DNA of 64,000 bases from contig OZ241841.1 in the NCBI GenBank assembly GCA_965202665.1, positions 608,001 through 672,000 of the forward strand, given 5' to 3'. A program made the translations under genes and the position numbers. Source of the DNA: Candidatus Spongiisociaceae bacterium. Lineage in GTDB: Bacteria; Actinomycetota; Acidimicrobiia; Spongiisociales; Spongiisociaceae. The notes beneath the pieces are model-generated. The model ran no database searches. It was given only the letters and a program-made list of their open reading frames with translations, and had not been told where the DNA came from. Positions 1 through 64,000 of this stretch are shown here, one piece after another. Within the stretch, counting starts at the first letter, position 1. Each line of letters begins with the position of its first letter.

Positions 1-302
1 TCGTCCGCTCCGGCACCCCCGCAAACACCGACAACCGAGCCGGCCCCGCCCGCAACAGCCGCCGCGCCCGCAGCACCAGCTCTTCCACCTCCGGGCTGGT
101 ACGCATAGGGGAACAACGCGGCCGCGACGACCCGTCTTCCAAACCGGCCTCGCCTTCCTCCCGGTAACGGCGCACCCACTTGGACACGCACTGCCGGGAC
201 AGGCCCACACCGCCGAGCCACCCGCGCCACCGGCTCGCCCTCTCTTACCAGCAACACCATCCCCAAACGTCCCAAAGGCGACGACCTCGCGTTACCATGC
301 AT
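1..302 (-). pseudogene. IS481-family transposase N-terminus with a +1 frameshift
   Basis: ATG at 302 gives MHGNARSSPLGRLGMVLLVREGEPVARVARRCG. After one extra base near 203-206 the frame reads LSRQCVSKWVRRYREEGEAGLEDGSSRPRCSP, the IS481 HTH signature. Confidence 0.8.
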
Positions 303-305
303 CCC

Positions 306-365
306 TGAAGACCTCCTCCCGTGCTATAGGGTGCTTTCACTCCCCATAACACCAGGAGGTCTTCA
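306..365. promoter_or_regulatory. 12-bp inverted repeat covering the transposase ribosome-binding site
   Basis: TGAAGACCTCCT (306-317) and AGGAGGTCTTCA (354-365); on the minus strand AGGAGG is the SD of ATG 302. Confidence 0.6.
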
Positions 366-670
366 CCTATGCAACAACCAAACCGTCACCAACGTCCTGG
401 CCAAGTACACCTAGAGTAGGAAACCGCCTGAGATTTTGCAGGATCAGATGGGGATGACTTCCCATCAGGCCGAATATCTCGCCAAAGTGTCGGAAAAGTT
501 GGCAGAGATGCCCAACACGCGGGCCAAGCTGTCGGCGGGGGCATCACACTGGAACACGTTTCCTCTTTTCCGATTCCGGATGGGTTTCGCAAGAACGGCC
601 GGGACCGCCGTCGCCCCGAACCAGTAAACCTCCCGCCCGGGCCGGACCCTCCGGCGCGTAACATCGGATT

Positions 671-2995
671 ATGGAACCCCGAGAACCCCGATGGCCGGGC
701 GGCGGTCATGACAATGTAGACAATGTACTGGTGTTGTCCGATGCGGCTCACCGGTTGGAGGCCCGGCTGGTCCGGGAGTGGGCGGCCCGGGCCAAACCGG
801 ACGGCGTCGCCGTCGACATAACTTTTATACCGTCCGCCCGGCGGAGGAGACCTTCCCGGCGGGTGATGCGCCGTCTGTCCGCCCGGTTGGACCGCCCCGG
901 CGACCCCCTGCTGGTTCCGGCGCGGGTGGTGTGGACGCCGCCCGTCCAGCGCGGCGCGCGCGCCCTCGGCTGGCGCAACTTTCTCACGTTGCGCGACCCC
1001 CGTTATCCGGGCCCGATTGCCGGACGGCTCATCCTGGCCCGCCGCCCGCACCGGATGCGGATCGCGCTCGGAGAACCCGCCCCTCTGTCGGAACTGCGCC
1101 GGGACTGGTCATCGGAAGGAAAGAAAGAACCGCTTGCCCGGTTCGTCGCCCGCCGCGCTCTGCTCGCCTTGGGACGGGCCGAACGGGAAATCCGGGGGGC
1201 CCGCTACAAGGTCCCCCGCCTGGTCAAACAGGACATTCTGACCGACGCCGCCTTCCAAAAAGGCTTAGCCGACGCCGCCCGCCAAGCCGGCCTCTCCCCC
1301 GGCGCGGCCCAGAACCGGGCCCGCCGTTACCTGAAAGAAATCGCCGCCTCCCACTCCCCTTTCGTGATCGACCTGGTGGCGGCCGCCACCCGCCTGCTGT
1401 ACCGGCAGGGCTACGAAGCCATCAACTACGACCCGGCGGAACTGGAACGGGTGGCGCAGCTGGCCGCCCGCTATCCGGTGGCGTTCCTGCCCTCCCATCG
1501 TTCCAACATGGACCGGCTGTCCCTGCAGTACCTGCTGTGGGAAAACAATCACCCGCCCAACCACACCGCGGGCGGCATCAACATGAACTTCTTCCCGGCC
1601 GGGCCCGTCATCCGCCGGGCGGGGGTGTTTTTCATCCGCCGCACCTTCCGGGACAACCCGGTCTACAAATACGTGTTGCGCTCCTATCTGCACTACCTGT
1701 TGGAAAAACGCTTCTCCCTGGAATGGTACATAGAAGGCGGGCGCAGCCGAACCGGGAAAATGCTCGCCCCCCGCTACGGCCTGCTCGGATACGCGGCCGA
1801 AGCCGTCGCCGCCGGGAAAGCCGAAGACGTATACCTGATCCCCACCGCCATCGGCTACGACCAGATTTTTGAAGCGGGGGCCTACGCCGCCGAACAGCAG
1901 GGAATGGCCAAGCAAAAAGAAAACCTGGCCTGGATGGCGGCCAGCGTCAGGCGGTTGCGCAAACGGCACGGAGCCATCCATCTCCGATTCGGGGAGCCCC
2001 TGTCCCTGCGCGGGGCCCTCGGCCGTCCCGTCCCCGCCGCCGGCCGGGCGAGGAACCTGGCCGTCCAAAAAACGGCTTTCGAAGTGTGCGTGCGCATCAA
2101 CCGGGTTACGCCCGTCACGCCAGCTTCTTTGGTTACCGGAACGCTTCTGACCGCCGGGGCCGACGGCCTGCCCAGTTCGGAACTTACCGCCGCCCTGGCC
2201 GAACTGGCGGAAGACGCCGCCGCCCGCAACTTGCCCGTCACCGAACCGTTGGCCGTCCTGCTCACCGACCGGGGACTGGAACGGATCTTGGAAATCCTCT
2301 CCGAACACGGCCTCGCCGAAACCGTCCGCCGCCCGCCGGACAACCGCCCCGTCCACCGCATCGCCCCCGGCAAACATTTGGCCGCCGCTTACTACCGCAA
2401 CGGCGTCGTCCACTTCTTCCTGGCCCGGGCGGCGGCCGAACTGGGGCTGGCGGCGGCGGCGGACCCCCCGGCCGGTTCCGACCCGCCCGCCGTGTTCCTA
2501 GAGCAGGTGGAACGTTTGCGGGACCTCCTCAAATTCGACTTTTTCTTCCCGGCCCGGCCCGTCTTCCGCCGGGAAGCGGCCAGCGAAGTCGCCCGCCGGG
2601 ATAAAAACTGGGAGAACCGTCTGGCCGACGGCGAAGCCGGAAACCTGCTGGCGGAACTGGCCCCCCACCGCGCCCCTTGGGCGTTGCGCTCCTTCCTGGA
2701 GGCCTATCTGATCACCGCCCGGGAACTGAACGAGCAGCCCATCGGCCAACCTTGGACGGAAAAAGATTTCCTGGCCTCCGCCCTGCGCCGGGGCGAAAGC
2801 GCCCTGGCCGACGGAACCATCGCCGACCCCGCCGCCCTGTCCCAGCACCTTTTTCGGACCGCCCTGCAACTGGCCGGCCACCGCCGCCTGCTCCATCCCG
2901 AATCGCCCGACCGCCGCCGGGAATGGATGGGGGAAATGGAGCAGCTGACCGGCCTGTTGAACCGTCTCGCCGTCAAACCGCCGCCGGTGGAATAA
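671..2995 (+). CDS. plsB: glycerol-3-phosphate 1-O-acyltransferase
   Basis: Acyltransferase motifs PSHRSNMD, FFIRR and YIEGGRSRTGK; 774 aa. Confidence 0.9.
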   Translation: MEPREPRWPGGGHDNVDNVLVLSDAAHRLEARLVREWAARAKPDGVAVDITFIPSARRRRPSRRVMRRLSARLDRPGDPLLVPARVVWTPPVQRGARALGWRNFLTLRDPRYPGPIAGRLILARRPHRMRIALGEPAPLSELRRDWSSEGKKEPLARFVARRALLALGRAEREIRGARYKVPRLVKQDILTDAAFQKGLADAARQAGLSPGAAQNRARRYLKEIAASHSPFVIDLVAAATRLLYRQGYEAINYDPAELERVAQLAARYPVAFLPSHRSNMDRLSLQYLLWENNHPPNHTAGGINMNFFPAGPVIRRAGVFFIRRTFRDNPVYKYVLRSYLHYLLEKRFSLEWYIEGGRSRTGKMLAPRYGLLGYAAEAVAAGKAEDVYLIPTAIGYDQIFEAGAYAAEQQGMAKQKENLAWMAASVRRLRKRHGAIHLRFGEPLSLRGALGRPVPAAGRARNLAVQKTAFEVCVRINRVTPVTPASLVTGTLLTAGADGLPSSELTAALAELAEDAAARNLPVTEPLAVLLTDRGLERILEILSEHGLAETVRRPPDNRPVHRIAPGKHLAAAYYRNGVVHFFLARAAAELGLAAAADPPAGSDPPAVFLEQVERLRDLLKFDFFFPARPVFRREAASEVARRDKNWENRLADGEAGNLLAELAPHRAPWALRSFLEAYLITARELNEQPIGQPWTEKDFLASALRRGESALADGTIADPAALSQHLFRTALQLAGHRRLLHPESPDRRREWMGEMEQLTGLLNRLAVKPPPVE

Positions 2996-3007
2996 TATGA
3001 TTGGAAA

Positions 3008-4021
3008 ATGACCCACGCCCGAACCTTGGAAGCAAACAACGACCGGCTGAACGGGGAACTGTCCCTGTCCGGCCAGGAACGGCGCAACCTGCTCTACTGG
3101 ATGCGCCTCACCCGCACCTTGGACGACCAGTTGGTCGCCCTGTGGAAGCAGGGGCGGGGGGTGGGCGGGACTTTCAACCAGAAAGGCCACGAGGCGATCA
3201 GCGTCGGAACCGGCGCCGCCCTGCATCCCGCCGACGTGGTGGCCCCCATCCACCGCGACCTGGGCTGCTATCTGATCCGGGGAATGACCCCCCGGCGCAT
3301 CGTCGCCAACCAGTTGGGACGGGCCACCGGGGTTACGCAGGGCCGCGACGCCAACCTGCACGGCTGCGGCGACCTGGCCTTGGGCATAATCGGTTTTGTC
3401 AGCCACATCCCGCAGTCGGTTTCCACCGCCCTGGGAGCGGCCATGTCTTTCACCTACCGGGGCGAGAAACGGGCGGCCATGACCTACCTGGGGGACGGGG
3501 GCACCACCACCGGGGTGTTCCACGAAGTGTTGAACATGGCGGCGGTGACGGCCGCCCCGCTGGTGGTGGTGGTGGAAAACAACCAGTACGCCTATTCCAC
3601 TCCCCTGCGCCAGTCCATGGCGGGCGACAACATAGCCGCCCGCAGCGAAGCCCTGGGGGTGCCCGCCCAAGTGGCGGACGGCAACGATCTGGAAGAGGTT
3701 TACCGGTGCGCGGTCATCGCCTTGGACCGGGCCCGCGCCGGGGGCGGCCCGTCCCTGATCGAAGCCAAAACGATGCGCATGCTGGGCCACGCCATACACG
3801 ACGGAGCCGAATACGTGCCCCCGGAGTTGCTGGCCGAATGGGAGGCCAAAGACCCCATCGCCCGCTACGAGCGGAAACTGCTGGAAGCGGGGATTGCGGA
3901 CCGGGCCTACCTGGAGGCGGTGGCGCGCAACTGCCGGGAAGTGGCCGACGACGCTATCCGATTCGCCGAAGCCAGCGACTGGCCCGACCCGGCAACCGTG
4001 CAACAAGGGGTGTTCGCGTGA
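3008..4021 (+). CDS. thiamine-PP-dependent 2-oxoacid dehydrogenase E1 alpha subunit
   Basis: GHEA, TPP-binding GDG..(x24)..ENNQYA and RMLGHAIHD motifs. Confidence 0.92.
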   Translation: MTHARTLEANNDRLNGELSLSGQERRNLLYWMRLTRTLDDQLVALWKQGRGVGGTFNQKGHEAISVGTGAALHPADVVAPIHRDLGCYLIRGMTPRRIVANQLGRATGVTQGRDANLHGCGDLALGIIGFVSHIPQSVSTALGAAMSFTYRGEKRAAMTYLGDGGTTTGVFHEVLNMAAVTAAPLVVVVENNQYAYSTPLRQSMAGDNIAARSEALGVPAQVADGNDLEEVYRCAVIALDRARAGGGPSLIEAKTMRMLGHAIHDGAEYVPPELLAEWEAKDPIARYERKLLEAGIADRAYLEAVARNCREVADDAIRFAEASDWPDPATVQQGVFA

Positions 4022-5055
4022 GCGACCGGGACGGCAACTTCGGTTTCGCCGAATCGGACGTCCCCGCCGGGGGGACGGCGGGCGGGGAAATGACCTATCT
4101 GGAGGCGATCAGCGACGGGTTGCGCACCGAAATGCGCCGCGACCCGGACGTGTTCGTGATGGGCCAAGACATCGGAGGGGATTTTGGAGGGGCGTTCAAA
4201 ATCACCAAAGGCTTTGAGGGCGAATTCGGCCCCCGGCGGGTGATCAACACCCCCCTGTGCGAACAGACCTTCGTGGGGGCGGCCAACGGGATGGCCCTGA
4301 TGGGGTTGCGTCCGGTGGTGGAAATGCAGTTCGCCGATTTCATCTCCACCGGCTTCGACGCCATCGTCCACTACGCGGCCAGCAACTTTTACCGCTGGCG
4401 GGCGCCGATTCCCTGGGTGATCCGGGCCCCCAGCGACGGGGGAATACGCTCCGGGCCTTTCCACAGCGCCAACCCGGAAGCCTGGTTCGTGCACACCCCC
4501 GGCTTGAAAGTGGTCGCCCCCGCCACCCCGGCCGACGCCAAAGGCCTGCTGATTTCCGCCATCCGGGACGACAACCCGGTCATCTACTTCGAAGCCAAAA
4601 ACCTGTACCGGAGCATCCGGGGGCCGACGCCAGCCGGGGAATATGCGGTCCCGCTGGGTTCGGCCCGGGTGGCGCGGGAAGGGACGGAGGCGAGCGTGAT
4701 CGCCTACGGGGCGCAGGTGCATCAGGCCTTGGCGGCGGCCGGGGAACTGGAAGGAGAGGTTTCGGTGGAAGTGGTGGACCTGCGCACTTTGAAACCGCTG
4801 GATACGGAGACGGTTCTGGCCTCGGTGCGCAAAACGGGCCGGGCGTTGGTGGTGCATTCCGCCACCCGCTTGGCCGGGGTGGGAGCGGAAGTGGCGGCGC
4901 TCATCGCCGATGAAGCCTTCCATTTCTTGGACGCCCCGGTGGAACGGCTGGGCGGATTGGACGTCCCCGTCCCGTTCAGCCCGCCTTTGGAGGACGCCTA
5001 CCGCCCCGACGCGGCCAAAATCACCGCCGCCCTCCGCCGTTTGACCGCCTTCTGA
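4018..5055 (+). CDS. 2-oxoacid dehydrogenase E1 beta subunit
   Basis: MTYLEAI..., NTPLCE, VEMQFADF and VDLRTLKPLD motifs. GTG at 4018 overlaps the alpha stop (GTGA); ATG 4090 is an alternative start. Confidence 0.92.
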   Translation: MSDRDGNFGFAESDVPAGGTAGGEMTYLEAISDGLRTEMRRDPDVFVMGQDIGGDFGGAFKITKGFEGEFGPRRVINTPLCEQTFVGAANGMALMGLRPVVEMQFADFISTGFDAIVHYAASNFYRWRAPIPWVIRAPSDGGIRSGPFHSANPEAWFVHTPGLKVVAPATPADAKGLLISAIRDDNPVIYFEAKNLYRSIRGPTPAGEYAVPLGSARVAREGTEASVIAYGAQVHQALAAAGELEGEVSVEVVDLRTLKPLDTETVLASVRKTGRALVVHSATRLAGVGAEVAALIADEAFHFLDAPVERLGGLDVPVPFSPPLEDAYRPDAAKITAALRRLTAF

Positions 5056-5117
5056 CCGCAGGCGCGCATCGCGCAACGCGCAACGCGCAGGAGCCGAAAG
5101 GAGAAACAGAAACACCC

Positions 5118-6035
5118 ATGGAACGTTTCACCGTTGACGTGCGGGGACCGGTGCACGGAATCGACTACGGCGGGGAAGGCCCCCTGGTTTTGCTGGTGCA
5201 CGGGCTGGGAGGTTCGTCCGTCAACTGGGTGGACATCGGAGGGAGCCTGACCCGGTTCGGGCGGGTTCTGGCCCCCGACCTGCCCGGCTTCGGGCGCACC
5301 CCCCCGGCGGGGCGCTCCGCCGCGGTGCGGGGGCTGGCCGACTTCCTGGCCGAGTTCATCAAGGCCCGCACCGACCGGCCGGCGATCGTGGTGGGCAACT
5401 CCATGGGGGCTCTGGCGGCCATGTTGCTGGCCGGGGAGCATCCCCGCTTGACGGAGAAAATGATCCTGATCGATCCGCCCGCCCCCGGCGGCGACCTGCG
5501 TTCCCTGAACCCGGTGTGGGCGGCGACCATGCTGGCCTATTTCATACCGGGCGTAAACCGGGCCCTCATGGCCTGGGTGTACCGGGGCTCCACACTCCGC
5601 CAACGGACCGCGGACGGGTTGCGGGTGCTGGCGGGCGACGGGTCCCAGGTATCCGACGAAACCGTGCGTCTCCATCTGGAAACGGTGATGGAACGCAGTC
5701 ATATGCCCTGGGTTTACCAAACCTACTTCAAGGCTTACCGTTCCATTTTCCGGCAGTTGCTCCCCGCCTGGAAATACGATCGGATGGCGCGCCGCATCAC
5801 CTGCCCGGTCCTGCTGATGCACGGCACCGCCGACTCGGTGGTCCCGTTCCGGGCGGCCGCCCGCCTGGCCGGAAAGCGCCCCGACTGGGACTTCGCCCCC
5901 CTCGCCGGGGCGGGGCATATCGCCATGCTGGAAACCCCCCGCCTGTTTCTGGAACTGGCTTCCGATTTCCTCTCCCGGCCCGCCTCCGGGGCCCTCCCGC
6001 CGGGCGGCGTACCGGTAAAATCGCAACCGTTGTAA
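5118..6035 (+). CDS. alpha/beta-fold hydrolase
   Basis: HGLGG, DLPGFG, GNSMG nucleophile elbow, HGTAD and GH motifs. Confidence 0.9.
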   Translation: MERFTVDVRGPVHGIDYGGEGPLVLLVHGLGGSSVNWVDIGGSLTRFGRVLAPDLPGFGRTPPAGRSAAVRGLADFLAEFIKARTDRPAIVVGNSMGALAAMLLAGEHPRLTEKMILIDPPAPGGDLRSLNPVWAATMLAYFIPGVNRALMAWVYRGSTLRQRTADGLRVLAGDGSQVSDETVRLHLETVMERSHMPWVYQTYFKAYRSIFRQLLPAWKYDRMARRITCPVLLMHGTADSVVPFRAAARLAGKRPDWDFAPLAGAGHIAMLETPRLFLELASDFLSRPASGALPPGGVPVKSQPL

Positions 6036-6045
6036 AATGCGCAAA

Positions 6046-6075
6046 TGCTTAGGCGCGCATAGGCGTGCTTAGGCG
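6046..6075. repeat. three tandem 10-mers upstream of the DUF433 gene (possible operator)
   Basis: TGCTTAGGCG-CGCATAGGCG-TGCTTAGGCG. Confidence 0.5.
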
Positions 6076-6190
6076 ATGACAGAAGCGAGGGCGGCGGTCG
6101 GCGAACGGGCGCGGCGAGCCCGCCCCCGGCCGCGGGCGCCGGACACGGGAACGGCCGTCCGAAGAACGAAAGGGAAAAGGAGGAAACGCA

Positions 6191-6880
6191 ATGCCCAGCA
6201 AGCCGGAAATAGTTTTCCAACCGTTGTACACGGTTGAGCAGGCGGCGTCCATCTCCCAAGTGCCGGTTGACGTCGTGACGGAGTGGGCGCAACCGCCCGA
6301 TTTCATTATCAGCCTCCCCGACTCCGCACCCGGTGAAGCTTCTGTTTCCTTCACCGGAATGGTGGAACTGCTGGTGCTGGCCATCATCAATCCCGATCAG
6401 GACTTTCTGGAACATTTTTACCCAGCCCTGCCCTTTTTGGAATACAAATTTGGAAGAAACCGCCCGGTGTGCCACTACTGGTTCAAACACGACGGGCCCA
6501 AATTGCTGTGGGAATATTACAACCTTCATTCCACCCCGGAAAAAGCGGTAAAATTGTTGGATAAGTTTCACGGTTTAATCAGTTATGTAGGCGATCTAAA
6601 GGATTTTCTTTTCTGGGCCGAGTACAACATTAACAGATACACGCAACGCATTCAACTGCCCCAGTTTGAAACGGCCCCGGTATTGATGGATCCCGAAAAC
6701 CATTCCGGCTTTCCCTATTTCAGAGAAGGCGGCAGCAAGGTGGAGGATGTCATCAACTCTTTCCTAGCCGGTAACTCTTTGCAGGATTGTTCCATGGAAT
6801 ACGACGTTCCCGTCTTCCACATTGAAGATGTTCTCAAAAACAAGGACAAACCCTTCCACAACCCGCCGTCCCGTCCCTGA
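6191..6880 (+). CDS. VapB45-like antitoxin (N-terminal HTH plus DUF433)
   Basis: PLYTVEQAA..VP..V..W, ..DG..LLW and IQLPQFETAPVLMDPENHSGFPYFREGGSKVEDV align by eye with the Rv2018/VapB45 family. SD AGGAGG; AT-richer than the flanks. Confidence 0.75.
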   Translation: MPSKPEIVFQPLYTVEQAASISQVPVDVVTEWAQPPDFIISLPDSAPGEASVSFTGMVELLVLAIINPDQDFLEHFYPALPFLEYKFGRNRPVCHYWFKHDGPKLLWEYYNLHSTPEKAVKLLDKFHGLISYVGDLKDFLFWAEYNINRYTQRIQLPQFETAPVLMDPENHSGFPYFREGGSKVEDVINSFLAGNSLQDCSMEYDVPVFHIEDVLKNKDKPFHNPPSRP

Positions 6881-6983
6881 ACATTCCCCGCCGCGTTTCA
6901 GTGTGTCCCACCTGCGGAGACGCCGATGTCATCCGTGTCCAGCCATTGGCCTGGTGGTTTTTGATTACGTTGTGTGTTACAGG

Positions 6984-6992
6984 TGGTATACT
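6984..6992 (+). promoter_or_regulatory. extended -10 promoter (TGnTATACT)
   Basis: TGGTATACT about 40 nt upstream of ORF 7032. Confidence 0.4.
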
Positions 6993-7031
6993 TGTGGTTG
7001 TCAGTAGGCAAGTGGAAGGATCTGATAGCAG

Positions 7032-7403
7032 ATGGACTTTTCTCAGCAGGTGGTTGCTTTGGAGACTGTAGACGATTGCATGCATCTCGTCCGTTTTCAG
7101 GAGGAGGAGGCTGTGCAGCTGGAGCGGGAGTTTCGGGTTGCGCTGTCTCGGGCGCGGGCGTCGGGGGCGGACGAACGGAAGTGCCGTATGGCGGAGATGC
7201 AGTTGGAGGATTTTATGGACGAGAGGCGACGGCGGGTACGTCTGTTACACGAGAGGGCTGAAGAGATAAAACGCAACCGGGCGAGCAACGCCGTAGACCT
7301 TGACCGCGGCTACTGCAACTACGACACGCAATCTACCGCTCCTCACTGGCGAGAGCTAGTGATTTTGCCAGATGACGTTCGGGGGCCGCCGCATAGCGGC
7401 TGA
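7032..7403 (+). CDS. hypothetical protein, charged/coiled-coil
   Basis: 123-aa ORF with a GAAGGA SD and an upstream promoter; no family recognised. Confidence 0.5.
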   Translation: MDFSQQVVALETVDDCMHLVRFQEEEAVQLEREFRVALSRARASGADERKCRMAEMQLEDFMDERRRRVRLLHERAEEIKRNRASNAVDLDRGYCNYDTQSTAPHWRELVILPDDVRGPPHSG

Positions 7404-7752
7404 TGTGACGCATGGCGTCCCAGATCAGTGCAATGAGGGCGATGAACAGGGCGGCCTTCGACCAGAAGGATGGTTGTCCGCCGCTTCGGGGTGGTAGGTA
7501 GCGGTCAGTCCGGGGGGAGGTTGGTGGCCGCTGTGTAGTATCCGCCGGGTTACGGTCAGTTCTCCGTTGCGGATGATGGAGGACATCGTGATTACGGCCT
7601 GTTCGGCGACGGCGGCTATTTTCGGCGTACCGGTCTGAGGTAATCCGGGACTGAAACCACCGGCGGCGGAACCCAGAGTCTGGGTAGCCCAAAACGGGGC
7701 GCGTGCGGGCCTCGAACGAACCGGAACCCATGGGCCTCGCTAGTATGGGGAT

Positions 7753-8445
7753 ATGAGCGAACGGGTTCGGTTTTACAAACGACGGGGGTTCATCATCGGG
7801 GCGGTGTTGGTTGCCGTTCCGGCGCTGGCCGTTGCGTGGTGGCTGGGTTCGCCGCTGTTCATCGACCGGGTGGTGGACGAACCTTTCCCGCGGGCGGCGA
7901 TGGCGGTGGTGCCCGACGACATGACCGAAGAGCAGGTGGAGGAAATAATGGTGGAGGCCGAAGCCGAAGACGCGATGGTGGACGAACCGATGCCGGAAAT
8001 GCCCGCCCCCGCCGAAACCGCAACGACGACCGCCGAAACTACGGCCGCGACCGTCGCGGAAACTACCACCACCGCCGCCCCCCAACCGGCCGGGCCCGTT
8101 CTCCTCTACCAGGGAGTGTTCGTGGACGGCGACTCCTTTCACACCGGGTCGGGGGATGTGAAGGTTTACCGGCTGGAAGACGGCTCGTTGCTGTTGCGAC
8201 TGGAAGACATCGAAGTGCGCAACGGCCCCGATCTGAACGTGATCGTCACCCCCAGCCCCACCGTGGCCGGGCGGGACGATGTGCGGGTGGAAGGACACTT
8301 GGACCTGGGCGACCTGAAAGGCAACATCGGCTCTCAGAACTACGAATTGCCCGCCGAATTCACCCCGCCCGATGAGTTTTCGGTGGTGGTGTTCTGCGTT
8401 CCCTTCCAAGTGGTTTTCGCCTCCGCCGAAATGCGGCCCGTTTGA
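7753..8445 (+). CDS. membrane-anchored DM13-domain protein
   Basis: N-terminal TM helix, PLFIDRVVDE, Thr-rich linker, NGPDLNV..LGDLKGNIGSQNYELP..VVVFC. Confidence 0.88.
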   Translation: MSERVRFYKRRGFIIGAVLVAVPALAVAWWLGSPLFIDRVVDEPFPRAAMAVVPDDMTEEQVEEIMVEAEAEDAMVDEPMPEMPAPAETATTTAETTAATVAETTTTAAPQPAGPVLLYQGVFVDGDSFHTGSGDVKVYRLEDGSLLLRLEDIEVRNGPDLNVIVTPSPTVAGRDDVRVEGHLDLGDLKGNIGSQNYELPAEFTPPDEFSVVVFCVPFQVVFASAEMRPV

Positions 8446-8462
8446 CATCGGGGAGAAACCTG

Positions 8463-8921
8463 ATGAGCGGCGGCCTGTCCATGGAGGATGTTCGGAAGTT
8501 TGCGGCGGCGGACCGGGGGTTGGCGGTGGTTTCGCTGGCCCGGGAAGACGGGTCGGTTCATTCCTCGGTGGTCAACGCCGGGGTGCTCCACCACCCGCTG
8601 ACCGGTGAAAGCGCGGTGGGAATGGTGGTGCGGGGCGGAACCGTGAAACTGCGCCGCTGGCGGACCTTGCCGAAAGCCGCGGTGGTGTTCAGAACCGGCT
8701 GGTCGTGGATCGGCGTCGAAGGGGAAGTTTCCATTATCGGCCCCGATGACCCGGCGGAAGGTTTCAACCCGGCCGGCCTGTCGCAGTTGCTGCGGGATGT
8801 TTTCACCGCCGCCGGAGGAACCCACGACGACTGGGACGAATACGACCGGGTGATGCGGGAAGAGTCCCGAACGGCGGTTTTCGTCCTCCCCTCCCGCATC
8901 ACCGGGAGCGGCCGCCTCTAA
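8463..8921 (+). CDS. PPOX-class (F420-dependent-type) pyridoxamine 5'-phosphate oxidase family protein
   Basis: LAVVSLAREDGSVHSSVVNAG ... FTAAGGTHDDWDEYDRVMREESR. Confidence 0.85.
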   Translation: MSGGLSMEDVRKFAAADRGLAVVSLAREDGSVHSSVVNAGVLHHPLTGESAVGMVVRGGTVKLRRWRTLPKAAVVFRTGWSWIGVEGEVSIIGPDDPAEGFNPAGLSQLLRDVFTAAGGTHDDWDEYDRVMREESRTAVFVLPSRITGSGRL

Positions 8922-8952
8922 AACCCGGTTAAAATCCCCGGCTATTTTCAGC

Positions 8953-9000
8953 GGCGGCGGGAGGGGATGTCCAACAGGAAAAACACCACTCCCGCCAGCC
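8953..9000. terminator. GC-rich hairpin between convergent genes
   Basis: GGCGGGAG (8956-8963) pairs with CTCCCGCC (8989-8996). Confidence 0.4.
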
Positions 9001-9117
9001 AAACTGCGGAACCCCACGTCGTCCACCAGTCGCCGGCCCGCAACGCGCCGACCAAAAACGCGACCCCTGACAGGAAAAAGAGCCCCCACCCCAGCATCTC
9101 GAAGCGGCCGCCCAAGG

Positions 9118-10578
9118 TCAACCCAGCCCGGTGCGCTCGTTGAAGGCGGTTATCAGTTCGTCCAGCGGCCCGGCCTGGGCCTGAATCCCCGTCCAGTAAT
9201 CATCGTCGTACCACTGCGCCTGCAACTCTTCGGCGGTGCGGCCCTGCTGCTCCACCCAGGTGTAGTACTTGAGGTTGTGGATCCGTTTGCGGTCGTAGTA
9301 GCCCAACTCGCGTGTGTGTTCGGTGGAGGCTCCCAGCAGATGACGATGGAAGGCGGCGGCCGCGTCCCGGTCGGTGAAAGACCCCCGATCTTCGGCCAAC
9401 TCGTGCAGTCGGCTGCGATACATGTCCATGGAGTCGGTGGCGATGGTGGCCAGCACGTCCCGTTCGGTCATCTCCAGGTATTTGGCCAGTTTTATAGCGG
9501 ACAGGAGATTGGCGATCCCGGACACGCCCAGCAGGGGAAGGTCGGCGATGGTTTCGGGGGGGACGCCCTGATCGGCCAGAAAGTCCTGACCGGCCGGTTC
9601 GTTGAACAGCCGCTCCAAGGCCACCGCCGCCTCGTCGTCCACCCCGATGGCGAAGTCGGTGTTTTTTACGTTGTGCACCCAGGGAATGTGCTTGTCGCCT
9701 ATGCCTTCGATGCGATGCTCGCCGAAGCCGTTGAGCAGGATGGTGGGGCACTGCACCGCCTCCCCGGCCGCGATCAGCGACCCGGGGAAAACCTGTTTCA
9801 GATAGTCGCCGGCGGCGATGGTGCCCGCCGAACCGGTGGTGACCGCAAACCCCCGGAAGCGGTCCCGCCCGCCTGAGACGGCGCGCACCGCCTCCTCCAC
9901 GGCCGGGCCGGTAACCGACGTATGCCACAGGTAGTTGCCCAGCTCGTCGAACTGGTTGAAGATGACCAGATCCTGGCCGGAGTTTCTGAGCTCGGCGCAT
10001 TTGTCGAAAATCTCTTTGACGTTGGATTCGGAACCGGGCGTTTTGATTATCTCCCCCGCCACCGACTCCAGCCAGGCGAAGCGCTCCCGGCTCATCCCCT
10101 CCGGGAGGATGGCGATGGATTCGCATCCCAGCAGATGGGAATCGTAGGCCCCGCCCCGGCAGTAGTTGCCGGTGGACGGCCACACCGCTTTCTGCGCGGC
10201 CGGGTTGAAAGTTCCGGTCACCAGGCGGGGGGCCAGGCAACCGAAGGCCGCCCCCACCTTGTGGGCCCCGGTGGGGAACCATTTGCCGACCAGGGAGATA
10301 ATCCGGGCGGGGACGCCGGTCAGTTCCGGGGGCCACTGCACCGCGTTGACCGGTCCGAAGCCGCCCCCCCGTTCCACCGGCTGGTTGTGCCAGGTGATGC
10401 GGAACAGGTTCAGGGGATGCAGATCCCACAGCCCGATTTGCCGCAGGTCGTTTTGGACGTCGGGGGGAATCAGGGACGGATCGCGCATCTGGGCCAAAGT
10501 GGGAATGCGCACCCCGCGGCGGCGGGTGTGTTCCACCACCTCCGGCAGGGCCGCTTGGTTGACGGTCAGATCGATCAT
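9118..10578 (-). CDS. PLP-dependent enzyme, fold type II (Trp-synthase-beta superfamily)
   Basis: FPTGAHKVGA (PLP lysine), PSTGNYCRGG, GSAGT and HRIEGIGD. Confidence 0.85.
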   Translation of the reverse strand: MIDLTVNQAALPEVVEHTRRRGVRIPTLAQMRDPSLIPPDVQNDLRQIGLWDLHPLNLFRITWHNQPVERGGGFGPVNAVQWPPELTGVPARIISLVGKWFPTGAHKVGAAFGCLAPRLVTGTFNPAAQKAVWPSTGNYCRGGAYDSHLLGCESIAILPEGMSRERFAWLESVAGEIIKTPGSESNVKEIFDKCAELRNSGQDLVIFNQFDELGNYLWHTSVTGPAVEEAVRAVSGGRDRFRGFAVTTGSAGTIAAGDYLKQVFPGSLIAAGEAVQCPTILLNGFGEHRIEGIGDKHIPWVHNVKNTDFAIGVDDEAAVALERLFNEPAGQDFLADQGVPPETIADLPLLGVSGIANLLSAIKLAKYLEMTERDVLATIATDSMDMYRSRLHELAEDRGSFTDRDAAAAFHRHLLGASTEHTRELGYYDRKRIHNLKYYTWVEQQGRTAEELQAQWYDDDYWTGIQAQAGPLDELITAFNERTGLG

Positions 10579-10707
10579 CGCCTCCCTTTCCGGTCGCGCT
10601 GTTCGGGCCCGGGCGCCAGCGGGAGAAACCGGGGCCCTGTCCTGTTTCTACCTTCAATCTACAAATCTACCCGTCCCGCGCCGGACGGCGCACCCGCCGG
10701 CGGGCAT

Positions 10708-12003
10708 TCACCGCTGGCCGCGTTCGCCCAGGGCCCGGGCGATTTCGTCCAAGGCGGCCGGGCCGGGGGCGATGCGCAACGGTTGAATCCCCGACCTTTC
10801 CATGCCGTCCAACACCCCGCGCACGTCTTTCAGCCCGGAACCGGTGGAAATGACCACCGCCCGGTCTTGGGGGCCGGTCCCGGGGAGGTTGCGGGCCGCG
10901 GCCCGGGCCAAACCGGCGAAAGCGGCGGCCGCGGCCGGCTCCGGGAAAACCCCGGTGCGGGCGGCCGCGGTAGGAATCATGCGCAGAATCTCATCATCGT
11001 CCACCACCACCCAGCTCCCCCCGGAGTCCCGGACGGCGGCGGCCGCCTTCACCCGGTCGCGGGGCAGGTCGGCGCTGATTGAATCAGCCGCGGTTTGCGC
11101 CGGGACGGGAAGCTTGGCCGCCACATCCTCCCGGTCGGCGGCGGCCTGCGCCAGAAAAGAACTGCCCCGGGCCTGCACCCCGTACAAGCGGGGCATGCGG
11201 TCGATCCAGCCCAGGGCCAGGGCGTCCCGGAAGCCTTTGTGAACGCCGCCGATGATGGAGCCGTCCCCCACGCTGACGAAAACCGCCTGCGGGGGGTCCC
11301 ACCCCGTCTGCTCGGCGATTTCCAAGGCGACCGTTTTCTTCCCCTCCCCCACGTAAGGGTTCACTCCGGTGTTGCGGTTGTACCAGCCGAACCGCTCCAC
11401 CGCCGCCTGGCACAGGTCGAAAGCGGCGTCGTATCCGCCTTCCACCAGCACCACTTCGGCGCCGAAGGCCAGCAGTTGCGCCACTTTGGCTTCGGGGGCG
11501 GCGGCGGGGACGAAGATCACCGCCCGCTGGCCGGTTTCGGCCGCCAAACCGGCCAGGGCGGCGGCGGCGTTGCCGGTGGAGGCGGTGGTCGCCGCCTCCG
11601 CTTTTTCCTCCGCGGCCCGGGCCAGGGCCACCGCCGAAGCCCGGTCTTTCAGGGAAGCGGTGGGCCCGCGGCCTTCGTCTTTGACGAGAACCTCCCCCAC
11701 CCCCCATTCCTCCGCCAACCGGGGGGCGGCCAGCAAGGGCGTGCCCCCCACTCCCAGCCGGGAACGGGGCGCAATCGGGGAGTTGCTTTGGGTTTGGCGG
11801 AGGGGCAGCAGGGGCAGGTAGCGCCAGAGTGACCGGTCCGGGTCGGCGGCCAAACTTTCCCGGGTGAGAACCCGTCCGACGGCCCGGTAGTCGTATTCCG
11901 CATCCAAAGTGCCCGCCGGTCCGCACCGGTCGCAGGTGTAGCGCCCCGGTTGCATCCGGTAGATTTCCCCGCACAGGGTGCAACGCAGGCCTGTGACGAA
12001 CAT
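10708..12003 (-). CDS. threonine synthase-like PLP enzyme
   Basis: N-terminal CxxC..CxxC, KDEGRGPTASLKDR, ASTGNAA, EGKKT and TGSGLKD; start placed at ATG 12003 (GAAGGAG SD). Confidence 0.85.
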   Translation of the reverse strand: MFVTGLRCTLCGEIYRMQPGRYTCDRCGPAGTLDAEYDYRAVGRVLTRESLAADPDRSLWRYLPLLPLRQTQSNSPIAPRSRLGVGGTPLLAAPRLAEEWGVGEVLVKDEGRGPTASLKDRASAVALARAAEEKAEAATTASTGNAAAALAGLAAETGQRAVIFVPAAAPEAKVAQLLAFGAEVVLVEGGYDAAFDLCQAAVERFGWYNRNTGVNPYVGEGKKTVALEIAEQTGWDPPQAVFVSVGDGSIIGGVHKGFRDALALGWIDRMPRLYGVQARGSSFLAQAAADREDVAAKLPVPAQTAADSISADLPRDRVKAAAAVRDSGGSWVVVDDDEILRMIPTAAARTGVFPEPAAAAAFAGLARAAARNLPGTGPQDRAVVISTGSGLKDVRGVLDGMERSGIQPLRIAPGPAALDEIARALGERGQR

Positions 12004-12051
12004 TTCCGGCTCCTTCGTTCCCGTTCTCTTCCCCGGCGGGCGGTCCATTCG

Positions 12052-12990
12052 CTAATCGGGGGGGATGGCGCCCCGGCGTTCGGTGATCAACCGGTAATAC
12101 TCCGGCATTCGGTAGATATCGAAGTCGAACAGGGTGCCTTTGTAATGTTCGCAGAAGTCCAAATCCAGCACCGCCGACACCACCTCGTCTTCGGTGGTGA
12201 TGGCCTGGGCGATGATTTGGCCGGAGGGGGCGATGATTACGCTCTGCGCCAGCGACTCCACTCCCTCCTCGATGCCGCCTTTGGCCACCCCCACCACGAA
12301 CGCCCCGTTGTGGTAGGCCCCCGCCTGCATGACCAGATGGTTGTGGAAAGCCGCCAAGGCGTCCTGGCTGGGATCGGGCGCGTAATAGAGGGGGGTGTTG
12401 TAACCGATCAGGATCAACTCCGCCCCTTGCAGTCCCAGCACCAGGTAGGTCTCCGACCAGCGCCGGTCGTTGCAGATGGCCATCCCCACCACGCCGTTGA
12501 AAGCCCGCCAGGTACCGAACCCGTCCGGGCCTGGTTCGAAATAGTGGCGTTCGGCGTGTTGGAAAGGGCGCCACGACTCGTTGCGGTCGTGGCCGGGGAT
12601 GTGCACTTTGCGGAATTTGGCCACCTCGGATCCGTCCCGCTCCACTAAAATGTAGGAGTTGTAGCGGTGTTCCACTCCGGCGGAGTCGGTGTGGATTTCG
12701 GCGTATCCGAGGGCGAACCCGATTCGGAGGCGGCGGGCTTCTTCGAACAGGGGGGCGGTGTCCTCATCGGGCATCTCCCGGTGGTAGTAGTGGTCGAATT
12801 CGGAAACGTCTTCCACGTACCAGCGGGGAAAGAAGGTGGTGAGGGCCAACTCCGGGTAGACCAGCACCTCCACTTGGCGGTCGGCCGCCTCCCGCAACAT
12901 GGCGATCAGGCGCTCCACCACCTCCGATTTGGACTCATCGCGGGCGATGGGGCCCATCTGGGCCGCCCCCACCGTTATCAGTCTGGCCAT
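12052..12990 (-). CDS. N-carbamoyl-D-amino-acid hydrolase (nitrilase family)
   Basis: Glu-Lys-Cys triad in PELALTTFFPRW, RKVHIPG and ICNDRRW. Confidence 0.88.
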   Translation of the reverse strand: MARLITVGAAQMGPIARDESKSEVVERLIAMLREAADRQVEVLVYPELALTTFFPRWYVEDVSEFDHYYHREMPDEDTAPLFEEARRLRIGFALGYAEIHTDSAGVEHRYNSYILVERDGSEVAKFRKVHIPGHDRNESWRPFQHAERHYFEPGPDGFGTWRAFNGVVGMAICNDRRWSETYLVLGLQGAELILIGYNTPLYYAPDPSQDALAAFHNHLVMQAGAYHNGAFVVGVAKGGIEEGVESLAQSVIIAPSGQIIAQAITTEDEVVSAVLDLDFCEHYKGTLFDFDIYRMPEYYRLITERRGAIPPD

Positions 12991-13260
12991 CGTCAACCTC
13001 CGCTCGCTCCGTTACCCGGTCATCCTCCCCCGGCGGCCTTTCGTTCTCCGGGCGGTTGCGCTCGTCCCTCCCCCGCTTACGACGCTTGCGAAAACCGGGG
13101 TTGCGCGCTTTTGGGCGGGGCGGGGGCAGGGCGATTTTTTGGGCGAGCCTCGCTGGAACTCGTATGTTGAATGCTGAATACTAGTTTGCGTTTGAGGGCG
13201 GCGCGGGCATTGGAGGCGGCAGGGACTCTGCCGGCGGGCTTATGTTTGCGGGCGGCGGGA

Positions 13261-15183
13261 TTACTCGCCGCCTTCTCCGGCCGGGACGGGAACGGGTTGG
13301 GAGCGAAACTGGGTGCGGTACAGACGGGCGTACAATCCGTCGGCGGCCAGCAGTTCGTCGTGGGTTCCCCGCTCCGCCAACCGCCCCTCGTCCATCACCA
13401 GAATGCGGTCCGCGGACAAGATGGTGGACAGGCGGTGGGCGATTACCAGCGAAGTCCGGCCCCGCATCACCCGCTCCAAAGCCTCCTGGATGAGGGCCTC
13501 CGACTCGGAGTCCAGATGGGCGGTGGCTTCGTCCAAAATCAGGATGCGGGGGTCTTTCAAAATCACCCGGGCCAAGGCGATGCGCTGCTTCTCTCCCCCC
13601 GACAGGCGGTAGCCCCGTTCCCCCACCACCGTTTCGTATCCTTCCGGCAAAGAAACTATGAACTCGTGGATGTTGGCCGCCCGGGCCGCCGCCTCCAACT
13701 CCTCCCAGCCGGCGTCCGGTTTGGCGTAACGGAGGTTGGCGGCGATCGTGTCATGAAACAGAAACGTCTCCTGGGTGACCATCCCCACCGCCTCTTCCAG
13801 CGAATCCAGGTCGGCCCGCCGCACATCCACTCCCCCCACCCGCACCTCCCCCCGGTCGATGTCGTACAAGCGGGGAACCAGATACCCTATCGTGGTCTTG
13901 CCCGCCCCGGAAGGTCCCGCCAAAGCCGTCAACTCCCCCGGCTCGATGCGGAACGACACATCCTGCAAAGCGTGGGGCCGCCCCACGGCCGGAGCCGCCT
14001 CCTCCTCCCCGTCGGGCTGGTCGGGGGCCCCGAACCGGGCCACGGCCTCCAACCGGGCCGCTTGGCGCGAATGGTAGGAAAACCACACCCGGTCGAACTC
14101 CACCGACCCCGGCCGGGAACGGACGTCGACCGCCCCCGGTTCGGACTTTATTTCAACTTCCAGATCCAGCACCTCGAACACCCGCTCGAACGACACCAGG
14201 GAAGTGGCGAACTCCACCCGGGCGTTGGATATGGCCGACAGCGGCCCGTACAACTGGACCAGCAAAGTGGAGAACATCACCACCGTCCCCAGGCTCAAAC
14301 CGCCCCTGATTACCAGATACCCGCCGAACCAGAACACCACCGCCGTCCCGATGGCGCTCACCAGCCCCAGCGCGGCGAAAAACCACATTCCGATCAGGGC
14401 CCCCCGCACCCCCAGGCGGCGCACCTCGGCCGCCTCTCCCGAAAACCGGTCCGCCTCGTCTTTTTTACGTCCGAACAGTTTCACCGCCAACGCCCCGCTC
14501 ACGTTGAACGTTTCGTTGAGAATGGACGACATGCGGGCGTTGTGCTGCATCTGGCGGTGGGTCACCTTGCGCAACATCCGGGCCACGCGGCGGGCCGGGA
14601 AAATGAACAGGGGAAGGGCGGCCACCGCCAGCAAAGTCAGCCGCCATTCGGCCCGCAGCATCACCGACATCACCACCGCCACCGAAACCAGATTGGAGGC
14701 GATGGTCACGAAAGTGCCGGTGATGGCCGTCTGCGCGCCCACCACGTCGTTGTCCAAGCGGGACACCAACTCCCCGGTTTTGGTGGCGGTGAAAAACCGG
14801 AGCGACATGGACTGCAGATGCCGGTACAGCCCGCACCGCAGGTCGAAGATGATCCCCTCCCCGGCGGCGGAGGCCATCCAGCGCTGGGCTATCCCCACCA
14901 GGGCGTTGACCAGGGGAACGGCCACCATTCCCGCCCCCAGCAGGGTCAGCAGGCCCAGGTCGGCCTCGGGGATGGCCCGGTCCACCAGCTCCCGCACCAG
15001 CAGGGGCGGGACCACCGTCAGCCCGGAAATAATGAAGATGGTGACCAGCACCCCGAACAGGGCCCAGCGGTAGGGGCGGCCGTAGGCGAACACCCGGCGC
15101 AACAGGTCCCGGTCGAACTCCGGCGCCCGTTGCCGGTCGTCGTGCAAGAAGCCCCTCCACCCGTATCCCCAACCGCTCCACAT
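13261..15183 (-). CDS. ABC exporter, fused permease and ATP-binding domains
   Basis: TM domain, GPSGAGKT, LSGGEKQR, ILDEAT and AHRL. Confidence 0.93.
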   Translation of the reverse strand: MWSGWGYGWRGFLHDDRQRAPEFDRDLLRRVFAYGRPYRWALFGVLVTIFIISGLTVVPPLLVRELVDRAIPEADLGLLTLLGAGMVAVPLVNALVGIAQRWMASAAGEGIIFDLRCGLYRHLQSMSLRFFTATKTGELVSRLDNDVVGAQTAITGTFVTIASNLVSVAVVMSVMLRAEWRLTLLAVAALPLFIFPARRVARMLRKVTHRQMQHNARMSSILNETFNVSGALAVKLFGRKKDEADRFSGEAAEVRRLGVRGALIGMWFFAALGLVSAIGTAVVFWFGGYLVIRGGLSLGTVVMFSTLLVQLYGPLSAISNARVEFATSLVSFERVFEVLDLEVEIKSEPGAVDVRSRPGSVEFDRVWFSYHSRQAARLEAVARFGAPDQPDGEEEAAPAVGRPHALQDVSFRIEPGELTALAGPSGAGKTTIGYLVPRLYDIDRGEVRVGGVDVRRADLDSLEEAVGMVTQETFLFHDTIAANLRYAKPDAGWEELEAAARAANIHEFIVSLPEGYETVVGERGYRLSGGEKQRIALARVILKDPRILILDEATAHLDSESEALIQEALERVMRGRTSLVIAHRLSTILSADRILVMDEGRLAERGTHDELLAADGLYARLYRTQFRSQPVPVPAGEGGE

Positions 15184-15253
15184 ATTTCACCTCCGGCTGC
15201 TAAGAAGGGCTATTTTACGACAGCACGGCGGTTACCGGAAACGGGGCCGGAAA

Positions 15254-17101
15254 TCAGGTGGGCAGGGCCCGGTAAAAGAAGGACGCCAACTGGGCCCGGG
15301 TCAGGGGCCGGTCCGGGCAGAACCGCCGCGGCGCGGCCTGGCATCCGGAGGTCACCCCCGCCGCGTACAGGCCCTCCGCCGCCCGCGCCTCCTCCCCGTC
15401 CCGCCCGGCCAGGTCGGCGAAGGCCGCCGCCTCCCCCTCCCCGGCCGGTTGCAGATGGTCGAAGGCGGCCATCAACATGCGGGCCGCCTCGGCCCGGGTC
15501 ACCGCCCCGTTCGGGCGGAACATTCCGCCGGGGGCCTCCATCACCCCGTTGGCCGCCGCCCACCGGGCAAACCTGCCGTACCAGGCGTCCTCCGGCACAT
15601 CGGCCAACTCGGTGGGAGGGACCTCGATCTGCGGGAAATCCCGCCACCATTCGTAAGCCCGGTAGAGAAAGGCGGCCATGTGGCGGCGGGCGACCGCCAA
15701 GCCGGGGCAGAACCGGTCCGCCTCGCATCCCAGCATCAGCCCCCGTCCCGCGATCGTTTCCACGGCCTCCTCATGCACGCTCCCGTCCTCGTCGCAGAAA
15801 CGGCCCGCGAACTCCCCCCGGCAGACCCCCGGCGGAGCGGACGGGACCGGGCCGGTCAACAGGTTGCCGTCCAGCCGCAACTCCGCCAACCGCAGACGGG
15901 AAACCTCTTCCGGAACCGGCCCGCGCAGGCGGTTGTTTTGCAGGTACAGCCACTCCAGGTTGCCCAAACCGCCCAGCGACTCGGGTATGGGGCCGGACAG
16001 GCGGTTGCCGGAGGCCCGCAACGCGGTCAGCCGGGTCAGGGAGCCCAGCGAGGCGGGGAGGGGGCCGGACAGGCGGTTGTCGGAGAGGTCCAGTTCCCGC
16101 AGATTGGACAGCCCGCCCCACTCCGCCGGGACGGGACCGGACAGCCGGTTGCCGTACAGCAACAAAGACTCCAGTTGGGACAGGGCTTCCAATTCGGGCG
16201 GGAGGGGGCCGGACAGGTCGTTTTGGTATATCCACAGTTCGGTCAACCCGGCCAAGCCGCCCCACTCGGCCGGGATGGAACCGGACAGCCGGTTGCCGCC
16301 CAGGCGGAGGCTGCCCAGTTTGGACAGCCGCCCCAAGCCGGCCGGGAGGGGGCCGGACAGTTGATTGCGCTCCAGCCAAAGCAAAGTCAGTTCCGACAGG
16401 CCGCCCAGCGACTCGGGGATGGGGCCGGTCAGCCGGTTGTCGCGCAGGGACAGGGCCGTCAAATTGCGCATGCCGTCCCATTCCGCGGGGATGGAACCGG
16501 TGAAATCGTTTCCGAACAGGGACATCAACTTCAAAGAGGCGAGCCTCCCCAACTCGGGAGGCAGGGGGCCCTCCAGGCTCGACCCCCATGCGAACAGCTC
16601 CTCCAGGTTTTCCAAATCCCCCAGCCGGGCGGGCAGGCGGCCGGTAAAGTCGTTGCCTCCGATGCGCAGGCTGGCCAAGCCGTCCAAGCGCCCTATCTCC
16701 GGCGGGAGCGGTCCGCCGATGCCGGCGTTGGTGAAAAACAACTGGTCCACCCGCCCTTCCCCGCTCACCCGGACCCCCGGCCAGTCGGTTATGTCCGCCG
16801 CCTCCCCCCGCCCCCAGGCCCGCAGCAGATGGTCGGCGGGAAGGCGGGCGTTGTCGGCATGGGCCAGCCATTGATTGCGCATCTCCGCCAACGTCCGGCA
16901 GTCGGCCGCCAGGCCCGGGTTGGCGGCCGGGTCGGCCACGTATGTCCCGTCGGCGCATCCGGCGGGGTCCAACATCCCCGTCTGGGCGGGGGCATGATTC
17001 ACCGCGGCCGCCAGCCCCCAGCAGGCGAGAAGGGCCGCCGGCCACATCAACCGGCGCCGGGCCCGCCGCCGGGCCGCCCCGGCCGCCGGCGGGTTATCCA
17101 C
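15254..17101 (-). CDS. secreted plant-type leucine-rich-repeat protein with C-terminal SLH domains
   Basis: Signal peptide, about 12-13 24-aa LxxLxLxxNxLSGPIPxxLGx repeats, then SLH motifs (FCPGLAVARRHMAAFL, FRPNGAVTRAEAA, FCPDRPLTRAQLASF). Confidence 0.88.
   Translation of the reverse strand: MDNPPAAGAARRRARRRLMWPAALLACWGLAAAVNHAPAQTGMLDPAGCADGTYVADPAANPGLAADCRTLAEMRNQWLAHADNARLPADHLLRAWGRGEAADITDWPGVRVSGEGRVDQLFFTNAGIGGPLPPEIGRLDGLASLRIGGNDFTGRLPARLGDLENLEELFAWGSSLEGPLPPELGRLASLKLMSLFGNDFTGSIPAEWDGMRNLTALSLRDNRLTGPIPESLGGLSELTLLWLERNQLSGPLPAGLGRLSKLGSLRLGGNRLSGSIPAEWGGLAGLTELWIYQNDLSGPLPPELEALSQLESLLLYGNRLSGPVPAEWGGLSNLRELDLSDNRLSGPLPASLGSLTRLTALRASGNRLSGPIPESLGGLGNLEWLYLQNNRLRGPVPEEVSRLRLAELRLDGNLLTGPVPSAPPGVCRGEFAGRFCDEDGSVHEEAVETIAGRGLMLGCEADRFCPGLAVARRHMAAFLYRAYEWWRDFPQIEVPPTELADVPEDAWYGRFARWAAANGVMEAPGGMFRPNGAVTRAEAARMLMAAFDHLQPAGEGEAAAFADLAGRDGEEARAAEGLYAAGVTSGCQAAPRRFCPDRPLTRAQLASFFYRALPT
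15845..16750 (-). repeat. 72-bp coding tandem repeats (LRR array)
   Basis: Recurrent CGGTTG..GGGCCGGACAG units with a 72-bp period; boundaries approximate. Confidence 0.8.
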
Positions 17102-17339
17102 CGCCCAGCGGCGGCAGAAAATGAACTTCGGCCCCGTCGGGCAACGGCAGGTAGGCGGCGTCGCTCATGATCTCCCCGTCGATGGCCACCGCCGTCCCGG
17201 AGGACAACCGCTCCCCCAAACCGGGAAAACGCTCATCCAGGCCGGCGATCAACTCCCGCACGGTGGGGGCCTCCACCTCCACTTCCGCCTCCCCTCCGGT
17301 AAAAGCGCGCAACGGGGAGGCCAGGAACACCCGGGCCAT
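17094..17339 (-). CDS. MoaD/ThiS-family sulfur carrier
   Basis: Ubiquitin-like, 81 aa, ends in a C-terminal GG. Confidence 0.88.
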   Translation of the reverse strand: MARVFLASPLRAFTGGEAEVEVEAPTVRELIAGLDERFPGLGERLSSGTAVAIDGEIMSDAAYLPLPDGAEVHFLPPLGGG

Positions 17340-17345
17340 GACCGG

Positions 17346-19607
17346 CTAGTCCCCGGCTTCGTCCAAAGCGGCCAGCACCCGCACCGGCGACATCGGCAAG
17401 TCGCGGAACCGGCGGCCGGTGGCGTCGTGCACCGCGTTGGCCACCGCCGCCAAAGGCGGGACGATTCCCACCTCGCCCACCCCCCGCACTCCGTACGGGT
17501 GACGGGGGTTGGGAACCTCCACCACCACCGTGTCGATCATCGGCAGGTCGGAGGCCACCGGCATCCGGTAATCCAAAAAACCGGGGTTTTCCATCGTCCC
17601 CGACCCGTTGAAAATGTATTCCTCGTTCAAGGCCCAGCCGATGCCCTGCGCCACCCCGCCCTGCATCTGGCCTTCCACGTAACTGGGGTGGATGGCCCGG
17701 CCGGCGTCCTGGGCGGTGGTGTAGCGGAGAATCTTCACCGCCCCGGTGTCCCGATCCACTTCCACATCGCACACCTGGGTGGAATAGGCCGCCCCCGCCC
17801 CCCGGGCGTTGAGGGCGGCGCTGGCGGTCACCGGGCCGCCGGTCTGGGCGGAGGCTTCGGCCAGCTCGGCCAAAGTCAAAGGCGGATGGGATCCGTCCTT
17901 GTGCTGGGCGGAGCCGTCCACCCACTCCACCTGCTCCTCCTCCGCCCCCCACATCTTGGCCGCCCGGGAGCGCAATTCGGACACCACTTTGCGGCACGCC
18001 TCCACCACCGCCATTCCGGTGGCGAAAGCCACCCGGCTGCCGCCGGTCATGGCGGTGAAACCCACCGACTCGGTGTCGGCCACCGCGGGGCGGATCAGGG
18101 TCACGTCGATTCCCAGCTCTTCAGCGGCCATCAAGGCTTGGGAAGCCCGCGAACCGCCGATGTCGGGGCTGCCGGTCATCACCGAAGCGGTGCCGTCCTC
18201 GTTGATGTGGACGGTGGCGCTGGACTCCCCGCCGATGTTGAACCAGAAACCGGTGGCCACTCCCCGGCCCTGTCCGGGTTGGAGCGGGGCCCGGTAGTGG
18301 GGATGGTCTTTGACGGCCTGCAAGGTTTCCCGGCAGCCCACCACCCGGATTTTGGGGCCGTAGGTGGACTGGGAGCCTTCCGCCACCGCATTGGCCAGCC
18401 GCAGATCGATGGGGTCCATTTCCAACTCCCGGGCGATCTCGTCCAAAACCGTCTCCGACGCGAAAGAGGCCATCGGGGCGCCCGGCGCCCGGTAGGCGGC
18501 CACTTTGGGGGTGTTGGTGACCACATCGAAGCCCTCCACCCGCACGTTGGGAATCTCGTAGGGGGCGAAAATGCACATTCCGCCGGGACCGACCGGCGAG
18601 CCGGGGAAAGCCCCCGCCTCGTAGGCCAGCCAGGCGGTGGCCGCCGTCAACCGGCCCTCCCGGTCCGCCCCCGCCTTGACCCGTATGCGGGTCCCGGAGG
18701 TGGGGCCGGTGGCGGTGAACACCTCCTCCCGGCTCATCACCATCTTCACCGGCCGCCCCGCCCGTTGCGAAAGCAGCACCGCCAGCGGCTCCAAGTAGAT
18801 GGTGGTTTTGCCTCCGAACCCGCCCCCGATCTCAGCCGGGATGACTTTGATGCGGCCCGGCTCCCATCCGATCACTTTGGCGGTCATGGAACGCACCGCG
18901 AAATGCCCCTGCGAGGAGCACCACACCACCGACCGTCCGTCTTCGCCGGTGTCGGCCACCACCGCGTGCGGTTCTATGTAGCCCTGATGCACCGCCTTGG
19001 TGGTGAACTCCCGTTCCACGATCACCTCCGCCTGCGCGAAGCCCTCCTCTGCGTCCCCGTGCTCGTAGAAGTAGCGGGAGGCGATGTTGGAAGGCTGGTC
19101 GGGGGCCGGTTCCACCCCTTTGGTGAACAGGTCGTCGTGCAGGAGGGGCGCCCCGGGGGCCATCGCCTCGTCCACGGTCAGGGCATGCTCCAACACTTCG
19201 TATTCCACTTTGACGGCGGCCGCCGCCGCAACGGCGGTCCGTTTGTCGACGGCCGCCACCGCCGCTATCGGATGCCCGGCGTAGAGGACCTTGTCGCGAG
19301 CCAGGATGTTGCGGGACAGATCCCGGAAGTCGACTTCCGCCTCCCCGCCCGACGCGGCCTCCGATTCCAGTTCCGGCAGGTCGGCCCCGGTTATCACCGC
19401 CTTCACCCCCTCCATCCGTTCGGCGGCGGAGACGTCGAGGGAAAGAATCCGGGCGTGGGCGTGGGGGGAGCGCAACACCGCCCCCATCAGCATTCCCGGC
19501 AGGGCCCAGTCGGCCCCGAAACGGGCCCGCCCGGTGACTTTGTCCAGCCCGTCGTGGCGGACCGGCCGGGTCCCCACCCACTTGTAGCCGTTGGCAGCGG
19601 TGGTCAC
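17346..19607 (-). CDS. xanthine dehydrogenase-family molybdopterin-binding subunit
   Basis: RSPHAHA, GGGFGGK, AYRAPG, GQMQGG and GVGE. Confidence 0.93.
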   Translation of the reverse strand: MTTAANGYKWVGTRPVRHDGLDKVTGRARFGADWALPGMLMGAVLRSPHAHARILSLDVSAAERMEGVKAVITGADLPELESEAASGGEAEVDFRDLSRNILARDKVLYAGHPIAAVAAVDKRTAVAAAAAVKVEYEVLEHALTVDEAMAPGAPLLHDDLFTKGVEPAPDQPSNIASRYFYEHGDAEEGFAQAEVIVEREFTTKAVHQGYIEPHAVVADTGEDGRSVVWCSSQGHFAVRSMTAKVIGWEPGRIKVIPAEIGGGFGGKTTIYLEPLAVLLSQRAGRPVKMVMSREEVFTATGPTSGTRIRVKAGADREGRLTAATAWLAYEAGAFPGSPVGPGGMCIFAPYEIPNVRVEGFDVVTNTPKVAAYRAPGAPMASFASETVLDEIARELEMDPIDLRLANAVAEGSQSTYGPKIRVVGCRETLQAVKDHPHYRAPLQPGQGRGVATGFWFNIGGESSATVHINEDGTASVMTGSPDIGGSRASQALMAAEELGIDVTLIRPAVADTESVGFTAMTGGSRVAFATGMAVVEACRKVVSELRSRAAKMWGAEEEQVEWVDGSAQHKDGSHPPLTLAELAEASAQTGGPVTASAALNARGAGAAYSTQVCDVEVDRDTGAVKILRYTTAQDAGRAIHPSYVEGQMQGGVAQGIGWALNEEYIFNGSGTMENPGFLDYRMPVASDLPMIDTVVVEVPNPRHPYGVRGVGEVGIVPPLAAVANAVHDATGRRFRDLPMSPVRVLAALDEAGD

Positions 19608-19641
19608 TTCTCCTCCTTGTTTCTTGGTTTCTCGTTATACG

Positions 19642-20127
19642 CTAGGCGGGGGCGGTTTCCCGCATTTCGCGGGCCGCGTCCAAGATGGAGCGGACGATCT
19701 TGTCGTAACCGGTGCACCGGCACAGGTTGCCCGCCACCCCGTAACGCACCTCCTCTTCGGTGGGGTCGGGATTGCGATCCAACAGGGCTTTGGCCGCCAT
19801 CAGAAAACCGGGGGTGCACACTCCGCACTGCAACGCCGCCCCTTCCAAAAAAGCCTCCTGCAGGGGATGGAGTTTCCTCCCGTCGGCCAAACCTTCGATG
19901 GTGTCGACGGCCGCCCCGTCCGCCTCCGGGGCGGGAACCAGGCAGGAGCAGGTGAGCCGCCCGTTCATGATCACCGAACAGGCCCCGCAGTCGCCGGTGG
20001 CGCATCCTTCTTTGGTTCCGAACAGGCCCAGCGTGTCGCGCAACGCGTCCAGCAGGGTCTGGTCGGCCCGGCACAGAAACTCGGTGGGGTCGCCGTTGAC
20101 GACGGCCGATACGGGATGGTTGATCAT
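19642..20127 (-). CDS. xanthine dehydrogenase-family 2x[2Fe-2S] subunit
   Basis: GCATGDCGAC, QCGVCTPG and NLCRCTGY. Confidence 0.93.
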   Translation of the reverse strand: MINHPVSAVVNGDPTEFLCRADQTLLDALRDTLGLFGTKEGCATGDCGACSVIMNGRLTCSCLVPAPEADGAAVDTIEGLADGRKLHPLQEAFLEGAALQCGVCTPGFLMAAKALLDRNPDPTEEEVRYGVAGNLCRCTGYDKIVRSILDAAREMRETAPA

Positions 20128-20984
20128 CTACGCTCCTTTGCGCGCCCGGCGGCCCGGAGCACGGCCCGGCGGGCCAGCGTCCCGGCCACCCGCCGCCGAA
20201 ACTGTTTGGTGCCGCGTTTGTCGTCGATCGGGTCGCAGGCGACGGCCGCGGCCTCCTCCAGCCTGCGCAGGTCCTCCTCTTCTATAGGGCCGCCCGCCAG
20301 CAGGCCGGGGGCTTCCGCTATCCGCACCGCGGTGGGGGCCACCGCCCCCAAAGCCACCTCGGCGTCCAGGCACGCCCCTTCCCCGTCCAAGGCGATGCGG
20401 GCGGCCGCTCCCGCCGCGGCAATGTCCATTTCGGTGCGGGGAATGAAGCGCAGGTAGGCGTCGCAGGTTCCCGGAGGGGGGCGGTCCACTTCAAACTCCA
20501 CCACAAACTCCCCTTCCCGCAACGCGGTCGTTCCCGGTCCGGTCGCCACTTCCGCCGCCGGGACGGTGCGCATCCCGCCCGGCCCGGCGATCACCGCCCG
20601 GGCCCCGTTGACCGCCAAAGCCGGAACCGAATCGGCGGCCGGGGAGGCGTTGCACAGGTTCCCCCCCAGGCTGGCCCGGGACTGGATCTGGTCGGAGCCG
20701 ATAAGGGCGGCCGCTTCCACCAGTCCGGGCAGATCGGACGACAGTTGTTCGTTTTCGACGAGGGCGGCGGCCGGGGCGGCCGCTCCGATGATCCAGGTTC
20801 CGTTATCAGAACGGATGTCCATCAAGCGGGGAATCCGTTTCAGATCCACCAGCAGGGAAGGTTCGGGCCGGCCCAGGCGAAGTTGCGGAATCAGGTCGGT
20901 GGAACCGGCGTAGGGCCGGGCCTGCGGGTCGCCGGACAGCAATCCGACCGCCTCTTCCACGGAGGCGGGTGTTGCGTACTGCAT
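20124..20984 (-). CDS. xanthine dehydrogenase-family FAD-binding subunit
   Basis: AGSTDL and ASLGGNLCNASPAAD. Confidence 0.93.
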   Translation of the reverse strand: MQYATPASVEEAVGLLSGDPQARPYAGSTDLIPQLRLGRPEPSLLVDLKRIPRLMDIRSDNGTWIIGAAAPAAALVENEQLSSDLPGLVEAAALIGSDQIQSRASLGGNLCNASPAADSVPALAVNGARAVIAGPGGMRTVPAAEVATGPGTTALREGEFVVEFEVDRPPPGTCDAYLRFIPRTEMDIAAAGAAARIALDGEGACLDAEVALGAVAPTAVRIAEAPGLLAGGPIEEEDLRRLEEAAAVACDPIDDKRGTKQFRRRVAGTLARRAVLRAAGRAKERR

Positions 20985-21101
20985 TGCTTTGCTACCTCGT
21001 TTCCTGGATTCGTCCGGCGGCGGGGCGGGCGCCCTCGAAGCGTAAGAATAGCACCCCCGCCGGACAAACCCTCCTCCCCCGCCGGGCTATACCATAACCG
21101 G

Positions 21102-21848
21102 ATGCGCCTGCTATGCGAACCCGGCCCGGAGGAGGCGGCCTTGCAGACCGGGCTGACGCGGGCGGTCCTCTACGAGACGGCGGCGGGCCGTTCGCCGGAA
21201 ACGCTGCGCCTTTACCGGCCGGGGCGGGTGGTCGCCTTCGGGCGGAGGGACGTTTCCGCCCCCGGCTTTCAGCGGGCGGCGGAGGCGGCGGAAAAAGCCG
21301 GTTATCAGAGTACGGTGCGGGCGGCGGGCGGACGGGCGGCGGTGTTTCATCCGGGGACCATCGCTTTCGCCTGGGCCCGCCCCGACCCCGAACCGGCCCG
21401 GGGGGTGACCGACCGCTACCGGCTGGTGAGCGGGGTGGTCCGGGAGGCCCTGTCTTCCCTGGGAGTGGACGCCCGGGTGGGGGAAGTGGCCGGGGAGTAC
21501 TGTCCGGGTGCTTGGTCGGTGAACGGGTCCGGACGGCGCAAACTGATGGGAACCGGCCAGCGCCTGATACCGGGGGCGGCCCACACCGGCGGGGTGATAG
21601 TGGCGGACAACGCCCCGGAAACCCGCAAGATCCTGGAAGCGGTGTATGCGGCGTTGGAAATCGACTGGAATCCGGACACCGCGGGGGCGGTGACCATGTA
21701 CGCCCCCGTTACCTGGGAGGAAGTGCGGGATGCGACGCTGGAACAGTGGCGGCGGGCGGGCCTGGGTCCGTTGCGCGAAGGCGGATGGACCGAGCGGGAG
21801 AAGGAAACGGCCCGCCGCTTGGCGGAAGGGGGAGCCGGGCGGGGGTAG
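21102..21848 (+). CDS. lipoate-protein ligase A / octanoyltransferase family protein
   Basis: RAAGGRAAVFHPG, YCPGAWSV and KLMGTGQR; leaderless ATG 21102 follows TACCAT. Confidence 0.82.
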   Translation: MRLLCEPGPEEAALQTGLTRAVLYETAAGRSPETLRLYRPGRVVAFGRRDVSAPGFQRAAEAAEKAGYQSTVRAAGGRAAVFHPGTIAFAWARPDPEPARGVTDRYRLVSGVVREALSSLGVDARVGEVAGEYCPGAWSVNGSGRRKLMGTGQRLIPGAAHTGGVIVADNAPETRKILEAVYAALEIDWNPDTAGAVTMYAPVTWEEVRDATLEQWRRAGLGPLREGGWTEREKETARRLAEGGAGRG

Positions 21849-21858
21849 CCTGTAGGCG

Positions 21859-23028
21859 ATGAAATACCTGTTGCTCAACGGACCGAACCTGAACCTGCTG
21901 GGAACCCGGGAACCGGAGGTGTACGGGCGCGAAACGTTGGAAGATGTGGAAGCCAAATGCCGGGCCTGGGCCGGGGAACTGGGCGGGACGGTGGAAGCCG
22001 TTTGCTCCAATCATGAAGGGGAACTGATCGAAGCGGTGCATTCCGCCCGGGGGCGGATAGACGGGATCGTGTTTAACCCGGGGGCCTACGCCCACACCAG
22101 TTACGCCCTGCACGATGCGGTGGCGGCGGCGGAGACTCCCACCGTGGAAATCCACATTTCCGATGTGGAATCCCGGGAACCCTGGCGGAGGATTTCCCGC
22201 ATCGGGCCGGCTTGCGCGCATCGCATCTTCGGGCGGGGAGTGGAAGGTTACAAGTGGGCCATCCGCCACCTCCATTACCGGGCGCTCCACCCGCCGACCA
22301 CCCGCGCCTACGGGGAAGACCCGGACAATGTGGGCGACCTGCGCCTGCCCGAGGCGGGACGGGACGGGGGCCCTTATCCGGTAGCGGTCCTGTTTCACGG
22401 GGGCGGATGGCGGCGGGTCATCACCCGGGATGTGATGGACGGGGCGGCGGTGGACCTGGCCCGGCGGGGGACGGCGACGTGGAATGTGGAATATCGCCGC
22501 ATCCCGCCGGTGGGAGGGTGGCGTGCCATGCTGGAAGACGGGACGGCGGCGGTGGATCACCTGCGGGATCTGGCGGACGAGTTTCCGCTGGACATAGAGC
22601 GTGTGACGACGGTCGGGCATTCGGCGGGAGGGCACGTAGCGTTTTTCGCTTCCCGCGCGGCCCGCAACGCCCGGGTACAACCCGCCCGGTTCGTCCCCCT
22701 GGCTTCCATGCTGGACTTGGATCTATCGGCCCGCTCGCACCGCCTAGGGGTGTTGGTGGAAAGATTGCTGGGAGGCGAAGAGGGGGCCTTCGACGACCTG
22801 AACCCGACCGGATTGGTTCCGCTGGGAATACCCACCGTTGCCTTGCACGGAACGGCCGACGAGTCGGTGGATGTGAAACAGAGCCGCAACTACGTGCGAG
22901 CCGCGCAAGAAAAAGGCGACCAAGCGGAGCTGATGGAAATACCCGGCGCAGAACACGGAGATTTCCTAGAACCAAACTCAACAGCCTGGCAGGCGGCGGC
23001 CCAACAAATAATCGAGCCGCCCGCCTAG
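21859..23028 (+). CDS. aroQ: type II 3-dehydroquinate dehydratase fused to an alpha/beta hydrolase
   Basis: Residues 1-140: LLNGPNLNLLGTREPEVYG, NPGAYAHTSYALHDA, VEIHIS. Rest: HGGGW, GHSAGG, HGTADESV, H. Confidence 0.85.
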   Translation: MKYLLLNGPNLNLLGTREPEVYGRETLEDVEAKCRAWAGELGGTVEAVCSNHEGELIEAVHSARGRIDGIVFNPGAYAHTSYALHDAVAAAETPTVEIHISDVESREPWRRISRIGPACAHRIFGRGVEGYKWAIRHLHYRALHPPTTRAYGEDPDNVGDLRLPEAGRDGGPYPVAVLFHGGGWRRVITRDVMDGAAVDLARRGTATWNVEYRRIPPVGGWRAMLEDGTAAVDHLRDLADEFPLDIERVTTVGHSAGGHVAFFASRAARNARVQPARFVPLASMLDLDLSARSHRLGVLVERLLGGEEGAFDDLNPTGLVPLGIPTVALHGTADESVDVKQSRNYVRAAQEKGDQAELMEIPGAEHGDFLEPNSTAWQAAAQQIIEPPA

Positions 23029-23106
23029 CATTCCCCGCTTAGAAGCCCCACCGCGCGCCCCTAACACCCTCCCCTGCCATAGCGCAACCCACCAAGACCA
23101 TCCGCA

Positions 23107-23722
23107 TCAAATAGGGGAATACGGAGACGAAACAACGACACGGTTCGCAAGGGCCCAGAACCCAAGCCGGAACAGAAGAATTCCTAGGCTGACCAGGCAA
23201 AAGGAAAGTAAGAACAATGCCTGAAATCAAATTACGGGAACCAGCGGCCGGCTCCGCGTTGCGCGGAGGATTCGTGAAGTGGACGGTCCCCGGCGACACC
23301 GTGGAGGGCGTGGCGACCTTCGTTGACTTGGAGAAGGGCAGCCGCGACATGAACGGCAACGTTCACGGCCTCCTCCAGGTTTACGACCCCACGGTCGGCG
23401 ACCAGGGCGATGATGGTTTCTACCGGCAGATCGACCTGAACCAAAAGGGCTTGCTGGCGGAGGTTGACCGGTGCATCCGTTCCGGGCTACAGCCCGGCTG
23501 GCACATTCGGTTGACCTTTGTGGAGGCCTTGACCAGCCAGAAGAACAGCGCCTACACGTGGAAGCGGTTCAAGTCGCTGTTCGCCAAACCCACTTTGACC
23601 GAGGCCGAATTGGCGTTGCTGATCGCCAACGGGCGGTGCGACGGGGAGAACGGAACGGCCCCGGCCCGGCAAGCTCCGGCCTAACCGGGCCCGTCGCTCC
23701 GGGCGCCCCGGCCCCTATTTGA
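23107..23722. repeat. 11-bp perfect inverted repeat flanking the SSB-like gene
   Basis: TCAAATAGGGG (23107-23117) and CCCCTATTTGA (23712-23722). Confidence 0.55.
23217..23684 (+). CDS. phage-like hypothetical protein, possibly an OB-fold ssDNA-binding protein
   Basis: FVKWTVPGDTVEG..., LQPGWHIRLTF and WKRF resemble actinophage SSB-like proteins; AAAGGA SD. Function is inferred. Confidence 0.5.
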   Translation: MPEIKLREPAAGSALRGGFVKWTVPGDTVEGVATFVDLEKGSRDMNGNVHGLLQVYDPTVGDQGDDGFYRQIDLNQKGLLAEVDRCIRSGLQPGWHIRLTFVEALTSQKNSAYTWKRFKSLFAKPTLTEAELALLIANGRCDGENGTAPARQAPA

Positions 23723-23876
23723 CCGGAGGGTCAGTATCCGGAGGGGAGGGTCTTTGATCCATTACCACGTCGTTAGGGGAGGGAATTTTTGGCTTCCCCC
23801 CATACGACCACCGAGGAATGGGATCGCCAGTTCAGTTTGTGTTTTGCCGTTTACCGTCTTGGGAGCCGACCCCGCT

Positions 23877-25169
23877 TTACCCGGCCGCACCTCCCTCCCT
23901 CGAATCGTTCCACGCCTCATTCGCAGAACCCAAAAAATCTTTGATGTCCAACAACCAGGTGAACAGGGCGTGATGCTCCGCCAACTTGGCGCGGCTCAGG
24001 AACCTGGCCTCGTATTTGCCCGACTGCTCCAGCAGCGCCACCGCCGCCGCGCTGGGGAACGCCACCTCCCGCACAATCCCGCCCCCGTCGATCATCCAGT
24101 CGGCGCCCGCGTAGGCGGCCAACTGCAGGGCGTTGTCCGGGTAGCGGTAATTAGAGGTTTTCCAATCCACCATCACATGCGCCCCTCCGATTATCCCGGC
24201 TGGCCGGTGGTGGTAGAGGTAATTAGAGGTTTTCCAATCCACCATCACCACTTTGCCGGAGCGGGAACGGGCCATCAAATCCACGGTGCCCGCGTAGTTG
24301 AACCGGTCGGAGAAGACCCGGTATTCCACGGCCAGCACCCCCAACAGGTTCTCCTCGCAAAAAGCGCGCGCCGCCGCCACGTAACCGTCGATAACGCCAT
24401 CGGCACACCAGACGGCCACTGGCGGGGAAACCGGTGAAACTGGGCGAGGGCGGTGCGGCGGAGACAACGGAAGGGGGCGGCTCACCCTACCCCGTTTAGC
24501 GGAAGTTAATAGGAGGGAACTTTCCACTGCTTGCCGGAGGCGGGGGCCGGACCGATACGGGCGGAGGGCGGCGAAAACTGCGAATTGGCCGAAAAAGGGC
24601 GCTCATAGAGGGCGATTTCCGGCGTTTGTGGGCACTCCCCCTAACTGAAGTACAAGGAAATCGGGGGACTTAAAGGGAAAATATGGTATAGTTCGGGGCG
24701 GCGGGCGGGCGCCCGATTGGCGGGCAAACGCGTTTTTTCCATTACCGCGTTCCTTCCCCGTCCGCCCTTTTTCCCGCTGGACACTCGCACTCCTCCAGCG
24801 CCTCCGCGTGCCCCTGCCGGTAACCGTCCCTCCATCCCGCCCGGTATCCGCCATCCGGCGGTGGCGGCGCCTCCCGGGGGCCAGGATTTTCTCCAGCTGG
24901 TCGCGCACCGCAGCACCCTGGTTTCCCCGCATTCGCATATAACGGTAGGGAGCGCGTTGCAGGTAAGCGAGCGCCTCTCGCTCCGACATCCCCTCGTGCC
25001 CGCCCTCCACCGCCGCCTGTGCGGCCATCTTGGAGCCCCACCCCACCAGGTGCGGCTTGGGGTAGGCCTCGGAGAGGATGGTGGTAACCGAGGGGTAACG
25101 CCGCCCCCTGGTTTCGTAAACTCGCCGTCCGGAGGAATTCTCATGTACCCTCAGTTCCGGTGCGTTCAT
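23877..25169 (-). pseudogene. interrupted phage-type PD-(D/E)XK (Cas4-like) exonuclease
   Basis: N-half (25169 to about 24879): RYPSVTTIL..KPHLVGW. C-half (about 24418 to 23877): VE.RVFS..YAGTVDL, DWKTS, LQLAAY. Both halves share one frame, separated by 465 bp with one TGA. Confidence 0.7.
24141..24248. repeat. 36-bp direct repeat (1 mismatch) separated by a 36-bp unique spacer
   Basis: GTAG[C/A]GGTAATTAGAGGTTTTCCAATCCACCATCAC at 24141-24176 and 24213-24248. Confidence 0.9.
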
Positions 25170-25208
25170 TTTTTACCTTTCATTGTCCGATATCTTCCGG
25201 CGCAAAGG

Positions 25209-26030
25209 TCAACCGGCCTGGGGGTGGGCGGTTTTTCTTATCTGTTGGCGGGTGGCGGCTATGTAACGGCAGGCTTCCAACAGCGGGCCGTGGACCGCAT
25301 CCGCCCATAGGCGGTGTCCGGATGCGTTGGGATGAAACAGGTCGGGGCCGAACAGACCGGGGTCGGAACGGAACGACTGGCTCACCCCCTCCCACATTGA
25401 CAGGGTGGTCACCTTCGGATTTATCCGCTCCATGCGCCGGTGCGCCCGGTCGCCCCGCCGGGAACGCCAGGTGAGCAGGGCGGCCAGCGGCTGCGGGGCG
25501 CGGGGGATGGAACCCAAATCTCCGATCCCCATGAAGATGACCTTTTCCGCCGTCTGGGAAAGCAGCTCGGCCACATGGGACAGCCGATGTTCTATCAGGC
25601 GGGCGGGAACCCCCCGCAACAGGTCGTTGGCCCCGCCCGACACCACCGCCACATCCGGGGCCATCGCCAGCGCGACGGGCAGTTGCCGGTCCCTGACTTC
25701 CCGGGATCGGGCTCCGCCCCGGGCTAAAGAACTCAGGACGATCCGGTACCGGTAAGGCAACCGGCGCACCGCCTGTCGCAACCACATGTCGGACGGGTCG
25801 GACAAACCGGCCCCGGTCAGCACGCTGTCCCCCAAAGCGACGATGCGGATGGGGACGCCGTCCGGATGGCCAAACGAGCCGGAGCATTCCAAGTCGGGAG
25901 AATGAGGCAAACGGCGATGCCCGGCGTAGTAAACCTGGGCGGCCAAACCCCCCGCCGCGGCGGCCGCCGCCCAACCCGCCGCCTGGGCGGCGCGGCGAAC
26001 GGCGCTTCCGGTTGCGAGACCGAGGTTCAT
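25209..26030 (-). CDS. SGNH/GDSL hydrolase
   Basis: LGDS, GGAND and DLFHP; leaderless ATG 26030. Confidence 0.88.
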   Translation of the reverse strand: MNLGLATGSAVRRAAQAAGWAAAAAAGGLAAQVYYAGHRRLPHSPDLECSGSFGHPDGVPIRIVALGDSVLTGAGLSDPSDMWLRQAVRRLPYRYRIVLSSLARGGARSREVRDRQLPVALAMAPDVAVVSGGANDLLRGVPARLIEHRLSHVAELLSQTAEKVIFMGIGDLGSIPRAPQPLAALLTWRSRRGDRAHRRMERINPKVTTLSMWEGVSQSFRSDPGLFGPDLFHPNASGHRLWADAVHGPLLEACRYIAATRQQIRKTAHPQAG

Positions 26031-26077
26031 ATCCAAATTTTACCGCGCCGGGGGAGTTAGATAACGGGGCCCTCCCG

Positions 26078-26659
26078 CTATGCGGGCGCGACTCGGCGGA
26101 CGCCGGACTGGGTGGCCAGGTGGGTCACGGCCGCATCACGGTCGGCGGTGGGGATGCGCTCCACCACCATTTGGTCGGTCGTCACCCCAACTAGGGCGGC
26201 GCCGGGATTGATTTGGGGCAGGAGCCCGTCGTAATAACCGGCCCCCCGGCCCAGGCGGGAACCGGCGCGGTCGAACACCAACCCGGGGACCAAAACCACC
26301 CCCACCGCGGACGGTTCCACCGGCGGGGATTGGGGGGCGGGCTGGGCGAACCCGTAACGATGGGTTTCCAGAGGACCGTCCGCCCGGTGGAGGGTGAGCG
26401 GGCCTTGGGGCGGGGTGCGGGTGAGGGCGAAGGGGCGGGCGGCGCGCCGGGGCAGGTCGGCCAAATCCGCTTCGTCGGGCAGGGCGCAGAAGGAAACCAC
26501 CCACCCGGGGGGCGCGGTGGGAAGCCATTCGGCCAGCCGGGCCACCACCTGTTCGGAGATGTCCGCGGGCAGGACGGCGGGGCGGACGGCGCGGGCCCAC
26601 CGGCGCCACTCCCGCTTGGGGGCGTCGGCGGCGGGAGGCGGAGGCGGGCCGGGGTTCAC
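26078..26659 (-). CDS. 5-formyltetrahydrofolate cyclo-ligase
   Basis: VLVPGLVFDRAGSRLGRGAGYYD; the GTG start overlaps the upstream stop. Confidence 0.88.
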   Translation of the reverse strand: MNPGPPPPPAADAPKREWRRWARAVRPAVLPADISEQVVARLAEWLPTAPPGWVVSFCALPDEADLADLPRRAARPFALTRTPPQGPLTLHRADGPLETHRYGFAQPAPQSPPVEPSAVGVVLVPGLVFDRAGSRLGRGAGYYDGLLPQINPGAALVGVTTDQMVVERIPTADRDAAVTHLATQSGVRRVAPA

Positions 26660-27870
26660 AGAGCAGCCCGCAGGGGCCGGATCAGGTTGCCTTTCCGCCC
26701 GGGGGCGACATCGGACAGGCCCAGCCAACCGGCCAGAAGGCGCAGTTCGGCGGCCAGGGCCTTGGCCGTCGCCGGGCGGTCCGCGTCCGGTTCGGCGAAG
26801 GCGGCGGGTATGCGCAGAATCCCAGCCGGGCGGTCGGCTTTGACATCCACCCGCCCCGCCATCCGCCCGTTCAGCAGAAACGGCAGCACGTAGTAGCCGA
26901 ACACCCGCTTGGGGCGGGGCGTGTAAATCTCGATTCGGTAGCGGAACCCGAACATCCGCTCGGTGCGGGCCCGATCCCACACCAGCGGGTCGAAAGGGGC
27001 CAGCAGGGCCGTGCCCCGGCGACTGCGGGGAATGGCCAGATCCGGGGAGGCGTAGGCGGGTTTGCCCCACCCGGACACCTCCGCTTCCCGCAACTCCCCC
27101 CGCTCCACCAGGGCGCCGACCGCCTGGGAGGCGGCCGCTTTGCGCATTCGGAAAAAGTCGGCCAAGTCGTCGACCGTCCCCACCCCCAGGGCGGTAGAGG
27201 CCTCCAAAACCATCATCCGGTCGGCCTGCGCCGCATCGGGCGGGGGGACCTCCCGCAGTCCGGGGGGAATGACCCGCTCCGTCAGGTCGTACCAGCGTTG
27301 GAAGTTGACCCGTTTGGCCACCGAAACCGCCCCGGTTGCGAACAGCCATTCCAGCGCCAACCGGGTTCGTCCGTAACTTTTCCACCATCCGCTAGAGGGG
27401 GCGACGGCCTCCCCTTCCCCTATCCGCCGGGCGGGGGCCGGGCCGAGGCGGGCCACCCTCTCCAAAACTTCGGCTACGAAATCGGGGGAGGCGAGGGCCA
27501 ACTCCCGCACCTGTCCCCACGGGTGGTCGCGCATCGCCTCCATGCGGGGCCGCAACATCGGATAAAAGTCAACGGGGGCGTAGGAACGTTCGTGGCACCA
27601 GTATTCGAACATCGCCTTGTCTTCATATATCCACCGGTCGAGGGCGGCCCGGTCGTAGGGGCCGAGGCGGGAGAACATGGGCAGATAGTGGGCCCGGACC
27701 ACGGTGTTCACCGAATCGATCTGCAACAGGCGTATGCGGCGGATGACCCGGCGGAAATGGCGGACGTCCGTCCGGCCGGGGCGGCCGTCGGCGAACCCTT
27801 GGGCGGCCAGATAAGCGCGGGCGGCGGCCTCGTTGCTTAAACGAATCGGTTGGCGACGGGAAGTCGGCAT
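26656..27870 (-). CDS. YcaQ/AlkZ-family winged-helix crosslink-repair DNA glycosylase
   Basis: LQIDSVN, EYWCHE, LLAPFDPLVWDR, YRIEIY and GYYVLPFL. Confidence 0.88.
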   Translation of the reverse strand: MPTSRRQPIRLSNEAAARAYLAAQGFADGRPGRTDVRHFRRVIRRIRLLQIDSVNTVVRAHYLPMFSRLGPYDRAALDRWIYEDKAMFEYWCHERSYAPVDFYPMLRPRMEAMRDHPWGQVRELALASPDFVAEVLERVARLGPAPARRIGEGEAVAPSSGWWKSYGRTRLALEWLFATGAVSVAKRVNFQRWYDLTERVIPPGLREVPPPDAAQADRMMVLEASTALGVGTVDDLADFFRMRKAAASQAVGALVERGELREAEVSGWGKPAYASPDLAIPRSRRGTALLAPFDPLVWDRARTERMFGFRYRIEIYTPRPKRVFGYYVLPFLLNGRMAGRVDVKADRPAGILRIPAAFAEPDADRPATAKALAAELRLLAGWLGLSDVAPGRKGNLIRPLRAAL

Positions 27871-28009
27871 CCTGGCGTTTTCTCCTAAAATCTTTCGTCC
27901 CGTCGGGGCGGCGTTTGCGGGGCGGGGGCGGGTGAACGGGCGTCGGCAAGATTAGCGGACGGCGTTCCAAAGGTTTTTTGTCACAGCCCGCCTTTATCCT
28001 GGGTTTGAT

Positions 28010-29377
28010 ATGAGAATCCTGCTGGCCGCCGCCGAATGTTCCCCCCTGGCCCGCACCGGCGGGCTGGGCGAAGCCGTCGCCGGGTTGGGGGCGGGGTTGC
28101 GGCGGATGGGCGTGGAGGCGACCGCGGTCATCCCCGGCTATCGGCATCTGGCCGGGTTGGGGGAACCCGCGGGACAGGCGCCCGGTCCGGCGGCGGAGTT
28201 GCGTCGGGTCGACGCGGGGGAACTGCCGGTTTTGCTGGTGGACGACCCGGAGTCGTTCGACCGCCCGGGCATTTACGGCCCCGAACCCGGCTCCGGCTAC
28301 GACGACCAGTGGAGACGCTTCGGACGTTTCTCAACGGCGGTGCGGGAAATGGCCGCCGGCTACGACCTGCTCCATCTGCACGACGGGCATTGCGGCCCGG
28401 CCGCCCTGTCCGCCCCGGTTCCCACCGTGTTCACCATCCACAACGCCGCCTATTCCATCCTGGGGCCGCTTCGGGAAACCGCCCGCCTGGTGGGGGCGAC
28501 GGCGGAGGAACGGGCCCCCGGCGGGGCTTTGGAATGGTTCGGGCGGGCCAACTTTCTGAAAGCGGGAGCGGCCGGGGCGGGGGCGGCGACCGCCGTCAGC
28601 CCCGCTTTCGCCCGGGATTTAATGACCGATCCGGAGACGTCGGGGGGGTTGGACGGGGTGCTGGCCGCCCGGGGGTCGCCGGTGACGGGAATCCTGAACG
28701 GGATCGACTCCGACTCCTGGGATCCGGCCCGCGACCCGGCCCTGCCCGCTTTTTTCTCAAAAGGACGGCTGGCGGGGCGGGCCGAGGCGCGGCGGGCCCT
28801 GCTGGAACGGGCCGGTTTGGAAGAAGGGGAGATGGTGCTGGGGGCGGTGACCCGGATGACCGGCCAGAAAGGAATCGACCTGTTGCATCCGGTGATGGAC
28901 GATTTGACGGCGGAGGGCCTGCGGTTCGCTTTCGTAGGAGGGGGGGATTTGGAGGGGATGGTGGACAGGTGGGCGGAACGTCATCCGGGGGCGGTGCGAC
29001 GGTTGCCTTACGAGGAAAACCTGGCCCGGCTGGCGTGCGCCGGTTCGGACGCTTTTCTGATGCCGTCCCGGTTTGAGCCGTGCGGGTTGGGGCAGATGTA
29101 CGCCATGCGCTACGGGGCGCCGCCCATTGCGCGTCTCACCGGCGGGTTGGCCGACACGGTGTTCGACTTGGACGAGCATCCGGAGCGGGCCACCGGCTTC
29201 GGTTTCCGGTCGCCGCAACCGGAAAGCCTGGCTAAAACCATCCGCCGCGCCCGCCGAGTTTTCCAACGGCACCGCTCCGAATGGCGGCGCCTGCAACGAA
29301 ACGGAATGTCCGCCGACTTCTCCTGGACCGCCCCCGCCGCCCAATACGCCGCCCTCTACCAAGACCTAATCGCATAA
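28010..29377 (+). CDS. glgA: glycogen synthase
   Basis: E..PLARTGGLGE, FTIHN, GILNGID, QKG and MPSRFEPCGLGQMYAMRYG. Confidence 0.92.
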   Translation: MRILLAAAECSPLARTGGLGEAVAGLGAGLRRMGVEATAVIPGYRHLAGLGEPAGQAPGPAAELRRVDAGELPVLLVDDPESFDRPGIYGPEPGSGYDDQWRRFGRFSTAVREMAAGYDLLHLHDGHCGPAALSAPVPTVFTIHNAAYSILGPLRETARLVGATAEERAPGGALEWFGRANFLKAGAAGAGAATAVSPAFARDLMTDPETSGGLDGVLAARGSPVTGILNGIDSDSWDPARDPALPAFFSKGRLAGRAEARRALLERAGLEEGEMVLGAVTRMTGQKGIDLLHPVMDDLTAEGLRFAFVGGGDLEGMVDRWAERHPGAVRRLPYEENLARLACAGSDAFLMPSRFEPCGLGQMYAMRYGAPPIARLTGGLADTVFDLDEHPERATGFGFRSPQPESLAKTIRRARRVFQRHRSEWRRLQRNGMSADFSWTAPAAQYAALYQDLIA

Positions 29378-29570
29378 CCCCCGCTTAGGCAACCCATTTA
29401 GACGGAAACTGAAAACTATGCGATGAACCCGCCAGCGAGAGACCATACCTGATTTAAGCCACCGGATTAGATTATATAACTGCCTGGAAAACCAGAACCA
29501 AACAATAGCAAGAAAAAATCATCCAGGGCGTTGCTCACTAAGCAACGGTTTACATAAGGAGGTAACCGAC

Positions 29571-30637
29571 ATGATCGAAAATCTTAGGCCCGCCCGCCCG
29601 GCCGTTGCTGTTCTGCTGGTGTTGGCTGTTGTGGCTGTCGCTTGCGGTGAGCAGGAGGCTTCGTTGCCGATTGAGCCTGCTGGGCCCCGACCGGCTACCA
29701 GCACCACCACCGCCGAAGCCGCCCCCGAGGTGGTGGTGGAGGTTCCGACCGTCACCCCCCCGACTGAACCGGAGGCGGTGCTGGTGGCGGTTGAGGCGCC
29801 GCCCGCTACGACGGCCCCTGATCCGGATGTGGTGGTGACTACCCAGCCGGAGGCGGAGGAGGGGTTTGTGGTGATGAACACCTGGGTGGATGATCCCACG
29901 GTCACTGCGGAGGCTCCTACTACTACGTTGGCTCCTACGACGACTGCCGCTCCTACTACGACTACGACTGAGGCGGTGCCGGTTTCTACGATTGTGGTGG
30001 TTCCGGCTACGACTACGACGATGGCTCCGCCCACGTCTACGACCACTACGACTACTACGACTTTGGTTCCGGTTACGACTTCGACTACGGGTGCTCCTTC
30101 TACGACGGTGGTTCCGCCGATTCCTCGTGTGGGTGATGAGGGTGTGCCGGAGGTGAACGACCATGAGTCGAATGTTCGTCCGGTTGAGGTTGATTTGTCG
30201 TGGTTTCCGGAGATGAAGAATGTTATCACGTGGGAGGATTGGAACAGGGTTGATGAAGCGGCCACTCCTGAGTGGGACAGGTATGATAGTGGTAATTGCG
30301 CGCCGCGTAGGTGGTGGTCGTATCCTTTGACGATTCAGGTTGGTACGGTGATTGCAAACGCTCCGCTAGTTTCTTATTGCGATTTTACTCGTCCTCAGTC
30401 GTATGTGGTTACTCGTATGTATCCGTTGCCGGTTTGTGAAAATGAGGATCAGCGAGGGTGTTCGCACTCTACGAGTTATGAGGGGTTGGATCTGTGGCAG
30501 ATTGTGGTGTGTGGGTATACCTTTGGGGGTAGTATTGCTGATTTTGGTATTAGCTATCGTGCTGGGGCGTTGCGGCAGGATGATGGACGCTTTCGCGTGT
30601 TTACTAACTCGCTATATAGCCCGCGGGAGTGCAACAG

Positions 30638-30641
<4 letters not shown>
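29571..30641 (+). CDS. lipoprotein with a long Thr/Pro-rich linker and Cys-rich C-terminal domain
   Basis: Lipobox VAVAC-G, poly-Thr tracts, perfect SD TAAGGAGGT (29555-29563). Confidence 0.8.
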
Positions 30642-32443
<1,802 letters not shown>

Positions 32444-32518
32444 GTTCGGTTGGGTTTTCCTGCGTATACCAAGACACGATCTGCCTATACCAGACGGCGA
32501 GGGTGCGTACAATTACGC

Positions 32519-33367
32519 CTAAAGGGCACGCGACTCGGCGGCCAGGACGGTGTTGCGCATTAGCATCGCCACCGTCATCGGGCCCACCCCGCCCGGAACC
32601 GGGGTCAGGGCGAAGGCTGCTTCGGAGACCGACTCGTAATCCGCATCTCCTACTAAGCGGCCGTCGGGGGCGCGGTTGATGCCCACGTCTATCACCACCG
32701 CCCCCGGCCGGACGTATTCGGCGGTAATCATCCCCGGCGAACCCGCCGCCGCCACCACAATGTCCGCCCGCCGAGTCACCTCCGCCAAATCCCGGGTGCG
32801 GGAATGGGCGATGGTGACCGTGGCGTCCGTCCCCCGGGCGGCCAGCAGCAAAGCCAAGGGGCGCCCCACCAAAAAAGACCGCCCCACCACCGCCGCCTCC
32901 GCTCCCCGCACCGGAATGTCGTAGAAATCCAGAATGCGCAGGCATCCGGCCGGGGTGCAGGGAACCAGGCCGGGGCGGTCCATGACCAGCGCTCCCAGGT
33001 TGGCCGGGTGCAGGCCGTCGGCGTCTTTGGCCGGGTCTATCTCCATAACGGCCGCCTCCCCGTCCAGGCCGCCGGGGAGGGGAAGTTGCAGCAGAATCCC
33101 ATCCACCGCGGAATCATTATTCAGGGTTTTTATCAACCCGGTCACCTCGCCCTGCGAGGCGTTGGCGGGCAAGTCGTGATGGACGGAGGCGATTCCCGAC
33201 TCCGACGCCCGCCGCCGCTTGGACCTGATGTAAGTGCGGGAAGCCGGGTCGTCCCCCACCAGGATGGTGGCCAGGACGGGTTGGCGGCTCAGCACCCCCG
33301 CCCGTTCCCGAACCTCGTCCAGAACCGCCGCCGCCACCTGTTTGCCGTCCAAAAGGGTCGCCGCCAT
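32519..33367 (-). CDS. folD: methylenetetrahydrofolate dehydrogenase/cyclohydrolase
   Basis: GILLQLPLP, KDADG, PCTP and TPVPGGVGPMT. Confidence 0.95.
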   Translation of the reverse strand: MAATLLDGKQVAAAVLDEVRERAGVLSRQPVLATILVGDDPASRTYIRSKRRRASESGIASVHHDLPANASQGEVTGLIKTLNNDSAVDGILLQLPLPGGLDGEAAVMEIDPAKDADGLHPANLGALVMDRPGLVPCTPAGCLRILDFYDIPVRGAEAAVVGRSFLVGRPLALLLAARGTDATVTIAHSRTRDLAEVTRRADIVVAAAGSPGMITAEYVRPGAVVIDVGINRAPDGRLVGDADYESVSEAAFALTPVPGGVGPMTVAMLMRNTVLAAESRAL

Positions 33368-33388
33368 CGTCTCCCAATCCTAGAATTT

Positions 33389-34909
33389 CTAATGGCGGAA
33401 ACGGCGCCGGCCGGTGAAAAGCATTGCCAAACCCAACTGATCGGCCCGGTCGATCACCGCCTGGTCGTTCACCGAACCGCCCGGTTGCGCCACCACCGCC
33501 GCCCCGGCCGCCGCCGCCTCCTCCACCCCGTCCGGAAATGGGAAAAAGCCGTCGGAGGCGCAAGCTCCCCCCGCCGCCCGCCCCTCCGCTTTGGCGGCCG
33601 CCATCCGCACCGCCCCCACCCGGTCCGGCTGACCGGCCCCTATCCCCCACGCCGCCCCGCCCGCCGCCAGCACCGCCGCATTGGAGGAGGCCGCCGCGCA
33701 CACCCGCCACGCCAAGCGGACGTCTTCCATCTCCGCCGGGGAAGGGCGGCGGCGGGTCGCTACCCGCCACTCTGCGGGACGGTCGGCGGGGGGAGCCCCC
33801 TGCGCCAGCCAGCCGCCCGGTATCTGCCGGAAAGACAAACCGGGCGGGGGGGGCGGGGGCGGGGCTTGCAGAACCCGCGTGTTGCTACGGCGGGCGGCGA
33901 TCCGCTCCGCCGTTCCCTCCCCGAAGCCGGGGGCTATCACGACATCCGCCTGCGGGGATCGTTCCAACACCGCGGCCGTATCCGCGTCCACCGAACGGTT
34001 GACGGCCACCACCCCCCCGAAGGCCGCCCGCCGGTCGCACTCATAGGCCAGTCGCAGGGCTTGGTCCAGCCGGGGGGCGACGGCTACTCCGCACGGGTCG
34101 GCGTGTTTGACGACCGCCGCCGCCGGGCCCTCCCCCAGGCCGTTCACCAACTCCCAGCCGGCGGCCGCGTCCAGCAAATTCAGGTAACTGAGCGGCGGGC
34201 CGTTGCGCAAAACTACATTCGCCCACCAGTCGTCGTCCCCCGGCCGGCGATAGCGGGCGGCGGGCTGATCCGGGTTTTCCCCGTATCGTAGAAACTCCGC
34301 CCGTTGCAACTCCAAGCGGACAACGGGCGGCAACGGCTCCGGGGGGCTTTGGGCCGGGGCCGCCGCGGGGGCGGGCCGGGCGAACCAGTCGGCGATGGCC
34401 GCGTCGTAGGCGGCGGTGCGGGCGAAGGCGGCCCGGGCCAGGCGGAGGCGGGTTTCGGCGGACGCCGAACCCCGGGAGCGCATCTCATCCAAAACCGGCT
34501 GATAGTCGGCCGGGTCGGACAGCGCCGTCACGTAAGCGTGATTTTTGGCGGCCGCCCGCAACAGGGCGCACCCTCCTACGTCTATGTTTTCCACCCCCGG
34601 GCGGGAAAAAAACGGATAGAGGTTGACCGCCACCAGGTCGATCGGCTCAAACCCCCCTTCGGCCATCTCCGCCCGATGGGAAGAGTCTTCCCGGTCGGCC
34701 AGAATCCCGCCGTGCACCTTCGGATGCAAAGTGACCACCCGATGTCCCAGAACGGGAGGGGCCCCCGTGTATTCCGCTAAATCCCGTATCTCCGCCCCGG
34801 CCTCCCGCAAAAACCGGGCGGTGCCCGCGCTGGCCAGAACCTCCCAGCCGAGGCCGCTCAGCCCGGAGGCCAGCTCCGCCGAACCGGTTTTGTCGTAAAC
34901 CGACAGCAA
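33389..34909 (-). CDS. purH: bifunctional AICAR transformylase/IMP cyclohydrolase (start uncertain, possibly ATC 34942)
   Basis: RALLSVYDK, TLHPKVHGGIL, IDVGG..RAAAKN, LRYGENP, ASDGFFPF and TGRRRFRH. Confidence 0.93.
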   Translation of the reverse strand: MLSVYDKTGSAELASGLSGLGWEVLASAGTARFLREAGAEIRDLAEYTGAPPVLGHRVVTLHPKVHGGILADREDSSHRAEMAEGGFEPIDLVAVNLYPFFSRPGVENIDVGGCALLRAAAKNHAYVTALSDPADYQPVLDEMRSRGSASAETRLRLARAAFARTAAYDAAIADWFARPAPAAAPAQSPPEPLPPVVRLELQRAEFLRYGENPDQPAARYRRPGDDDWWANVVLRNGPPLSYLNLLDAAAGWELVNGLGEGPAAAVVKHADPCGVAVAPRLDQALRLAYECDRRAAFGGVVAVNRSVDADTAAVLERSPQADVVIAPGFGEGTAERIAARRSNTRVLQAPPPPPPPGLSFRQIPGGWLAQGAPPADRPAEWRVATRRRPSPAEMEDVRLAWRVCAAASSNAAVLAAGGAAWGIGAGQPDRVGAVRMAAAKAEGRAAGGACASDGFFPFPDGVEEAAAAGAAVVAQPGGSVNDQAVIDRADQLGLAMLFTGRRRFRH

Positions 34910-34934
34910 CGCCCGGCCCGCGGGCGGCGGCCGG

Positions 34935-35819
34935 TCAGAGATTGCGGACCACCCCGACCATCAGGGAACCCGCCTCGGTGGGGCTTTCCCCCACTTTCGC
35001 CCCGGCGGCGGTCAAAGCCTCTATTTTGGCGGCGGCGGTGCCTTTGCCGCCGGACACGATGGCCCCGGCGTGTCCCATCTTTTTGCCGGGCGGGGCGGTC
35101 ACCCCGGCGATGTAGGCCACCACCGGCTTGCTCATATGGCCGGTGATGAACTCGGCCGCCTCCTCCTCGGCCGAACCTCCGATTTCGCCGATCATCATCA
35201 CCGCCTCCGTCTCCGGGTCGGCTTCGAAAGCGGCCAGGCAGTCGATGAAAGAGGTGCCCGGCACCGGGTCGCCGCCGATGCCCACGCAGGTGGTAACCCC
35301 GATGCCGTGCTGTTTCAGTTCGTACAAAGCCTGGTAGGTGAGGGTTCCGGAGCGGCTGACGATCCCCACCGGGCCGCCCGGCTGGGCGATGTGCCCGGCG
35401 GTGATCCCCACATTGGCCTTGCCCGGACTGATCAGGCCCGGGCAGTTGGGGCCCAGCAGGCGCAGGCGCGGGTAATCCCGGCGCAGTTTGTTGAACAGCC
35501 AGGCTTCGTCTTGGGCGGGCACCCCTTCGGTTATCACCACCGCCAACTCCACCCCGCCTTCGGCGGCGTCCAAAACGGCTTCTTTCACCCCCGGAGCTGG
35601 GATGAAAACGCACGACACGTTGGCCCCGGTAGCCTGCGCCGCCTCCCCCACCGAAGCGAAAATGGGGATGCCGTCCACATCGGTTCCGGCCTTGGCGGGG
35701 TGGGTGCCCGCTACCACTTTGGTGCCGTAGCCGCGGTTGCGCAACCCGTAGAAGCGGCCCTGGCGCCCGGTCAGTCCCTGATAGACGACCCGGCTGTTTT
35801 CGTCCAGCCAGATGCTCAT
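34935..35819 (-). CDS. sucD: succinyl-CoA ligase alpha subunit
   Basis: QGLTG, GPNCPG, SRSGTLTY and MGHAGA. Confidence 0.95.
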   Translation of the reverse strand: MSIWLDENSRVVYQGLTGRQGRFYGLRNRGYGTKVVAGTHPAKAGTDVDGIPIFASVGEAAQATGANVSCVFIPAPGVKEAVLDAAEGGVELAVVITEGVPAQDEAWLFNKLRRDYPRLRLLGPNCPGLISPGKANVGITAGHIAQPGGPVGIVSRSGTLTYQALYELKQHGIGVTTCVGIGGDPVPGTSFIDCLAAFEADPETEAVMMIGEIGGSAEEEAAEFITGHMSKPVVAYIAGVTAPPGKKMGHAGAIVSGGKGTAAAKIEALTAAGAKVGESPTEAGSLMVGVVRNL

Positions 35820-36988
35820 CGCCCGCCTCCCCCGCCGGTTCCCGCCCCGGCTTGGGCGATGGCCACCGCCTGAGCCGCCCCGTCCAGCATGGAATCGGCC
35901 AGTTGCAACATGCCGGACATGCGGGGTTGCAGCATTTCCCGGCCCCGGTCGGCGTTGGTTCCGTCCAGCCGCAAAACGATCGGGGAGCGCATGGTCACCC
36001 GTTGCAGGGCGTCCAGAATGCCCTGGGCCACCACCTCCCCTTTCACTATGCCCCCGAAAATGTTGATGAAAATGGAGCGCACCGCCGGGTCGTTGTTGAT
36101 CACCTCCAAAGCGGCCGCCATCGTGTCCACATCCGCCCCCCCGCCGATGTCCAAAAAGTTGGCGGCCGCGCCCCCCGTCTGATGCACCACGTCCACGGTG
36201 CTCATGGCCAGGCCCGCGCCGTTGGCGATCACCCCCACGTATCCGTCCAAGCCCACGTATTGCAGGCCGCGCTCCCGGGCGGCGGTCTCCCGCTCGTCGC
36301 GGGGCTGGGTGGCGTCGAAAGCCCGATAGTCCTCGTGGCGGAACACGGAATTGGCGTCCAAACTGACTTTGGCGTCCAAAGCCAGCACCCGCCCGTCTTG
36401 AGTCAGGGCGAGCGGGTTGATTTCCACCAAGTCGGCGTCGCCCTCCACGTAGGCGGCGTAAAGGCTGCGCAGGATGTCCGCCGCCTGCTCCGCCGCTTGC
36501 GCAGGCAGGCGGGCGTCGGCTGCCCACCGCTTGGCGGTTTCCCCGTCCAGGCCGTCCAACGGGTCAACCCAGATTTTGGCGATGGCCTCCGGGTCGCTTT
36601 CCGCCACCTGCTCGATGTCCACCCCGCCTTGGGCGGACAAAATGCCCAGATGCAGGCGGGTGGAGCGGTCCAGGGTGAAACTGGCGTAAAACTCGGCGGC
36701 GACGTCGGAAGCCTCCTCCACCCACAGCGTGTCCACCCGGTGGCCTTTGATGTCCATTCCCAGGATGGCATCGGCGGCGGCGCGGGCCTCGGCCGCGTCC
36801 TGCGCGACCTTGATACCGCCCGCCTTGCCCCGGCCGCCGATGTGCACTTGCGCTTTCACCACCGCCGGAAAACCGATGCGCTCGGCGACCGCCGCCGCCT
36901 CTTCCGCAGTGTCCGCCGCCCCGCCCGCCGGAATCGGAATCCCGAACCGGGCGAAGAAGCGCTTGCCTTGATATTCCAGTAGGTCCAC
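35816..36988 (-). CDS. sucC: succinyl-CoA ligase beta subunit
   Basis: MDLLEYQGK, GGRGKAGG, EINPL, NGAGLAM and NIFGGI. Confidence 0.95.
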   Translation of the reverse strand: MDLLEYQGKRFFARFGIPIPAGGAADTAEEAAAVAERIGFPAVVKAQVHIGGRGKAGGIKVAQDAAEARAAADAILGMDIKGHRVDTLWVEEASDVAAEFYASFTLDRSTRLHLGILSAQGGVDIEQVAESDPEAIAKIWVDPLDGLDGETAKRWAADARLPAQAAEQAADILRSLYAAYVEGDADLVEINPLALTQDGRVLALDAKVSLDANSVFRHEDYRAFDATQPRDERETAARERGLQYVGLDGYVGVIANGAGLAMSTVDVVHQTGGAAANFLDIGGGADVDTMAAALEVINNDPAVRSIFINIFGGIVKGEVVAQGILDALQRVTMRSPIVLRLDGTNADRGREMLQPRMSGMLQLADSMLDGAAQAVAIAQAGAGTGGGGGR

Positions 36989-37079
36989 GACCCTCCTCAG
37001 TCCCGCCCGATATTATCGCCTCCCCCCGCCGAACGCGCAAAATCAGCCAATGCGTACTGTACCGTGGTAAACATAGCGT

Positions 37080-38351
37080 ATGGAACAGCCTACTGAAAAG
37101 GAAAACGAGGCACTGGCCCGAAAATTATATGCAGAGTGGGACGAGGGGCGCGGAACGTCCAAGAGCGAGCTGGAACGTCGATACTGGGGCGACGGGAGCT
37201 CCCACGGTAGAAGGTTCGACCGCTTCATCCACGATCATTTGGGTATCCAAACCGCAAAACGCTCAAAGCAAACCAACCGTATTGAAGAACTGGAGCGACA
37301 AGTACGTTCGTTAGGCTACCATCCTGTCGGAATAGAACCAACAACTGAGGAAATACACCTATTACAAAGCAGGGAGGCCTGTCTATCGGCTCTGCGAGTC
37401 TGGAATGATCCAACCTACTCCTTTCGAACTGGAGCGTTCTCCTTATTGTTTGTTACAGCATGGAACAACCTCGCCCTCGCGATGGCAATGCGCAAAGGGA
37501 TAGAATGGCGTGAGTTGGATAAAACTGGAGCACCTATCCTGATCGATGAAATGGAAAAGCCTCGCCGTACGGACGATTTGATCAATTCAATATTATCATC
37601 AGAACAATATAAAGGGTTAAAAGAAAATATAAAGTTTTGGATCAATCTCAGAAACTGTGTAGCACATCGCTATCTACCAGAATTGGACATACAAGTTATA
37701 CCGCAAGCCCAAGCAGGTCTGCTCAATTTCGAAACCACCATATCAAATCAATTTGGAAAAGAACATGGGCTTGCCGAAAAACTATCAGTTCCATTACATC
37801 TCTCCGGTTTTCGCGACCCCGACACTTATAAAAATTTCCAAAAATCTCAAGCCCGTCTCCCTTTGGATGTCCAATATCTTCTCAGTGGAGCAGAACGCTC
37901 TCCAGAATTGCTAACAGATGATACTTATGCATTAAGAGTATCTTTTATTCCTTATGTTCCCGCCTCAGGGACAAGTCCTGATGCTATAGCCCATTTTATA
38001 AAGCCCGGAGAAGTTCCTACTGAGTTAACCGAAGCTCTAACAGACTATATCGTTATATCTAAAATATCTCGTGCTCCTAGACCAAATCTAAGGCCTAGCG
38101 TCGTAGCAAATCAAGTGCGAAAACGTATTCCTTTTGGTTTCAATACTACAGATCATGCCAAAATCGCAAGATATCTAAAAATTCGACCAGAGAAAGGAGA
38201 ACCAGATAGATCTCTCGATGAAAATTTCTGCGAACATTCACCCTATGGCTATCTATATAACCAGAAATGGGTAAATCGAGTTGTAAAAGAAATATCAAAT
38301 GCCGAAGGTTACAAAAGAGCAATAGGAAGAGATCCTGTTCGTAAAAACTAA
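37080..38351 (+). CDS. DUF3644-type HEPN-domain protein (candidate defence/toxin RNase)
   Basis: SREA..AL..WNDP..FR..AF..L..AW, HEPN motif RNCVAH and QA.LLNFE; much AT-richer than the flanks. Confidence 0.72.
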   Translation: MEQPTEKENEALARKLYAEWDEGRGTSKSELERRYWGDGSSHGRRFDRFIHDHLGIQTAKRSKQTNRIEELERQVRSLGYHPVGIEPTTEEIHLLQSREACLSALRVWNDPTYSFRTGAFSLLFVTAWNNLALAMAMRKGIEWRELDKTGAPILIDEMEKPRRTDDLINSILSSEQYKGLKENIKFWINLRNCVAHRYLPELDIQVIPQAQAGLLNFETTISNQFGKEHGLAEKLSVPLHLSGFRDPDTYKNFQKSQARLPLDVQYLLSGAERSPELLTDDTYALRVSFIPYVPASGTSPDAIAHFIKPGEVPTELTEALTDYIVISKISRAPRPNLRPSVVANQVRKRIPFGFNTTDHAKIARYLKIRPEKGEPDRSLDENFCEHSPYGYLYNQKWVNRVVKEISNAEGYKRAIGRDPVRKN

Positions 38352-38392
38352 AACATCATAAGTTGGATCCCAATCAGATAAACCAATAAAGG

Positions 38393-38785
38393 CTAGCGGG
38401 GGGTGATGTTGGCCTCCACCCAGTCTGTTACTTCGGCCAGCGGGGTTCCGGGGGTGAAAACGGCGGCCAAACCCAGGTCGCGCAGGGCGGACGCGTCCTG
38501 CTCGGGGATGATCCCGCCTCCGAACACCACGATGTCGTCGATGCCCCGCTCGGCCAGGATCTCCGTTACTTTGGGGAACAGCGTCATGTGGGCGCCGGAC
38601 AGTACCGACATGCCGATGGCGTCCACATCCTCCTGCACCGCGGTTTCCACGATCTGGGCGGGGGTCTGATGCAGTCCCGAATATATCACCTCGTTGCCCG
38701 CGTCCCGCAAAGCGCGGGCGATCACCTTCGCCCCCCGGTCGTGCCCGTCCAAACCGGGTTTGGCGATGAGAATCCTCCTGGGCAC
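38393..38785 (-). CDS. cobalamin-binding subunit of a methylmalonyl-CoA mutase family enzyme
   Basis: [19 protein letters not shown] and GGIIP. Confidence 0.92.
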
Positions 38786-38798
38786 TCCGCCTGCTCCT

Positions 38799-39953
38799 TT
38801 ACCCGGAATAGCCGCCGGGACGGGCGGGACCTGACAGGCGGCTGCGTTCGGCTTCGATGTCGCCCATCATCTGGCGGTGGGCGTCGGCGAATTTGGCCAC
38901 CCCTTCCCGTTCCAAAACTTCGGTCACATCGTCGAGATCCACCCCGGCTTCGGCCAGGGCGTCCAAAACGGCAGCCGCTTCGTTCATCTGTTCGATGTTC
39001 AGCACCGGGGGGCGGTCGGGGCCCGACTCCTGGTAGGAGGCGATGGTGGATTCGGGCATGGTGTTGACCGTGCACGGAGCGGCCAGGGAATCCACGTAGA
39101 GGGTGGGCGAATAAGCCGGGTTCTTGGTGGAAGTGGAGGCCCATAACGGGCGTTGCGCCCGCCCCCCGGCCGCCTGCAACGCCCGCCAGCGGTCGGAGGA
39201 GAACATCCGCAGGAACTCCAGATAGGCCACCCGGGCGTTGGCCACCGCCGCCCGGCCCCGCAGGCCCAGCGCCCTCTCCGAGCCGACGGCTTCCAGCCGG
39301 GCGTCGGTTTCGCTGTCCACCCGGGAAACGAAAAAGGAGGCCACCGACGCCACCCGGGACGGGTCGCCGCCCGTATCCCGCAACCGTTCCAAGCCGGACA
39401 GGTAAGCGTTCATCACCGCCCGGTAGCGGTCGCGGGAGAAAATGAGGGTCACATTGACCGACACCCCTTCCGCGGTCAGGGACTCGATGGCCCCCAACCC
39501 GGGCGCGGTGGCCGGGACTTTGATCAGCAGATTGGGACGGTCCACCCGTTTCACCCAATCCCGGGCCTCCTCGGCCGTCCCTTCGGCGTCGTCCGCCAAC
39601 TCCGGGGAAACCTCCACCGAAACGAACCCGTCCGCCCCGCCCGAACTTTCGAACACCGGGGCCAGGATGTCGCACGCCCCCCGGATGTCCTGCGTCACCA
39701 CCGCCGTGTAAATCTCCTCGGTGGAGGCCCCCCGGGCCGCCATTTCCCCCACTTGCCGGTCGTAGGAATCCCCCGCCCGCAACGCGGCCGCAAAAATGGA
39801 GGGATTGGAGGTGAGCCCGGTGACCGCGTTGCGTTCCATATGCGAGGCCAGGGCGCCGGAGGCCAGCATCTCCCGGGACAGGGAATCCAGCCACACCGAC
39901 TGCCCCACCGAAGCCAGGTTGTGAAGTTTGGATGTTTGGGTCTTAGGGGACAC
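38799..39953 (-). CDS. tal: transaldolase
   Basis: [26 protein letters not shown] and [10 protein letters not shown]. Confidence 0.95.
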
Positions 39954-40016
39954 TGAAACTCCCGTAGGTTGCGACGGCTCCCCATTCTACCCGGCGCGGC
40001 GCCCCCGCCGCCTGAG

Positions 40017-40730
40017 TTATCCCGTATCCGCAGGACCGGAAGACCCTTGTCGCAGCTTTTCCAACGGAAGAAACGCCAGCAGAAGAGTTTTGCGCCCCGC
40101 CCAATCGAAATCGATCATCACCTCAACGCCGAAACCGGTACCGCTGACACCGCAAACCTGCCCCTCCCCGAACTTTCCAAGGTTCACCCGATCCCCCACC
40201 TGCGGCATGTTCTTCCGCAGGTTGCGGAAAAACTTGGCCGCGCCCGGCACCGTCGCATCCTCCGCTCCCGTATCGAAGTCACCTGCTTCTGGGTTATCCA
40301 ATATCTCTATATCCAACCAGAGTCCCGCCAACGGCAAAACTGTGGGGCCGTTCGCCTCAAAATTGATCTCCACTGCCGCCTCACGGCCGGAGCCGCGGAA
40401 TTCAAACACCTCACCCACCCCGAACTTGTCGTGACGCACCCGCTCCCCAGCGAACAAAACCTCCCAATCTGGCGAAAACCTCTCCAACGGAGCCCATTTC
40501 AGCGACAAAAGCTTGGACCCTTTTTTATCAAAATCGACCACCGCTTCAGATTCACAGCCGGAGCCGCGAATGTCGCACACCTTCCCCACCCCGAACTGGT
40601 CGTGGCGCACCCATTCCCCCACCTGCAACTCATCCCCCCTCAATCTACGGCGGGGGCCACCCTCGTCCGACCGCTCGTCGCCGGCCTTGTCTTGGAACAC
40701 TGGAACTCCCGTAGTCAAACCTGCGCCCAC
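40017..40730 (-). CDS. protein of three tandem PcrA/UvrD C-terminal Tudor-like domains
   Basis: Three copies of G[DE]xVxHxxFGxGxV..G.G..(V)xF..G.K.L.L..L, directly alignable to the C-terminus of the adjacent PcrA. Start may be TTG 40718. Confidence 0.82.
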   Translation of the reverse strand: MGAGLTTGVPVFQDKAGDERSDEGGPRRRLRGDELQVGEWVRHDQFGVGKVCDIRGSGCESEAVVDFDKKGSKLLSLKWAPLERFSPDWEVLFAGERVRHDKFGVGEVFEFRGSGREAAVEINFEANGPTVLPLAGLWLDIEILDNPEAGDFDTGAEDATVPGAAKFFRNLRKNMPQVGDRVNLGKFGEGQVCGVSGTGFGVEVMIDFDWAGRKTLLLAFLPLEKLRQGSSGPADTG

Positions 40731-40764
40731 TCTACCGCCCCCCGCCCCCGCTTGGAGGGCCGGG

Positions 40765-43029
40765 TTACGCTTTTTGCAACGGGGCCCAGGCCAGGAGCAA
40801 AGTCTTGCGTCCCGCCTCGTCGAATTCGATCACCACCTCCGCCTGATTGCCGGAACCGTTCAGGCCGCGCACCCACCCGCCCCCGAACTTGTCGTGGCGC
40901 ACCCTATCCCCCACCTGCAACTCATCCCCCAGCAGGCTGCGGCGGGGGTCGCCCGCTCCCGGCGACGGACCCGCCCGTTCCCGACGGGCGTCCCGCGGGC
41001 GGGGGGCGGCCCGGGAAACCAAATTAACGGGAATCTCCTTCAGGAACCGGGACTCCGCGTTGTAATCAAAAGAACCGAACAGGGAGCGGGTGGAAGCCGA
41101 GGTCAGAAACAGGCAGCGGCGGGCGCGGGTCAAACCCACGTAGCACAGGCGGCGCTCCTCCTCCATCTCGTCGTAATCGGTCAGAGAGCGGTAGTGGGGG
41201 AACAGCCCCTCCTCCATGCCCACCATGAACACCACCGGAAACTCCAACCCTTTGGCGTTGTGCATGGTCATCAAAGTGATTTTGTCATCGGAGTCCAAAG
41301 AGTCGGTGTCGGCCGCCAGGCTGACCGACTCCAAATAGGCCCGCAGAAGCCCCCGCCCGTCCGCCTCCTCCGACTCCCCGCCCGGCGCCTCCCAGCCTTC
41401 CACCGCCTGCTCCCGTTGCTTGATGAAATCCCCCGCCCCGGCCGCCAGTTCCTCCAGGTTCTCAATCCGGCCCAAAGCCTCTTCGGTGCCCTGCTCGCGC
41501 AACATGGCCAGGTAGCCCCCTTCGTCCAGCACGGTTCGCACCAAGACGTCCGGGCCGCCGTCGATCCTTTCCTCCAGCAACCTCATCACCGCCAGGAAAT
41601 CGCGGATTCCGTTCGCCCCCCGGCCGTCCAGCCCCGGGATGTCGTCAACTTGGCGCAGGGCTTCCAACAGGGCCAGGCCGCGCCGGTCGGCGAACCGCTC
41701 CGCATGCCCCAGCGTTACCTCCCCTATCCCCCGGCGGGGGGTGTTCACCACCCGGCGCAACGACGGCGAATCCTCCGGGTTGACCAGCAGGCGCAGATAG
41801 GCCAAAACGTCTTTCACCTCGGCCCGCTCGTAGAAACGGACGGAGCCGATCACCCGGTAGGGCAGGCCGTAGCGGTTTATCACCTCCTCCAGCACCCGGG
41901 ACTGGGCGTTCATCCGGTAGAAAACGGCGATGTCCCCCAAGGCGGCCCCCCCGCTCCGCTCCAAATCGACGGCTTGGTCGGCCACGAACGCCGCCTCGTC
42001 GTGCTCGTCCTGGGCTTGGAAGCGGACAATCGGCGGGCCCTCCCCCAGGTCGCTCCACAGGCGCTTGGGTTGGCGGCGTTCGTTGTGGGCGATGACCGAA
42101 TTGGCGGCGGCGAGGATGGTCTGCGTGGAACGGTAATTCTGGTCCAGCACCACCACTTTGGCCTGCGGGAAGTCCCGCTGGAAAGAGTCTATGTTGCGGA
42201 TGTCGGCCCCCCGGAAGCGGTAGATGGACTGGTCGGCGTCCCCCACCGCGCACAGGTTGCCGTGCCGGGCGGCCAACAGCTTCACCAGCTGGTATTGGGC
42301 GTGATTGGTGTCTTGGAATTCGTCCACATGCAGGAAGCGGAACCGTTCCCGGTAGCGGTCCAGCACTTCGGGGATGGCTTCGAACAGGTTGACGGTGACC
42401 ATCAGCAGGTCGTCGAAATCCATGGCCGACGCCTCCGTCAGCCGTTGCTGGTAGAGGCGGTAGATTTCTGCGATTCCCTTGCGGTACAAGTCCCCGGCGT
42501 CCTCCGCTTGGACGGCGAACGACTCGAAGTCGACCAGTTCGTTTTTGGCGTTGGAGATGACCGCCCTGATGCGGCGGGGCGGGTAGCGCTTCTCTTCCAA
42601 GTTCAGTTCGCGGACGGCCCGTTGAATGGCCCGGCGGGAATCCAGTTCGTCGTAGATGGTGAAGGAAGGGTTGTATCCGAGGTGGCCGGCCTCCCGGCGC
42701 AGGATGCGCGTGCAAGCGGAATGGAAGGTGGACACCCACATATCCCGGGCCGCGCCGCCCACCAGCCGGGCAACCCGCTCCGCCATCTCGGCGGCCGCCT
42801 TGTTGGTGAAAGTGATGGCCAGTATCTCCCACGGTTCCGCCCCCAGGTCGCGGAGCAGGTGGGCCACCCGGTAGGTGAGCACCCGCGTCTTGCCCGACCC
42901 CGCCCCGGCCACCACCAGCAACGGCCCCTCCACGGCCGCCACCGCCTCCCGCTGGGCCGGGTTCAAATCGTCGAACAGCGGCGAAAGAGCCGGATCGGAA
43001 ACTTCAGGGGGCGCGGCCAATGTCGTCAT
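40765..43029 (-). CDS. pcrA: ATP-dependent DNA helicase PcrA/UvrD
   Basis: AGAGSGKT, TFTNKAA, VDEFQD, QNYRS, HNAKGLEF, EERRLCYVGLTRA and a C-terminal Tudor domain; leaderless ATG 43029. Confidence 0.95.
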   Translation of the reverse strand: MTTLAAPPEVSDPALSPLFDDLNPAQREAVAAVEGPLLVVAGAGSGKTRVLTYRVAHLLRDLGAEPWEILAITFTNKAAAEMAERVARLVGGAARDMWVSTFHSACTRILRREAGHLGYNPSFTIYDELDSRRAIQRAVRELNLEEKRYPPRRIRAVISNAKNELVDFESFAVQAEDAGDLYRKGIAEIYRLYQQRLTEASAMDFDDLLMVTVNLFEAIPEVLDRYRERFRFLHVDEFQDTNHAQYQLVKLLAARHGNLCAVGDADQSIYRFRGADIRNIDSFQRDFPQAKVVVLDQNYRSTQTILAAANSVIAHNERRQPKRLWSDLGEGPPIVRFQAQDEHDEAAFVADQAVDLERSGGAALGDIAVFYRMNAQSRVLEEVINRYGLPYRVIGSVRFYERAEVKDVLAYLRLLVNPEDSPSLRRVVNTPRRGIGEVTLGHAERFADRRGLALLEALRQVDDIPGLDGRGANGIRDFLAVMRLLEERIDGGPDVLVRTVLDEGGYLAMLREQGTEEALGRIENLEELAAGAGDFIKQREQAVEGWEAPGGESEEADGRGLLRAYLESVSLAADTDSLDSDDKITLMTMHNAKGLEFPVVFMVGMEEGLFPHYRSLTDYDEMEEERRLCYVGLTRARRCLFLTSASTRSLFGSFDYNAESRFLKEIPVNLVSRAAPRPRDARRERAGPSPGAGDPRRSLLGDELQVGDRVRHDKFGGGWVRGLNGSGNQAEVVIEFDEAGRKTLLLAWAPLQKA

Positions 43030-43101
43030 ACGCCCTACCCTACCACATCCCCCGGACGCAAAAATTACGCCGGTGTAATTCACCCCAAAAGACGACCTGG
43101 T

Positions 43102-43131
43102 TTGACATTTGGTTGCAGATTTGGTTATAGT
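43102..43131 (+). promoter_or_regulatory. sigma70/SigA-type promoter with ATTTGGTT direct repeats, leaderless
   Basis: TTGACA (43102-43107), 18-bp spacer, TATAGT (43126-43131), ATG 7 nt later. ATTTGGTT at 43107 and 43119. Confidence 0.75.
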
Positions 43132-43138
43132 AGCCGAT

Positions 43139-43642
43139 ATGGCGGATCACGAGGTCTACCCCAACGCCCCGCTCCGGCTGGTTGAAATGAGAACGAAGGA
43201 GCTTGCCAAAAACCCGCCTAAAGTACTTCTGAACCGGCTTGCTATGGAATATGGGATGTCTTGGTCTGGGATTGCCCAAGCTATTGGAGTTAGAGTACAA
43301 GCCATTCGTAAATGGCGACTTGGCGGCTCTGTTAACACGGAAAGTAGAGTCGCACTATCTAAGGTGGTATCTACATTGGATATTCTGCAAGAACTAATAG
43401 ATGACCCAGCAGGCTGGTTGGAGATGCCGGTATTGGAAGGATACAGCCTCCGTCATTTGGATTTGTTAGCACACAAAAATCACCAACTTCTCTTAGATTT
43501 AGCCTTTAAACTTATTACCCCAGAGGATGTATTACAAAGCACAAATCCTAACTGGAAGACCGAAATGTACCTTAAGCATGAGGTATTCACAGCAGAGGAT
43601 GGACTACCCGCTATCCGACGTGCGACGCAGAGTGTACGGTGA
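43139..43642 (+). CDS. Xre-type HTH / antitoxin-like protein with a TIGR04255-like N-terminal peptide
   Basis: HTH GMSWSGIAQAIGVRVQAIRKWRLG, DDPAGWLEMP and EVFTAEDG; starts MADHEVYPNAPL; AT-rich. Confidence 0.65.
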   Translation: MADHEVYPNAPLRLVEMRTKELAKNPPKVLLNRLAMEYGMSWSGIAQAIGVRVQAIRKWRLGGSVNTESRVALSKVVSTLDILQELIDDPAGWLEMPVLEGYSLRHLDLLAHKNHQLLLDLAFKLITPEDVLQSTNPNWKTEMYLKHEVFTAEDGLPAIRRATQSVR

Positions 43643-43683
43643 AATAAATAGGCGCGTGAAAGAGTTATCTTAAGTCAGGTAAT

Positions 43684-45243
43684 TTATTCCCATTCTATGG
43701 TGGCGGGGGGTTTGGAGGAGATGTCGTAGGCTACTCGGTTTATTTGGGGGACTTCGTTCATTACCCGGCGGGAAATGCGCTCTAAAACTTGGTAGGGAAT
43801 GCGGGCGAAGTCGGCGGTCATGGCGTCGTCGGAGGTCACCGCCCGCACCACCAGCGGATAGGCGTAGGTGCGCCCGTCCCCCTGCACTCCCACCGTTTTC
43901 ACCACCGGCAGCACCGCAAACGACTGCCATATCTCACGGCTCAGCCCGGCGGCGTCAAGTTCCTCCCGGACAACCGCGTCCGCCTCCCGCAGGATCTCCA
44001 CCCGCTCGGCGGTCACCTCGCCGATGATGCGCACCGCCAAACCGGGGCCGGGGAACGGCTGGCGCCAGACGATCTCCTCCGGCAAACCCAGTTCCTCCCC
44101 CACCGCCCGCACCTCGTCTTTGAACAGGTCCCGCAACGGCTCCACCAACTCGAACTGCAAATCGTCGGGCAACCCTCCTACGTTGTGGTGGGTTTTGATA
44201 GTGGCCGACGCCCCCGCCCCCGACTCGATCACGTCCGGATACAGCGTCCCCTGCGCCAGAAAACGGGGGCGGGGTTTCATGTCGACCACCGCCTCCTCAA
44301 AAGTCCGCACGAACAACTCTCCGATAATTTTCCGTTTGCGCTCCGGGTCGGCGACCCCGGCCAGGGCCTCCAGAAACCGCCGCCCGGCGTCCGCCCGCAC
44401 CAGTTTCACATCGAAATGCCCGGCGAAAACCCGTTCCACCCCTTCGGCTTCCCCTTTGCGCAACAGGCCGTGATCCACGAACACGCAGGTGAGGTTCCCC
44501 CCCACCGCCCGATGGACCAAAGCGGCCGCCACCGCCGAATCGACCCCGCCCGACAGCCCGCAGATCACCCGTTCCCCCCCCACCCGGCGGCGGATGGCCC
44601 GCACCTCGGAGGCGATGATGGACTCGCTGCTCCAAGAGGCCTCCGCCCGGCAGGCCCGGCGCAGGAAATTCTCGAACATCGCCATGCCGTGTTCGGTGTG
44701 GGCCACCTCCGGATGGAACTGCACCCCGAACAGCCCCCGTTCCGCGTTTTCCATAACCGCCGCAGGCGAACCGTCGGTGACGGCCGGGCAAACGAAACCG
44801 TCGGGAACGGCGGTGACCGCATCGGCGTGGCTCATCCACACCGTCTGCCGCTCCGGCAACCCCTCCAGCAACAGCGAGCAGCCGGTCACCCGCAACTCGG
44901 CGCCCCCGTACTCGGCTTCCCCGGTGCGCCCCACCTCCCCGCCCAGCATCTGCGCCAGCAGCTGATGCCCGTAGCAAACGCCCAGCACCGGAACCCCCGA
45001 CTCCAGCAACCCCGGATCGATGCGATAGGCGTCCGGGGAGTACACCGACTGCGGGCCGCCGGAGAGGATGATTCCCAACGGACGGCGCTCCCGCACCCGG
45101 GCGGCGGTCTCCGTGTGGGGGACGATCTCCGAATACACCCCCGCCTGCCGCACCCGCCGGGCGATCAACCGGGAATACTGGGCGCCCAGATCCACCACCA
45201 GCACCGGCCGGCGGCCGCCGGGGCCGGGCGGGGGTGCGCTCAA
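43684..45243 (-). CDS. guaA: GMP synthase (glutamine-hydrolysing)
   Basis: GVCYG, QFHPE, SGGVDS, IKTHHN and KPPATIEWE; TTG start overlaps the guaB3 stop. Confidence 0.95.
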
Positions 45244-46397
45244 CCCATCCCCACTTGCTGCGCCCGCTGCAGCCCTTTGCCTTCGGTGGCGGCGGCGGGG
45301 GCCACCATCACCTCCGCTTTCTGGAAATCCTTCAGATTGGCGTAGCCGGTGGTGGCCATCGAAGCCCGCAACCCCCCGAACAGGTTGCGGCGCCCGTCGT
45401 TTTCCTGCGCCGGCCCCAGCAGAATCTCCTCCAACGTCCCCAGGGCGCCGACCATCACCCGCGCCCCCCGGGGCAGGGTGGGATGGAAGGTGGCCATCCC
45501 CCAGTGGGCCCCCCGGCCGGGGGCTTCGGCGGCGGCGGCCAAAGGGGAGCCGAGCATCACCGCATCCGCCCCGCAGGCGACCGCCTTGGCGATGTCCCCC
45601 CCGGTGCGCATCCCCCCGTCGGCGATCACATGCACGTAGCGTCCGGTTTCGTCCAAATAGCGGATGCGGGCCCCGGCCGCGTCGGCGATGGCGGTGGCCT
45701 GCGGAACCCCCACCCCGATAACCCCGCGGGTGGTGCAGGCCGCCCCCGGCCCCACCCCCACCAGAATCCCGGCCGCTCCGGTGCGCATCAGATGGATGGC
45801 CCCCGCGTAGGAGGCGCATCCGCCTACGATTACGGGAACTTCCATGTTGGCGATGAACTCGTTCAGATCCAGGGGGCGTTCGCGGGAGGAAACGTGTTCG
45901 GCGGAAACCACCGTGCCCTGGATGATGAGAATGTCCAGTCCGGCCCGCAGGGCGGACGGGGCGTAACGTTCCACGTTCTGGGGGGTGAGCGACCCGGCGG
46001 CGGTAGCGCCCGCCTGTTTAATCTCTTCGATGCGACGGCCGATCAGGTCGGGGGAGACGGGGGCCTGATAGACCTGTTGCAACACGCGGGTGGCCTCCTC
46101 GGCCGGGGCGGCGGCGATCCGTTCATAGGCCGGAACGGGATCATCGTAGCGGGACCACAGCCCCTCCAGATTGAGCGCCCCCAGGCCGCCCAGCCGGGCG
46201 ATGGCCGCCGCCGAAGCGGGGCTGAGGGCCGAATCCATGGCCGAACCGAGCATGGGCAGGGCGAACCGGAAGCCGTCGAACTCCCAGGAAACGTCCACAT
46301 CGTCCGGATCGCGGGTGCGGCGGGACGGGACGATGGAAATATCGTCGAACCCGTAGGCCCTCCGCCCTGATTTGGCCATTCCTATGTCAATGTCCAC
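45240..46397 (-). CDS. guaB3: GuaB3-family IMP dehydrogenase-related protein
   Basis: [41 protein letters not shown] and IADGG. Confidence 0.88.
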
Positions 46398-46528
46398 CCT
46401 CGCCCTTCCCTTGTTTCGAGTGCGCGCTTTCGGAACTATAAACATTAACAGAACCGGACGGCGCCGGAGACCGCCGTCCCTCCTCCCTCCGGTCGCGCTA
46501 ACCGGCGGAGGAGGGTACCCTTGGTTTT

Positions 46529-47320
46529 GTGAACCACCCGCCCGACCCGCCGCAAAAACCCGAACCGGCCGCCCTTCCCCCCTTCAACGGAACCCCCCGC
46601 TCCGGCCCCGAACCGGAATTGGAGGAACCGGGCTGGCCGTGGCTCTACATTCCGATCGTGATGGCCGGGGGGCTGCTCGGGTCTTTGGTGGGGATGCTGA
46701 TAGTTTGGATCTTGGGGATCGACCAAACCGCCGGGCTGTTCTGGGTGGCGCTGCCCATGCAGAACCTGTTCCAGTTCGGCCTGCTGTGGGTGATCAGCCT
46801 CCGGCGGGGCGGCATGACCGGGGCTTTCGGATTCGCGATGGAACCCCGTCATATGATCTGGTTTCCCGCCGGGCTGGTCAGCCTCATTTCCCTGGGGGCG
46901 CTGGCCGCGCTCCTGCAGAGGTTGCTGAACGTGGACGAGGCCAACCCGCAGGCCGTCCTGCAACTGGCCGACGACCTGCGGGGAACCCCGTCCGCGGTAG
47001 CCGTTTTCATCACCCTGGGGGTGATGGGGCCGATCGTGGAGGAAATAACCTTCCGGGGCCTGGCTTTGCAAACCGGCCTGCGCAAAGGGTTTTCCCCCGC
47101 CAAATCGATTGTCGTGTCTTCGGCTATCTTCTCGGCCGCCCATCTGGTGGACCCTTCCCTGCTGGGGCGGCGGGGGCTGGTGGTGCTGACCATGTTTTTC
47201 CTGCTGGGCCTGTTGCTGGGTTTCCTCACCTATCGTTTCCGGTCGCTGGGGCCGGCCATATTCGTGCACAGCGGATTCAACCTGACTTCCTTGGCGGTGC
47301 TGTTTTGGACGCCGGCCTGA
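46529..47320 (+). CDS. CPBP/Abi-family intramembrane glutamic endopeptidase
   Basis: PIVEEITFRG, FSAAH and HSGFN. Confidence 0.88.
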   Translation: MNHPPDPPQKPEPAALPPFNGTPRSGPEPELEEPGWPWLYIPIVMAGGLLGSLVGMLIVWILGIDQTAGLFWVALPMQNLFQFGLLWVISLRRGGMTGAFGFAMEPRHMIWFPAGLVSLISLGALAALLQRLLNVDEANPQAVLQLADDLRGTPSAVAVFITLGVMGPIVEEITFRGLALQTGLRKGFSPAKSIVVSSAIFSAAHLVDPSLLGRRGLVVLTMFFLLGLLLGFLTYRFRSLGPAIFVHSGFNLTSLAVLFWTPA

Positions 47321-47405
47321 TTATTTCCCGCCGCCGCCCTACTATGGTCCCTATGAGTTTTCCGAATCCGGCGCCCGTCCGGGCGGAGGGAGGTAAAAGC
47401 GGCAG

Positions 47406-48755
47406 ATGACCACCCCCGCCGACTTGGCCAAAAACGACTCCAAGTCCATTTTCGGATGGGCGATGTACGACTGGGCCAACTCGGCTTACATCACCATCAT
47501 GGGGGCCGTCATCGCCCCCCTGTTCACCGGCACCATCGTGCCCGAAGAAGGGTGGAACGGCTGGTCGGGGGAAACCATCTGGGCCTGGGTGATTTCGGGG
47601 GCCGCCACCCTGCTGTTCCTGATGATGCCCGTGTTGGGGGCGGCCGCCGACTACGGCTCCGCCCGGCGCGTCTTCCTGCTCCGATTCGCCGTCCTGGGCG
47701 GGGCGTTCGTGCTTGTCCTGCCTTTCGTCCCCGACGGGGCGGTGCCCTGGTTCGTGTTCGTCGCCCTGCTCGCCAACATCGGATTCGTGGGGGCCAACGT
47801 TTTCTACGACGCCCTGCTGCCCGGCCTGGTCACCAAAGACCAGATGGACCGGGTTTCCTCCAAAGGATACGCTTTCGGATACGCGGGCGGGGGGTTGTAC
47901 CTGGCGTTGGCCATGGTTTTGATTTTTCTGAGCGGGGACGGGGGGGTCTCCGGGTTGTCCACTTCCGCCGCCGCCCGCGTCGCCATTTTCGGCTCCGGGA
48001 TATGGTGGATGGGGTTCACCGCCTACGCCCTGCGCCATATGCCCGAAACCGGCTCCCCCCTGCAACTGCCCGGGCGGTATGCGGGAATTCCCGCATGGCG
48101 GGCCTACGCCTCGGTCGGATTCCGCAAAACCTTCGCCACCGTGCGCAACCTGGTCAAATTTCCGCAGTTGTTGCTGTTCGTGGTGGCCTACATTTTCTAC
48201 AACGACGGCATCCAAACCGTGATCGCCATCTCCGGGGCCTACGCCGAGGACACTTTGCAACTGAGCCTGGCCGTCATCGGCCTGGGATTTCTGGTGGTGC
48301 AGTTCGTGGCATTCGGGGGGGCGTTGCTGTTCGGGGCGATGGCCGACCGGATGGGTTCCAAGCGGGCCATCCTCTGGTCGCTGGGGGCGTGGACGCTGAT
48401 CACCGTCTCCGCCTATTTTCTGCCCGAGGGCGGGGTCGCCCCTTTCTTGGCGGTGGCGGCGGTGATCGGGGTGGTGCTGGGCGGGGTGCAGGCCCTCAGC
48501 CGCAGCCTGTACGCCTCCATGATCCCCGAAGAGTCGGCGGCGGAATTCTTCGGGTTCTACACCGTGTTCTCCAAGTTTTCCGCCATTTGGGGGCCGTTGG
48601 TTTTCGCCCTGGTAAGCGGGTCCACCGGCTCGGGGCGCCCGGCGATCCTGGCCATCGCCGCCTTTTTCCTAGTGGGAGGGGGGTTGCTCAGCCTGGTGAA
48701 CACGGAGCGGGCGGCGTCCCACAGCCTGGAATGGCCGCAACCGGACGCCGAATAG
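47406..48755 (+). CDS. MFS transporter (UMF1/ATG22 type)
   Basis: WAMYDWANS, FYDALLP, GYAFGY and EFFGFY. Confidence 0.9.
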   Translation: MTTPADLAKNDSKSIFGWAMYDWANSAYITIMGAVIAPLFTGTIVPEEGWNGWSGETIWAWVISGAATLLFLMMPVLGAAADYGSARRVFLLRFAVLGGAFVLVLPFVPDGAVPWFVFVALLANIGFVGANVFYDALLPGLVTKDQMDRVSSKGYAFGYAGGGLYLALAMVLIFLSGDGGVSGLSTSAAARVAIFGSGIWWMGFTAYALRHMPETGSPLQLPGRYAGIPAWRAYASVGFRKTFATVRNLVKFPQLLLFVVAYIFYNDGIQTVIAISGAYAEDTLQLSLAVIGLGFLVVQFVAFGGALLFGAMADRMGSKRAILWSLGAWTLITVSAYFLPEGGVAPFLAVAAVIGVVLGGVQALSRSLYASMIPEESAAEFFGFYTVFSKFSAIWGPLVFALVSGSTGSGRPAILAIAAFFLVGGGLLSLVNTERAASHSLEWPQPDAE

Positions 48756-48821
48756 CCCCGCCCGGTTACCATATAAGTCTCATATGATAAGCCGACGGGA
48801 CAGAAGGGCGAGGAGGACGCA

Positions 48822-49391
48822 ATGGCGGTGAACATCACTCAAGAATTCGAGGTGGGCCAGAACGCCGGAAAGGTGTTTGAGTTCTTCCAGAACGTGCCGG
48901 AAGTGGCGAAGTGCCTGCCCGGGGCCGAACTGACCGAAGACAAAGGGGACGGGGTTTACGCCGGGAAAGTGTCGGTGCGGTTGGGGCCGATGACCGCCGG
49001 GTTCGAAGGGGAGGCCACGGTGGTCTCCGACCCGGAGCATCACACCGGGCGCATCGAAGGCAAAGGGGCGGACAAGCAGGGCGGCTCCCGCGGGCAGGTA
49101 AAAGTGGACTATGCGATCGCCAGCACCGAAACGGGGTCCAAAGTGACGGTGGAGGCGTCGATAACCATTTCCGGGGCGGCCGCCCAGTTCGGGCGCACCG
49201 GCCTGGTCAATCAGATGTCGCAACGGCTGATAAGCGAATTCGTGGAATGCCTGGAGGCGAAACTGGGGGCGGAAAGCACGGCGGAGGCCGCGCAGGTGGA
49301 GGCGGGGGAGGTAAAAGGAGCCTCCCTGTTTTTCTCCTCGCTGGGTTCAAGCATCGCCGGGGCGGTCAAAAAACTGTTCCGCCGCGGATAA
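48822..49391 (+). CDS. CoxG/SRPBCC family protein
   Basis: VAKCLPGAEL, V.VRLGP and AQFGR. Confidence 0.85.
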   Translation: MAVNITQEFEVGQNAGKVFEFFQNVPEVAKCLPGAELTEDKGDGVYAGKVSVRLGPMTAGFEGEATVVSDPEHHTGRIEGKGADKQGGSRGQVKVDYAIASTETGSKVTVEASITISGAAAQFGRTGLVNQMSQRLISEFVECLEAKLGAESTAEAAQVEAGEVKGASLFFSSLGSSIAGAVKKLFRRG

Positions 49392-50263
49392 AAGCCGGAG
49401 CTCCCCGGGCCGCCAACCCGGCGCTGTGGGCGGCGCTGATCCTCGGTTGCGCGGCCGGCGCCTGCTCCGGTCCGCCAACCGCGACGACCAGCGCCGCAAC
49501 AATCGCGCAACCAGCGAACGACCCGGCTACGGCGGCGCAAGTGGTGCGGGTGACCGACGGCGACACCATCATGGCGTTGCGGGACGGTGAAGAAGTGCGG
49601 GTGCGGCTGATCGGCGTCAACGCCCCGGAAAGCGGCGAGTGCTTGGCGGAAGAGTCGAAGAAACGGCTGGAGGAAATCCTGCGCGGCAAAACGGTGAGGC
49701 TGGAAACCGATGAAGGGAAATCGGACCGGTTCGGACGGACGCCGGCCTATCTGTGGGCGGAGGAAGTTTTGGTAAACGAACAACTGGCGGCTGAAGGCTT
49801 GGCCCTGTCCCGCCCCTACCCGCCCAACACCTTGCGGCAAACGGAGCTGGATGAAGCCGAAGCCGCCGCCCGCCGGGAAGGCCGGGGAATGTGGGCCGCC
49901 GACGCCTGCGGCCCCCCGACCGGGGTGAAAATGGAGATAACCGAAATCCGGTGGAACCCGCCCGGACCGGACGAAGAGAACCTGAACGGGGAATACATCG
50001 TGTTGCGCAACCTCTCCGACCAACCCGCCCGCCTGGACGGTTTCACCCTGCGCGATTCCTCATCCTCCAATCGCTACCGGTTCCCAGACGGCTGGACCCT
50101 GCCCGGCGGAGCCGAAGCAACCGTCCGCACCGGAGACGGCCCCGACGGCCCAAACACCCTCTACTGGGGAAGCGAGCTGCCGGTGTGGAACAACGACGGC
50201 GACGCCGCCTTCCTGCAAGACCCCTCCGGCAACATAATCGCCCACCGCTCCTACGCCAGCTAA
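49388..50263 (+). CDS. lipoprotein thermonuclease (SNase) with a lamin-tail domain; start uncertain
   Basis: Lipobox AGAC-S, DGDT, VRLIGVNAPE, DRFGR, NGEYIVLRN and VWNNDGD. No canonical start near the signal peptide; ATA 49388 is in frame. Confidence 0.8.
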   Translation: MKAGAPRAANPALWAALILGCAAGACSGPPTATTSAATIAQPANDPATAAQVVRVTDGDTIMALRDGEEVRVRLIGVNAPESGECLAEESKKRLEEILRGKTVRLETDEGKSDRFGRTPAYLWAEEVLVNEQLAAEGLALSRPYPPNTLRQTELDEAEAAARREGRGMWAADACGPPTGVKMEITEIRWNPPGPDEENLNGEYIVLRNLSDQPARLDGFTLRDSSSSNRYRFPDGWTLPGGAEATVRTGDGPDGPNTLYWGSELPVWNNDGDAAFLQDPSGNIIAHRSYAS

Positions 50264-50445
50264 CCTCCCTCGGGCAAATCAGACGGTTTGCGATCCTTCT
50301 GCTTTTTAAGAGCCCCTCTGATAATCTCCCGCTCATCCTCAGCCGCCTGATCGAAGAACCCTTTAGGCCACTCCTCAATATCGCCTATATCGCCATACGG
50401 AGTCAAATCAAGAGGGCGACACCGCGTCTCACCGGTTCTCGCACT
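50260..50445 (-). pseudogene. C-terminal remnant of a DUF3696 (AAA ATPase-associated) gene
   Basis: Startless open frame ...LDLTPYGDIGDIEEWPKGFFDQAAEDEREII...; WPxGFFDQ is the DUF3696 signature. Confidence 0.65.
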
Positions 50446-50953
50446 TCATGGTGCAGTCCTGTGATAGTTCGCGTAGAACTTGCGATTCCTTCATCAAATC
50501 TGGCCATCGTAAATCCCAACTCGGATACTGGAGGGGAACGCCGCGTCGAGATTTTTGAAACTTATTTTCCGCACCGGCATATGTCTCTACTATAGCCTCT
50601 AATACCCCCTCGGTGATTGCGCCCAAACGTTTATCAACTTGAGTAAACCACATATATCTCGCCAAACCCGCCAAAATTGCTATTTTATAGGGTAAGTCCG
50701 TTTCCTCCGGTTCCAATATCAAAGAATTCGCTGTTGCCAATGATAACTCGTTGGTCACCAAAGCGCTCAGGAAGCATCTCCGGGCGATATCGGAATCGAG
50801 AACTACAACCATGCGGTTCGGAATCGGCATTTCCAAGTCGCCGACAACCACGATGTCGCCCGGCATCACATCATCAGGATTAGACTCCCGCCACGCATAT
50901 TCAGGCCTAGGCCGTTTGGCTAAGGCACCGCTTAGCCATTCAGGTGTTCCCAT
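50429..50953 (-). CDS. hypothetical protein (AT-rich islet, probably 3'-truncated)
   Basis: 174-aa ORF with an AGGAG SD; no confident family. Confidence 0.6.
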   Translation of the reverse strand: MGTPEWLSGALAKRPRPEYAWRESNPDDVMPGDIVVVGDLEMPIPNRMVVVLDSDIARRCFLSALVTNELSLATANSLILEPEETDLPYKIAILAGLARYMWFTQVDKRLGAITEGVLEAIVETYAGAENKFQKSRRGVPLQYPSWDLRWPDLMKESQVLRELSQDCTMKCENR

Positions 50954-51133
50954 TCTGATATTCTCCTATCCCGTAGTAGCCAAATAATCGATCTGGCATT
51001 CACCTAGCAATGACACTATCATCACCTTGACCATGGGGGAGAAATGATCATCCAAAAGAGATACGGGGGCGGTGGGAGGGTTGGGTCGCCTATAGTTCGG
51101 GGCGCATTGCCGGGCTTTAGAGAGGAGCCGAGA

Positions 51134-53362
51134 ATGGAAATCGTGGGATATGCGGACCGGTTGCGGGCCCAGCCCGGGGAAACTATCGGGTTTAAGGTCA
51201 GTTGCCGGTCGGACGAGTTTTCCACGCAGCTGGTGCGGCTCATCCACACCGACCGCAACCCGGACGGCCCCGGGGTCAAGCAGGAACTGCTGGACTCGGC
51301 GGCCAACGGCTCCTATCCGGGCCGGGTGCAGGAAATTCACGTCGGGTCCTACGTCGAGGTCCCCCACCATCCCGCCCTCAACCTGGAAAACGGGTTCACC
51401 CTCCTGGCCTGGATTTACCCCACCACCCCCGGCCGGGGGACGCAGGCCGTCTTGGCCAAATGGCATCAAGCCGACTCCGCCGGATACGGCCTGGTGCTGG
51501 ACGAAGAAGGCAGCCTGGGATTGTGGATCGGAGACGGGAGGGACAACCAGGAGGAGATTTCCACCGGGGAGCCCATGCACGCCCGCACCTGGTATTTCGC
51601 GGTCGCCACCTACGATCCGGAGACGGAAACGGTCGCCTTGCGCCAAACCCCGGCCGTGGAATGGCCGCAGGAACACGACGCCATTGCGATGAGCGATCAC
51701 GCCTACCTGCGCCCGGCGGTCAACGAATCCCCCCTGCTGATCGGGGCCTGCCTGGAAAACAAGGCGGCCCGCCATTTCAACGGCAAAATAGACAACCCGA
51801 AAATCTACAACCGGGTTCTGTCCCCCGAAGAAATCGGCCTTCTGTTCGCAGACGGGGCCGTCGCCGACGGGTTGGCGGCCTCCTGGGATTTCGGGCGGGA
51901 ATTCCACACCTCCCAAGTAACCGATGTTTCCCCCAACCAACTGCACGGAACGGCGGTCAACCTGCCCACCCGGGCCGTGACCGGACACAACTGGCGCGGG
52001 CGGGAAATCAACTTCGGGCGGGCCCCCGAAGAATACGCCGCCATCCACTTTCACGACGACGACCTGGAAGACGCCGAATGGGAAACGGACTTCCAATTCG
52101 CGCCGCCGGAGGAACTGCCCAGCGGTACCTACGCCTTCCGGTTGCGGGCCGGAACCGCCGAAGACCACATCCCGTTCTTCGTGCGGCCCCGCACCGGCCA
52201 GCCCGGGGCCCGGATCGCCCTGCTGATGGGCACCTACACTTTCCTGGCCTACGGAAACGAACATTTGGCCGCCAACCCGGTGTTGCAGGAATACCTGGAA
52301 GCCGCCGGGCGGGAAGTGGAATTCCCCAAGCACCCCGATGAGCATTACCTGATGGACAACAAACTGGGGGGCCTCTACGATCTGCATTCGGACGGAACCG
52401 GCATCTGCTACGTATCCTCCCGCCAACCTATCCTCAACTTCCGGCCCGGCAACCTGCAACGCACCCTCGGCCAAGACGGGGGCCCGGTGCTCCTCAACGC
52501 CAACCTGCACCAAGCGGACTGGTTGGAAACGATGGGCTACGAGTTCGACGTCATCACCGACGAAGACCTGCATGAGGAAGGAACCGACCTGCTCAAACCC
52601 TATCGGGCGGTGATGTCCGACGCCCACCCCGAATATTGGACGGAGGCGATGCTGGACGGGCTGGAAGGATATCTGACCGGCGGGGGCCGGTTCATGTACA
52701 TGGGGGGCAACGGCCTGTACTGGGTTACTTCAGTGGACCCGCAACGTCCGCACATCATAGAAGTGCGGCGGTGGAAAGGGACCGGTTCCTGGGAGGCGGC
52801 CCCCGGCGAATCCTTCCACAGCTCCACCGGGGAACCGGGCGGCCTGTGGCGCAACCGGGGCCGGGCCCCCAACCGGCTGGTGGGGATCGGGATGACCGCC
52901 CAAGGCGGAAACGGGGTCAACTCGGCCTACCGCCGCACCCCGGACAGCCGCCACCCGCGGGCCGCCTTCATCTTCGAAGGGGTTGAAGACGAGCTGATCG
53001 GCGACTTCCCCACTTTGGGCCTGGGATGGGGGGCGGCGGGTTACGAAATAGACCGGATGGACTTCGAAATCGGAACCCCCCGCCACGCCCTGACGGTGGC
53101 CTCCGCCGCCGACTTCGACGACTCCTTCCATCACGTGGTGGAAGAAGTAATGCATATGAACTCCGACCAGACCGGGACCACCAACCCGCTGGTGCGGGCC
53201 GACATGGTCTATTTCGAATACCCCAACGAGGGGGCGGTTTTTTCCACCGGATCCATCGCCTGGAGCGCCTGCCTGTCCTACAACAACTACCAAAACAACG
53301 TGTCCAAAATCACCGACAACGTGTTGCGCCGGTTCGCCGCCGACGGGCCCCTGCCCCGGTAA
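51134..53362 (+). CDS. N,N-dimethylformamidase beta (large) subunit family protein with a LamG domain
   Basis: IVGYAD, FNGKIDNP, AIHFHDDDL, TFLAYGN, LYDLHSDG, HPEYW and VFSTGSIAW. Confidence 0.85.
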   Translation: MEIVGYADRLRAQPGETIGFKVSCRSDEFSTQLVRLIHTDRNPDGPGVKQELLDSAANGSYPGRVQEIHVGSYVEVPHHPALNLENGFTLLAWIYPTTPGRGTQAVLAKWHQADSAGYGLVLDEEGSLGLWIGDGRDNQEEISTGEPMHARTWYFAVATYDPETETVALRQTPAVEWPQEHDAIAMSDHAYLRPAVNESPLLIGACLENKAARHFNGKIDNPKIYNRVLSPEEIGLLFADGAVADGLAASWDFGREFHTSQVTDVSPNQLHGTAVNLPTRAVTGHNWRGREINFGRAPEEYAAIHFHDDDLEDAEWETDFQFAPPEELPSGTYAFRLRAGTAEDHIPFFVRPRTGQPGARIALLMGTYTFLAYGNEHLAANPVLQEYLEAAGREVEFPKHPDEHYLMDNKLGGLYDLHSDGTGICYVSSRQPILNFRPGNLQRTLGQDGGPVLLNANLHQADWLETMGYEFDVITDEDLHEEGTDLLKPYRAVMSDAHPEYWTEAMLDGLEGYLTGGGRFMYMGGNGLYWVTSVDPQRPHIIEVRRWKGTGSWEAAPGESFHSSTGEPGGLWRNRGRAPNRLVGIGMTAQGGNGVNSAYRRTPDSRHPRAAFIFEGVEDELIGDFPTLGLGWGAAGYEIDRMDFEIGTPRHALTVASAADFDDSFHHVVEEVMHMNSDQTGTTNPLVRADMVYFEYPNEGAVFSTGSIAWSACLSYNNYQNNVSKITDNVLRRFAADGPLPR

Positions 53363-53399
53363 CCGCCGGGAAGCGGGCGGGAGACGGGAAGAAACCGGG

Positions 53400-54188
53400 A
53401 TGCCGTTGCGGGTGGGAATCATCGGATACGGGACGATCGGCTCCTACATTCACCGGCGGATCGAAGCCCGGCCGGAACTGGGCCTGGAAACGGCTTTCGT
53501 CTACAACCGCTCCCCGCAAAGGCTGGGGGAGTTGCCCGAACATCTGGCGCTGCCGGAATTGGCGGACTTCCGGGAGCGGGAACCGGACCTGGTGGTGGAA
53601 GCGGCCCATCCGGACATCACCCGGGAGCACGGCCCCGCTTTCCTGGATCGCGCCGACTACATGCCCCTGTCCCTCACCGCCTTGGCGGACGACCGCCTCC
53701 GGGAGCGGATGCTGGCCGTCGCCCATCGCCGCCGCACCCGCCTGTTCGTCCCGCATGGGGCGGTTCCGGGACTGGAAACCATTTGGGAGGGACGCGCCCA
53801 ATGGGAGGAAGTGTCGATGGAGATGCGCAAAGGCCCCGGCAACCTGGACTGGAGCCGCCATCCCGCAACCGCGGACGACGTCAAAAAGGAAACCGTCCTC
53901 TACGACGGCCCCGCCGCCGGGGTCTGCGGCCTGTTCCCCCGCAACGTCAACTCGCATGCCGCCTTGGCTTTGGCTGGAATCGGTTTCGACCGCACCCGCT
54001 CCACGCTCATCGCCGTCCCCGGCCTGACCGCTTCCGTCATCGAAATATCCGCCCGCGGCCCGGAAGGGGAGATTTTCATCAAACGTTCCACGCCGATGAC
54101 CGGAGTCAGCGGCGCCCTCACCCCCCTTTCCGCTTTGGGCTCCATCCGCCGGGCCGCCCCGACCGAACCCGGGATGCAAATCTGCTAA
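53400..54188 (+). CDS. aspartate dehydrogenase-like (DUF108) oxidoreductase
   Basis: GIIGYGTIG, VVEAAH and FPRNVN. Confidence 0.8.
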   Translation: MPLRVGIIGYGTIGSYIHRRIEARPELGLETAFVYNRSPQRLGELPEHLALPELADFREREPDLVVEAAHPDITREHGPAFLDRADYMPLSLTALADDRLRERMLAVAHRRRTRLFVPHGAVPGLETIWEGRAQWEEVSMEMRKGPGNLDWSRHPATADDVKKETVLYDGPAAGVCGLFPRNVNSHAALALAGIGFDRTRSTLIAVPGLTASVIEISARGPEGEIFIKRSTPMTGVSGALTPLSALGSIRRAAPTEPGMQIC

Positions 54189-54233
54189 CTGTTTGGAACA
54201 GACGGCGGAGCGGCCGGCAAAAGAGGGGGCTGG

Positions 54234-55058
54234 CTACTCCCGCCACCCCACGCAACCGGGGAAAACGGCGCCCCGGGCGGGAATGAAATCGTGGGTGAAA
54301 AACTCGCTGCGCTGGTCGGTGAAGGTGCAACGGCCGCTGAAATAGATGGCCACGTGCCCGCGGCGGGGCTTGTCCGACGCGTTCGGACCGCTGAAATGAA
54401 TGATCTCCCCATGGTGGATGCAACAGTCCCCCGCCTCCAGTTCCACCGGAACGGCGTCCAGCGACTCCGGTTTCAGCCCTTCCACCGCCCCTCCGAACAG
54501 GGCGTCTTTTTGGAAGTCCCGTTCGTGTTCCAAAACGGCGCGGTGGCTGCCCGGAACGAAATGGGTGCATCCCCGTTCCAAAGTGGAGTCGTCCAGCGCC
54601 AGCCAAATCGACAGTTTGCCTTTGCCGGACCAGAAAGGCTCCCAGTAGGCGTTGTCCTGATGGGGCGGGGCCGGGCTGCCCCCGGGCGGTTTGAGGAAAG
54701 TCTGATCGGTGTAGAACACCACGTCCGGCCCCAGCAAATCCTCCACCACGTCCAAAGTTTTGGGCCGCAAAGTGAACACCCGGCGCAGTTCCGGGCTGGC
54801 GTGGGCGGCGTGGATGAGGGCCCGGAAAGTCTGGGAGGCGGGCAGGTCTTCGCGGTCGGCTAAAGCCGGATCCACATCGATGTGAATCCTCTCATCGGGG
54901 GGGTTCTGCTCCGCCAACCGGGAAATGATGGTTTGGATTTCGGCCAGTTCCCGGGCGTCCGCGAAGTTGCGGAGAATCAGAAATCCGTCCCGTTCCCAAG
55001 AGCCGATCTGCTGGGGGGTGAGGGCTTTCATTTCGGCGGGCGCCTTTCCGCAGTTCAT
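54234..55058 (-). CDS. phytanoyl-CoA dioxygenase family (Fe/2OG) protein
   Basis: HQD, WLALDD..GC..VPGSH and H.S.PN.S..R. Confidence 0.88.
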   Translation of the reverse strand: MNCGKAPAEMKALTPQQIGSWERDGFLILRNFADARELAEIQTIISRLAEQNPPDERIHIDVDPALADREDLPASQTFRALIHAAHASPELRRVFTLRPKTLDVVEDLLGPDVVFYTDQTFLKPPGGSPAPPHQDNAYWEPFWSGKGKLSIWLALDDSTLERGCTHFVPGSHRAVLEHERDFQKDALFGGAVEGLKPESLDAVPVELEAGDCCIHHGEIIHFSGPNASDKPRRGHVAIYFSGRCTFTDQRSEFFTHDFIPARGAVFPGCVGWRE

Positions 55059-55096
55059 CCTATGATTGCGGTCAGTCTAACAACCGAGGAGCCCGG

Positions 55097-55888
55097 ATGA
55101 CCCCGCGGGAAATGTTGGAAATCTCCGACCGCAGCCTGGCCGAGTTTTACCGGATGACCACCCGCAACGCCGGGGGCGAGATTTACGAATGGAACGGCTT
55201 GCTGCTGTACGCCGCCCGGCCGGCCTCCGCTTCCCCGACCGTCAACGGTGCCTTGCGCCTCAACCCGTCCCTGCCGCCCCGGGAGGCCCTCCACCGCGCC
55301 GGAATTTTCTTCGGGCAACGGCGGCATGGATACACGTTGACGGTGCGGGCGGGCGACCGCCAAATGGAAAACGAGGCCATCCGGGCCGGCCTGGCCCTGA
55401 GCCGGGACGAACCGATCTTGGCTTTGACCGAACGCCCCGGCCCGGCCCCTGCGCCGGACGGCCTCGCCGTCCAACAGGTGACGGACCCCGCCTCCCTGCT
55501 GGATTTCCGGGCGACGGCCGTGGCCGGTTTGGCCGACGACCACCCGGATCGGGAGGCGGTGAAAGCGATTTTTCCCCGCCCGGACTGCTTGGCCGGCCCG
55601 GACCGGGCGGGGCTGGTGGGATACGTCGGGGGGAGGGCCGCGGCTTGCGCGATGACGACGGTCAACTACGGGGCGGCCCTGATCCGCTGGGTTTCCACCC
55701 TCCCCGCCTACCGCCGCCAAGGCTTCGGTTCCGCCTTGGCCCTGGCCGCCGTGCGCACCGGTTTCGACCGGGGGGCGCGCCTGGCGATGCTGGAATCCCC
55801 CTCCACCGGCCTGACCTTGTTCCGCCGGATGGGATTCGCCGAAATCGGCCGCTACCGGGAATACGCCGGCCCCGCACCCCCGACCTGA
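55097..55888 (+). CDS. GNAT-family acetyltransferase
   Basis: VSTLPAYRRQGFG and LFRRMGF. Confidence 0.85.
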   Translation: MTPREMLEISDRSLAEFYRMTTRNAGGEIYEWNGLLLYAARPASASPTVNGALRLNPSLPPREALHRAGIFFGQRRHGYTLTVRAGDRQMENEAIRAGLALSRDEPILALTERPGPAPAPDGLAVQQVTDPASLLDFRATAVAGLADDHPDREAVKAIFPRPDCLAGPDRAGLVGYVGGRAAACAMTTVNYGAALIRWVSTLPAYRRQGFGSALALAAVRTGFDRGARLAMLESPSTGLTLFRRMGFAEIGRYREYAGPAPPT

Positions 55889-55918
55889 CCGCCGCCCCCG
55901 CCCTCCTAGATGAGGTTC

Positions 55919-56722
55919 TTACTGGAATTCGGCCGCCGCCTCGGGGGTTAGGTATTCCCGGTAGGCGCGGGTTATCCATTGGTGGCCGACGTCCATGAAC
56001 TCCGCCGCCGCCGCCTGCGAATCAACCGCCGCCCGGGCGAACAGGGTGAGCACCACCACGTGCCCTTCCCCGGAGGAGGCGGTCTCCGCCCGGGCGTAGA
56101 GCCGACCCCGCCGTCCGCCGTCCTCCCCGGGGATGACGTACTGGCTTATGATGCGCATCGCCTCCGCGTCGGCGGCCAACCCTTCCGGCCGGGGGGCGAA
56201 AATCCGCAGGACCCGGCCCAACTCGCCGGGTGTTTTCCACGCCCCGCCCGCCGGGAGGTGACTCACGTAGGAGACTTCGCATTGCAGGGGCGACAACTCC
56301 CCCAGCCCGTTTTCCTCCGCGTACCGGGCGAACAGGCCCAGGTCGCGCAGGAAACCGTCCCGCAGGGCCTCGTATCCGGGGTAGTCGGGAGGGTCGGAGC
56401 CGGTCACGCCGCGTCCGGCGATCCGCCAGTTGCGGGCGAACCAGTTGCGTTGCGCCTGCACCAGTTCGTGGCCGCCGGGACTCAGAAACCAACGGCGGAT
56501 GTTGGTGAGGGCCGAGGCGGAGGGAACCGCCGCCAGCCCCCCGTCCCCGGTTTCGATCATCGGGGAAAAAGGGCCCATTTCCTCTTGGCGGGGATAACGG
56601 TCTTTGAACTTTTCGTCCCGCAACCCGTCTAGTTGGTCCCGCAACAGGCCGTGCATTTCTTGGAAGCCGAGGCTGAGGGCCGCTTCGGTCAAAGGCGGGC
56701 TGGGCAGGCTGGGGGATGACAT
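55919..56722 (-). CDS. TIGR04255-family protein
   Basis: PPLTEAAL, RRWFLS..ELVQAQ..F.RNWR, YPGYE and CEVSYVS. Confidence 0.7.
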   Translation of the reverse strand: MSSPSLPSPPLTEAALSLGFQEMHGLLRDQLDGLRDEKFKDRYPRQEEMGPFSPMIETGDGGLAAVPSASALTNIRRWFLSPGGHELVQAQRNWFARNWRIAGRGVTGSDPPDYPGYEALRDGFLRDLGLFARYAEENGLGELSPLQCEVSYVSHLPAGGAWKTPGELGRVLRIFAPRPEGLAADAEAMRIISQYVIPGEDGGRRGRLYARAETASSGEGHVVVLTLFARAAVDSQAAAAEFMDVGHQWITRAYREYLTPEAAAEFQ

Positions 56723-56866
56723 GTTTTTTCCACCTCGCTGGTTCCCCGCCAGGATACCAAACCGCCCCCGCCGGCGGGGGGTAGGCTTGGCGAACCCTAA
56801 GGAGCGGAGCCCATCGACCACGCCCAGCCAACCGTCCACCCCCCCGAGGCGAGAACCGTCCGCAAC

Positions 56867-58816
56867 GTGCGCATCCCGATGAGGGACGGGACGGAGTTGG
56901 CCTGCGACCTGTTCCTGCCGGAAAGCGATGAGCCGGCCCCGGTCATCCTCAAGTACTACCCGTACCGCAAAGACGACCTGTTGCGCGGCCTGATCGTCCC
57001 CCGGGCCCGATATTTCTGCGCCCGGGGGTACGTGACGGCGGTGCTGGACATCCGGGGCACCGGGTCGTCCGGCGGAACCAGCCCCCGCATGTTGCGCGGC
57101 CAGGAATGGGAGGACGGCTACGACGCGGTGGAATGGATCGCCGCCCAGCCGTGGTGCGACGGGGCGGTGGGAATGACCGGGGTTTCCTACGGCGGATACT
57201 CCTCCCTGCTCACCGCCGCCCGGAATCCGCCCCATCTGAAAGCCATCGCCCCCATCTACGCAGGGTGGGACCTGTACGAAAACAGCCATCCGGGGGGCAT
57301 GTGGCAAACCTCTATCTGGTCGGGCCTTTACAACGCCATGATGACCGCGCTGGGGGCCGCCCCGCCCGCCCCCGACCCGGAGGGCCGATGGATGGAAATC
57401 TGGGAGGAGCATCTGGAGGGCCTGCAACCGTGGCTCCATCAGTGGATGAGCGATCAAGACGACGGGCCCCGCTGGCGGGAAGGGTCGGTGCGCTACGGGG
57501 CGGAGGGCATAACCGCCCCCTCGTTCATCATCGGCGGCTGGCACGACATCTTCGTCGCCGACCCGTTCGCCGTCTACAACGCCCTGCCCCCGCAGACGCC
57601 GAAGAAACTGGTGATGGGCCCCTACCTGCACGTGGCCCCCAACATGGGCGCCCCCGGACCCCCCTTCGACCATCTGCATGAGATCGTCCGCTGGTTCGAC
57701 CGTTACCTGAAAGGGGAGGACACCGGGATCGATGCGGAGCCGCCGGTGGCCGTCTGGGTGCGGGAATACGACCCGCCCGCCGCCCGCCGGGAGGGGGCGG
57801 CCGGCGGATGGCGCAGTGAAAAAGAGTGGCCTCCGCAACGGGCCGTCGTCCAAACCCGGTTTCTGGGAGGGGGCGGCCGCCTGGCCGACTCCCCCCCGGC
57901 CGCCCCCGAACGGGCCGCCTTCGACTACGACCCGACGGCGGGGGTTTCCAGCATGGGCCTGCTGACCGGGTTCGGCCAGGACGCGGGACTGCCTTTGGAT
58001 CAGCGGCGGGAGGCGGGAAAGTCGCTGGTGTGGATGAGCGAGCCGTTGGCGGAGGAGACGGAAGCCGCCGGAACCCCGCGCCTCGTCCTGTGGGCGTCTT
58101 CCACCGCCCGGGTGTGGACGATAGCGGTGAAACTGATAGACATCCCCCCGCAGGGGCCTTGGGCGCTGGTCTCGCGGGCGGTCCGCAACGCCGCCCGCCC
58201 CGAACCGCCCCCGCCCGGCGAAGCGGCGGAGTTGGCCGTCGATTTGGAGCCGGTCCACTACCTATTCGGCGCAGGGCATCGGCTGGGGGTGATGGTCGCC
58301 GGCTCCGACTTCCCCCTGGCGTGGCCGGCGCCCGAGACGGCCCGCACCTCCGTCCACATGGGCCCCCACCGCCTTTCCCGCCTGGAAATTCCGACGGCGC
58401 CGGAGCGGGATTCGGGCCTGCCCGCCCCCGGCTTCCTCCCCGCCCCGCCCCTGCCGGAACCGCTGGGGACGGTGGAGCCGTTGCGCTGGGAGCTGATCGA
58501 GGACCTAATCGAAGACCGGGTAACGGTATCCGCCGGTTTCGGCGGAGACGCCCTTTTGGACAACGGGGCTTATATCGGTTCCCATGCCGAACTGGAGGTC
58601 AGCGTGCCCCGCGCCCGCCCGGCCGAGGCGCGGGTGGAAGCCGAATACCGGATGGAGGTGGACCATGGGGCGGGCCCCCGCGCTATACGCTCCGTCAGCC
58701 GGGTAACCGGCGACCGGGAGGCCTTCCACGCCCTCACCACGGTGGAGGTGAAAGCAGCCGACTCCGTCCAATACAACCTCGCTTGGAACTGGACAGTCCC
58801 CAGGGGGTTGCTGTGA
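56867..58816 (+). CDS. CocE/NonD family hydrolase (start possibly ATC 56813)
   Basis: IPMRDG, PYRKDD, DIRGTGSSGG, GVSYGG, GGWHD and GPYLH. Confidence 0.9.
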   Translation: MRIPMRDGTELACDLFLPESDEPAPVILKYYPYRKDDLLRGLIVPRARYFCARGYVTAVLDIRGTGSSGGTSPRMLRGQEWEDGYDAVEWIAAQPWCDGAVGMTGVSYGGYSSLLTAARNPPHLKAIAPIYAGWDLYENSHPGGMWQTSIWSGLYNAMMTALGAAPPAPDPEGRWMEIWEEHLEGLQPWLHQWMSDQDDGPRWREGSVRYGAEGITAPSFIIGGWHDIFVADPFAVYNALPPQTPKKLVMGPYLHVAPNMGAPGPPFDHLHEIVRWFDRYLKGEDTGIDAEPPVAVWVREYDPPAARREGAAGGWRSEKEWPPQRAVVQTRFLGGGGRLADSPPAAPERAAFDYDPTAGVSSMGLLTGFGQDAGLPLDQRREAGKSLVWMSEPLAEETEAAGTPRLVLWASSTARVWTIAVKLIDIPPQGPWALVSRAVRNAARPEPPPPGEAAELAVDLEPVHYLFGAGHRLGVMVAGSDFPLAWPAPETARTSVHMGPHRLSRLEIPTAPERDSGLPAPGFLPAPPLPEPLGTVEPLRWELIEDLIEDRVTVSAGFGGDALLDNGAYIGSHAELEVSVPRARPAEARVEAEYRMEVDHGAGPRAIRSVSRVTGDREAFHALTTVEVKAADSVQYNLAWNWTVPRGLL

Positions 58817-59631
58817 GCGAAAAAGGGAAGCCCGCGGGTTTGAAGGGCGCGACGGCGGTGGTGACCGGGGCAGCCTCCGGCCAGGGGCGGGCGGTGGCCC
58901 GGCGCCTGGCCGGGGAAGGGGCCCAAGTGGCCGCCTTGGACATCGACCAGACGGGCTTGGACCAGTTGATGGGGGAAATAGAAGAGGCCGGGGGACGGGG
59001 ACTGGCCCTGCCCGCCGACGTGTCGGACCCGGAGGCGGTGTCCGCCGCTTTCGCCCGCTCCGCCTCCTGTTTGGGGCCTGCCTACGTTTTGGCGGCGGCG
59101 GCCGCCGTCTACCCGCCCCCCCGCTACTCCTTTCTGCGCCCCCTCCGGGAAACGGCCCGTATCTTGGAGGTCAATCTGCTGGCGTCCGCGCACTGCGCCG
59201 ACCAGGCGGCCCGCCAGATGGTGGAAGCGGGCCGGGGGGGGAGAATCATCCTCTGGTCGTCGATCGGGGCCCGGGAGGCCATCGACGGGCACGCCGCCTA
59301 CGGAGCCAGCAAAGCCGGAGTGGAGGGCCTGACCAGGGCGTTGGCGGCCGAGTTGGGCCGCTACGGGGTGACGGTGAACGCCATCGCCCCCGGGGCCATC
59401 GACACCCCGATGCTGGCCGACTCCCCGCCCGGCCTGGAATATTTCAACCTGGTGCCGGCGGGCCGCATCGGACGGCCGGAGGAGGTGGCCGGGCTGGTCA
59501 ACTACCTGTGCTCCGATGAAGCCGGTTTTATGACCGGGGCGGTGCTGCCTTTCGACGGGGGCCTGACCGCCGTCAACGCGGCCGTGCCCCCCGACCCGCC
59601 CCCGCCGGCCAAACCCGAAGAGGAGAAGTAG
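58813..59631 (+). CDS. short-chain dehydrogenase/reductase
   Basis: TGAASGQG, YGASK and VNAIAPG. Confidence 0.92.
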   Translation: MSEKGKPAGLKGATAVVTGAASGQGRAVARRLAGEGAQVAALDIDQTGLDQLMGEIEEAGGRGLALPADVSDPEAVSAAFARSASCLGPAYVLAAAAAVYPPPRYSFLRPLRETARILEVNLLASAHCADQAARQMVEAGRGGRIILWSSIGAREAIDGHAAYGASKAGVEGLTRALAAELGRYGVTVNAIAPGAIDTPMLADSPPGLEYFNLVPAGRIGRPEEVAGLVNYLCSDEAGFMTGAVLPFDGGLTAVNAAVPPDPPPPAKPEEEK

Positions 59632-59640
59632 GAGAAGACC

Positions 59641-60660
59641 ATGAAACAGGCGGTAACCGTCAACGGGCTGATCCCCGCCGGCCGGATCGGGCGCACCCTG
59701 CCCCACGAGCACCTGTTCGCCACCATGACCTACGCCTTCCCGGCCCGGGACGAATACGCCTATCAGCCGATCGTCATGGAACGGCTGGGGGAAATACGCA
59801 CCGACCTGATGTCCAACGTCAACAACATCACTTTGGACGACAGTTGCGGGCAGGCGGCGGAACTGGACAAAGCGGCCCAACTGGGCATCGACACCTTGGT
59901 GGAACTCACTTTGGGGCATATCGGACGCAACCCTCCCCGGATGGCGGAGGTTTCCCGGCACACCGGAGTGAACGTGATCTGCGGCAGCGGCTGGTATCTC
60001 CGCCACCACCAGCGGGAATGGACCATCGCCGCCCCCCGCGAACAACTGGCGGAAATAATGGTCAAAGAGCTCACCGAAGGGATCGACGACACCGGCATCC
60101 GGGCCGGGGTGCTGGGCGAGATCGGCCTCAACGAACCGGCCCATCCCGACGAGTTGAAGGTGCTGGAAGCGGCGGTGCTGGCGCAACGGGAAACCGGGGC
60201 CCCGCTGTGGGTGCATCTGATGAACATCCCCATCGCCGGGGAGGCCCTGGCCGTGTTCGAAAAATACGAACCGATATGGGATCGGGTGGTGTTCTGCCAT
60301 ATGGACTTCGACATCCGCGACCTGACCTGGCACGAGCGGGCCCTGCAGCGGGGCATCACGGTGGAATTCGACTTTTTCGGCTCGGTGTGGTGGCCCATCG
60401 ACTGCTACATCCACTGCCCCACCGACCCGCAACGGCTGACCACCCTGGCCGACTGGTCGGAGCGGGGCTACGCGGACCGGCTGCTGATCAGCCACGACGT
60501 GTGCACCCGGCTGCAACTCACCTCCTACGGGGGCAACGGCTACGGGTACATCCCGCGGGTGGTGCCCCTGCTGATGGACCAACTGGGAATCGACCCCTCG
60601 TTGCTGGACCGGTGGATGATCGACAACCCGGCCCGTTTGCTGGCCTGGGCGGACAAGTAA
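59641..60660 (+). CDS. phosphotriesterase-related protein
   Basis: TLPHEH, GVLGEIG, CHMD and LLISHD. Confidence 0.9.
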   Translation: MKQAVTVNGLIPAGRIGRTLPHEHLFATMTYAFPARDEYAYQPIVMERLGEIRTDLMSNVNNITLDDSCGQAAELDKAAQLGIDTLVELTLGHIGRNPPRMAEVSRHTGVNVICGSGWYLRHHQREWTIAAPREQLAEIMVKELTEGIDDTGIRAGVLGEIGLNEPAHPDELKVLEAAVLAQRETGAPLWVHLMNIPIAGEALAVFEKYEPIWDRVVFCHMDFDIRDLTWHERALQRGITVEFDFFGSVWWPIDCYIHCPTDPQRLTTLADWSERGYADRLLISHDVCTRLQLTSYGGNGYGYIPRVVPLLMDQLGIDPSLLDRWMIDNPARLLAWADK

Positions 60661-60661
60661 C

Positions 60662-61750
60662 TTACCGCCAGTCCAGCAGCGTCCCCAGCATGTCCTTTTC
60701 GCCGGCGGCCAAGTCGGCCATGGCCTCCCCCGCCTGGGAGGCCGGGTAGGTGTGAGTGCGCAGGGCGGACAGGGCCAGCCGTCCCCGGGCGCACAGGCTC
60801 AGCAGAAAAGAAACGTTGTCGGCGATGGTGAAGCGGGCCCCCCGCCGGGCCGGATCCTGATAGGGGGCGTTGCTGGTGCCCAGGATGGAAACCTGCTTGT
60901 TGTAAAAGTCGGCGGACAGCAAACTCCCCACCTCCTCGGGATGGAGGGCGATGGCGACCAGCCTCCCCCCTTCGTCCAGTATGCGCATCCCCAAGTCCAG
61001 GGCCTCCGCCCCCACCGCCGCCTCCACCGCAATGTCAATTCCGAAGGGATGAAAACGCTCGGTAAGGCGGTCCCCCAAATCCTCCCGCCGCGGGTCCAGC
61101 GCCAGGGCGTCCGGCAAAGCCGCCGCCGCCCGGTCCCGGCGGGCGGGGGAAATGTCCAGGCAGGCCAGGCGGGCTCCCACCGCGTCGGCCGCCAGGGCCG
61201 CCCCCAGCCCCACCAGCCCCAGGCCGATCACCGCAACGTTGTGGCCGGGGATGAACCGGCCCCGGCGCAAGGCGTGCAAGCCGAGGGTGGGCAGGTAGGC
61301 GAAAGGGGCGGCCTGGTCGGACACCGCCTCGGGCACCGGAATCGCCTGCCATTCCAAAACGTCGTAGGCCTGCTGGTGGCGGGCCAGGGCGAACACCCGC
61401 TCCCCGGGGGAGAACCCGTCCACTCCTTCTCCGACGTCCGTCACCTCCCCCAGGCTGTTGTAACCGAAGTTGACCGGAAACCGGGCCTCCCCGGGCCGGT
61501 TGGCCCCGGTGACCGCGTAGGCGGGCAACGTCCCCATCCCGGTGCTGGTGACCGTATCGATTTCGGCGAATCCCTCCCATACTTCCTCCACCATCGGCCG
61601 GCCCAGGAAGAGGCGCAATTCGGTGCCGGGGCTGATCAGGCTGAACAGGGTGCGCACCCGCACCATGCCCGGCGGAACCCGGTCCGGGAGTTGGGCGGGG
61701 ATCCATTCGATGCGGCCGGGGGCGGTGATGAGGGGCCGCTCCGCCTTCAT
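60662..61750 (-). CDS. zinc-binding alcohol dehydrogenase-family oxidoreductase
   Basis: [14 protein letters not shown] and GLGLVG. Confidence 0.85.
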
Positions 61751-62778
61751 TCGGCGACTCCCTCCGTGTAACCCCGGTCTTCGGGATAAAGGCAGTGGGC
61801 TTGGTGGCCGGCGGCGGGGGCGACCGCCGGGGGGAAACCTTCCGTGCAGGCGTCATCGGCTTTCCAGCACCGGGTGTGGAATGGGCAACCGGGGGGAGGA
61901 CGGCGCGGGTCGGGCAGGACCCCCTCCAGGATGATCCGTTCGCCTTCCCGGGTGATCATGGGACTGGCCGACAGGAGGGCCCGCGTGTAAGGGTGCAGGC
62001 TGCGGTTCTGGACGTCGGCCACCGGCCCCTGCTCCACTTTGCGCCCCAGGTACATCACCGCCACCCGGTCCACCAGCCAGGAAACGGCCTGCAGGTTGTG
62101 GCTGATGAAGATGATGGCCAAATCCAGCCTGTCCCGCAGTTCGGCCAACAGGTTGAGTATCTGGTTCTGGACGCTCACATCCAGGGCGGAGGTGGGCTCG
62201 TCGGCCACCAGCAAAGACGGGTTCAAAGACAGGGCGCGGGCGATGGCCACCCGTTGCCGCTGGCCGCCCGACAATTCGGAGGGCCGCTTGTCGGCCGCGT
62301 CCCCCGGCATGTGCACCATGTCCAACAGTTCCTCGATTCGCTCCCGGCGCTTCCCGGGGTCGCGCCATCCGTGGATGATGAGCGGGTCGGCCAAAGTCTG
62401 GGAGACTTTCAAACGGGGGTTGAGGCTGGAAGTGGGGTCTTGGAAGACGATGGCCGTCTCCCGGGCCAGGGTGCGGCGGCGCCACTTGTAGGGCTGGGCC
62501 CACACGTCGGTCCCTTTGTAGAGGATGCGGCCCCCGGTGGGGCGGACCAAACCCACGATGCACCGGGCGACGGTGGATTTGCCGCACCCCGACTCCCCCA
62601 CCAGGCCCAGGGCCTCCCCCGGTTGCACGGCCAGGCTCAGGTCTTCGACGGCGTGCACCCGCCGCCGTCCCGGAGCCCGGTAGCGGTGGATGAGCCCGTC
62701 CAACTCCAACAAGGGACCCCCGTCCGTCCCGGCGGGGGCGGGGGCTTCGCCGGCGGGGGCGCGGACGGCGTCGGTCAC
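61747..62778 (-). CDS. oligopeptide/dipeptide ABC transporter ATP-binding subunit
   Basis: [24 protein letters not shown] and C-terminal Cys cluster. Confidence 0.93.
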
Positions 62779-63764
62779 GGCCCGCTCCCCGCTGCAACCG
62801 CCGTATCTTCCCCGGGCGCCGGGTAGTAACAGGCCAGCTGATGGCCGGGCCCGATGCTTTCCAGGCCGGGGGGGGTTTCAGGGCAAGGATGGGAGGCGTT
62901 GGGACACCGTTCCACAAAGCGACATCCGGGGGAAAACTCCAGGGGGCTGGGCACCACTCCGTCCACCGAACGGGCCGGGCGTTCCCGGGCTTCCAGGCTG
63001 ACGATGGAACCCAGCAGCCCCGAGGTGTAAGGATGGCGGGGGCGGCTGGTGATCAGCCCGGCGGGACCGGTTTCCGTCAACTGCCCGGCGTACATCACCA
63101 TAATCCGCTCGCACAATTCCCGCACCAGGGCGATGTTGTGGGTGATCAACAAGGTGGTGAAAGACAATTCGGCCTGCAACGACTGCAGCAATTCCACGAT
63201 CTGGGCCTGCACCGTTTCGTCGAGGGCGGTGGTCGGTTCGTCGCCGATTAGCAAGGCGGGATTGCGGGCCAAGGCCAAGGCGATCAGCACCCGTTGCCGT
63301 TGCCCCCCCGACAGTTGATGGGGGTAGGCGGCGGCGATGGCGGACGGGTTGGGGAGATGCACCCGCTCCAGCTGGGCCCGCAGGCGGGCGTCGTCCGCCG
63401 CGCCGTCCAGTTTCATCACCTGGCCCAGTTGGGCTTTGACCGTCATCCCCGGGTTGAGGCTGAGCACCGGGTCCTGGTAGACCATTCCGATTTCGGCCCC
63501 CATCACCGCCCGGCGGGCGGCGGCGGGCATGTCCAGCAACTCCCGGCCTTTCCACCTCACCGAACCGGACGCCTCCACTTTGCGGGGCAGAAGCCCCATC
63601 ACCGCCAGCCCGGTCAGGGTTTTCCCGCACCCCGATTCCCCCACGATGCCCAGGTTTTCCCCTTCGGTCACCGCGAAACTGACCCCGGACACCACCTCCG
63701 TCCCCCCGTAGGCGTGCGGGATGCGGATGGTGAGATCCTCCACTTCCAAAATCTTCTCCGCCAT
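62775..63764 (-). CDS. oligopeptide/dipeptide ABC transporter ATP-binding subunit
   Basis: [28 protein letters not shown] and HPYT. Confidence 0.93.
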
Positions 63765-63767
63765 CTT

Positions 63768-64000
63768 TCATTCTCCCAGCAGGTGGCGGCGGCCGCCCAG
63801 GCGGTCGGCCATGCTTTCGGCCACGGTGTTGAGGGCCATCACGGTCAGGAAAATGGCTATGCCGGGGAAGGTGGTGTACCACCAGGTGCCCGCCATCAAC
63901 TGCTGCTGGCCGTCGCGGATCATGTTGCCCCATGTGGGAGTGGGGGGACGCACCCCCGCCCCCAGGAAACTGATGGAGGCCTCCAGCACCACCGCGTCCG
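63768..64000 (-). CDS. oligopeptide ABC transporter permease, C-terminal part (runs off the window)
   Basis: EASISFLGAG..PP.PTWG.MI..G and FPG. Confidence 0.88.
   Translation of the reverse strand, partial: DAVVLEASISFLGAGVRPPTPTWGNMIRDGQQQLMAGTWWYTTFPGIAIFLTVMALNTVAESMADRLGGRRHLLGE

Follow-up and report, generated by a model that had tools for sequence, protein, structure and literature searches.

A gene for three PcrA-type Tudor domains without a helicase, found behind pcrA in a Candidatus Spongiisociaceae bacterium, with two divergent allele types among its strains and a sister lineage

The Tudor domain of the PcrA helicase binds a TGE hairpin present both in UvrB and in the SI1 region of RpoB. 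On its own, the domain competes with PcrA both in vitro and in vivo, as reported in a study that also noted RpoBs without the docking motif (PMC8318588). An earlier study reports that mutation of each of the residues H681, W684, K712, and L714 of G. stearothermophilus PcrA abolishes binding (PMC5397179). For the mycobacterial homolog UvrD1, the Tudor domain is described as required for Ku binding (10.1101/2023.09.29.560180) and, in M. smegmatis, as dispensable for excision repair (PMC11975281). The stretch of DNA analyzed in this study (64,000 nucleotides from a Candidatus Spongiisociaceae bacterium, contig OZ241841.1 of assembly GCA_965202665.1, positions 608,001 to 672,000 of the forward strand; hereafter the window) contains a gene coding for three such domains immediately behind pcrA. 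The reading put forward here, held tentatively and with rather less than even confidence, is that of a lineage-specific product of tandem duplication that is selected in two old alleles and codes for a helicase-free multivalent Tudor protein competing with PcrA or bridging its partners.

The open frame at 40730-40017 (minus strand) is flanked by pcrA (40765-43083, minus strand) and the transaldolase gene tal (38799-39953, minus strand), and the locus contains the following features in the direction of transcription.

40765..43083, minus strand: pcrA/uvrD helicase gene, parent of the duplication, with Pfam UvrD-helicase, UvrD_C, and PF21196
43029, minus strand: ATG start of the pcrA database call, 754 aa, from an exact look-up
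40768..40923, minus strand: PcrA Tudor domain, binding-face H, F, K, and L intact
40729..40734, minus strand: TAGAGT, likely -10 box, with the counterpart TAGAAT before tal both here and in the sister species
40694..40714, minus strand: ribosome site GGGAG (40710-40706) and GTG start, copied from tal (19/21 nt identical to 39967-39947)
40017..40700, minus strand: triple-Tudor gene (P0017, 227 aa), type A allele
40476..40634, minus strand: Tudor copy 1, residues 23-75, the four binding-face residues kept in 19/19 members scored
40302..40460, minus strand: Tudor copy 2, residues 81-133, offset from copy 1 by 171 nt, with Thr for Lys in type A and Lys kept in type B
40206..40244, minus strand: predicted amphipathic helix, residues 153-165, aligned with the Pro/Gly linker of pcrA
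40053..40205, minus strand: Tudor copy 3, residues 166-216, with Leu for His in type A and His kept in type B
40161..40169, minus strand: G-rich run, site of independent frameshifts in two other strains
40017..40055, minus strand: C-terminal tail, without counterpart in the alleles of 212-221 aa, which end like PcrA
39953..39989, minus strand: tal start signals, namely TAGAAT (39989-39984) as -10 box, followed by the ribosome site and GTG
38799..39953, minus strand: transaldolase gene, downstream flank, Pfam TAL_FSA

A previous reading of the sequence alone (the sequence-only reading) had placed an ORF 35 bp behind pcrA, and a frame is indeed present there, although its start was reassigned to GTG 40700, 64 nt past the pcrA stop, giving a product of 227 aa and not 237. 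The start M-[FIL]-QD was found at this site in 33 of the 36 database members, with two members called 10 codons upstream and one being a fragment. The TAGAGT at 40734-40729, earlier proposed as -10 box of that ORF, overlaps GTG 40730; by homology with the tal signal it likely acts as a -10 box, and a consensus sigma-70 scan listed no promoter. The last 11 residues are likely a read-through into the old pcrA-tal spacer, and the GC3 of the gene was 0.68 vs 0.83-0.84 for pcrA and tal.

Domain analysis bore out the description of the ORF as three copies of the PcrA Tudor, since Pfam PF21196 matched three stretches with 92.9 bits (cut-off 23.9). Each copy matched PF21196 by sequence (E 6e-9 to 9e-4), the copies were 65-73% alike, and a six-frame family search of the genome gave four PF21196 matches, corresponding to pcrA and the three copies. 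No UvrD-helicase or UvrD_C match was obtained for the protein, TIGR01073 reached 76 bits vs a cut-off of 911, the CarD profile 18 bits vs 23, and DUF3553 25.8 bits in sum without any passing stretch, while PADLOC returned only matches of 16-25 bits to the last 20-50 positions of the TmtA and DpdF profiles. By domain, the protein is PF21196 and not a helicase or a known defense component, and it is probably not a CarD-like factor. The structure model displayed three beta-barrels matching 5DMA, 9DQS, and 7EGS (rmsd 1.6-3.1 A) at low confidence (pLDDT 57, pTM 0.39).

The binding-face positions, mapped by motif spacing and alignment with E. coli UvrD, were conserved as H/F/K/L in copy 1 (19/19 members scored) and in every copy of a second allele type, B, described below. 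The loss of Lys from copy 2 and of His from copy 3 noted by the sequence-only reading holds for type A, the type of the window, where Thr and Leu stand instead, and not for type B, which keeps both residues. Copy 1 is likely the working site in type A and type B likely has three intact sites, as judged from these residues. The predicted helix between copies 2 and 3 appears in the model to be a new element in place of the Pro/Gly linker of pcrA, and its residues G153, A154, K156, F157, L161, and M165 were invariant in 30/30 aligned members across 50% divergence. The Tudor of PcrA itself was almost invariant across strains (15/15 among the PcrAs listed, of 28).

The locus was compared with five of 16 listed sequencing runs. 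In X1, possibly the source sample, one Logan contig covered 38500-43300 with 0 differences, in X10 one contig spanned the gene, and in X3, X5, and X15 the gene was present behind pcrA, with runs of four other studies displaying strain differences. An assembly artifact would agree with the repeat-like layout and with nothing further, and is practically out of the question given that independent short-read contigs span (X1, X10) or carry (X3, X5, X15) the locus and that copies 65-73% alike are too diverged for it; no misassembly was found.

Local duplication of the 3' end of pcrA, as the sequence-only reading had proposed, is supported as the origin of the gene by a Phe common to the copies and the PcrA of the genus, by the duplicated tal promoter and start, and by the adjacency of pcrA and tal in the sister species. 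All copies carry Phe where 25/29 PcrA orthologs of relatives (including L015 from the unpublished genome G039) have Trp and the host genus has Phe. In the sister species (MAG G001 of Ca. Spongiisociaceae, the sole same-genus genome compared), only a short spacer, containing TAGAAT and GGGAG, separates pcrA from tal behind it, and this pcrA-tal spacer is present twice in the window. A block made of the pcrA end, the spacer, and the tal start would have been duplicated and the Tudor part probably multiplied afterwards. Copy 3 would then sit where pcrA originally ended, and the gene would be expressed either from the duplicated tal signals or by transcription continuing out of pcrA. The previously reported match of 40589-40638 with 40881-40930 was exact as described (47/50 nt identical); it does not date the birth of the gene because the remainder of copy 1 matches pcrA at 132/185 nt and the gene predates the lineage split, and this tract is best read as a later gene conversion.

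The gene has a narrow distribution. The pcrA domain stood alone, with no triple-Tudor gene, in 40/40 relatives and 28/28 genomes of the family (overlapping sets), and neither the sister species nor any of 300 other genomes of the class had the triple-Tudor gene; in those 300, PF21196 was matched once in 292 genomes, twice in three (one of them the unpublished G269), and not at all in five, compared with four matches in the host. HMMER against 1.84 billion representatives gave a single full-length match, itself a family member (E 1.5e-90), followed by matches from 1.5e-24, and this length-free search contained no longer or fused forms of the family; the search for shorter forms (30-116 aa) gave five matches, none belonging to the triple-Tudor family. 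The homologs on which the earlier proposal depended were recovered by word searches as 10 clusters with 36 members from strains of the host species and a sister lineage, and the habitat labels of the runs, where given, were sponge or marine metagenomes. The triple-Tudor gene was not found in JGI metagenome scans, viral contigs contained no relative of it, phages and plasmids gave merely two weak single-domain matches each, and the ESM Atlas held single-Tudor clusters only (at 0.90, with low recognition). The earlier statement that no family with this architecture had been described agrees with these results for the triple-Tudor family and with the open-access literature searched, and needs correction for P0058, P0059, and P0077, unrelated helicase-free proteins with two to three PF21196 stretches. 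Multi-Tudor proteins without a helicase arose independently elsewhere.

The family divides into type A (19 members, the window included) and type B (17 members), which are 49-61% identical, and each type divides into lineages 1 and 2 with between-lineage identities of 79% (A) and 75% (B), as measured on 30 of the 36 members. The leader sequence tracks lineage and the body tracks type; in the tree, A1 grouped with A2 and B1 with B2 (100/100), and lineage 1 as a clade was rejected (p-AU 1e-19). The PcrAs of A- and B-carrying strains were 96.6-99.3% identical (15 listed of 28), Tal was 97-99.7% identical within lineage 1 and 92-95% between lineages with a tree tracking lineage, and the lineage-2 PcrA fragments and the PcrA of G001 were 90% and 82.5% identical to that of the window, respectively. 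The gene context of A and B was established indirectly by pairing proteins on contigs of equal size, which joined six of the listed PcrAs (15 of 28) to an A1 protein and four to a B1 protein, the listed Tals (15 of 45) to A1 (2), B1 (4), A2 (2), and B2 (3), and two lineage-2 PcrA fragments to A2 proteins. Contigs of 6,077 and 10,169 nt carried pcrA, B, and tal together, no contig size was common to the 19 A and 17 B members, and the complete host genome held A only. From this pairing, A and B appear to share one pcrA-tal slot in both lineages and never to occur together.

The same two allele classes in sister lineages with flanks following lineage form a balanced-looking pattern of trans-lineage polymorphism, with reciprocal loss from an old A-B tandem as the alternative that gives an equal tree without balancing selection. 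A present-day arrangement with B behind A in tandem was rejected for now, as the contig sizes of the 19 A and 17 B members never coincide and the inserts of 790-998 nt behind the 216-aa alleles contained no piece aligning to the window at 80%. A donor cassette diversifying the PcrA tail was considered because the X10 and X15 contigs have, where pcrA ends, a piece for which 0 differences from copy 1 were listed; it is not claimed, with 15/15 of the listed PcrAs (of 28) retaining the ancestral tail.

Allele types this divergent amid nearly identical PcrA and Tal, present in two lineages, grouped in the tree by type and not by lineage, and numbering 19 A vs 17 B, would also suit a decoy that baits phage or mobile-element proteins grabbing the PcrA Tudor, in which A and B catch different proteins under frequency-dependent selection. 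PF21196-like stretches at the ends of several defense-type proteins point the same way, namely the weak matches to the C-termini of the PADLOC TmtA and DpdF profiles and the stretches in P0120, P0136, and P0179, with DruF-like, nuclease, and kinase domains. This account is unlikely, given a gene without effector domain between housekeeping genes, viral contigs without a relative, an open-access literature search that found no phage or element protein binding the PcrA Tudor, and the reciprocal loss described above, which would yield the same tree. The fuller version, an immune-like multivalent decoy derived from a housekeeping helicase with two specificity alleles held across a species boundary by balancing selection, is given little weight. 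A C-terminal SH3-type barrel has been predicted to recruit a helicase in the Tiamat preprint, the available text of which does not mention PcrA or Tudor (10.64898/2026.09.30.754977).

Strain comparisons argued for a maintained gene. At least 38 single-base differences were listed in the ORF among four strains, comprising 22 synonymous and 16 non-synonymous changes where 24% synonymous were expected (pN/pS 0.22, p 6e-6 against neutrality), with the caveat that gene conversion can import synonymous changes, and tal had 11 synonymous and five non-synonymous changes in the same comparison. In X10, 17 residue changes occurred among at most 37 base differences, corresponding to a pN/pS of about 0.35-0.4. 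Columns conserved in the 29 PcrA orthologs were retained at 60-86% vs 30-60% elsewhere in all 12 copy-by-group cells (p<0.05 in 9/12, first sequence), and gaps in the protein alignment were whole-codon at 8/8 distinct positions, partly by construction of the protein set. The triple-Tudor gene appears to be under purifying selection (pN/pS about 0.2-0.4), and this value below 1 speaks for maintenance over the neutral decay that the sequence-only reading had considered. The DNA divergence of the ORF was 3-8 times that of its flanks (4.8% vs 0.6-1.3% in X10). Survival of the open frame was set aside as weak proof of selection, given a neutral simulation in which, with identity falling to as little as 77%, the frame stayed stop-free in 10-41% of runs.

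That simulation also agrees with a weakly constrained by-product, in which a harmless duplication is repaired by conversion from pcrA and between alleles and decays slowly from copy 3. Independent frameshifts were identified in copy 3 of 2/19 type A sequences (+4 in X3 and -1 in X5; P0013 and P0010, with products of 193 aa), and the key-residue losses of type A, the low GC3, and conversion tracts at both gene ends, with a leader that follows lineage and not type, fit the same account. It is nonetheless improbable in view of the synonymous excess, the preferential retention of Tudor-conserved columns even in copy 2, which is the farthest from PcrA, a copy 1 as conserved between lineages within type A as PcrA is (91.5% vs 90%), and a new helix in which six residues stay invariant despite 50% divergence.

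The triple-Tudor protein would bind the partners of the Tudor of PcrA, of which UvrB with its TGE hairpin is the most likely and Ku a possible one, and would compete with PcrA for these partners or bridge them. The host UvrB reads VNPVTGEIV, with TGE present in 30/30 UvrB loci (one from G039), and Ku is encoded in the genome (TIGR02772). The published docking pattern had one match among 12,324 frames, in a protein that we take to be a ribonucleotide reductase, and no match in RpoB or RpoC of the host genome, while a relaxed pattern added UvrB. In the beta2/SI1 region of RpoB, TGE was found in 0/14 loci parsed (of 29 fetched), the segment being just 68 aa in the host. The host RpoB also has, within a late insertion, the sequence FDPQTGRPV, which comes near the motif, and a general NTGEIK turn in beta1.

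A decoy or adaptor acting on RNA polymerase, as the sequence-only reading proposed, has precedent in the binding of the domain to RNA polymerase in Bacillus and E. coli (7EGS) and in the R-loops raised by the free domain (PMC5397179 and PMC8318588), and could draw on the near-motif and turn of the host RpoB. It was weakened by the lack of the published pattern in RpoB and RpoC and of TGE in the beta2 segment (14/14 loci parsed, of 29 fetched), the segment that holds SI1 in Bacillus, next to a UvrB that has the hairpin; with motif-less RpoBs acknowledged in the same source (PMC8318588), the RNA polymerase version is decidedly unlikely. A multivalent protein that competes for or bridges UvrB, and perhaps Ku, is favored over it because UvrB keeps TGE, Ku is encoded, and RpoB is without the docking hairpin, and the free Tudor may be tolerated for this last reason. 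Since excision repair in M. smegmatis does not need the Tudor of UvrD1, competing for UvrB may matter little, and competition for a conserved host partner leaves the persistence of two alleles unexplained.

The locus offers a clean, datable new gene, put together from the domain of a core repair helicase and the promoter of its neighbor and followed by selection and two long-lived alleles, with a narrow reach that takes in two lineages within a single uncultured genus. If UvrB or Ku is bound, the protein would naturally regulate the sharing of PcrA among repair pathways, in an organism with an RNA polymerase that is without the usual docking site, and would be a handy probe for the purpose of the actinobacterial Tudor domain; if the alleles track parasites, the Tudor face of PcrA would be marked as a phage target.

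Among known systems, the Tudor domains of PcrA, UvrD, and UvrD1 (PF21196; 5DMA, 7EGS, 7EGT, 6YI2, and 9DQS) are alike in sequence, predicted fold, and the binding face of copy 1, and differ from the present protein in that three copies with their own start, no helicase, fast evolution, and two allelic types are found here together with an RpoB without docking motif. The engineered free PcrA CTD used in B. subtilis, a Tudor without helicase that keeps PcrA away from its partners (PMC8318588), is the working model for this protein, although it is artificial, has a single domain, and works via the SI1 hairpin of RpoB, which the host does not have. Reuse of the Tudor outside the helicase in Actinobacteria is known from the DinX-type Y-family polymerase with a DUF3553/PcrA-like Tudor tail, one domain fused to an enzyme (PMC6511836). 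Unrelated helicase-free multi-PF21196 proteins (P0058, P0059, P0077, P0060, P0120, P0065, P0103, P0136, and P0179) likewise have repeated PcrA-type Tudors, with similarity at the domain level only (best E 1.5e-24 vs 1.5e-90) and other domains in most of them. The triple Tudor of SETDB1 (PDB 6AU3), the top Foldseek match, also has three Tudor barrels in a row and serves as an analogy only, being a eukaryotic histone reader with a TM-score of 0.17-0.19 and an rmsd of about 19 A. The open-access literature searched contained no stand-alone triple PcrA-Tudor protein; the module is already known, and what is new is the triple-Tudor arrangement together with its two old alleles, the latter being the surprising part.

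The short spacer between the triple-Tudor gene and tal (window 39965-40056) differed between strains, being replaced by 998 nt in the contigs of sequencing runs X3 and X5 and by 790 nt in X15. At the other side of the gene, the pcrA end in X10 and X15 appeared in the contig comparison as identical to Tudor copy 1 over 68 nt (window 40881-40948). Yet a conversion of this kind was found in no PcrA protein among the matches listed.

A further ORF lay upstream of pcrA:

43109-43642, forward strand: HTH-like ORF

This ORF was a fusion of the first 25 residues from a TIGR04255 gene with the body of the following gene. Since both source genes were whole in the same-genus sister species G001 (locus L032, 3683-4498 and 3036-3728) and X10 was longer than the window by 505 bases at 43167-43182, the HTH-like ORF is read from these sequences as the remnant left by a deletion in a three-gene module. 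Two other features of the window were recorded:

37080-38351, forward strand: DUF3644 gene matching the PADLOC candidate PDC-S19 (E 1e-47)
29571-32443, forward strand: a pair of neighbouring ORFs, each opening with a signal-like start and carrying long repeats rich in Thr and Pro

The DUF3644 gene sits two genes below tal, and the G001 ORFs resembling it were inverted and split in two pieces. The second ORF of the repeat-rich pair ends in a poly-Gly run.

The sole strict match in the genome to the published PcrA-binding pattern lay in G000:C1:966794-970375 (reverse strand), presumably a ribonucleotide reductase. A near match to the helicase interaction motif (PMC8318588), FDPQTGRPV, occurred in a late RpoB insertion, around residue 985 in the rpoB reading frame (locus L111).

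Among database proteins carrying the PcrA-type Tudor (PF21196), P0064 and P0073 are PcrA/UvrD helicases that seem to have additional C-terminal Tudor copies of their own. Helicase-free repeats of 2 to about 8 copies were identified in proteins unrelated to the triple-Tudor family, namely P0058, P0059, P0060, P0065, P0077, P0103, P0120, P0136, and P0179, several of which were defence-like, and the TmtA and DpdF profiles likewise had a C-terminal stretch similar to the PcrA-type Tudor.
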